Source: Candidatus Allobutyricicoccus pentlandensis (GTDB lineage Bacteria > Bacillota > Clostridia > Oscillospirales > QAMX01). From it: a stretch of DNA of 34,818 nt. The notes under the pieces were generated by a model. The model did not search any database, was not told the origin of the DNA, and was given only the letters and a program-made list of their open reading frames with translations. The position numbers and the translations under genes are program-made. Each line of letters begins with the position of its first letter. The stretch's first letter is position 1. This document shows, in pieces, positions 1 to 34,818 of this stretch. The stretch covers positions 1 through 34,818 of the forward strand of contig CAJFPH010000088.1 of NCBI GenBank assembly GCA_904398645.1, read 5' to 3'.

Positions 1-695
1 GCGCTATTTGCCGTATTCAACGCATCCTGCGCAGTCTGTAACGCTTTCATTTCAGCAGAAGCATCTCCAGCCGCCGTACCGCCGCCAAGATTGGAAATCT
101 GCTCCGTAATTTCTGCAATCGCATCATCAATATCCGTAACCTTATCGGCCGCAATTTCCGCTGCGATTTCTTTATCTACAACGTCGCTCTCCGCAGTCGC
201 AATCTGCGAATCCGTCACGTAAGAAAGGTCGCGCTTTTCAATTGCCGCATCTAACGCCTCCTGCAGCCGTTCTACCGCCAGCGTATCGGAGGCACTGTTG
301 ACGTATGGTGAATTAATCAAAAGGAGTCTGTAGTTATACTGTGCCTCTTCCAATTGATCGCGCAGCTCCTGCACCCCCGTGCTCTCGCCCTCTTCCAGGA
401 TAAACAGCACGTCGCCCACTTCCACCGTATCGCCCTTTCTCACGGCAACGGTCTTAATCACGCGATTTTCCTGTATTTTCACATCATAAGCGGAGTTGGC
501 CGAAACCGTTCCCGTTCCGCGGATTCTCTCCGTTATCGTCCCCGACGACACATATTGCGTGGCGACTTCTGGTAAGGAGTGGTTCATTATGGTATTTGAG
601 AAGAATGTAAGGACAAGCATAATCGCCAGGAAAATAATCGCCGCATTCTTAATCCAGCCTCTTCTCTTCCCTCTTTGTACTTCTTTGGTATCCAT
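1..695 (-). CDS. HlyD/membrane-fusion-type periplasmic adaptor-like protein (3' part runs off the window)
   Basis: Not in the ORF track; translated by hand from ATG at 695 (RBS AAGGGGG upstream): MDTKEVQRGKRRGWIKNAAIIFLAIMLVLTFFSNTIMNHSLPEVATQYVSSGTITERIRGTGTVSA...VAVRKGDTVEVGDVLFIL. One N-terminal TM helix, a lipoyl-like half motif, then an Ala/Glu-rich coiled coil open to position 1. Confidence 0.8.
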   Translation of the reverse strand, partial: MDTKEVQRGKRRGWIKNAAIIFLAIMLVLTFFSNTIMNHSLPEVATQYVSSGTITERIRGTGTVSANSAYDVKIQENRVIKTVAVRKGDTVEVGDVLFILEEGESTGVQELRDQLEEAQYNYRLLLINSPYVNSASDTLAVERLQEALDAAIEKRDLSYVTDSQIATAESDVVDKEIAAEIAADKVTDIDDAIAEITEQISNLGGGTAAGDASAEMKALQTAQDALNTANS

Positions 696-705
696 AATAT
701 CCCCC

Positions 706-1590
706 TTACCCCTTTACGGAGCCAGAATATGTGATGCCTTCCACAAGATAATCTTCTCCATGCAGGAAAAGCAGGAGTGTCGGCACCATATAAATGGTCG
801 CGACCGCAAAGGCAAGTCCGACCTCGCCGGTATTGATTTGCGAAAGAAACACGGAAAGCGGCTGCTTTTCTGCATCGGAGAGCATAATAATTGGCTGCTC
901 AACCATGTTCCAATAGTCAATGAAAACGAGTATCACAATGGAGTAAAGCGCGCTGTGGCACATTGGAATACATACGCGGGTAAAAATCTTCCAATCGCCG
1001 GCGCCGTCCAGTTTTGCAGCCTCAATCAGTGAAACCGGGATGCGGCGCATAAATTTCGTCAGCAAAAATACCGAAAACGGCGCAAAAATTCCCGGCAGGA
1101 TGATTGACCAGCGCGTGTTCAAAAGATGTGTCCATTCTGCCACCAGGTAATTAGGAACCAGCGTTACCTGATAGGGCATCAGCATCAGAATGATATAAAA
1201 GAAGAAAAGCACTTCTTTAAACTTACCACGATAGCAGGTAAAGCTGTATGCCGCAAACGCTGCAACAGCCACCTGAAACACAACAATGGGAACCACTAAA
1301 ATAACGCTGTTCCAGAACTTTATCAAGTAGTCCGGACTTTTCAGCAAGGCCGTCGCATATTGAGAAAAACTAACCTGATCCGGAATAAATTTCAGATTTA
1401 CCTGATCCGAGACGTAAGTGGTAGCGTTGGAAAGCGAAGAAAATATCACACCATAATTCGCAGCCAATTCCGTACTGGACATGAAAGAGTTTGTGATCGT
1501 CAAAACCGTCGGCATCAAAAAGACCACGGCAAAGAAAAGCGCTGTTAAAAATACCAGACCACGTCCAATGGTATAGATTGCTTTTCTCAT
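706..1590 (-). CDS. Carbohydrate-type (CUT1, MalG-like) ABC transporter permease
   Basis: Multiple TM helices; EAA loop 'SLIEAAKLDGAG'; 'LMLMPYQVTLVPNY' and 'FIDYWN' are typical of MalG-like permeases. Confidence 0.9.
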   Translation of the reverse strand: MRKAIYTIGRGLVFLTALFFAVVFLMPTVLTITNSFMSSTELAANYGVIFSSLSNATTYVSDQVNLKFIPDQVSFSQYATALLKSPDYLIKFWNSVILVVPIVVFQVAVAAFAAYSFTCYRGKFKEVLFFFYIILMLMPYQVTLVPNYLVAEWTHLLNTRWSIILPGIFAPFSVFLLTKFMRRIPVSLIEAAKLDGAGDWKIFTRVCIPMCHSALYSIVILVFIDYWNMVEQPIIMLSDAEKQPLSVFLSQINTGEVGLAFAVATIYMVPTLLLFLHGEDYLVEGITYSGSVKG

Positions 1591-2474
1591 CCTTCCACAT
1601 CCCTTCCGAAGAAGTTTTCCGCCACAAAAAGGATGGCAATCAGCACAACCATAACAGCCGCCATGAGGACCGCCGCAGCCGACAATTTCTGATAATCAAT
1701 ATTGAGGAACATATTGTTCATGAAATGCTGCAGCGTGTAAAGCGACTCATAAGGATATTCACCCGTCAGCAAATATACCTCACGGAACACCTTAAAGGAA
1801 TTAATCAGCGATAAAATGGTAACAAACAGTACCGTCGGCGACAAATAGCGCAGCTTAATATTAAAAAAGCTGTAGATTGGGCCCGCGCCCTCGACCTTCG
1901 CCACTTCCAAAAGGCCCTGGGGCATATTGTTCAGCGCCGCCATGAAAAGAATCATATTATAGCCTAGATTCTTCCACAAAAACAGCAGCACAACCGGAAA
2001 CTGCCCATACTCTGATTTAAACCAGTCGATCTTGTCGTATCCGAATATCGACAGGAAATTGTTCAGCACGCCGTTATAATGGAAGATGACCTGCCAAATC
2101 AAAACGATAGAGGCCACCGGCACCATCATAGGGCTCAGGAAAAACGTCCTGAGCTGGCTCTTTGCCGGTATTTTGCATTCCAGCAAAAGAGCCAGCATAA
2201 TTGCAAGAATTACCGCCAGGGGTACGGCGACCGCAGAAAACTTTATGGTATTTGCGGCCGCCATACGGAATGACGAGTTGTTCAAAACATTTATAAAATT
2301 CTCAAATCCTACAAATTCCCTGACCAGCGGGCTTCGAATCAGCGAATAATAGACCACCACGCCGAAGGGCAATATGTAAAATATGGCCGCACCGAGAAAG
2401 CTCGGCGCCAAGAAGGCCGCGCCGCTTAGCCGTTCGCGCGCCTTGCGGCGGAGTCTTGCGTGATTGATCTTCAT
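1587..2474 (-). CDS. Carbohydrate-type (CUT1, MalF-like) ABC transporter permease
   Basis: 'FVGFENF', 'WKNLGYNMILFMAAL', EAA loop 'LEVAKVEGAG', 'INSFKVF'; 4-nt overlap with the downstream permease. Confidence 0.9.
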   Translation of the reverse strand: MKINHARLRRKARERLSGAAFLAPSFLGAAIFYILPFGVVVYYSLIRSPLVREFVGFENFINVLNNSSFRMAAANTIKFSAVAVPLAVILAIMLALLLECKIPAKSQLRTFFLSPMMVPVASIVLIWQVIFHYNGVLNNFLSIFGYDKIDWFKSEYGQFPVVLLFLWKNLGYNMILFMAALNNMPQGLLEVAKVEGAGPIYSFFNIKLRYLSPTVLFVTILSLINSFKVFREVYLLTGEYPYESLYTLQHFMNNMFLNIDYQKLSAAAVLMAAVMVVLIAILFVAENFFGRDVEG

Positions 2475-2492
2475 GCCTGTTTCGCCTCGATC

Positions 2493-4958
2493 TTATCTCT
2501 GCTCGTTTACGTAAATCGTCGCACGGCTTTGGATTATGCTTGCAACGTCCTGTGCGGTCTTCTGGCCCTCAAAGAACGGCTGCACTTCCTCCGCTATGAT
2601 ATTATAAATGTCCTGATCGAAGGACAGGGAACCGGTGACATTGTTAATCAGTTCAAGCAGCTGGTCCACTTCCTCCTGCGTAGCGGCATAGAGCTCTATC
2701 TCAATTCCATCATCAACCCACCAGGTACCGTGGGAAATCTCAACTTCATTGCCGTCTTCATCGGTGCCCATCTGCTTTTCCATGGCATTTTCTACAAACT
2801 TGTCAAAAGCCTTCTGGTTGGTCGGAATGCCCCACACATAATTATAACCTTCATCATCCCCTGCCTGGTACTCTTCCGTAAAGAGATACCGGATGAAAGA
2901 CCACGCGGCATCCTTGTGTTCACAGGTAGACGAAATCGCAAGACCGCCGGATACACTCGCCACACTGCCGCTGCCCTCAGTCGTCGGGAAACCAACAAAC
3001 GTGACATCTCCGCCATAAAGCTTCTTATACCGCTGGAACTCATCAAAATCTGCAACCGTCGAACGAGACAGCATTACCTTGCCATCCATGATCTGACGGT
3101 ACTCACTGACATAGGTCTCTTCGTCATAATTAATCTCTGCCGGGAAAGTCTTTACAAACTCCAGCAGTTTGATGAACTCTTCGTTATTGAAGTCGCACTC
3201 GCCTGTCGTCCAATCGACATAATTATTCTGGTTCATCATGCTGACATAATAGAGCATGTCGTCGCGTGTGGCGTTTGCAAATGCAACGGCGCCCTCCGGC
3301 ATCTTCTGAAGCGCCGCCTGCAGCTCATCAACCGTCCATCCCATCTGATCGCCGACAATATCGGTTGCGCCAATTACCGTCGAAATCGAAAAGGATGCAG
3401 CCGCCTGATAAATACCGCCATTGACCTCAAGAGCTTTCTCAGCGCCCGGAACTAAGGCATCGGGACCAAGCTCCGGATCAGACTCGATATAAGGACGCAG
3501 ATCTTCCAGGAGTCCGCGCGCGATATAACGCGTAATCGGAAGGTTGTCGGTCGACAGAATATCCGGAACCTGGCCGGAAATAATTTCTGTTGTCAGCTTC
3601 GTCTGTCCAGCCGTATAATCGTCTTCCGTATTAAATGTCGAATAGTCGACCACATTGATGCGGTAGGAGTCGTTGGTCTTGTTGAAGTCAATGATTTTTG
3701 CCTGGAGGTCATAGTCAAGCCACATGCAGGCAAACGTCAAAATTTCTTTCTCCGGAATCGTAGCAGGATCGGCCTTTGTCAATGTGACGACCTCATAGTC
3801 GGAGCGGCCGTTGCGCCAGTTGCTGCTAATGCCAAGAATACGCCCATCATCGAGCGGAATGATGTTTTGCAGGTCGTTCACATTGATATCGCTGTTGATC
3901 CAGTTGATGAGCTGTGTTGCAGTCTCCGTAGCGACCTGATATCCATAGAGGGAGTATCCATCGTTATAGTAGTAGTCATACTCGCCGCCGCCGTTAATCA
4001 GGTTATAGACATTATAGGGTATGGAAATATCCTCGCCAAATGCCTTGGCAGTCTTATCAATTGTGCTTAGCAGATATCCGTTTTCGCCTTCTTCATAATA
4101 CATGGCGGCTACAGTGCCGTCGCTCAACTTTACAAGGCTATTGATCCAGCCGTTTTCCGCAGTCAGCGTGAACAACAGGGTTCCATCCCCGTCGATTACA
4201 TATACGTTGCCCTCACCGCCGCCTGTGATATAAAGCGTACCGTCGTTATCCACTATAAACGTGTTTATGTAAAAATAATCCTGGCCCTCTGCAATAGACG
4301 TCAGGTCAACGCTGGCAACCTCTGCGCCGGTCGGGTCCAACTTGCGGATGGCATACTGCGTACCGTCGTCATAGTAGGTTCCCGCCTCGTCATAATGATA
4401 GGCATAGATCTCCTCGGAAACCCATATATTCCCTTCGCCATCCACGCACATATTGTTCAGATAGCTGTTTCCCTGGGATCCTTCAGGAACCTGCGTCAGC
4501 GAAAAATTCTCCAATATTTGGAAATCTGTTCCATCAATGTTCATGCTGCAGATCACAGGCTCTGTCTTGTCATACTCGCTTGTCTGCGCATATTCACCGT
4601 TTGCAATTTTTTCTTCATCCGTAATCAGGTTCCAATTCTCATCATAGTAGTCAACCTGCGTTCCCGTGACCATCCAGGCAACCATGTAAAGCTTACCGTT
4701 TGCATAGGTCACGCGATCGATACTACTGAGTTCTTCGTCCGTTGTAAGCGTCTGATACGACGCAGTATAGACAAAGTCCAGATAAGCATCATCGCTGGTT
4801 GAACCAGATCCGTTTGTACCGCTGTTGTTACCAGTTGATGCATTATCGCCATTATTCGCATCAGGGGCGTTTGTATTGCCGCCGCAGGCAACCAGAGACA
4901 ACGCCAGCAGCATAGCCGCAAGCAGCAGTGCGGTCATTCTGAAAAACTTCCTGTTCAT
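2493..4958 (-). CDS. Large extracellular solute-binding lipoprotein (C-terminal sugar-type SBP, N-terminal beta-rich/propeller-like region)
   Basis: Start moved to ATG 4958 (RBS AAGGAG); signal peptide with lipobox LALSLVA-C; Asn/Gly/Ser linker; C-terminal half has SBP motifs 'IISGQVPDIL', 'GLLEDLRPYI', 'WTVDEL', 'KDAAWSFIRYL', 'GQKTAQDVA'. Confidence 0.85.
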   Translation of the reverse strand: MNRKFFRMTALLLAAMLLALSLVACGGNTNAPDANNGDNASTGNNSGTNGSGSTSDDAYLDFVYTASYQTLTTDEELSSIDRVTYANGKLYMVAWMVTGTQVDYYDENWNLITDEEKIANGEYAQTSEYDKTEPVICSMNIDGTDFQILENFSLTQVPEGSQGNSYLNNMCVDGEGNIWVSEEIYAYHYDEAGTYYDDGTQYAIRKLDPTGAEVASVDLTSIAEGQDYFYINTFIVDNDGTLYITGGGEGNVYVIDGDGTLLFTLTAENGWINSLVKLSDGTVAAMYYEEGENGYLLSTIDKTAKAFGEDISIPYNVYNLINGGGEYDYYYNDGYSLYGYQVATETATQLINWINSDINVNDLQNIIPLDDGRILGISSNWRNGRSDYEVVTLTKADPATIPEKEILTFACMWLDYDLQAKIIDFNKTNDSYRINVVDYSTFNTEDDYTAGQTKLTTEIISGQVPDILSTDNLPITRYIARGLLEDLRPYIESDPELGPDALVPGAEKALEVNGGIYQAAASFSISTVIGATDIVGDQMGWTVDELQAALQKMPEGAVAFANATRDDMLYYVSMMNQNNYVDWTTGECDFNNEEFIKLLEFVKTFPAEINYDEETYVSEYRQIMDGKVMLSRSTVADFDEFQRYKKLYGGDVTFVGFPTTEGSGSVASVSGGLAISSTCEHKDAAWSFIRYLFTEEYQAGDDEGYNYVWGIPTNQKAFDKFVENAMEKQMGTDEDGNEVEISHGTWWVDDGIEIELYAATQEEVDQLLELINNVTGSLSFDQDIYNIIAEEVQPFFEGQKTAQDVASIIQSRATIYVNEQR

Positions 4959-5091
4959 CTCGTTCTCCTTGCCGAAAATTATTACAAAAGCACCTGCCCG
5001 GGCTCTTGCCAATCACTAATATTAGACGTATGCCGTCACAAAAAGTTTCAAGTATAATCCAAAGAAATAATTTTTCATAAATTCCTTTTTC

Positions 5092-5100
5092 ATTATAACA
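5092..5100 (-). promoter_or_regulatory. Extended -10 sigma-A promoter of the ABC operon
   Basis: Minus strand TGTTATAAT about 135 nt upstream of the SBP start; -35 is poor. Confidence 0.5.
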
Positions 5101-5212
5101 CATACCGCCTGAAAAGCCATATTTTAAGTGATTATTTTTTTCTTAAATTTTCTTGGAAATCCAACCTTTTCCCAAGACATCCTTGATTTGCACAAGCTTC
5201 CGTTTTTTTTAT

Positions 5213-5243
5213 GAATCACCTTGTGAAGAATAGACAAATACTA
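5213..5243 (+). promoter_or_regulatory. Possible forespore (sigma-F/G-like) promoter
   Basis: GAATC...GACAAATACTA resembles GNATA..CATACTA/GGnAnAnTA, but both the match and the spacing are imperfect. Confidence 0.25.
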
Positions 5244-5273
5244 ATGCCAAACAGGAAAAAAGGAGTTGTTTTG

Positions 5274-7601
5274 ATGAAAGCTGTCATATTAGCCGGCGGT
5301 GAAGGCACCAGATTGCGTCCGCTGAGCTGTGACACGCCGAAACCCATGACAAAGTTATTTGACCGGCCTGTCATGGAGCATGCGATCAACCTTTTGCGTA
5401 AAAACGGCATTACGGAAATTGCCGCGACGCTTTGCTACATGCCGCAGGTTTTCGAAGAATATTTTGGTGATGGAAAACGTCTCGGCGTGAATCTTCATTA
5501 TTACTACGAAGACGTTCCACTCGGTACCGCCGGCGGCGTAGCCGCATGCCGTGACTTTCTGGATGACGACTTTCTCGTTCTCTCGGGCGACGCCGTATGT
5601 GATTTCGATTTTACGCCGCTATATGACTTTCATAAAAGGAATCACGCAGAAGTTACGGTCATTCTCTCCCGTCAAAGCAATCCCTTAGGTTACGGCCTCG
5701 TTTTGACAGGCCCCGACGGCCGGGTTGAACGCTTTATTGAAAAGCCATCCTGGGACAGCGTTTTTACGGACACCGCCAATACAGGTATCTATATTCTCTC
5801 TCCCTCTGTGCTTCAGGATGTGCCGGAGGGAAAAAAGTTTGACTTTGCACACGACCTGTTTCCAAAGCTTCTCTCTCAACAACGCGCAGTCTACGCCGTA
5901 ACGGCAAACGGCTACTGGTGCGATATCGGCAATTGCGGCGCCTATCTTGCCTGCGTCCGAGACGCCCTCGCCGGGCGCGTAAATCTGGAGCTCCCACCGG
6001 CAGAGCACGGCATTCGCGCCTTGTCCCCCATCCCGCTTGACGCCGTGATCTCCACACCGGTCTACATTGGTCAAAACGTCACGATCGGCGAGGGCGCGCG
6101 TATCGGTCCGTACACCGTACTTGGAGAGGGATCAAAAGTCGGCCGGGAAGCACGCGTAATTGGCAGTGTCGTCAACGGCGCTACCATTGGACAGGGCGCA
6201 CGTTTGCGGGACAGTATTCTCTGCCGCGGTGCAAAGGTTGGCGACGGCGCTGTTTTGCAGGAAGGCTGCGTCATTGGTGAAAAAGCAGTGATCGGCGAGG
6301 GCGCACAGCTCCACACAGGAGTCCTGGTCTGGCCGGAAAAATCCTGCTCCGCAAACGCAGATGTGCGCTTCAACATCACCACACGCACATCGTGCGAACC
6401 GCTCGGCTTCAGCGACGGCTCTGCCGTTTCCGGCGAACCCGACGGAATGTTGACTCCGGAATTTTGTACAGCGCTCGGTATCGCCGCAGCAATGGCCTGC
6501 GGTCAAACCCCGCGTATTGGCATTGGCTGCGAAAACATCCCCGCATGCGGAATGCTGGCCTCCGCACTCGAGTGCGGGATCCGTGCAGGGGGCGCGCGTG
6601 CCGTTCGCTGCGGCGGCAGCTTAGCGGCGGCGGCGGCTTTTGCAGCACAATATGCGTCGTTTGATCTATGCTTCTTCGTCTATCGCAACGGAGACGGCAT
6701 CACCGTCCGCGTTTTTGATACAGAGGGGCTCCCGCTTGAGCGTGAAACCGTTCGAAAAATAGAGGCCGTATTACGGCAGGGCGATTTCGAACGTGCGCCT
6801 TTCGGAAAAACCGGTCGTGTCATGAAGTTGACGGGGTTAATGGAAGCGTATTGCCGCTCGGCAACACGATATGGCCCCGCACGTGGTCGCAGTTATTCCG
6901 TGCGCACTTCTGCCGCATCGCCCGCGCTGTGTAATACGTTGTGGCTGATGGGCGCGCGGATTGCGCCGCGCGGTGAGGGACGCGCTGTGTTTGAGCCGTC
7001 AGACGATGGTTTATTCCTACGCGTAACCGATGAAACAGGACTGCAGCTCGATGATGAACGCACCATGGCATGCGCCGCCTATGCGGCGCTGGAGTCCGGA
7101 AACGACTTAGCCGTTCCATTCGAAGCGCCGGCGGCCTTTGATATAATGGCCGAAACGTTTGGAAAGCGTCTGTATCGCATTGGCCGTGATGACGGCGACG
7201 CACGGCGGCTTTGGTCGTCGCAGATTTTCATGCGCGACGCCGTTCACCGCGCCGCATACCTTGCCTCCTACACGGCAGCGCACGGCATGTCGGTTGCACA
7301 GCTCGCCGAAAAGGCTCCGAAATTCCATACGGAGTACCGTGAAATTCCCCTTTCTTCCAATCGCGCACGTTTTATGCGCGCCATATCGGATACACTCGGC
7401 GAAGCCTCTCCTGAATATGGACGTGGTATGCGTGTTCACATAGATGGCGGTTGGGTCACAATTGCGCCGTCGGCACGCGCATGTGCCGTGCGCATTTGCG
7501 CAGAGAGCAGCGCCGCAGAACTTGCCCATGAGCTGTGTGACGGCATCAGCGAGCGCGTCCGGCAGCTTGACAGCGATATAAAACGCCGAAAAAACGGATA
7601 A
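5274..7601 (+). CDS. Sugar-phosphate nucleotidyltransferase (mannose-1-P guanylyltransferase-like) with hexapeptide repeats and a degenerate phosphohexomutase domain
   Basis: ATG 5274 after AGGAG; 'KAVILAGGEGTRLRPL', 'PKPM', 'PLGTAGGV', 'FIEKP', 'YWCDIG'; IGEGA-type left-handed beta-helix repeats; C-terminal PGM/PMM-like region ('LTPEFC', 'GMRVHIDGGWVTIAPS'). Confidence 0.85.
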   Translation: MKAVILAGGEGTRLRPLSCDTPKPMTKLFDRPVMEHAINLLRKNGITEIAATLCYMPQVFEEYFGDGKRLGVNLHYYYEDVPLGTAGGVAACRDFLDDDFLVLSGDAVCDFDFTPLYDFHKRNHAEVTVILSRQSNPLGYGLVLTGPDGRVERFIEKPSWDSVFTDTANTGIYILSPSVLQDVPEGKKFDFAHDLFPKLLSQQRAVYAVTANGYWCDIGNCGAYLACVRDALAGRVNLELPPAEHGIRALSPIPLDAVISTPVYIGQNVTIGEGARIGPYTVLGEGSKVGREARVIGSVVNGATIGQGARLRDSILCRGAKVGDGAVLQEGCVIGEKAVIGEGAQLHTGVLVWPEKSCSANADVRFNITTRTSCEPLGFSDGSAVSGEPDGMLTPEFCTALGIAAAMACGQTPRIGIGCENIPACGMLASALECGIRAGGARAVRCGGSLAAAAAFAAQYASFDLCFFVYRNGDGITVRVFDTEGLPLERETVRKIEAVLRQGDFERAPFGKTGRVMKLTGLMEAYCRSATRYGPARGRSYSVRTSAASPALCNTLWLMGARIAPRGEGRAVFEPSDDGLFLRVTDETGLQLDDERTMACAAYAALESGNDLAVPFEAPAAFDIMAETFGKRLYRIGRDDGDARRLWSSQIFMRDAVHRAAYLASYTAAHGMSVAQLAEKAPKFHTEYREIPLSSNRARFMRAISDTLGEASPEYGRGMRVHIDGGWVTIAPSARACAVRICAESSAAELAHELCDGISERVRQLDSDIKRRKNG

Positions 7602-7677
7602 ACGCTATCCTTCGATGTGGATATTCTTATGAATTTTAAGAGGCGTTTAAAAAAATAGTGTATTTTTTCTAAAGACG

Positions 7678-7686
7678 TGTTATAAT
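7678..7686 (+). promoter_or_regulatory. Extended -10 sigma-A promoter of rnj
   Basis: TGTTATAAT with AT-rich upstream sequence, about 225 nt before the rnj start. Confidence 0.55.
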
Positions 7687-7912
7687 AGATTCGATGACAG
7701 GGACATGTGAAGCGCCGGATGCGCCTCTCACATGACGACGGATGATGATTCCGGATGCGGCAAAATTGCAGTTTTACTCGTTTTGTCCGCATTCTACATA
7801 GGCCGCTTGCGGGGAAATTTACCGCAGGCTTACTTTTGTTGCGTCGCAAAAGATTTACGACCGGTTTTATCATGCATGACTTTATAACATCTATAACATT
7901 GAAAGGAAAAAT

Positions 7913-9625
7913 ATGGCAGAAAAAAGTAAATTAGAAAAGACGTCAAAAAGTGAAAAGTCCAAAACAAAAAATGAAAAACTGAAAATCATACCGCTTGGCG
8001 GTTTGAATGAGATTGGTAAAAATATGACAGCCATCGAGTATGGCAACGATATCATTGTGATCGATTGTGGCGTTGCGTTTCCGGATGAAGAAATGCTCGG
8101 CGTTGACCTTGTCATTCCGGATACCACATACCTCGAAAAGAACGAGAAAAAAGTTCGTGCTATTTTTTTGACGCATGGGCACGAAGATCATATCGGCGCA
8201 CTGCCGTACGTACTGAAAAAGCTCAATGTTCCGGTTTATGGAACGACATTAACGCTTGGCCTTGTTGAAACCAAGCTTGCAGAGCATAAGCTCCTGCAAA
8301 CCGCTAAGCTCCATCGTGTCGCACTCGGAGACACCGTGCGAATGGGTTGTTTTATTGTGGAATTTATCCGCACAAACCATTCTTTGGCAGATTCTGCGGC
8401 GCTCGCCATCAATACGCCGATGGGCGCGCTCATCTTTACAAGCGATTTTAAAATTGATCCCACGCCTGTCGCCGGCGAAATGACGGATCTGACTCGTTTT
8501 GGCGAATACGGCAATAACGGCGTCCTGCTTCTGATGCAGGACTCTACAAACGTTGAGCGTCCCGGCTATACGGTCAGTGAAAAAAAGGTCGGCGCGACGT
8601 TTGACTCTATTATGAAAAACTCGGACAAGCGCATAATTATTGCAACTTTTGCGTCAAATGTCCATCGGTTGCAGCAGATCATTGATATTGCCGCAAAATA
8701 TAAGCGAAAAGTGGCCGTTTCAGGGCGCAGTATGGAAAACGTCCTTGCGGTCGCTACCAAATTGGGATACTTAAACATTCCCGAAAACACTCTGATTGAA
8801 CTCTCGGCCCTAAACCGTCATCCCAAACACAAAACTGTCATCATTACGACGGGAAGTCAGGGGGAACCCATGTCGGCGCTTTACCGCATGGCATTCTCCG
8901 GACACAAGCAGGTCGAGGTCGGCCCCGGAGATCAGGTTGTCATTGCGGCCTCCCCGATTCCCGGCAATGAAAACTCTGTCTACCGCATGATCAACGAGCT
9001 TTTCAAAAAAGGAGCAGAGGTCGTATATGACCGTCTGGCGGATATTCACGCCTCCGGTCATGCCTGTCAGGAAGAGTTAAAAATCATATTGGCCCTTACC
9101 CGTCCAAAATATTTTATGCCTGTCCACGGTGAACACCGCCATTTGATAAAACACAGTGAACTCGCGCAGAATATGGGGATCGATCCAAAAAACATCTTCA
9201 TCGGTGATATCGGTAAAGTTTTAGAGATTTCTGCCAAGGGCGCACGGTTTTCCGGTACGGTTCCCTCCGGAAAAATCCTTATTGACGGACTTTCCGTCGG
9301 CGATGTCGGCAGTGTAGTGCTGCGCGACCGCAAGCATTTGGCGCAGGACGGTTTGATCGCCGTCATTATCACGCTTGACGGCACATCCGGACAAATGATG
9401 ACAAACCCCGAAATTGTGACACGCGGGTTTGTTTATGTAAAAGAATCCGAAGATATGATGAGTGATTTGAAAAACGCCGCAAAATCGGCGCTTGAGCGTT
9501 GTGCATACGAAGACGTACACGACTGGGCGACATTGAAATCTTCCGTCAAAAAAGACGTTTCCAATCTCATTTATGCCAAGACCAAACGCAGTCCCATGAT
9601 CCTTCCCATTATCACGGAGGTCTAA
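7913..9625 (+). CDS. rnj: Ribonuclease J
   Basis: 'IIPLGGLNEIGKNM', 'THGHEDHIGA', 'DSTN', 'TGSQGEPMSAL', 'HASGHA', 'PVHGE', C-terminal 'KRSPMILPII'; RBS GAAAGGA. Confidence 0.97.
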   Translation: MAEKSKLEKTSKSEKSKTKNEKLKIIPLGGLNEIGKNMTAIEYGNDIIVIDCGVAFPDEEMLGVDLVIPDTTYLEKNEKKVRAIFLTHGHEDHIGALPYVLKKLNVPVYGTTLTLGLVETKLAEHKLLQTAKLHRVALGDTVRMGCFIVEFIRTNHSLADSAALAINTPMGALIFTSDFKIDPTPVAGEMTDLTRFGEYGNNGVLLLMQDSTNVERPGYTVSEKKVGATFDSIMKNSDKRIIIATFASNVHRLQQIIDIAAKYKRKVAVSGRSMENVLAVATKLGYLNIPENTLIELSALNRHPKHKTVIITTGSQGEPMSALYRMAFSGHKQVEVGPGDQVVIAASPIPGNENSVYRMINELFKKGAEVVYDRLADIHASGHACQEELKIILALTRPKYFMPVHGEHRHLIKHSELAQNMGIDPKNIFIGDIGKVLEISAKGARFSGTVPSGKILIDGLSVGDVGSVVLRDRKHLAQDGLIAVIITLDGTSGQMMTNPEIVTRGFVYVKESEDMMSDLKNAAKSALERCAYEDVHDWATLKSSVKKDVSNLIYAKTKRSPMILPIITEV

Positions 9626-9634
9626 ATGAACTGT

Positions 9635-9665
9635 AAAGCTGCATACCAGGGGTATGCAGCTTTTT
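9635..9665 (+). terminator. Intrinsic terminator between convergent rnj and spoVFB
   Basis: AAAGCTGCATACC-AGG-GGTATGCAGCTTT followed by a T run. Confidence 0.85.
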
Positions 9666-9707
9666 CTTATGTAGCCGTTTATTTATTACATAAACCCCTG
9701 GGGGATT

Positions 9708-10283
9708 TCAGCTGATAATCGGTTCAAGCTGGCGTCCATTCAATGCCGCCTCAATTGTTTCCGGAATCAGCTCCATTTTTGCCACAATGGAACGTGGCTT
9801 TTTCACGGGATCGTCCTGCGTCATAGGGACAAAGTAGTACCCGCGCCGGTTTAAAAGCATGCCAATGTTCACCGCGTTTCCGGCCAGCGCGTCGTTTGAC
9901 GAAACGGCAAGCACAACCGGCCGCTCATTACGCAGATGTGCCTTTGCCGCCAGAGTGACGGAGCTGTCTGCAATCCCGGATGCAAGTTTTCCGATTGTAT
10001 TCCCCGTACAGGGCGCAATTACAAGTACATCAAGCATTTTTTTTGGTCCAATTGGCTCCGCATCGTGAATGGTCTTAATGACGGGACGCCCACATGCGCG
10101 CACCAAACGTGCTTCAAATTCTTCCGCACGCCCAAAACGTGTATCCGTCGCAGCGGACACTTCGCTCATGATGGGATAGACGTCCATTCCTGCGCCGGTC
10201 ATACTCTCCAGCACCGTAATCACTCTTTCAAATGTACAAAATGAACCGCATAGGGCAAACCCAATGCGCGCCTCAGTAATCAT
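9708..10283 (-). CDS. spoVFB: Dipicolinate synthase subunit B
   Basis: Start at ATG 10283 (ATGA overlap with spoVFA); 'IGFALCGSFCT', 'TDTRFG', 'AEPIGPK', 'APCTGNT', 'AAKAHLRNERPVV', 'QDDPVKKP'. Confidence 0.95.
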   Translation of the reverse strand: MITEARIGFALCGSFCTFERVITVLESMTGAGMDVYPIMSEVSAATDTRFGRAEEFEARLVRACGRPVIKTIHDAEPIGPKKMLDVLVIAPCTGNTIGKLASGIADSSVTLAAKAHLRNERPVVLAVSSNDALAGNAVNIGMLLNRRGYYFVPMTQDDPVKKPRSIVAKMELIPETIEAALNGRQLEPIIS

Positions 10284-11098
10284 TTGCTTTCCTCCATGAT
10301 ATGATAAAGGCTGTCGCGTACATATATGGCAGCGGAACGGGGTGCACATTTCGCAGGCAGCGACAGGGCCCACTCAACGCGGCGTCCCAGCATCCGCGCC
10401 GTATCGAAATCAACGCCGCCGGGTTTTGATGCAAGGTCAACGATCAATGTGTTGGAACGAACCTTTTGAAGCGCCGGCGCGCCAAATACGGGGAACGGAA
10501 CCGTATTGAAAATGATGTCGAACCGGTCCGCCACGCTTGCGACATCCGCAGTTTTTACTGCCGTATGGCCATCCGTTTGAATCCAGGTAATATCTTCCTG
10601 ACGCCTTGCGCTAACCGTAACCTGAGCACCCAGCAGCGCAAGTTTTCGTGCCAATAGTTTTCCAATTCTTCCATTACCAATGATCAGACAGCAAGCGCCC
10701 TGGATTGTAATATCCGTCTGTGTTATGGCTATGCCTATCGCGCCTTCCGCGGTCGCCAATGCATTTGCAATGGCGAAATCCTCACGAGTTGTGTAATCAT
10801 GAAGGGTTACGCCACGCATTTCCGACATACCATAAAGTGGTGCCGGTATACGCCCTCCTGCAACCACGCTGCCTGGCCTCATATGCAAAAAGAGTTCGGG
10901 CGCGGAAAAACCCGCTATCGTTCCATCATCCCGGCAAGCCGGGAGTGGAAGCACAATCAACTCCGCCTGTTCAACATAAGAGAGATCCCCGGCTTCGTGT
11001 ATCATATGAGTTCTATGACCATCTGCTGCAAGCACTTCTGCCAATAGATCCTGCCGGCGGTCTCCCCCCAGGACGGCAATGATAAAACCGTTATCCAT
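10280..11098 (-). CDS. spoVFA: Dipicolinate synthase subunit A
   Basis: 'LGGDRRQ', 'NALATAEGA', Rossmann 'GNGRIG', 'IFNTVP', 'DLASKPGGVDF', 'WALSLP'. Confidence 0.93.
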   Translation of the reverse strand: MDNGFIIAVLGGDRRQDLLAEVLAADGHRTHMIHEAGDLSYVEQAELIVLPLPACRDDGTIAGFSAPELFLHMRPGSVVAGGRIPAPLYGMSEMRGVTLHDYTTREDFAIANALATAEGAIGIAITQTDITIQGACCLIIGNGRIGKLLARKLALLGAQVTVSARRQEDITWIQTDGHTAVKTADVASVADRFDIIFNTVPFPVFGAPALQKVRSNTLIVDLASKPGGVDFDTARMLGRRVEWALSLPAKCAPRSAAIYVRDSLYHIMEESK

Positions 11099-11127
11099 TC
11101 ACTGATCCCCTCCCGATGCTATATCCC

Positions 11128-11155
11128 ATGATATGCATAAAGCCGGTTTTACGTT
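11128..11155 (-). promoter_or_regulatory. Sigma-K (late mother-cell) promoter of spoVFAB
   Basis: Minus strand AACG-N16-CATATCAT matches the sigma-K consensus mACm-N16-CATAnnnT; spoVF is sigma-K dependent in Bacillus subtilis. Confidence 0.7.
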
Positions 11156-11234
11156 CAAGGCGCCATTCCGAGCAGGATATATCATTTTTAGACGGGTTGC
11201 AAAAAATGCCGTCTGAGATCCGATCTTTTTGTAT

Positions 11235-11315
11235 TCAACGGACAGTTGAGTGTAAAATTATATAGTTGTGCAACTTTTAGTTGATGTATTTTATCGTCTT
11301 TCAACTTGCCGTTAA
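11235..11315. promoter_or_regulatory. Three palindromic operator-like sites, TCAAC-N5-GTTGA
   Basis: TCAACGGACAGTTGA (11235-11249), GCAACTTTTAGTTGA (11270-11284), TCAACTTGCCGTTAA (11301-11315). Confidence 0.65.
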
Positions 11316-11344
11316 TTGACAAAATCGGTCTATCATCGTACAAT
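11316..11344 (+). promoter_or_regulatory. Sigma-A promoter of the XRE fusion gene
   Basis: TTGACA-N17-TACAAT. Confidence 0.75.
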
Positions 11345-11490
11345 TTAGCTGTGATCACAAGTATTTCAAATTCTCGCTGTTGAGACGGGACGTGCATGAA
11401 ACAATTATAAATGCGCAAACCATCAGCCCGCTTCCGCAGTACGGACAAAATCACACCAACAGAACGTCTAAGAGTAAGGAGGAGCACAAT

Positions 11491-13005
11491 ATGTACGACT
11501 TATCAGGACTCGGCGCACGTATCCGTCAGCTTCGAATGCAAAAGGGCTTTACGCAGGAAAGTTTTGCAAAGGAACTTGGTATCTCCGCACAAGCCGTTTC
11601 CAAATGGGAAACCGGGGTTGGATGCCCGGATATCGGAACGCTTCCTCTCATTGCAAATGTGCTGGAAACAACGATTGATTCTCTTTTCAGCGAGGATGTC
11701 TCCATACCCGATATCACATCGGCTCCTATACCGGCTACGGAACCAGTTCCGGGGGAAGTCATTCCGGTTTATCAGGAGGAGCCAGAATCCATTAAGCAGG
11801 AAGGCACTCGCGTTGTGTTTTCAAACGCTAACCTTGTATGCATTTCCAACATGACACCGGACACAATCGACGGACTGACCGTCCACTTTCCAGACGGCAG
11901 CAGCGCCGATTTAAAAACACGCACAATCGTCAACTACGGCGGCGGCATTATTCGGATTCAGGAAGCGCCGCAATCCCGTAACCTAGACGACGCGGACCTT
12001 GCTGCTGCACTCGAGGAGACGATTTCAAGGCAGGTAACAGATACCCTGCAAGAATACGGAGCTACAGGAAACTTTGAAAATCTCGGTGCAATTATCTCCG
12101 AACATGTCAAACGCGCCATCAAAGCAAAAGATTATGCCGGATCTTTCGAAAAGTCTGTGAGCAGAACGGGGGAGCTGGTCTGGAATGGTACCGATATTGA
12201 CTCTCTCGATGTTCTGGCTTCCGGCAGTGTGAACGTAACTGTACACAGCGGAACAAATGGACAGTGGAGCGTAATCGCACGCGGACAGCGCGAATTTCTG
12301 AACAGCCTGCGTTGTATTGAAGACGGCAACGTTTTGAAGATTGAAACGCTGCCTTATCATAGCACACGCAATATTCTGTTTGGCGGTGTCAAAAACACCA
12401 TTGAGATCTGCACCGGGTTTACGCAGGGCGTGGATCTTGACGTAAAAGTGAAGGGGTCCGGTGATTTTACTTGCGAACCAGGCTTTCAGTCCAGCCGTGT
12501 TTCCGTCAGTGGCTCCGGAGATATCGACTTGACAGATGCCGGAAGTCTTACATGTACGGTCAGCGGTTCCGGAGATATCACGTTCATTTCCGCAAAAAAC
12601 GCCAATTTGACCGTCTCCGGTTCGGGCGATATTCATGCGGGACAGCTTGAAGGCATCAGCGAAGTAAGAATCAATGGCTCCGGCGATGCCGATCTCAGTA
12701 CTGTGAGCGGAGAACTCTGCTGCCGTGTCGGCGGTTCCGGGGATATTGATATTGGAAGTATGGATTTAAAAAATCTCTCTGTCTCTGTTTCCGGCTCCGG
12801 CGACGTCTCCGTCTCAGACGGCAAAGCAGAGCGTCTGGAGCTAAACCTTCACGGTTCCAGTGAATTTGACGGAAAGAATATCACGGCCGGGGAACTTGTG
12901 GCGGACTTAAACGGACCGTCGGAGGCAACGATCGGCCACCTGCTTGGCAAATCGGTCGAGAGGATCAGCCGCACTTCTTCTCTGCGCATTCTAAACCGCG
13001 GATAA
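11491..13005 (+). CDS. XRE-family HTH protein fused to a GSGD beta-repeat (DUF2807/GIN/toast-rack-like) domain
   Basis: ATG 11491 after AAGGAGGAG; N-terminal 'LGARIRQLR..TQESFAKELGISAQAVSKWETG..PD'; C-terminal has seven xGSGD repeats plus degenerate copies; no TM segment or signal peptide. Confidence 0.8.
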   Translation: MYDLSGLGARIRQLRMQKGFTQESFAKELGISAQAVSKWETGVGCPDIGTLPLIANVLETTIDSLFSEDVSIPDITSAPIPATEPVPGEVIPVYQEEPESIKQEGTRVVFSNANLVCISNMTPDTIDGLTVHFPDGSSADLKTRTIVNYGGGIIRIQEAPQSRNLDDADLAAALEETISRQVTDTLQEYGATGNFENLGAIISEHVKRAIKAKDYAGSFEKSVSRTGELVWNGTDIDSLDVLASGSVNVTVHSGTNGQWSVIARGQREFLNSLRCIEDGNVLKIETLPYHSTRNILFGGVKNTIEICTGFTQGVDLDVKVKGSGDFTCEPGFQSSRVSVSGSGDIDLTDAGSLTCTVSGSGDITFISAKNANLTVSGSGDIHAGQLEGISEVRINGSGDADLSTVSGELCCRVGGSGDIDIGSMDLKNLSVSVSGSGDVSVSDGKAERLELNLHGSSEFDGKNITAGELVADLNGPSEATIGHLLGKSVERISRTSSLRILNRG

Positions 13006-13048
13006 TATGGACTGAGAGTCAGTTCGTATGTTATCGTCAAAAAGCAAA

Positions 13049-13089
13049 GTTAAAGAAACCGGGCGCCAGAGGCGCCCGGTTTCTTTAAC
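13049..13089. terminator. Bidirectional intrinsic terminator
   Basis: Perfect 19-bp inverted repeat GTTAAAGAAACCGGGCGCC-AGA-GGCGCCCGGTTTCTTTAAC between convergent genes. Confidence 0.9.
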
Positions 13090-13128
13090 AGATGATTCGG
13101 CTGCATTCAAAAGCATATTTACGAAAAA

Positions 13129-14052
13129 TTATGCAACAATATCCTGATTTGGTGAGTAGGGATTATGAAAACCGGCATAAAGTTCCGATTCCATAACCTC
13201 ACCGTTTATGAGAAACTGCACACGGTCAATATACGAGAGTTCACATAATGAATTGACAAACGCATAAATCTTCAGACTGTAACCCTCGCTGTTTTGAATT
13301 GCCAGATTCAAAAAGTCCTCGTTAAAGTTCAAATAACAGACACGGTTTAATATCTCCAACCCCAGAAATTCCGTCCCATCCGAAACGACATGGTTAATCT
13401 CCCCATTGCTCTGCCTGCCTTCCATCAAGACGGATACAATCGTCTCCGCAGGTTCTTCCGCATCGGAGAGCGTACAGGAAAATGAATCAGCCTCCAGTGT
13501 CCCGGTTTCCCGGTTTGGAAAATAAATCTGAAATACGTACTCGCGCAAGCGCATATAATCCGTCGTATCGACTAAATCTTCCGGTTTCAGTACAGACCGG
13601 CTTCCCTCACCGGCAACTGTGATGATAACGCCGCTGACTTCCCGGTCATTTACGCTGCCAAGTGCATACAGAGTCAACACCGTGCAATAGTCCGCCATTG
13701 TACGCGTAATACCCGACAAAGAGCCGTACTCCTCACTAAAGTCCACCGTGATAATGCCATTATCGGAAATCTCTATAGAACGCAGCGTTGTCCTCTTGGG
13801 AAAAACGCTGGTCATTGTCTCATCTTCGGGTTCTGTCATGGCAAGCTGTAAAACCAGACTGCATAACCGTTCGCCATCGGAAACGGCAATATTGCGTGTC
13901 AAAAATGCAAACACGTCCGTGTCAAGGCCACTCTCCGTGCAATACGCAATGCGAACTTCCATGAGTTCACTCTTTTCCGCGCAGCCGGACAAGCCGAGAA
14001 GCAGTACCGCCACACAGATCAACGCCGCAGCGAAACGGCGCAAATAACGCAT
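13129..14052 (-). CDS. Lipoprotein with two GerMN domains
   Basis: Lipobox LLGLSG-C; repeat 1 'SVFPKRTTLRSI..ITVDFSEEY..CTVLTL', repeat 2 'GTEFLGL..CYLNFNEDF..AFVNSLCEL..RVQFLING'. Confidence 0.8.
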   Translation of the reverse strand: MRYLRRFAAALICVAVLLLGLSGCAEKSELMEVRIAYCTESGLDTDVFAFLTRNIAVSDGERLCSLVLQLAMTEPEDETMTSVFPKRTTLRSIEISDNGIITVDFSEEYGSLSGITRTMADYCTVLTLYALGSVNDREVSGVIITVAGEGSRSVLKPEDLVDTTDYMRLREYVFQIYFPNRETGTLEADSFSCTLSDAEEPAETIVSVLMEGRQSNGEINHVVSDGTEFLGLEILNRVCYLNFNEDFLNLAIQNSEGYSLKIYAFVNSLCELSYIDRVQFLINGEVMESELYAGFHNPYSPNQDIVA

Positions 14053-14064
14053 CGTAAAATCCCC

Positions 14065-15489
14065 CTAAAAAAGCTGATAGTCCTCGGGCTTCATGGCCGG
14101 AACTGTCACTGTAAAACGGGCTCCGCCAGATTCCCGATTTTCTGCCCATACTTTGCCGCCATACTGTTCTACCGTTTTCTGCACAATGGAAAGTCCCAGC
14201 CCGGTTCCTCCGGTCTCACGGGAACGCGCTTTATCTACCCGGTAAAAACGTTCAAAAACATGCTCCAAATCACTTTCAGGAATGCCAATTCCCGTGTCGT
14301 CTACAATGCAATACACAAGCTCATCACGCGTATAAGTCAACACACGTACAGAGCCTCCCGGATGATTATATTTCAGTGCATTTTCCATCAGGTTAAAAAC
14401 GATCTGATAAATGCCGTCTTCCTCCGCCATAACCAGGCAATTATCCGCCGTCTCGCAAGAAATGGTAATCCTGTAGTGTTCAGCAAGCGGGGTCAGCATA
14501 CGGGCGGCACGCTGTACCACATACGAAACATTTACCGGCGCAAATTCCTGGTGGAGCTGCACGTCAAGCCGGGTCAAATTCAGTAACCGGTCTGTAATAC
14601 GCGTCAGACGTACAATTTCCTCGCTGATATCATGCAGAAAATCACGTACGTCGTCCACGCTCATGCCACGATTTTGCAAAATGGAATCTGTCAGCAGTTT
14701 GATTGATGCAAGAGGCGTTTTCAGTTCATGCGAAGCGTTTGACACAAACTGGCGGCGAAGAGTTTCCGTTTCCTCCAAACGGCCGGAGAGTTCATTAAAT
14801 TCATCTGCAATCTGGCTGATTTCATCATGTCCCTGAGAGGGGGCCCGATGGCTGTAATTTCCCTCGCGGACTTCCCCGATTGCCACAATCAGATTCCGGA
14901 TACGCCGCCGCAGCGCAGAAGAAAACAGAAAACTGACAACCAGCATAAAGACGGAAAGCAGGATTGTGATATACCGCAGGTATCTCTGCATGGAAAGCAG
15001 AAGCTCGCCCTGCTGGGCATCGTATTCATAGAAATACACCGCGCCAAAAATTTCACCGCGGTAAGTAATCGGAACCGCAGCGCTCGATTCGAACGCCCCG
15101 TCAATATATGTACATTTAAAAGCATCGTTTCCAGACAACGCCGAAATTAATTTGGGCATGACAAGAAAGCGCCCTACAAGGCTCGAATCTTCTGAGCTGT
15201 CGAAGAGCACTTCCCCCGCGGTATCCGTGACAAATACACGGCCCTCACCATAAATATCCAATAAAGACATTACCGCTGCAATCCGTTCGCTGTCCAAAGA
15301 CTGAAGTCCCGAAAGGCTGGACGAAACAATATTGGCCGTACGCAGCATATCTCCGCGTTTGGTCTCCACCATCAGTTCCTGCGCCGTCAAAAGCGGATAG
15401 GTATTGATCAATACCACAATTACTACCACTATTCCGGCAAACAGTGCCATCAGTTTAAAGCTTAAACTGTGAACGAACTCGGGCAGCAT
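14065..15489 (-). CDS. HAMP-domain sensor histidine kinase (HisKA)
   Basis: Two TM helices around an extracytoplasmic domain; HAMP 'DEISQIADEFN'; H-box 'ASHELKTPL'; N-box 'NLMENALKY'; 'DTGIGIP', 'FERFYRVDKARSR', 'GTGLGLSI'. Confidence 0.95.
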   Translation of the reverse strand: MLPEFVHSLSFKLMALFAGIVVVIVVLINTYPLLTAQELMVETKRGDMLRTANIVSSSLSGLQSLDSERIAAVMSLLDIYGEGRVFVTDTAGEVLFDSSEDSSLVGRFLVMPKLISALSGNDAFKCTYIDGAFESSAAVPITYRGEIFGAVYFYEYDAQQGELLLSMQRYLRYITILLSVFMLVVSFLFSSALRRRIRNLIVAIGEVREGNYSHRAPSQGHDEISQIADEFNELSGRLEETETLRRQFVSNASHELKTPLASIKLLTDSILQNRGMSVDDVRDFLHDISEEIVRLTRITDRLLNLTRLDVQLHQEFAPVNVSYVVQRAARMLTPLAEHYRITISCETADNCLVMAEEDGIYQIVFNLMENALKYNHPGGSVRVLTYTRDELVYCIVDDTGIGIPESDLEHVFERFYRVDKARSRETGGTGLGLSIVQKTVEQYGGKVWAENRESGGARFTVTVPAMKPEDYQLF

Positions 15490-15499
15490 TCCCTTACGG

Positions 15500-16180
15500 T
15501 CACTGTTTGAAATAATAACCTACGCCCCATTTCGTAAGGATATATTCAGGCTGTGCGGAATTGGCCTCAATTTTTTCCCTCAGATGCCGGATGTGGACAT
15601 CCACCGTACGGATATCCCCGGGAGAATCATACCCCCATACGGTACTGAGCAGTTTTTCCCGAGAATAGACACGTCCCGGGTTGCGCATAAACAGCTCCAG
15701 AAGATCAAACTCCTTCACGGTGAGCACCACCGGCCTGCCCTCCACGAACACGCTGCGTTCCAACGTATCCAGCTCAATGCCGCCGCGGGTGATACGGTAT
15801 GTGTTGTCATGCCGTTCGGCATTCCCGGAGCGTCGGAGAATCGCACGGATACGCGCCTTCAGCTCCATAATGTTAAATGGTTTTGTAATATAGTCATCCG
15901 CACCATACTCAAAGCCGATCAGCTTATCGTTATCGCCGGTTTTTGCCGTCAGCATGATAACAGGGACATTCGAAAACTCCCGAATGCGACGGCAGGCCTC
16001 CAGACCGTCGGCCTTCGGCAGCATGAGATCCAGCAAAACAATATCGTATTTGTTCTCATTGACCAGGCGAACTGCTTCCTCCCCATCGTAAGCAGTATCC
16101 ACCTCATACCCGTCGTTTTCCAGATTAAATTTAATACCCTTAACGAGCAATTTTTCGTCATCCACTACGAGTATTTTCAT
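15500..16180 (-). CDS. OmpR/PhoB-family response regulator (WalR-like)
   Basis: 'KILVVDDE', 'LLDLMLP', 'MLTAK', 'GADDYITKPF', winged helix 'RTVDVHIRHLREKIE', 'WGVGY'. Confidence 0.95.
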   Translation of the reverse strand: MKILVVDDEKLLVKGIKFNLENDGYEVDTAYDGEEAVRLVNENKYDIVLLDLMLPKADGLEACRRIREFSNVPVIMLTAKTGDNDKLIGFEYGADDYITKPFNIMELKARIRAILRRSGNAERHDNTYRITRGGIELDTLERSVFVEGRPVVLTVKEFDLLELFMRNPGRVYSREKLLSTVWGYDSPGDIRTVDVHIRHLREKIEANSAQPEYILTKWGVGYYFKQ

Positions 16181-16229
16181 ACAAGTGCTCCTTTCGGCGC
16201 CAACGGCACAGTATTTAAAGTAAATTCAT

Positions 16230-16258
16230 TTGACAAGCGGTACCGAATTGATTAAAAT
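16230..16258 (+). promoter_or_regulatory. Sigma-A promoter facing the DD-carboxypeptidase gene
   Basis: TTGACA-N17-TAAAAT. Confidence 0.6.
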
Positions 16259-16502
16259 GAAAGATACAGAAAGAGTGAGGGGTATCTTACCCTAATAGTA
16301 TACCTGCTTTTTACAAAAAAATTGCCTTTCAAAAAAGTTCCATCTCAAAACTCACTCAGCAGATCTATTTCGCTTTAGATCAGCACACTTATTTTTTCAT
16401 AAAATAATTTTCAAACTTCCCACTACGTAAAGTAGTATAACACATATTTTGATTCTTTCAAATATGTTTATGATAAATTCATCCAGAATGAAAGGAGTGT
16501 GC

Positions 16503-17834
16503 ATGAGAATACGCAGAATCCTAGCCGTGACAGTATCGCTGGCCTTCTTTTTTATTTTGAGTTTCAACTTCCGTACCTCTGCGGCGCGCGAAGATGAGCC
16601 GCTCATTCGGTCAAACGTTGCGATGCTCTATGAAGTTTCAAGTGGTGAAACCATTTATGAGAAAAACATCCGTCAAAAGGCCTATCCGGCCAGCACGACC
16701 AAAATCATGACAGCGCTTTTAGCGCTTGAAAATTGTGAAATGGACGAGCCTGTCACCGTGACACGAGCTGCATTAAATACCGTTTCTCCGGGTTCCAGCA
16801 TTGCGGGCTTGCAAAACGGCGAAGTGCTAACCATGTACGAAATGCTTGAATGTCTGCTCGTTGCCTCCGGAAACGATGCCGCCAGCGTCATTGCGGCGCA
16901 TATCGGCGGTACAGTCGATCAATTTGTAGAAATGATGAATGAGCGTTCGGACGAACTCGGCTGTACTGGCACGCATTATACAAATCCTTCCGGCCTTCAC
17001 GACGAAAATCATTACACAACTGCCGAGGATCTGCTGAAAGTCACAGTTGAAGCCATGAAATATCAGGAGTTTGTAGACATTGTCGGCAGTGCCCAGGTTA
17101 CCATACCTGCAACGAACAAGGTGGATCATCCGCGTTATTTCAACAACACCAACCAGCTGATCTCACAGGCCGTGACAAGCGAAAATTTATACAGCAAGGC
17201 GACCGGAATCAAAACCGGACACACAACGCCTGCTGGGTACTGTCTTGTTTCTTCCGCAGAAGATGAAGGCCTCACGTACATAGCGGTTGTACTGGGCGGC
17301 TACATTGATGAAACGACCGGACGAAATTACAGTTACGTCGATTCTATCAATCTGTTTCTCTGGGGATTTTCAGATTTTGGATATCGAACCATTGTCAGTT
17401 CCTCAGACCCAGTCAAGGAGATCGAAGTCAGCCTTGCCAGGGAAAAGGATTTTGTCGTCCTTCGCGCAGCGGAAGATGTGACTGCATTTTTACATGAAGA
17501 CGACGATGTTGATACCATTTTTACAAAATCTATTTCTGTTCAGGAAAATATCTCTGCCCCTATAGAAAGCGGCGATGTGTTAGGAGCCATGACAATTATG
17601 CGTGGCAATGAAGTGTATGCGCGCGTCGATCTTGTCGCCATGAATACAGTTGAGCGGTCCGAGGGGCTTTATTACTTTGAACAGCTTGGCACATTTTTTT
17701 CCAAACCTGGTGTTCGGGCAATTGTAGCTTTGTTGTTTGCGGCGCTGATTGTGTATATCGTATTTGTTATTCTTTATAACAAACGCCGCCGCAATATCAA
17801 TAAGCGGAAACGTCAACGCGGTCTGGATGACTAA
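16503..17834 (+). CDS. D-alanyl-D-alanine carboxypeptidase (peptidase S11, DacA-like) with C-terminal membrane anchor
   Basis: ATG 16503 after AAAGGAG; signal peptide; SxxK 'PASTTK', SxN 'SGNDAA', 'NPSGLH', KTG 'IKTGHT'; C-terminal TM plus basic tail. Confidence 0.92.
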   Translation: MRIRRILAVTVSLAFFFILSFNFRTSAAREDEPLIRSNVAMLYEVSSGETIYEKNIRQKAYPASTTKIMTALLALENCEMDEPVTVTRAALNTVSPGSSIAGLQNGEVLTMYEMLECLLVASGNDAASVIAAHIGGTVDQFVEMMNERSDELGCTGTHYTNPSGLHDENHYTTAEDLLKVTVEAMKYQEFVDIVGSAQVTIPATNKVDHPRYFNNTNQLISQAVTSENLYSKATGIKTGHTTPAGYCLVSSAEDEGLTYIAVVLGGYIDETTGRNYSYVDSINLFLWGFSDFGYRTIVSSSDPVKEIEVSLAREKDFVVLRAAEDVTAFLHEDDDVDTIFTKSISVQENISAPIESGDVLGAMTIMRGNEVYARVDLVAMNTVERSEGLYYFEQLGTFFSKPGVRAIVALLFAALIVYIVFVILYNKRRRNINKRKRQRGLDD

Positions 17835-17898
17835 ACGGTTTTTTACGGCATGGTTGTGGCTGTTTTCGTATCAGAAAGAACTTTTTGAGAAAAAACGC

Positions 17899-17927
17899 TT
17901 GCATGAAGTGCGTTATTATGTTATAAT
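17899..17927 (+). promoter_or_regulatory. Sigma-A promoter of secG
   Basis: TTGCAT-N17-TATAAT with extended TG. Confidence 0.75.
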
Positions 17928-17966
17928 AGATGACACTTATGTGAAACAGGTTGGGAGTGCTAATAC

Positions 17967-18206
17967 ATGGAAACATTAAATTTGATAATTAGTATTGTGC
18001 AGGTTATTTTGGCTGTTGCCGTTATTCTGCTTGTTCTTTTGCAGCAGGGAAAACGTGCCGGCCTCTCCGGCGCCATTTCCGGCGGTGCGGAAACCTTTTT
18101 TGGTAAGAATAAGGCCAGCTCTATGGATGCATTGCTCAGCCGTCTGACCATTATTCTCTCCATATTGCTTGTTATTTCAACTTTTGCACTAAATCTTGTA
18201 CGTTAA
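17967..18206 (+). CDS. secG: Preprotein translocase subunit SecG
   Basis: 79 aa, two TM helices, '[25 protein letters not shown]...LSRLT'. Confidence 0.95.
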
Positions 18207-18231
18207 CGGTCATCTTTGTTATTTTACATGT

Positions 18232-18271
18232 AAACCTCCGCCTGTCTTGTATCAACAGGCGGAGGTTTTTT
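18232..18271 (+). terminator. Intrinsic terminator of secG
   Basis: AAACCTCCGCCTGT...ACAGGCGGAGGTTT followed by a T run. Confidence 0.85.
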
Positions 18272-18283
18272 GTTACAGGCAAC

Positions 18284-18317
18284 AAAAAGGCGCCGGAACT
18301 TTAAAAGTTCCGGCGCC
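18284..18317 (-). terminator. Intrinsic terminator of htpG
   Basis: GGCGCCGGAACTTT/AAAGTTCCGGCGCC stem preceded by AAAAA on + (a U-tract on the minus strand). Confidence 0.85.
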
Positions 18318-18341
18318 AGACGTCTCAGACAATCGTTCGCG

Positions 18342-20270
18342 CTATATAAGCTCCATAATCTTTGCGCTGCGCGCAAGGAAGGCCGTCATATCCGCAGCAG
18401 CAAGCGGCTGTTGCGCAATACGGGCAAGATCATAAATATGCGCGGCAAGCAGCTCTGCACGATCCGGACTGGATACAGCGAGCGACGCCAGTTTGGCATA
18501 AAGCGGATGCGCACTATTTAACACCAGCGTACGCTCCTCCGGAAACATCTGCTCAACGTTCTCCATCCCTCCGAACATCCGCGCCATTTCCTGCATGCGG
18601 CGGCTCTCCTCAGAGAGAACCAGTACAGCGGGCGCACTGCCGGAAGCAAGACGCGAGGTCTTAACGGATTTTACGCCGGCGTGACCTGTAAACAGTTTCT
18701 CCACCTTTTCAGCATCTGCTGTACTCTCCTCACTTTTTTCCAATTCACTCAAATCAGAGTCAATACGGCGGAATTTTACGCCGGGATTTTTAGCCTCCAG
18801 GAACGTAATAAAATGGTTATCAAGTACATGCTGCAAAAGAACTGCTTCAATGCCGTTTTCACGGAACATTGCAATATATTGTGCCTGTACATTCTCATCC
18901 GTCGCATAGTAAACAATCTTTCTCGGCTTGGCGTTTGTCTCATTTTCATGTTCATGATCATGAGCACCGTCACAGGAAGCGTTCCCGTCTTGGCCGCCAC
19001 CGCCAGAAGCGCCGTCTTCATGCGTATTCTCCGGCATGGCCAGGTATTCATCCACGGTCTTATACGTGCCGTCAAGCAGCTTAAATACCAGCGCAGGCTT
19101 GACCCGCTCATAGAACTTTTCGTCACGCAAACAGGCATACTTGACAAACGGATTGATATCATCCCAATACTCGTTATAGCGCTCACGGTCGTTTTTGAAG
19201 AGTGAGAGCAGACGGTCGGCAACTTTGCGTGTAATATGCTGGGAAAGACGTGTGACGGTACCGTCGTTTTGTAAAAAGCTGCGCGAGACATTTAAGGGCA
19301 AATCCGGACAATCAATACAGCCTTTTAAAAGCAGCAGGTATTCCGGAATAACCTCTTTGATATTATCTGCCACAAACACGCGCGAGCAGTAGAGTTTTAC
19401 CTGTCCCTCAACAGATTCAAATTCATTTTTCAGCTTTGGGAAGTAAAGGATTCCCTTTAAGCGGAACGGGTAATCGATATTGAGGTGCACCCAGAAGAGC
19501 GGATCGGCAGGATCCGGAAAAACACGATGATAAAATTCCCGGTACTCGTCGTCCGTGCAGTCAGAGGGATTTTTCTCCCAGAGCGGCGGCGTATCGTTGA
19601 TTGGTTTTTCTTCTGTTGTGATTTCCGTACCTGCATCCTCCAGGTAAATCGGCGTGGGCAAAAACCGGAAGTATTTCATCAGCACATCGCGCACGGCCCA
19701 ACGGTCGGTGTATTCTGTGGAATCCTCGTCAAGTTCCAGCGTCACACACGTGCCCCGCGCGGTACGTTCCGAGCGCTCCAACGTATAGGCAGAACCGCCC
19801 TCGCTCGACCAGGTGACGGCTTCCGCGCCCTCCTGCCAGGAAAGCGTATCAATCGTCACACGTTTTGCCGCCATAAAGGCAGAGTAAAATCCCAGCCCGA
19901 AGTGCCCAATGATTTGCGCATCTTCGGAAGAATCCTTATATTTTTCAAGAAAATCTTTTGCGCCGGAGAAAGCAACCTGATTAATGTATTTACGTACCTC
20001 TTCGGCAGTCATGCCAATTCCGTTGTCTTCAAAGGACAATGTACCGGCAGAAGCATCGCATCGCACCGTAATGCGATACGGCGTCTCGTCAGCCGGAGCC
20101 TCGGAAAGCGAAACGAGCCGCGCATGCTTGGCAATTGCATCCGAGCAGTTCGACACCAGTTCGCGGATAAAGATATCTTTTTCCGAGTACAGCCACTTTT
20201 TGATAATCGGCAACATATTTTCCGCTGAAATTGAAATATCGCCTGACTCAAAGCGTTTGTTTTCGTCCAT
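18342..20270 (-). CDS. htpG: Molecular chaperone HtpG (Hsp90)
   Basis: 'IFIRELVSNCSDA', 'DNGIGMT', 'IGHFGLGFYSAFM', 'DLPLNVSR'. Confidence 0.96.
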   Translation of the reverse strand: MDENKRFESGDISISAENMLPIIKKWLYSEKDIFIRELVSNCSDAIAKHARLVSLSEAPADETPYRITVRCDASAGTLSFEDNGIGMTAEEVRKYINQVAFSGAKDFLEKYKDSSEDAQIIGHFGLGFYSAFMAAKRVTIDTLSWQEGAEAVTWSSEGGSAYTLERSERTARGTCVTLELDEDSTEYTDRWAVRDVLMKYFRFLPTPIYLEDAGTEITTEEKPINDTPPLWEKNPSDCTDDEYREFYHRVFPDPADPLFWVHLNIDYPFRLKGILYFPKLKNEFESVEGQVKLYCSRVFVADNIKEVIPEYLLLLKGCIDCPDLPLNVSRSFLQNDGTVTRLSQHITRKVADRLLSLFKNDRERYNEYWDDINPFVKYACLRDEKFYERVKPALVFKLLDGTYKTVDEYLAMPENTHEDGASGGGGQDGNASCDGAHDHEHENETNAKPRKIVYYATDENVQAQYIAMFRENGIEAVLLQHVLDNHFITFLEAKNPGVKFRRIDSDLSELEKSEESTADAEKVEKLFTGHAGVKSVKTSRLASGSAPAVLVLSEESRRMQEMARMFGGMENVEQMFPEERTLVLNSAHPLYAKLASLAVSSPDRAELLAAHIYDLARIAQQPLAAADMTAFLARSAKIMELI

Positions 20271-20381
20271 TCCTTCCTGCTTCCTTTCCTTTTGATGTGA
20301 TATGAAAAACGCGGCGTGATTGTGACCGCGCTCAATTTATAACAGTTCCCCCCGTCCAGAGGCGCCTATGCCCAAAAAGTT

Positions 20382-21215
20382 CTAACGGCGTAATGCCTCA
20401 TAAACGGCATTACGCGCAACGCCGAACGTTTCCGCCGCATATCGCGCGGCATCGCGTACAGATACTCCTGTTTCCACTTTCCTGCGCGCGGCGTCTAAAG
20501 CCGCGGCAAACGCATCCGCCGCGTCTTCCGAAGAAATTTCCGGCGCTCCGTCAACAACCAGCACAAACTCTCCGCGCGGAGGCGTTTCGCGATAATGTGC
20601 AAGCGCATCTGCGACGGTTGTTCGATTGCCTTCCTCATGCGCCTTGGTTAGCTCACGTGCAATGAACAGTCCGCGCTCTCCGCCAAACACACTTAAAAAG
20701 TCTTCCAGTGTCGCAATCAATTTGTGCGGCGCCTCATAAAAAATCATCGGACGGCGCTCCAGGCGCAAAGAATCCAGATGTTCCCGGCGGCTGCGGCGAT
20801 TCACTGAGAGAAAGCCCTCAAATGTAAAACGCGTACTTTCAAGGCCTGCAAGAGAAAAGGCAGCTATGAGCGCACATGGGCCAGGTACCGTTACAACAGG
20901 GATTCCAGCCTCCCGGCACTGCGCAACGAGCATGCCGCCCGGGTCGGATACGACCGGCGTACCGGCGTCTGTAGTCAGCGCGCAGTCTTCTCCGGAAAGG
21001 ATGCGACGCACAATTTCCTCGCCACGTTCACGGCGATTGTGTTCATAATAGCTGACTAAGGGCTTCGAAATAGCAAAGTGCGACAAAAGCCGCATCGCCA
21101 CACGCGTATCCTCCGCCGCGATAAAGTCACAGGCACGCAGCGTTTCGAGCGCACGAGCCGTGATGTCGCCCAGATTTCCGATAGGCGTTGAGACAATATA
21201 TAAAGTTCCGGACAT
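20382..21215 (-). CDS. rsmI: 16S rRNA (cytidine1402-2'-O)-methyltransferase
   Basis: ATG 21215 after GGAGG; 'LYIVSTPIGNLGDIT', 'AAEDTR', 'DAGTPVVSDPG', 'FYEAPHKL', 'ARELTKAHEE', 'RGEFVLVV'. Confidence 0.95.
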   Translation of the reverse strand: MSGTLYIVSTPIGNLGDITARALETLRACDFIAAEDTRVAMRLLSHFAISKPLVSYYEHNRRERGEEIVRRILSGEDCALTTDAGTPVVSDPGGMLVAQCREAGIPVVTVPGPCALIAAFSLAGLESTRFTFEGFLSVNRRSRREHLDSLRLERRPMIFYEAPHKLIATLEDFLSVFGGERGLFIARELTKAHEEGNRTTVADALAHYRETPPRGEFVLVVDGAPEISSEDAADAFAAALDAARRKVETGVSVRDAARYAAETFGVARNAVYEALRR

Positions 21216-21231
21216 AACGTATCCTCCGGCG

Positions 21232-23817
21232 TCACGGCAGGCGTTCGGCCATGATTTTGAGTTCATATAAAAGATTTAGTGCAGCCACAGGCGTTAAAGA
21301 ATCAAGGTCGGTTTCACGAATGCGTTCAACGACCTCAAACGCGCCAAGATCGGCGAGACTTGCCTGCTCGCGCGGTTTCGCCGCACCGCGGACTTTCACT
21401 TCCTCGCCGCGTTCCAGCGATTTCAAAATCTGTTTCGCGCGACGAATCACTTCATCCGGCACACCGGCGAGCTTCGCGACTTCAATCCCATAGGAATCAT
21501 CCGCACCGCCTGCAATCATACGGTGCAGGAATGTGATCTCATCGCCGCGCTTGCGTACGGCAGTGGACATGTTGACGACGCCGCGCAATTGATCAGCAAG
21601 TTCGGTTAGCTCATGATAGTGCGTAGCGAACATGGTCCGTGCGCCAATCTCGCGAACAACGTGCTCCAATACCGCGCGCGCGATACTCATGCCATCATAC
21701 GTGGAGGTGCCGCGGCCAATTTCATCCAGAATAATCAGGCTCTTTTTCGTTGCGCCCGAGAGAATGTCCGCCACCTCGCTCATTTCCACCATAAAAGTAG
21801 ACTGCCCGCCGGACAGGTCGTCCGATGCGCCGATACGCGTAAAAATCCGATCGCATACGCCGATATGTGCGGATTTTGCCGGCACAAAACTTCCAATCTG
21901 CGCCATCAACGCAATAATGGCGGTCTGACGCATATAGGTAGACTTTCCCGCCATATTCGGTCCCGTGATCAGCACCGCCATACGGTCTCCACAGTTGAGA
22001 TGCGTATCGTTTGGCACAAACCCTGCAGCGTACTGCTCTACAACCGGATGGCGGCCATCCGTAATGTCAAGCGCGTCGGAAAGATCCACCTCGGGCATGA
22101 CGTACCCATTATCAACCGCAACGCGTGCCAGCGATGCCGTGACGTCGAGCGCCGAGACAGCCGACGCCGTACGGCGTACGCGTGGAGCTTCCGCAGCTAT
22201 GCGTTCACGCAGTTTGCAGAAAATTTCATATTCCAGATTGTTTGCCCGGTCCTGTGCGCCCAGGACACGGCCTTCAAGCTGCTTCAACTCTTCCGTAACA
22301 TAGCGTTCTGCATTGGTCAACGTCTGACGGCGTATGTAATCATCAGGCACAAGATGCTGATAAGACGGCGTGACCTCAATATAATAGCCGAACACCTTAT
22401 TATAACCAACTTTCAGGTTTTTAATCCCGGTACGTTCGCGTTCCCGGTTTTGTATGGTTGCAATAACGTCTCTTCCATCCGTCGCGTCCCCGCGCAGGGC
22501 GTCCAGTTCTTCGCTATATCCGGCACGAATCAGCTTTCCTTCCGTAACGGCAACCGGCAAATCGTCGCAGAGCGTCTGATCGATCCACGCCCGCAAGTCT
22601 GCAAGTTCATCAATGCCGTCTGCAATTTCCCGCATAGACTCACCAGGCAATGCCGTCACGATCTCATGCAGAGCAGGAAGCCGCGCTGCCGTCGCCGACA
22701 AGGCGCGCAAATCACGCGCATTGGCCGTACCGCATACGACGCGGCTGATGAGCCGTTCCAGATCCGAAACGCCGCGCAGGGCATCCTCGCATTCGGAGAG
22801 CGCCACCGCGTCGTCATGCAGCGCCGCAACGGCGTTTAGCCGGCGCCGTATCGCCGCAGGGTTTAATAACGGCTGCTCCAGCCGGCGCCGCAAAAGCCGC
22901 GCTCCCATTGACGTGGACGTATGGTCAAGCACCCACAAAAGCGACCCCTGTTTTTCGTGCGTACGCAGGGTTTCAAAAAGCTCCAGATTTGTGCGCGCCA
23001 TGTGATCAACCGTCATATAAAGCTCCGGTTCATATACCTCCGGCGTTTTCAATTGTTCCAGGGTGCTCTTCTGCGTTTCAAACAGATAGGAAAGGAGGCC
23101 GCCCATTGCCCGGCAAATACGCATGTCCGAGAGAAGGTTTCCCGAGTCCGGGAAACGTTCAGAAACGCTTCTCTGAGACGGTTCCTCTGCAAAACGCCAT
23201 TCGCCGCCCTCTTCAACCGCACAGCCGAGTTTTTTTTCAAGAAAGTCCACAAGCGCCTTCTCCGAATAGGCGGCGTCTGACAGCACGGCCTCACGCGGAG
23301 CGTAACGGCCGCATTCGTTGATAACAGACTCCATTTCCGAGCGCCCTGCCGGAATTGCTGCGGAATAGGATTCACCCGTTGAAATATCGCAGAAGGAGAG
23401 CCCGGTACCCGTGGAGTCCCGATAAACCGCGCAGATAAAATTGTTCGTATCCTCTCGGAGCATGGAGGACTCCGTCAAGGTGCCCGGCGTAATCACACGC
23501 ACCACTTCGCGGGAGACCAAGCCCTTTGCCTTCGCAGGATCCTCCGTCTGTTCGCAGATCGCCACCTTGTATCCACGCGCAATCAAACGCGCGACATACG
23601 CTTCATAGCTGTGAAACGGCACGCCGCACATCGGCGCACGTTCGGACGTACCTACGTTTTTGCCCGTCAGCGTCAGATCGAGCACACGCGAGGCGACGAG
23701 CGCATCGTCGAAGAACATCTCGTAAAAATCGCCAAGGCGGTAGAAAAGGATTTTATCCTTGTGCTGATTTTTAATTTCAAAGTATTGCCGCATCATGGGG
23801 GTTACGGCTTCAGGCAT
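21232..23817 (-). CDS. mutS: DNA mismatch repair protein MutS
   Basis: ATG 23817 after GGAGGTG; 'TPMMRQY', 'GDFYEMF', Walker A 'TGPNMAGKST', 'STFMVEM', 'DEIGRGTST', 'ATHYHEL', 'SYGIEVAKLAG'. Confidence 0.97.
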   Translation of the reverse strand: MPEAVTPMMRQYFEIKNQHKDKILFYRLGDFYEMFFDDALVASRVLDLTLTGKNVGTSERAPMCGVPFHSYEAYVARLIARGYKVAICEQTEDPAKAKGLVSREVVRVITPGTLTESSMLREDTNNFICAVYRDSTGTGLSFCDISTGESYSAAIPAGRSEMESVINECGRYAPREAVLSDAAYSEKALVDFLEKKLGCAVEEGGEWRFAEEPSQRSVSERFPDSGNLLSDMRICRAMGGLLSYLFETQKSTLEQLKTPEVYEPELYMTVDHMARTNLELFETLRTHEKQGSLLWVLDHTSTSMGARLLRRRLEQPLLNPAAIRRRLNAVAALHDDAVALSECEDALRGVSDLERLISRVVCGTANARDLRALSATAARLPALHEIVTALPGESMREIADGIDELADLRAWIDQTLCDDLPVAVTEGKLIRAGYSEELDALRGDATDGRDVIATIQNRERERTGIKNLKVGYNKVFGYYIEVTPSYQHLVPDDYIRRQTLTNAERYVTEELKQLEGRVLGAQDRANNLEYEIFCKLRERIAAEAPRVRRTASAVSALDVTASLARVAVDNGYVMPEVDLSDALDITDGRHPVVEQYAAGFVPNDTHLNCGDRMAVLITGPNMAGKSTYMRQTAIIALMAQIGSFVPAKSAHIGVCDRIFTRIGASDDLSGGQSTFMVEMSEVADILSGATKKSLIILDEIGRGTSTYDGMSIARAVLEHVVREIGARTMFATHYHELTELADQLRGVVNMSTAVRKRGDEITFLHRMIAGGADDSYGIEVAKLAGVPDEVIRRAKQILKSLERGEEVKVRGAAKPREQASLADLGAFEVVERIRETDLDSLTPVAALNLLYELKIMAERLP

Positions 23818-25252
23818 TGCATCCACCTCCAACATCCGTTGCATACAACGCCCACGGACTGCAGCGTTCGACGCGCGCGGTTACAAACTGTCCCAGAACA
23901 CGGCGGTCGGACTTCAGATAGACCGGACGGCCGCCGTCCGTACGCGCCGAGACGGGATAGTCCGCAACCCGGCTTTCGCCTTCGGCGAGTACGCGCACAG
24001 TCTTACCCACATATTCTTCATGAAGCGCCTGGCTTATGGCATTTTGTACTTCGAGCAGACGCTCAAAACGTTCCTGTACAACTTCATGCGGCGTGTCGTC
24101 CGGCATTTCTGCCGCGGGCGTTCCCTTGCGCGCAGAGAACTGAAAGGTAAACAGCGAGTGATAGCGCACCTTTTTTACCAGGTCGAGCGTGCCGAGAAAA
24201 TCCTCTTCCTTCTCGCCGGGAAAACCCACAATGATATCGCTTGTAAAGGCAATATTGGGGATTTTTTTACGTGCATAGGCAACAAGCGAAAGATAGTCCG
24301 CCACAGTATAATGCCGGTTCATAAGCTTTAAAATCCGGTCGGACCCGGACTGAACGGGCAAGTGAAGCTGGGGTGCCGCTTTTTCGTGCGAGGCAATCGT
24401 ATCGATCAACTTATGCGTCGCATCCTTTGGATGGCTTGTCATAAAACGCACGATAAACTCTCCGGGAAGGTCGCAGACTTGTGAGAGAAGGTCGGAAAAA
24501 TCCCATCCAAAATCAGAATCACGGCCGTAGGAATTGACATTTTGCCCAAGCAGGTTGATTTCACGGCAGCCCGCGGCCAGAAGCGTGCGCACCTCGTCCA
24601 GCACGTCCTCCGGGCGGCGGCTGCGTTCACGTCCGCGCACGTAGGGGACAATGCAATAGGAACAGAAATTATTACAACCATACATGATACTGACCCAGCC
24701 GCGAATATTGTCTTTGCGCAGCACAGGAAGGCCCTCGGCAATATGACCGTCCTCATTTTCAATGTCAAACACGCGATGATTCTCGACGAGCTTTGTATAG
24801 AACATTTCCGGCAAACGCCACAGGGCATGCGTACCGAAAACAATATCGACATACGGAAAGCTGCGCTTTAATCTGGCAGACATGTTCTCCTGCTGCGGCA
24901 TACAGCCGCCAACGGCGATTATCATATCCGGACGCGCCCGTTTATAATGCGAAAGTGCGCCGACATTTCCGAGTACACGCATCTCCGCATGTTCGCGCAC
25001 GGCACAGGTATTAATGACGACGGCGTCTGCTTCCCGCTCATCCGGCGCCATGGCGTATCCCATCTGTACGAGCATTCCGCGCATACGTTCTGCATCCGCC
25101 TCATTTTGCTGGCAGCCGTAGCAATCGACAAACGCCGTCCGCTGCCGTCCTGTCTCAGCACGGTATAAATCGTTCATCCGCGCAACGCGCGCCATAAAAT
25201 GTTCCTGGCGGTCAAGCGCCTCACGCGGGACAAAGACATCTTTCTTTTCCAT
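23810..25252 (-). CDS. miaB: tRNA (N6-isopentenyl-A37-C2)-methylthiotransferase
   Basis: 'YGCQQNEAD', 'NTCAVRE', radical SAM 'GCNNFCSYC', 'GQNVNSYG', 'TSHPKD', 'DIIVGFPGE', C-terminal TRAM domain. Confidence 0.95.
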   Translation of the reverse strand: MEKKDVFVPREALDRQEHFMARVARMNDLYRAETGRQRTAFVDCYGCQQNEADAERMRGMLVQMGYAMAPDEREADAVVINTCAVREHAEMRVLGNVGALSHYKRARPDMIIAVGGCMPQQENMSARLKRSFPYVDIVFGTHALWRLPEMFYTKLVENHRVFDIENEDGHIAEGLPVLRKDNIRGWVSIMYGCNNFCSYCIVPYVRGRERSRRPEDVLDEVRTLLAAGCREINLLGQNVNSYGRDSDFGWDFSDLLSQVCDLPGEFIVRFMTSHPKDATHKLIDTIASHEKAAPQLHLPVQSGSDRILKLMNRHYTVADYLSLVAYARKKIPNIAFTSDIIVGFPGEKEEDFLGTLDLVKKVRYHSLFTFQFSARKGTPAAEMPDDTPHEVVQERFERLLEVQNAISQALHEEYVGKTVRVLAEGESRVADYPVSARTDGGRPVYLKSDRRVLGQFVTARVERCSPWALYATDVGGGCNA

Positions 25253-25278
25253 GCAATCTCCTAATAAGATAATATCAT

Positions 25279-25307
25279 ATTATAGCACGAAACTGCATTT
25301 TTTTCAA
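25279..25307 (-). promoter_or_regulatory. Sigma-A promoter of the miaB-mutS-rsmI unit
   Basis: Minus strand TTGAAA-N17-TATAAT with extended TG. Confidence 0.75.
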
Positions 25308-25375
25308 GATTCCGACTCTATGCCGGTTATTTTTCTTGATCGGGGAAAAACTTTTGGTAAGATAGATATATGCCC

Positions 25376-25406
25376 TTGACTTTGACGTCGCGTCATAGCC
25401 TATACT
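25376..25406 (+). promoter_or_regulatory. MerR-type promoter/operator (19-bp spacer with dyad)
   Basis: TTGACT-N19-TATACT with the dyad TGACG-TCG-CGTCA (25383-25395) inside the spacer. Confidence 0.85.
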
Positions 25407-25429
25407 TAATATACGGAGGAGATGATACC

Positions 25430-26419
25430 ATGAAATATACGACGATCAGCCAGGTGTCTCGCGGTTTCAACGTTTCAACCCGTACCCTGCGATACTATGA
25501 GGAGCTTGGCCTTTTAAAAAGTGCACGGCGGGAAAATTATGCATACCGCGTATATGACGAAGAGGCCGTAGCCCGCCTGCGTCAGATTCTGCTGCTGCGT
25601 TGTCTTCGCATTCCACTACGCCATATCGCTGAATTACTTCAGAATCGGGATACAGCCCTGGCCGTCGAGATTTTTCAGGAAAACATCGCGCACTTAGAGC
25701 GCGAAATTCATGCATTAGAGACAATCCGGCATGCAACAACCGTACTCTGCGAACAAATCCAGGCACGCGCAGGAACGTCGCTTAAACCGGAATTGTTGAC
25801 AGAAGAGGATCTTCTTGGCATTTCAGAGTTTTCATCTCTTTCAAGATCAAACCGTAGGGGGACACTGACTATGAATGACCTGACGCATGCAAATGATGCA
25901 CTGACCCGATTTGAAAACACACGAATCATTTACGTCCCGCCCGCAACCGTTGCGGCATTTCAGAGCGGGGGACCGGAGCCGGAAGATGTGGCGGGCGCGG
26001 CGATCAACCGGTTTATCGTGACGGAAAATCTTTTTGCACGTAAGCCGGATTACCGACTTTTTGGTTTTAATAACCCAAGCCCTACACAGGAAAGCGAGGC
26101 ACATGGATATGAGTTCTGGGTGACGGTCCCGGATGATATGGAAGTGCCGCCTCCTTATGAGAAAAAACGGATGCCGGGCGGACTTTACGCCGCACATTGC
26201 ATCCGAATGGGAAATTTTGAAGAATGGGGACCGTTTTGGCAGTGGATACAAAAAAACGACGTATGCGCGTACGAAGAACGCGAACCGCATGGGATGTGCG
26301 GTTCCTTAGAGGAACACTTGAATCCACAAACAGCCTACACAGGGCTCACACCGGAAACCTGTGAAATGGCAGAGTTCCGGCAACTTGATCTACTGGTACC
26401 GGTCAGGTTGAAACGGTAA
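25430..26419 (+). CDS. MerR-family regulator with C-terminal GyrI-like effector-binding domain
   Basis: ATG 25430 after GGAGGAG; 'TISQVSRGFNVSTRTLRYYEELGLL..YRVY'; coiled coil; C-terminal 'RLFGFNNP..YEFWVTVP..MPGGLYAAH'. Confidence 0.9.
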   Translation: MKYTTISQVSRGFNVSTRTLRYYEELGLLKSARRENYAYRVYDEEAVARLRQILLLRCLRIPLRHIAELLQNRDTALAVEIFQENIAHLEREIHALETIRHATTVLCEQIQARAGTSLKPELLTEEDLLGISEFSSLSRSNRRGTLTMNDLTHANDALTRFENTRIIYVPPATVAAFQSGGPEPEDVAGAAINRFIVTENLFARKPDYRLFGFNNPSPTQESEAHGYEFWVTVPDDMEVPPPYEKKRMPGGLYAAHCIRMGNFEEWGPFWQWIQKNDVCAYEEREPHGMCGSLEEHLNPQTAYTGLTPETCEMAEFRQLDLLVPVRLKR

Positions 26420-26437
26420 GCTGCGGCGCAGCGGAAA

Positions 26438-26487
26438 GCGGGCAAACTGCACCCGTCCACCTGGAGGAGGGACGGCGGTTTGCCCGC
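26438..26487. terminator. GC-rich hairpin between the convergent merR and SDR genes
   Basis: GCGGGCAAACTGC...GCGGTTTGCCCGC with an inner CCGTCC/GGACGG stem. Confidence 0.6.
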
Positions 26488-26497
26488 AAACTGTTTT

Positions 26498-27256
26498 TTA
26501 TACTTTGGAAATTTGCATGATGAGGTTGTGCGGCAAAAGTTTTGCCAGGACACGGTAAAGCTTAAAGAGCGCAAGCGGCGTGTACTGCCCGCTTCCCTTC
26601 TCGCAGCGGTGCAGAGAAACCTCTGCCACTCGTGCGGGCTCGCAGCGCGGCAAACGGGCAAACGCACGGCTATTGCCCAAAATATTTCCTATCTTTAAAA
26701 ATTCCGTATCCATCGGGCAGGGGTTGACTGCCAAAACATTAATCCCTCGCGGCGAAAGTTCCGCACGCAGGCCCTTTGCAAGGCTGGAAACATACGCCTT
26801 TGTGGAAGAATAAACCGTCATACGCGGAGTCGGCGCAAAAGACGCAATTGAGCTGATCAAGATCATTCCACTGCCGCGCGGCATATAGGGAACTGTCAAT
26901 GCAGTGAGTACGGTCAAAGCGCGGATATTGACGTCGCACATAGAAACATCATCCTGCACATCGACTTTTTCATAGTCTCCAAGAAAGCCAAGACCCGCAC
27001 AGCCAACAAACAGACAGACTTGCGGACGTTCCGCTTCCAGCAGCATCCGGTATTCTTCAAAACTCACCGAATCCGCAAGATCCAGAGAAACACAGCGGAC
27101 GTGGCAACCGTTAATTTTCTTTTCCAACGCACGCAATCTTTCGGTACGCCGTGCGATGAGCCAAAGCTCATCAAGACCGCCGGCATACGCGCCAGCCCGG
27201 CATGCAAACTCTGCGCCGAGACCCGACGACGCACCTGTAATAATGCCAACTTTCAT
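26498..27256 (-). CDS. Short-chain dehydrogenase/reductase (SDR)
   Basis: ATG 27256 after AAGGAG; 'ITGASSGLG', catalytic 'SSIAS' and 'YSSTK', 'PCPMDTEF'. Confidence 0.92.
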   Translation of the reverse strand: MKVGIITGASSGLGAEFACRAGAYAGGLDELWLIARRTERLRALEKKINGCHVRCVSLDLADSVSFEEYRMLLEAERPQVCLFVGCAGLGFLGDYEKVDVQDDVSMCDVNIRALTVLTALTVPYMPRGSGMILISSIASFAPTPRMTVYSSTKAYVSSLAKGLRAELSPRGINVLAVNPCPMDTEFLKIGNILGNSRAFARLPRCEPARVAEVSLHRCEKGSGQYTPLALFKLYRVLAKLLPHNLIMQISKV

Positions 27257-27269
27257 ATTCCGTACTCCT

Positions 27270-27827
27270 TTATTCAACGAAAAACTCGAGATAGTCAACC
27301 GCTCCATTTCGGATACCACAGGCAAATACACAGCCCTCGCTGGAGTATTCCACAAGCAGGGGCGTGCGCCCATCATAGAAAATCACGCCATAGTCCCCGC
27401 CCGTTTCATAAGTGCCGTAAAGCAGGCGGTAATGTGCGCCGTCCGGGCTCGTATACATCGTATCGTCGCCCGCAGAGGCAAAAAGCGGAATCAACTCCTC
27501 AATCTTCATACCGATGGTAACGCCACGCGGTGCCTCAAGCGCAGTATCGTACAGGCAGACATAGTAAACATAACCGCTTGCCGCTTCTGCCCGGAATGAA
27601 TTTTTTCCATAAATAAACTCATTGGCACTCAGGCCCTGAAAACTTGTGATATTTTCTTCATCGGGTTCGCCATAGGTATCGAAAATTTCCGACTCTGTCA
27701 GCGCAAAGATATGGGCAAGCTCTTCAAAGGAAAATTCCGCAGCGTCCGCTTCAACCGGGAGATATGTGCAGGAAGAGAACAGCAGTAAAAAAAGCGCCGT
27801 CATGGCAAAAGAAAAGGTCTTACGCAT
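27270..27827 (-). CDS. Hypothetical acidic lipoprotein
   Basis: ATG 27827 after GGAGGT; signal peptide with lipobox LLFSS-C; 185 aa; stop 13 nt upstream of the SDR start. Confidence 0.75.
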   Translation of the reverse strand: MRKTFSFAMTALFLLLFSSCTYLPVEADAAEFSFEELAHIFALTESEIFDTYGEPDEENITSFQGLSANEFIYGKNSFRAEAASGYVYYVCLYDTALEAPRGVTIGMKIEELIPLFASAGDDTMYTSPDGAHYRLLYGTYETGGDYGVIFYDGRTPLLVEYSSEGCVFACGIRNGAVDYLEFFVE

Positions 27828-27887
27828 GGTTACCTCCAATCGTGGTCTATATGCCGGTTTGTTTTGCAACAAATACCGTTTGACGGC

Positions 27888-27896
27888 ATTATAGCA
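27888..27896 (-). promoter_or_regulatory. Extended -10 promoter of the lipoprotein-SDR pair
   Basis: Minus strand TGCTATAAT about 60 nt upstream of the start. Confidence 0.5.
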
Positions 27897-27984
27897 CATT
27901 TGCCTATCGTTTTTCATGGTATGTCTGTAAAATATCTGTATCTTCCAATACCGTATTGTTTTTACCCGTCTCCCGTATGGACGT

Positions 27985-28018
27985 AAAGAGAGCCGCATAC
28001 GAAATGCGGCCCTTTTTT
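27985..28018 (-). terminator. Probable terminator of the P-type ATPase-like gene
   Basis: GCCGCAT-N5-ATGCGGC hairpin with A/T-rich flanks just after the stop codon. Confidence 0.6.
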
Positions 28019-28034
28019 ACTTGAAATACAGTTT

Positions 28035-31000
28035 TTATTCTTCTTTCTTTTCAGAATTATTGCTTGTCTCTGCCGCCGGCACAGGAAGGCCGTTTCCGTC
28101 TCCATTGTCCGGAACCGGTTCAGCGGCCGCACCGGCATTTTCGTGAGTAGATACATCCTCCGTTGCGCCGGGCTTTTCCCGTTCAGGTTGCGCCTCAGCA
28201 GTCTGTTTTTCCGCCGCTTCAGGCGTTTGCGGAGCAGATTCCGTCTTACTCTCCGCAGTACTGCCCGCTGCGGGAGTAAAAGGAAGCCCGCCTTCTAAAA
28301 CTTCTCGCGGCAAGTTGGCTATAATGTCCTCATATGGATGCAGTTCCTCGGGCAATTCAGAGAGCACATCCGTCGATTTGGGAGCCTCTCTCGTTTCAAT
28401 ATTTACGCCTGGCAAGCGGGTTGTCTCCGCAAGTGCTTCAGCCGGCATCCCGGTCTTCTCCCCGTCATCTGATGCATCAGAGGCCTGTTCCTCGCCAGCT
28501 TCCAGTGCAGGGACAGACACATCCGCAGGCTCCTCAGCCTTTTCCGTACGTTCGGCCGATCGCGCGGCTTTTTTTGCAGCGCGTTTCTCACGCCGTGAGG
28601 GTTCCACATCCTCCTGGGTCGGATCGTCTCCCTCAAATTTTTCAAAGAGCCGCTCTGTGAAGCTTCCTCCGGACGGGGATTTCTCCTCAATGCGCTTTTC
28701 GCGGATACTACGTGCAAGGATGGGACGTAGCAGGCCTTTGTATAACTCACTCCACAGCAGAGAAAGCGCGGCCGCGCCGATTGCCATAAGCCACTCAACA
28801 AAACCCACGGCCGTCGTAGCAAAAACGTTATGGAAGACAGGAACATAAACTGCGGCAACCAGCACTGCCGCAACGCCCAGGGTGACGGCAACAAGCGCGC
28901 GGTTTGAAAATACGCCGAGCCGGATTAAACTTGTGCGTTCAGAACGGCAGGAGTGCGCAAGCGCGAGCAGTGAAAGTGTCATTGTAATAAAGGAAGCCGT
29001 CTTCGCATACGTTTCCAGCTCTGCCTCGGAAAGCCCGGCCGCAGTCGCGCGACTATGCGCAATAAAGTAAGAGGCGACAATCAGAATGGTAGGGAAAAAC
29101 GCCTGAATAAAGGACGACACAATCGTAAGACGGCCATAAGCGGGCGCCGCAGCGGCATGTGGCGGACGGCGCATGATATCCCGCTCCCCCGGTTCACTCG
29201 CAATGACGAACGCCGGAATTAACGCCATAAAAACATTTAACCAGGCCAGGTGCAAAATGGAAAACTGAACCGGCGGCGTTGAAACCAGCAGAGCAAAGAC
29301 GGAAAGCATCTGCGCCATCAAGCAGAGAAAAGCAAACCCGCAATAGGAACGCAACGCCGTAAAACCACGGCGGCTTTCTTCTACCGCATGGACAATATCC
29401 GCGTATCCTGCATCCTCCAGCACCATATCCGCGCTGTCTCGCGTAAGCTCGGGCGCATTGGCCCCCACGGACACGCCTATATCTGCGGCCATAAGCGCCG
29501 GCGCATCGGACGCGCGCGTGCCTGTGACGGCGACAGTGCCGCCAGCGTGTTTCAGTGCGGTGACGATTGCACGTTTTTCAAGCGGTGAAATGTTCGCGCA
29601 GACACGCGCTTTCCGCATTTTTTCGCAGAGTTCGTCAAGAGGCATCGCGTCAATTGCGCCGCCTTCAAAAATTTCTCCGGACATGCCCATGGAAAGGGCC
29701 AGATCGGAAGCGGTCGCCGGGTCATCTCCTGTTACAATTACGGTGCGGATACCGGCGGCAGCACACAGGTTAAAAGCAGAGACAGACTCTGGCGTCGCAC
29801 GGTTTTCAACGCCGCAAAGCCCGGCAAAGACCAAATCGCGCTCGATCTCGTCCACGTCAAAGCGGGCCGGCATTTCGGGGAACTCACGGTAAGCGACGGC
29901 AATCATACGTAGTCCCTGCTCAGCCAGACGGTGGGAAACCTCAAGAAGTTGTTTTCTGGTACGGTCGGTCAGCGTATAAGCCGCTCCATCCAAATGAATA
30001 GCGGTGGAGCGTGCAATGATAAGTTCCGGCGCACCCTTTGTATAGGCAACCGCCTGCCGGCCACGTTTATGGATGGTCGTCATACGGCGGCGTTCCGGTT
30101 CAAAGGGAAATTCCGCTACACGCGGGAACATTCCAAGAACATCCGAGCGAATCAGTCCGGCCTTGGCGGCCAGTGTCACCAACGCAGCCTCCGTCGGATC
30201 TCCGCGATAGGTCCAACGCCCGGAAAGTTCTTCGATATCCGAGTCTCCGCACAGTGCACCGCCGATCAATGTAAGCGCCAAGCTGCGGTTTCGGCTGACA
30301 TCGATTTCATGCCCGTCGGCATCCAAAAAACGCCCATCCGGCGCATAGCCGCGGCCCCGCACGTCAATGAGGTGTCCACCCGTCCAGACTGCGGTAACCG
30401 TCATCTCATCAGAGCTGATCACACCCGTTTTTTGCGCAAGGATGGTGTCGACAGACGAGAGCCTGTCCATGGCGTCAAGAGATTTTACAACGGTACCCTG
30501 CATGGCCAGGCGGCGGATCGCGGCGGCGGCAAGCGCAGCCTCCGTAATACAGAAGCTGGAGGGAATTGCGGAGACCGCAAGCGTAGTGGCAAGCAGGATG
30601 GTTCCCGTTAAATTTTCAATGCTCATCGCCTGTACCAGCAGGCTGCAAAGCAAAACAATAACGCTGCAAATGATTCCAACAACGGCAGCCCTCTTGTTTT
30701 GCCGGGCAATTGTCCGGTTTAACATGCTGCGGCGTTCGTGTTCGTAGGGAGACCGGACGGCAAACGGCGCCGCAATATCGCCTCCGGTTGCAACGACAAC
30801 CGCACGACCACTGCCGGAACGCACGACCGTACCCGTATAGCACATGTTGAGATGTGTGGAAAGATCCGTCCCCTCTCCGGCAACCGCAGCGGCATCTTTC
30901 GGCGCACCCATGAATCCGCCGGGCAGGATGCTCTCGTCCATAACCAGGTTAATGCTCTCTACAAGGCGCATATCGGCGCCTATAATATCGCCTGCGCGCA

Positions 31001-31415
31001 GTTGTACCAAATCACCGGGAACCAGCAGCGAAGTCTCAATAATTTCAGGGATTCCATCTCGCACCACAGTCGTCATTGGTGCGGTTACCGCCGCAATCGA
31101 CGTCAGGACACGGCGAATTTTGGCCAAAGAATAACTCTTGAGTCCTGCCGTAACCAACGCGCTGCCAAACAACACGGCGGCAGATATATAGTCTCTTGTC
31201 AGCAGGCACAACACGGCGGCAGCGGTCAAAACAGCGGCAGATACCATCATGCCGCTGATACTTCCGGCCGCCACCTGCCTGTCGGGCTTTTTGACGGTTT
31301 CATTTACACCATAGCGTTTGCGGCGGTTGGCGGCTTCCCGTGCGGAAATGCCGGCGGCCGCGTTTGTATCAAGCTCGCGTATAGTTTCTTCCACGCTTTT
31401 TTCATACCATGCCAT
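28035..31415 (-). CDS. P2A-type (Ca2+-ATPase-like) P-type ATPase homologue with degenerate catalytic motifs and a long acidic C-terminal tail
   Basis: RBS GGAGG; 'LVPGDLVQL..GD...AD.RL', 'GDPTEAAL', 'FPFEPERRRMT', 'KGAPE', 'GLRMIAVA', 'VTGD', 'DAPAL..ADIGVSVG', 'EPGERDIMRRPP'. Catalytic motifs are altered (see findings). Confidence 0.9.
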   Translation of the reverse strand: MAWYEKSVEETIRELDTNAAAGISAREAANRRKRYGVNETVKKPDRQVAAGSISGMMVSAAVLTAAAVLCLLTRDYISAAVLFGSALVTAGLKSYSLAKIRRVLTSIAAVTAPMTTVVRDGIPEIIETSLLVPGDLVQLRAGDIIGADMRLVESINLVMDESILPGGFMGAPKDAAAVAGEGTDLSTHLNMCYTGTVVRSGSGRAVVVATGGDIAAPFAVRSPYEHERRSMLNRTIARQNKRAAVVGIICSVIVLLCSLLVQAMSIENLTGTILLATTLAVSAIPSSFCITEAALAAAAIRRLAMQGTVVKSLDAMDRLSSVDTILAQKTGVISSDEMTVTAVWTGGHLIDVRGRGYAPDGRFLDADGHEIDVSRNRSLALTLIGGALCGDSDIEELSGRWTYRGDPTEAALVTLAAKAGLIRSDVLGMFPRVAEFPFEPERRRMTTIHKRGRQAVAYTKGAPELIIARSTAIHLDGAAYTLTDRTRKQLLEVSHRLAEQGLRMIAVAYREFPEMPARFDVDEIERDLVFAGLCGVENRATPESVSAFNLCAAAGIRTVIVTGDDPATASDLALSMGMSGEIFEGGAIDAMPLDELCEKMRKARVCANISPLEKRAIVTALKHAGGTVAVTGTRASDAPALMAADIGVSVGANAPELTRDSADMVLEDAGYADIVHAVEESRRGFTALRSYCGFAFLCLMAQMLSVFALLVSTPPVQFSILHLAWLNVFMALIPAFVIASEPGERDIMRRPPHAAAAPAYGRLTIVSSFIQAFFPTILIVASYFIAHSRATAAGLSEAELETYAKTASFITMTLSLLALAHSCRSERTSLIRLGVFSNRALVAVTLGVAAVLVAAVYVPVFHNVFATTAVGFVEWLMAIGAAALSLLWSELYKGLLRPILARSIREKRIEEKSPSGGSFTERLFEKFEGDDPTQEDVEPSRREKRAAKKAARSAERTEKAEEPADVSVPALEAGEEQASDASDDGEKTGMPAEALAETTRLPGVNIETREAPKSTDVLSELPEELHPYEDIIANLPREVLEGGLPFTPAAGSTAESKTESAPQTPEAAEKQTAEAQPEREKPGATEDVSTHENAGAAAEPVPDNGDGNGLPVPAAETSNNSEKKEE

Positions 31416-31561
31416 GAAAACGATCCTCCATTCAAGCGTATCACATGAAGATCCGATATAGTCAGGCCGCGAACATACGGCACTTTATCAAAAGTTCACA
31501 TAAGCTGCGAAAAAAGGCCCGGATAAGGACGCCCTTCTCCGTACAGAACATACTACTTTTT

Positions 31562-31590
31562 ATGATACCATACTCTTTTTTCGTTTTCAA
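31562..31590 (-). promoter_or_regulatory. Sigma-A promoter of the P-type ATPase-like gene
   Basis: Minus strand TTGAAA-N17-TATCAT with extended TG. Confidence 0.65.
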
Positions 31591-31612
31591 ACTATTTTCC
31601 GGAATAAATTTG

Positions 31613-31621
31613 TGATATAAT
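31613..31621 (+). promoter_or_regulatory. Extended -10 promoter of the G1PDH-methyltransferase pair
   Basis: TGATATAAT about 45 nt before the start. Confidence 0.55.
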
Positions 31622-31665
31622 GAATTTCGAGAAATTTATAACTTCCAGCCAAAGGAGATCGCTTT

Positions 31666-32844
31666 ATGACGCACGATATTTTGCACCGTCCGCTTTCTGA
31701 GCTGACGAATATTTCCTTTTCCTGTGCCTGCGGACACGAGCACCGCATTCAAATAGGCACGCTTGCCGTCGGCCCCGGCGCATCGTCACAAGTTGCCGGC
31801 GCGGCCCGGGCCTATGCCGCGCGGCGTATTCTGCTTGTTGCAGATGTGCATACATTCGAAGTACTTGGCAAGTCCGTTCTGGAGCAGCTGAAGGGCGCCG
31901 GACTGGATACCGACGCCTATGTTTTTCCCGACCAGCACTTACATCCGGATGCGTTTGCCGTCGGGCGGCTGTTTCTTGAGGCCTCGGACGAAAAAGCGGA
32001 CTACGGGTTGTTGATCGCAGTCGGGTCCGGCGTACTGAATGATATCACGCGGCTTGTCAGCGGACGCCTTCGTCTGCCGTACTTTATTGTCTGCACCGCA
32101 CCGTCTATGGACGGTTATGCAGGCAGTTCCTCTCCCATTGTCTGCCGCGGCACAAAGCTGAGTTTTTATACGCATTACGCCGACGCCATCTTCGCCGATA
32201 CGGATATCATGAGCCGTGCGCCGCGCGAGATGATAGCCGCCGGCTTTGGCGACGTGTTGGGCAAATATACGGCATTGGCAGACTGGGAGCTCGGTCAACG
32301 GGAACGCGGCGAATATCGCTGCGCACTGATTTCTGATTTTATGCGCGGTGCGCTTGAGGCCTGCGCCGCCTCTGCCGATGGCGTGGCGGCTCGCGATCCG
32401 GCCGCCGTCGGCAGACTGACGGAAGCGCTGATTCTTTCCGGTATGGCGATGGGATTGGCGGGCGTTACGCGCCCGGCCTCTGGCTGTGAACATCATATTG
32501 CGCACTACTGTGACATTGACGCAGTGGCAAACGGGCGGGATTATCCGCTTCACGGCGCGTCCGTCGGCGTAGCGGAGCTTGCCATGCTGCGATTTTACGA
32601 ATTTGCACGCCGCGACGGCTTGACAGATCTGGAAACGCCGCCGGCAGACACCGTGCGGGAACTGCTGCGAAAAGTTGGCGCGCCCGTACGCCCTTCTGAA
32701 ATCGGGATTTCCACTGAACTTTTTTCACGGGCAATCCGTGAGGCCATGCATTTACGTCCACAATACTCCATGTTAAAGCATGCGGCGGCTGCGGGAAAGC
32801 TGGACGAATACGCCGACTCCGTCGTTGAGGAACTGTGCAATTGA
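31666..32844 (+). CDS. sn-glycerol-1-phosphate dehydrogenase (AraM/EgsA-like)
   Basis: RBS AAGGAG; 'CACGHEH', 'AVGSGVLNDITR', 'TAPSMDGY', 'AAGFGDVLGK..ALADW', 'RPASGCEHHIAH', 'HGASVG'. Confidence 0.9.
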   Translation: MTHDILHRPLSELTNISFSCACGHEHRIQIGTLAVGPGASSQVAGAARAYAARRILLVADVHTFEVLGKSVLEQLKGAGLDTDAYVFPDQHLHPDAFAVGRLFLEASDEKADYGLLIAVGSGVLNDITRLVSGRLRLPYFIVCTAPSMDGYAGSSSPIVCRGTKLSFYTHYADAIFADTDIMSRAPREMIAAGFGDVLGKYTALADWELGQRERGEYRCALISDFMRGALEACAASADGVAARDPAAVGRLTEALILSGMAMGLAGVTRPASGCEHHIAHYCDIDAVANGRDYPLHGASVGVAELAMLRFYEFARRDGLTDLETPPADTVRELLRKVGAPVRPSEIGISTELFSRAIREAMHLRPQYSMLKHAAAAGKLDEYADSVVEELCN

Positions 32845-33962
32845 AAACGTATGACTTTTGTGCGCCGTGCCTGATCGGCGTTGAGAGTATTGCAGCCGGT
32901 GAGTTTCGCCGCCTGGGGTTTGAAAATGTGCGCTGCGAAGACGGCCGCGTGTACTTTACGGGTGGAGAGGAAACGCTTGCCCGTGCAAACATCTATTCAC
33001 GCTACTGTGAGAGGATTTTAATTTGCCTGGCTTCCTTCCCGGCAGACAGCTTTGACAAGCTATTTGACGGCGTGCAGCGCATTCCCTGGGAGGAGTATAT
33101 TGCACCGGGCATGGCGTTTCCGGTCAAGGGTTACAGCCTGCGTGCCAAGCTGACCAGCGTTCCCGCCTGTCAGCGCATCGTCAAAAAGGCCGTAGCACAA
33201 CGTTTGGCGTCAAAACGTCACGAAACATGGCTCGACGAATCCGGGCCGGCGGTTCAGATTCAGTTTTCCATTGTCCGCGACCGTGCGGATATCTTTATTG
33301 ACACCACCGGTGCGCCACTTTATAAACGAGGCTGGCGTACGGAAGGCGGCGTCGCCCCCATCCGCGAAACGCTGGCGGCGGCAATGGTGGACCTCTCCCA
33401 TTTTCATGGCAACATGCACTTTCTGGATCCCCTGTGCGGCAGCGGTACCATTGCCATCGAAGCGGCCTTAAAAGCGCGCCGGCGTGCGCCCGGCATCAAC
33501 CGTCGGTTTGATGCGCAGTTATTCCCCTTTATCAGCCGCGCCGCGTGGGAACACGTACGCGAGGAAGCGCGGTCCAGGGAAATGCCGTCACCCGCAGTGA
33601 TAGAAGCGCGGGATATCGATCCTGTCTGTATCCGCCGTGCCGAAGCAAACGCCCGGCGCGCGGGCGTTGCCGATATGATTCGTTTTTCCGTGGGAGATAT
33701 AACGGCGTCTGACCTGTCCGCTTTTCGCGGCGTGATCGTAACAAATCCGCCGTACGGCGAACGGCTGGGCAACGCCGAGGCCGCACATATGCTCTACCGC
33801 GGCATGAGCCGCGCACTGGGCACGCTTGATGGCAAACGTGTGTGCGTGATCACGCCGGACCAAGAATTTGAGAAATTTTTTGGTCACCGTGCAAATCGGA
33901 AGCGCTGGCTTTATAATGGTATGATTAAGTGTAGCCTTTACCTGTATTTCCCCGCAAAATAA
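32841..33962 (+). CDS. THUMP-domain class I SAM-dependent RNA methyltransferase (RlmL/YpsC-like)
   Basis: Likely TTG start overlapping the upstream TGA; 'DTTGAPLYKRGWR', 'APIRETLAAAM', 'DPLCGSGTIAIEAA', 'TNPPYGERL', 'LYNGMIKC'. Confidence 0.9.
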   Translation: MKTYDFCAPCLIGVESIAAGEFRRLGFENVRCEDGRVYFTGGEETLARANIYSRYCERILICLASFPADSFDKLFDGVQRIPWEEYIAPGMAFPVKGYSLRAKLTSVPACQRIVKKAVAQRLASKRHETWLDESGPAVQIQFSIVRDRADIFIDTTGAPLYKRGWRTEGGVAPIRETLAAAMVDLSHFHGNMHFLDPLCGSGTIAIEAALKARRRAPGINRRFDAQLFPFISRAAWEHVREEARSREMPSPAVIEARDIDPVCIRRAEANARRAGVADMIRFSVGDITASDLSAFRGVIVTNPPYGERLGNAEAAHMLYRGMSRALGTLDGKRVCVITPDQEFEKFFGHRANRKRWLYNGMIKCSLYLYFPAK

Positions 33963-33970
33963 CACCTTTT

Positions 33971-34024
33971 ACCAGAGCACAACGGACAGAACTATACATT
34001 TCCGCCCGTTGTGCTCTGGTTTTT
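33971..34024 (+). terminator. Intrinsic terminator
   Basis: ACCAGAGCACAACGG...CCGTTGTGCTCTGGT followed by TTTT. Confidence 0.8.
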
Positions 34025-34199
34025 AACACAGTTCTTCGTCACCTGCATTCGCGGCTATAACTAGACACATTGTAGAAAACCGCTTTTCTCAAATGACAGA
34101 TAAAATTTCCCTGTTCCGTTCTTTTGTAGATTGTCAAAATGAGGTCATTCGAAAATACACACAATAAAATTCGATAAATTTATTGCAGATATATTCAAT

Positions 34200-34228
34200 T
34201 TGACAAACACCCTGATAGAAGTTAAACT
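34200..34228 (+). promoter_or_regulatory. Sigma-A promoter of the aldo/keto reductase gene
   Basis: TTGACA-N17-TAAACT. Confidence 0.7.
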
Positions 34229-34331
34229 ATAAACAGAACGATTTATCGTATGTGTATGGAATCGCAATTTTTGAACGGCTTTTTATTGCAAAGGCAATGA
34301 AATAGACAATTGTAGAAAGAGGGGCAACAGT

Positions 34332-34818
34332 ATGCAGTACAGAGAGTTAGGCAAATCCGGTCTCATGGTTACACCGATGACCCTCGGCAGCTGGGAGGCA
34401 GGCGGAGGTTCTGAGTGGGGACGCAAAAAGGAGGACGAAGTGTATCTTGATATGATACGCTGCGCGTTCGAAAACGGCATTAATTTTGTCGATTCTGCCG
34501 CATTTTATGGACATGGGCATTCTGAAGAACTGATTGGACGGGCGCTCAAGGATTTTGACCGGGAAAAGATCATCATCTCGTCGAAGCAGACCGCCGGCGG
34601 CCTTCGCAAGGATAATGCCCGCAGTACTGTAGAAGCGTGCTTAAAGCGTCTTGACACTGACTATGTGGACGTGTTCCTGGTTCATTGGCCAAATCCCGAA
34701 GTGGAAATCGGCGAAAATATGGAGGCGCTGAATAAGTTAAAAGACGAGGGGCTGATTCGGGCTATCGGCGTTTCCAATTATACTCTCGCTCATCTAAAAC
34801 GCGCGCTCCAATATGCAC
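34332..34818 (+). CDS. Aldo/keto reductase (runs off the window)
   Basis: Not in the ORF track; translated by hand from ATG 34332 (RBS AGAGGGG): MQYRELGKSGLMVTPMTLGSW...NFVDSAAFYGHGHSEELIG...SSK...LKRLDTDYVDVFLVHWP...LKDEGLIRAIGVSNY, with the D-Y-K-H tetrad. Confidence 0.92.
   Translation, partial: MQYRELGKSGLMVTPMTLGSWEAGGGSEWGRKKEDEVYLDMIRCAFENGINFVDSAAFYGHGHSEELIGRALKDFDREKIIISSKQTAGGLRKDNARSTVEACLKRLDTDYVDVFLVHWPNPEVEIGENMEALNKLKDEGLIRAIGVSNYTLAHLKRALQYA

Follow-up and report, generated by a model that had tools for sequence, protein, structure and literature searches.

The window analysed here, a stretch of 34,818 nucleotides, contains one long open reading frame (ORF) that resembles a P-type ATPase in which the motifs needed for catalysis are replaced. 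The locus raises the question of whether such a gene is decaying or has been retained for another task. Our results indicate that selection has retained it in a few uncultured Clostridia of the gut, where this pump homologue probably serves a purpose other than pumping.

Gene extent and family assignment

The ORF occupies positions 28035..31415 of the minus strand, stop codon included, and comprises 1126 codons. The sequence-only reading had described it as intact, and indeed no internal stop interrupts it. The lower bound of 28730 given in that reading, however, truncates the gene, which continues down to 28035 and there encodes an acidic tail of 226 aa (residues 901-1126). The Pfam domains Cation_ATPase_N, E1-E2_ATPase, Cation_ATPase, and Cation_ATPase_C exceed their cut-offs, and the Hydrolase domain scores 24.9 bits, under its cut-off of 26.4. 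The best NCBIfam model is TIGR01522 (PMR1-type), with 372 bits against a cut-off of 798.3. The HMMER alignment with LMCA1 (6zhf) is near full-length (residues 4-893, E 2.8e-88).

The closest known systems are LMCA1 of Listeria (lmo0841; PDB 6zhf, 9euq, and 6zhh), the YloB type, and SPCA1/PMR1 (7yag and 8iwp). The LMCA1/SPCA1 group provides the best structure matches (E 2.8e-88 to 1e-84, residues 4-897). Domain order and ten helices are shared with these pumps, and the N-domain pocket, the TGD motif, the M4 Pro, and the L6-7 loop are retained. Unlike them, the encoded protein is without the phosphorylated Asp, the TGES Glu, the PEGL Glu, the Asp and Arg of DPPR, the first Asp and the Asn of GDGVND, and the M5/M6 ligands, and the acidic tail further distinguishes it from the LMCA1 type. 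Judged from these alignments, the gene is a full-length bacterial calcium-pump relative without the residues for phosphorylation and ion holding.

An AF2 model of residues 1-905 has a pLDDT of 87.2 and superposes on SPCA1 (SPCA1a), SERCA, and Na,K-ATPase structures with TM 0.82-0.88 (0.82-0.85 for the E1 states of SPCA1); its input alignment consists mostly of canonical pumps, and the model says little about the dead state.

Substituted catalytic and ion-site motifs

Substitutions were placed by residue-wise HMMER alignment to LMCA1 together with MAFFT tables, and the residue roles follow a column-to-SERCA mapping which we take to hold for this alignment. Every substitution listed in the sequence-only reading was recovered at its position. 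That reading had also envisaged a clade of homologues without the DKTGT Asp. Such a clade exists: in 13 other clusters, with identity down to 47%, this Asp is replaced by Gln or Pro, and all 13 are also without the TGES Glu, the PEGL Glu, and the first GDGVND Asp. We refer to this group as the dead clade and give its residue counts below for these 13 sequences.

All motifs described here lie on the minus strand. The dephosphorylation loop of the A domain, TGES, is PGGF (aa 165-168, 30912..30923); T165 is Pro and E167 is Gly in 13/13 clade sequences, and S168 is Phe in 12 and Val in one, so that the clade reads LPGGF (12/13) or LPGGV. In M4, PE(A/G)L is PSSF (aa 285-288, 30552..30563). The Ca-binding E286 is Ser in seven members, Ala in five, and Val in one, and the helix-breaking P285 is retained. 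The phosphorylation motif DKTGT is QKTGV (aa 328-332, 30420..30434), with Gln in place of the phospho-acceptor Asp (codon CAA, 30432-30434). Across the clade, D328 is replaced by Gln (nine) or Pro (four) and T332 by Val (12) or Ala (one); K329, T330, and G331 are retained. In the P domain, DPPR is ENRA (aa 537-540, 29796..29807), with D538 changed to Asn in 13/13 and R541 gone. GDGVND is GTRASD (aa 632-637, 29505..29522). Its first Asp, D633, is a Mg2+ ligand and is Thr in ten members, Ser in two, and Asn in one; N636 is Ser (nine) or Ala (four), and the final Asp, D637, is retained.

Ion-ligand positions are also replaced in M5 and M6 (29223..29324). The M5 motif S-N-x-x-E reads CLMAQ (29310-29324), and NLVTD of M6 reads NVFMA, within WLNVFMA (29223-29243). 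In the clade, N699 is replaced by Leu, Gly, or Met, T730 by Met, Leu, or Ile, and D731 by Ala or Ser. E702 is retained in part (Glu in four, Ala in four, Gln in two, Leu in two, Val in one), as is N727.

These replacements make it highly improbable that the protein is still an enzyme or transporter with an unorthodox mechanism, in which another group serves as nucleophile or ATP is hydrolysed without a phosphoenzyme. The retention of K329, T330, G331, TGD, D637, and the N-domain pocket is in line with such a role, as ATP may sit near the old site. The nucleophile position, however, is divided between Gln and Pro, which points to no single conserved chemistry, and the first GDGVND Asp, the TGES Glu, the Asp and Arg of DPPR, and the DDN hinge (D669, N670) are all gone.

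The nucleotide-pocket motifs of the N domain (30024..30203, minus strand), which had been read as retained, are confirmed by the alignment: GDPTE at 30189-30203, FPFEPERRRM at 30081-30110, and KGAPE at 30024-30038, together with GLR and the TGD of VTGDD (29721..29735, minus strand). G405, D406, P407, T408, E409, F438, M445, K460, G461, A462, and R503 are retained in at least 90% of the dead clade. G563 and D564 are retained as well, and T562 is Thr in 11 members and Ser in two. Pocket residues of this kind could be retained for folding alone.

To compare loss across the protein, 164 columns conserved at or above 85% in 121 canonical relatives were scored. In the dead clade 79 of these are retained, 46 partly retained, and 39 lost. 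Among the 16 catalytic or ion-site columns, a set that we selected, as was that of 12 nucleotide-pocket columns, 14 are lost, compared with 25 of the remaining 148 (Fisher p 2e-8). No loss occurs in the 12 pocket columns (ten retained, two conservatively changed). The earlier claim that loss is focused on catalysis and ion binding, unlike decay, is thus supported by this column comparison.

Selection and replication across samples

Contigs from runs X4, X5, and X8, which belong to three other studies, agree with the dead-pump gene to 99% or more. The Q328 codon is covered by X4, PGGF by X4 and X8, and GTRASD by all three, and no difference is listed at these sites in the covering contigs. The substitutions are not due to chance or error.

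Purifying selection on the clade, raised as a check in the sequence-only reading, was found. Compared with two congeners, the core has a dN of 0.105 and 0.116 and a dS of 1.5-1.8, which corresponds to an omega of about 0.06-0.08, a rough value because dS is saturated in every pair; a search for closer DNA found none. This is near the values for the live paralogue and neighbouring housekeeping genes. For the same genome pair, dN is 0.105 for the dead-pump core, 0.084 for the live paralogue, 0.085 for RlmL, 0.075 for the Fe-ADH-like gene, and 0.129 for the SDR gene. Among the contigs of the three other studies, six of seven within-species SNPs are synonymous (binomial p 0.0015; 0.0076 with transitions only), and the sole replacement, A1067V, is in the tail. 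For expression, one identical 195-nt contig was found in one RNA library and could be DNA carry-over.

That the gene is in decay, or is an assembly or sequencing artefact, is scarcely credible in view of these data. Its dN is somewhat higher than that of the live paralogue, and one related cluster may include a broken copy, with products of 777 aa and 272 aa on the same contig. Against this stand the 1126 open codons, the open frames that span the dead-form match in 5/5 family genomes carrying it, the conserved dead-state motifs (LPGGF and N538), the low omega, the synonymous SNPs, and the near-identical contigs. The protein is very probably a selected one that neither pumps nor can be phosphorylated. 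The candidate pseudo-pump proposed earlier, intact with catalysis lost, gains support from the clade, the constraint, the SNPs, and the focused loss.

Constraint differs along the protein. The A, N, and P domains are slowest (dN 0.03-0.09), and the tail is fastest (dN 0.30-0.34), three times the core. For M3-M4 and M5-M10, dN is 0.105-0.152 against the two closest congeners. The retention and constraint of M1-M10, the Pfam Cation_ATPase_C match (3.2e-35), and a fold match to Na,K-ATPase, which forms a cation channel with palytoxin (9vj0), are consistent with a membrane domain that has become a passive channel or facilitator, independent of any phosphorylation cycle. We regard this as very unlikely, as the polar and acidic ligands are mostly replaced by hydrophobic or small residues, suggesting a filled rather than open site.

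Distribution and evolutionary relationships

The dead form occurs in two genera of one family, one of them the genus of the window, and in unplaced metagenome sequences. All relatives of the dead pump are metagenome-assembled. The clade is discrete: only three of 1.84 billion representatives belong to it, and after them the score falls from 828 to 487 bits. The 150 best representatives comprise 139 canonical sequences by our own criteria, three dead, three half-dead, and five near-canonical. Close orthologues with canonical motifs, which would have spoken against the pseudo-pump, do not occur within the clade, and the nearest canonical sequences are 35-36% identical.

A half-dead clade (loci L021-L025; P0123, P0124, and P0130) is sister to the dead clade (SH-aLRT 99), in a quick, midpoint-rooted tree where this grouping joins two long stems (0.84 and 0.5). 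Common to both clades are the loss of the TGES Glu, the PEGL Glu, the M5 Asn and Glu, and the M6 Thr and Asp, as well as a DPTQ motif in the tail. Unlike the dead clade, the half-dead clade retains the DKTGT Asp, in a motif that drifts to DMAGT, DKSGT, DKTGF, or DRTGT, and most members retain the first GDGVND Asp. TGD is replaced by TGE or TAE, and the tails are shorter and without the second tail motif described below.

The nearest canonical relatives are tail-bearing P2A pumps of sister genera in the same family (L018, L019, and L020). They share with the dead pump an M(A/E/D)WY(E/K/N)KS start and an acidic C-terminal tail with DPT(Q/L) about 45-55 residues past M10. In contrast to the dead pump, they retain TGES, PEGL, DKTGT, DP(A/P)R, TGD, GDGVND, SCNIGE, and NLVTD, and their tails of 115-130 aa are without motif 2. 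They are also the sole P2A match in their own genomes (two genera), and the Fe-ADH-like gene does not adjoin them.

The ancestor would have been a tail-bearing P2A (LMCA1/YloB/PMR1-like) Ca2+-ATPase. Two steps are likely. In the first, the ion ligands and the TGES Glu would have been lost, a state represented by the Asp-retaining sister clade; in the second, the phosphorylation and Mg2+ sites would have followed, with the tail growing from about 115-140 to 200-480 residues.

The acidic C-terminal tail

The 226-aa tail follows M10 and is predicted to be disordered (28038..28715, minus strand). Residues 906-1126 (221 counted) carry a net charge of -28. Tails are 202-481 aa in the dead clade, 115-130 aa in the canonical tail-bearing pumps, and 66-139 aa in the half-dead clade, making those of the dead clade 2 to 4 times longer. 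Motif 1, DPTQE (28611..28625, minus strand), lies within F-x-x-F-E-G-D-D-P-T-Q-E, of which F924, F927, and D931-Q934 are invariant in the dead clade. Of 268 proteins compared, 15 have this motif: 14 dead-clade records (the protein of the window is counted twice) and one half-dead protein. It is also present in loci L018-L025. DPTQ past M10 occurs in dead, half-dead, and canonical tail-bearing relatives and is absent from about 250 other ATPases compared. By this distribution, the DPTQ-bearing acidic tail is older than the motif losses.

Motif 2, LSELPEELHPYEDIIANLPREVLEGGLP (28281..28364, minus strand), is conserved in only some members of the dead clade. It is present in P0003, P0004, P0005, P0009, and P0012-15, down to 47% identity, and absent from P0006/L015, P0007, and P0010/P0011/L016. 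The full-length model is poor (pLDDT 49.3), and in it the tail is not docked and motif 2 includes a local helix (1023-1032).

The length, the charge, and the two conserved linear motifs of the tail could mean that the pump body is a mere ten-helix anchor with a structural, nucleotide-free headpiece, and that the polyanionic tail does the work as a cation buffer, polyelectrolyte brush, or docking platform. This is unlikely. The A, N, and P domains evolve most slowly and the tail fastest, the 12 nucleotide-pocket columns show either retention or conservative change, which is more than an anchor would call for, and motif 2 is missing in several members.

Possible function and the live paralogue

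A non-catalytic, nucleotide-binding membrane scaffold is our best guess at the function from the conserved residues. The protein would still fold as a ten-helix P-type ATPase retained by purifying selection, and it would be unable to form or dephosphorylate an aspartyl-phosphate, to coordinate the catalytic Mg2+, or to bind a membrane cation. ATP or ADP would bind the N-domain pocket (GDPTE, the Phe of FPFEP, KGAPE, the Arg of GLR, and TGD). Closing of the headpiece on the nucleotide would, without turnover, alter the presentation to a cytoplasmic partner of the long acidic tail and the two short linear motifs within it. We consider it an even chance that the protein still binds nucleotide, and we lean towards the full reading of a selected pseudo-pump, derived from a tail-bearing P2A, that acts as a nucleotide-binding membrane scaffold or sensor.

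An active paralogue, for which the sequence-only reading had suggested a search, is present in the same genome: a live P2A of 878 aa with all motifs, on contig C28. The other P-type ATPase loci of this genome carry canonical motifs where readable. The dead protein could therefore be a non-catalytic membrane partner of an active P-type ATPase such as the C28 pump, tuning its activity or location. Most genomes that have a degenerate tail-bearing form encode a canonical P2A as well, and the title of a preprint reports MgtA as a dimeric P-type ATPase. Such a partnership is nevertheless unlikely, since the dead gene and the paralogue are not linked and two genomes of the genus (G001, 93% complete; G003, 94% complete) have the dead gene without a C28-type paralogue. 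A role as regulator of an active paralogue is weakened because the canonical P2A is found in only two of the four genomes of the genus.

For the preferred scaffold or sensor, no bacterial case of a comparable dead pump was found in the literature searched. A eukaryotic parallel is P4GC, a P4-ATPase fused to a guanylate cyclase in alveolates and stramenopiles. The protein is retained though its ATPase motifs are degenerate in some lineages: Cryptosporidium P4GC is reported to be essentially without DKTGTLT, and LDGET homology to be lost in P4GC-beta, piroplasmids, and others (PMC13466520). P4GC resembles the dead pump in its degenerate DKTGT and A-domain Glu motifs. It differs in being a eukaryotic protein of subfamily P4 whose output comes from a fused enzyme, whereas the dead pump is a bacterial, standalone P2A protein with no catalytic domain attached.

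Flanking signals and neighbourhood

The gene appears monocistronic among housekeeping genes, with no operon partner and no adjoining Clp gene. An RBS, a promoter, and a terminator had been assigned to it earlier. The RBS, GGAGGA (31424..31429, minus strand), is read from the sequence 8 bases upstream of the ATG and stands; the other two are consensus-type matches only. The sigma-70-like promoter match (31562..31590, minus strand; TTGAAA, 17 nt, TATCAT, with TG before the -10) agrees with the consensus at 10/12 positions, and the region has six such sites against 3.4 expected. From this site to the start codon runs a 5' leader (31416..31556, minus strand) with a moderate fold (MFE -43.3 kcal/mol, z -2.41) that partly pairs the RBS and matches no Rfam family. 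A G+C-rich hairpin, GCCGCAT/ATGCGGC (28010-27992), lies 25 bases past the stop codon and is followed by TCTCTTT. The sequence is A-rich before the hairpin and T-rich after it, and the hairpin is a candidate two-way terminator.

Gene, domains and fold

The putative pump gene, here called the dead ATPase, is a single open frame of 1126 codons at 28035..31415 on the minus strand. An unbroken frame of this length had been claimed in the sequence-only reading, and it stands. The lower bound of 28730 in that reading has to be moved, since the gene extends further, to 28035, as a 226-residue acidic tail after M10. The Pfam domains Cation_ATPase_N, E1-E2_ATPase, Cation_ATPase and Cation_ATPase_C exceed their cut-offs, and the HAD Hydrolase domain scores 24.9 bits, just under its cut-off of 26.4. 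The generic P-type model TIGR01494 scores 155.7 bits (cut-off 62.3 bits), indicating homology with the P-type ATPase superfamily. The top NCBIfam model is TIGR01522 (PMR1-type), yet its score of 372 bits lies below the equivalog cut-off of 798.3, and the SERCA-type model TIGR01116 also stays below its equivalog cut-off (292.2 vs 703.4 bits).

The best match among solved structures is the Listeria Ca2+-ATPase LMCA1 (6zhf; E 2.8e-88; residues 4-893), with human SPCA1 next. Residues 1-905 were modelled with AlphaFold2 from a 73-sequence alignment, which gave a mean pLDDT of 87.2 and a pTM of 0.84. Query TM-scores of this core model range from 0.82 to 0.88 against structures of SPCA1a, SERCA and Na,K-ATPase, and E1-type states fit best. 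The predicted core is compatible with the P-type fold and silent on the preferred state, since working pumps dominate its alignment. A full-length model based on the 13-sequence clade alignment has a mean pLDDT of 49.3, too poor for reading tail docking.

Loss of catalytic and ion-site motifs

The aspartyl-phosphate defines P-type ATPases. In the dead ATPase, the DKTGT motif that carries this Asp is replaced by QKTGV (30420-30434, with the Gln codon CAA at 30432-30434), TGES by PGGF (30912-30923), PE(A/G)L by PSSF (30552-30563), DPPR by ENRA (29796-29807), and GDGVND by GTRASD (29505-29522), in which only the last Asp is kept. In the membrane, S-N-x-x-E of M5 is replaced by CLMAQ (29310-29324) and NLVTD of M6 by NVFMA (within 29223-29243). 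All of these motifs lie on the minus strand. The printed LMCA1 alignment and the motif tables bear out every substitution that had been listed from the sequence, each at its coordinates, as well as the retention of GDPTE, FPFEPERRRM, KGAPE, GLR and TGD. The protein combines homology to an enzyme family with loss of the catalytic residues, as a pseudoenzyme does.

The distribution of the losses was evaluated by a column test on an alignment of 137 rows (A3; 13 dead-clade and 3 half-dead sequences), the dead clade being the Asp-less relatives. Conservation reaches at least 85% across 121 canonical relatives in 164 columns. With kept columns defined as those at 90% or more in the 13 dead-clade sequences, 79 are kept, 46 partly kept and 39 lost. 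The lost columns include T165, E167 and S168 (TGES), E286 and P289 (PEGL), and D328 and T332 (DKTGT). Further losses are D669 and N670 (DDNF hinge) and, in the P domain, D538, P540 and R541 (DPPR) and D633, G634, V635 and N636 (GDGVND), so that GDGxND and DPPR, which make up the Mg2+/phosphate site, are not preserved. In membrane and link regions, Q96 and E97 (M2 end), T214 and G217 (A-M3 link), N699 (M5), and T730 and D731 (M6) are lost. The column of the phosphorylatable Asp holds Q in 9/13 and P in 4/13 clade sequences, vs D in 100% of the 121 canonical relatives. Catalytic and ion-site columns, a set of 16 that we chose on the basis of SERCA literature, are lost in 14 cases, vs 25 of the 148 others (Fisher p 2e-8). 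The claim that loss is focused on catalysis and ion binding therefore holds.

Among the cation ligands, E286 (M4), N699 (M5), and T730 and D731 (M6) are gone, and E702 and N727 are partly kept across the clade; we take the M4, M5 and M6 columns to be ligands on the basis of SERCA literature. These membrane residues bear on one rival reading, in which the dead protein serves as a passive pathway.

Kept columns include K329, T330, G331, G563, D564, D637 and the M4 Pro, together with G405, D406, P407, T408, E409, F438, M445, K460, G461, A462 and R503 of the N domain. None of the 12 columns set aside as the nucleotide pocket is lost; 10 are kept and two changes, K614R and T562S, are conservative (p 0.07). 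The residues expected to bind nucleotide are retained, with GDPTE, the Phe of FPF, KGAPE, the Arg of LR and TGD each conserved at >=90% across the clade. A second rival reading is unorthodox catalysis by the dead protein.

The replacement residues themselves are fixed in the dead clade. The Glu of TGES, which drives dephosphorylation in the A domain, is Gly in every sequence (E167 to G, 13/13), and T165 is Pro (13/13), F168 is shared by 12/13 and N538 by 13/13. Fixed replacements across the clade argue for changed function rather than decay. The dead ATPase is unable to use the P-type cycle.

Distribution of the dead clade

A word-indexed search retrieved 14 clusters that share 47-100% identity with the window's protein, its own cluster included; cluster P0003 is 90% identical. 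Their lengths are 1080-1369 aa, besides one 777-aa piece. Below this clade, identity falls sharply to 34%, the level of ordinary Ca2+-ATPases of ~900 aa. The sequence-only reading had proposed that homologues without the DKTGT Asp be collected, and such a clade exists: all 13 other clade sequences are Asp-less, with QKTG(V/A) in nine and PKTGV in four. All 13 also have LPGGF (LPGGV in one) for TGES, lack the Glu of PEGL, and show G(T/S/N)(R/Q/M)A(S/A)D at the GDGVND position.

In an exhaustive search of 1.84 billion representatives the dead clade comprises 3, after which the score drops from 828 to 487 bits. Among the best 150 representatives, 139 are canonical in the loose sense that TGE, PE, DKTGT, TGD and GDG are all present, 3 are dead, 3 half-dead, and 5 deviant at a single motif. 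The clade is thus small, and it belongs to uncultured chicken-gut bacteria that provide no genomic clue to a partner. Within the 35 genomes of the family, the dead form occurs in 4/4 genomes of the window's genus and in 1/2 of a second genus, whose other genome (87% complete) has only a canonical match at 29%. No match at E <= 1e-100 with the dead ATPase as query was found in 21 of the 35. Scans for closer DNA, which would give an unsaturated dN/dS, retrieved nothing closer from metagenomes, with one 44% relative (L027), and from genomes two loci that were both already covered.

Clade members appear in two public sources under the names 'Ca2+-transporting ATPase' and 'cation-transporting P-type ATPase [Ruminococcaceae / Oscillospiraceae bacterium]'. 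Metabolic reconstructions that follow such labels would count a pump that does not pump.

Two proteins, P0008 (777 aa) and P0273 (272 aa), fall into one 90% cluster and lie on the same 58,109-base contig; another member of the cluster has 1083 aa. In this assembly, the copy of the dead ATPase may have suffered a frameshift or a break.

Selection on the dead ATPase

Comparison of the core (codons 1-900) with its counterparts in the two closest congeners gives dN of 0.105 and 0.116 and dS of 1.8 and 1.5. The resulting omega of ~0.06-0.08 (Nei-Gojobori) is rough, as dS is saturated. Within these limits the dN/dS check proposed in the sequence-only reading points to purifying selection. The slowest parts are P1 (dN 0.03-0.05), the A domain (0.07-0.08), P2 (0.07-0.09) and the N domain (0.07-0.14), followed by the membrane segments (0.10-0.15), the N-terminal region (0.13-0.23) and the tail (0.33-0.48).

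Control genes were compared for a single genome pair of the genus, G000 vs G002. In this pair, dN is 0.041 for MiaB, 0.075 for the Fe-ADH-like gene, 0.084 for the canonical P2A paralogue and 0.085 for RlmL, which are lower than the dead ATPase core (0.105), and 0.129 for the SDR, 0.195 for the lipoprotein-like ORF and 0.322 for the MerR-type regulator, which are higher. These values indicate that the dead ATPase core is constrained about as much as ordinary enzymes and ~25% more loosely than the working paralogue.

Public runs from ten studies contain the stretch, and almost all of them carry the label chicken gut metagenome. In three runs from other studies (X4, X5 and X8), whose contigs leave parts of the stretch uncovered, every piece is >=99% alike to the window, and no difference is listed at the Gln codon (X4), at PGGF (X4, X8) or at GTRASD (X4, X5, X8). 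The substitutions in the catalytic motifs are not an error. Seven SNPs are listed across these contigs, six of which are synonymous (codons 308, 387, 427, 610, 881 and 920); the sole replacement is A1067V, in the tail. By site count, a synonymous outcome is expected in this gene for 25% of single changes overall and for 34% of transitions, which makes 6/7 improbable under neutrality (binomial p 0.0015 for all changes and 0.0076 for transitions, with a small sample of n=7 sites). Taken with the 14 clusters, the occurrence in two genera and the omega of the core, these SNPs indicate purifying selection in several lineages.

Readings of the gene as a pseudogene, an artefact or a case of recoding were rejected on the basis of the open frame, the selection, the fixed replacement residues and the concordant contigs.

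An RNA run (X20) covers 3/30 bins of the stretch. One contig of 195 nt from a metatranscriptome library (30593-30787) is identical to the window, and DNA carry-over is possible.

The acidic tail and its canonical and half-dead relatives

The 221 counted residues of the tail include 41 Glu, 31 Ala and 21 Pro, with a net charge of -28. A Protein Atlas search with the tail gave no usable match. A further rival reading takes this polyanionic tail as the functional element and the dead protein as its anchor.

Acidic tails are also found on working pumps. Three loci in two other genera of the family (L018-L020; genera g5 and g8) encode fully canonical proteins, with TGES, PEGL, DKTGT, DP(A/P)R, TGD, GDGVND, SCNIGE and NLVTD, and bear acidic tails of 115-130 residues. 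A half-dead clade includes the loci L021-L025, from two more genera of the family (g6 and g14), and P0123, P0124 and P0130. Its members keep the Asp in a drifting motif (DKTGT, DMAGT, DKSGT, DKTGF or DRTGT). Their TGES Glu is missing (ITGSRS and similar), as are the Glu of PEGL and the ligands of M5 and M6, and TGD is replaced by TGE or TAE.

A DPT(Q/L) motif ~45-55 residues past M10 is common to the dead, half-dead and canonical tail-bearing groups. Past residue 800, a motif of this type was detected in 15/268 proteins, namely 14 dead-clade records (the window's protein twice) and P0124. Tails in the dead clade are longer (202-481 aa), and most members carry a second motif, L-S-x-x-P-(D/E)-E-L-x-x-Y-x-D-x-x-A-x-L-P-x-E-x-L, which is missing from P0006/L015, P0007 and P0010/P0011/L016. 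The congener tail L015/P0006 has a P-E-V-E-T-like repeat run where this motif would stand. The tails of L016, P0010 and P0011 end in a different conserved stretch, E-G-Q-L-S-x-D-x-x-D-L-P-A-P-V-E-E-D-x-E-L-A-A-L-L-E-E-F-G-E.

In a quick maximum-likelihood tree (35 rows, 906 columns), the dead and half-dead clades are sisters (SH-aLRT 99) and L018-L020 fall outside. The stems of the midpoint-rooted tree are 0.84 for the dead clade (8 rows) and 0.5 for the half-dead clade (8 rows). With two long stems and a midpoint root, we can only infer the order of events. The shared losses fit two steps, with the ion site and dephosphorylation lost first and the phosphorylation and Mg2+ sites second.

Paralogues

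The sequence-only reading had suggested looking for an active paralogue that the dead protein might regulate. In the window's genome there is one, a fully canonical P2A ATPase of 878 aa on contig C28. This genome also has heavy-metal-type pumps, and its other P-type ATPase loci are canonical in motifs where readable. The expectation holds for only part of the genus: the C28-type paralogue occurs in 2/4 genomes, and neither the sequence query nor TIGR01494 found it in G001 (93% complete) or G003 (94% complete). A dead protein acting as partner of a live pump is a rival reading to which the C28 pump lends itself, but a paralogue in only two of four genomes weakens the case for an obligate partnership.

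In the genera with the canonical tail-bearing form, that form is the only P2A match. The working pumps L018-L020, each the only such match in its genome, share the DPT(Q/L) motif. Genomes with degenerate tail-bearing forms mostly have a second, canonical P2A, which fits relaxation after redundancy.

Possible function and comparison with known systems

The reading of the gene as a pseudo-pump is supported, and the observation behind it is confirmed. The dead ATPase is a non-catalytic variant of a well-known family, and clues to its function are limited to its own sequence. Its cytoplasmic headpiece is the most constrained part, and its tail carries conserved linear motifs. The protein may bind ATP or ADP without turnover and, anchored in the membrane, may serve as a scaffold or sensor with a tail that would engage a cytoplasmic partner. 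In SERCA, mutants in which the phosphorylated Asp has lost its charge show tighter ATP binding, which would suit a sensor. PcrP is reportedly a HAD-family protein with a non-catalytic role.

A broader proposal is that one gut Clostridia family holds a natural series from pump to pseudoenzyme. It would begin with a working tail-bearing Ca2+-ATPase, continue with a form in which ion binding and dephosphorylation are gone and the Asp is still present, and lead to a form in which the phosphorylation site is also gone, the tail has expanded and a new linear motif has been gained. The end product would be a new bacterial class of signalling or scaffold proteins, in which an inert, ATP-occupied headpiece gates a partner-recruiting tail. 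We regard this proposal as possible but, on balance, rather improbable. Three graded forms in one bacterial family provide a ready comparative set. If nucleotide is still bound, the dead ATPase would be the counterpart in nature of the mutants that cannot be phosphorylated and serve to trap pump states, and a test case for the re-use of large membrane machines.

A full-text literature search for non-catalytic or Asp-less P-type ATPases found no bacterial case; subscription journals lay outside its scope, and absence is unproven. In a 2023 review of open P-type ATPase questions, the words 'nonfunctional', 'inactive' and 'lost the' do not occur, and its lone 'pseudo' is part of a species name (PMC10654040). 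The closest parallel described is found in guanylate cyclases of alveolates, which have a P4-ATPase module with DKTGT and LDGET motifs that are degenerate in some lineages (PMC13466520).

Gene neighbourhood and regulatory signals

The neighbours of the dead ATPase gene are of housekeeping type and encode HtpG, RsmI, MutS, MiaB, a MerR/GyrI-like regulator, an SDR, a lipoprotein-like ORF, Fe-ADH_2, RlmL and an aldo-keto reductase; no Clp gene is among them. Fe-ADH_2, glycerol-1-phosphate-dehydrogenase-like, lies divergently at 31666-32841 (+). It adjoins the dead ATPase in 4/4 related loci with enough flank (L011, L012, L016 and L017), is the only neighbour adjacent in both genera (66-89% identity), and does not adjoin canonical or half-dead relatives. 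We read this adjacency as inherited synteny, not as a functional link.

An RBS, a promoter and a terminator had also been proposed for the gene. The RBS is GGAGGA, at a distance of 8 bases from the ATG; for the promoter and the terminator there are only matches of consensus type. The stop codon is followed by a G+C-rich hairpin. From the promoter-like site to the start codon runs a leader of 141 nt (31416-31556, minus strand) with a folding energy of -43.3 kcal/mol (z -2.4). Its fold pairs part of the RBS and includes a short hairpin, after which comes a six-U run. An Rfam search of the gene and its flanks gave no match at E up to 1; a riboswitch-controlled leader is not supported, given this result and a fold only mildly better than shuffles.

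The lipoprotein-like ORF at 27273-27827 (-), read from the Met of MRKTF, has a signal-peptide-like start ending in SSC, and matched no Pfam family. It is kept downstream of the dead ATPase in two congeners (69-77% identity). Since this downstream gene is equipped with a promoter-like site and an RBS of its own, the dead ATPase gene looks monocistronic. The MerR-type regulator at 25370-26416 (+), with a Cass2/GyrI-like effector domain, is the fastest-evolving neighbour (58% identity and dN 0.32 vs G002).
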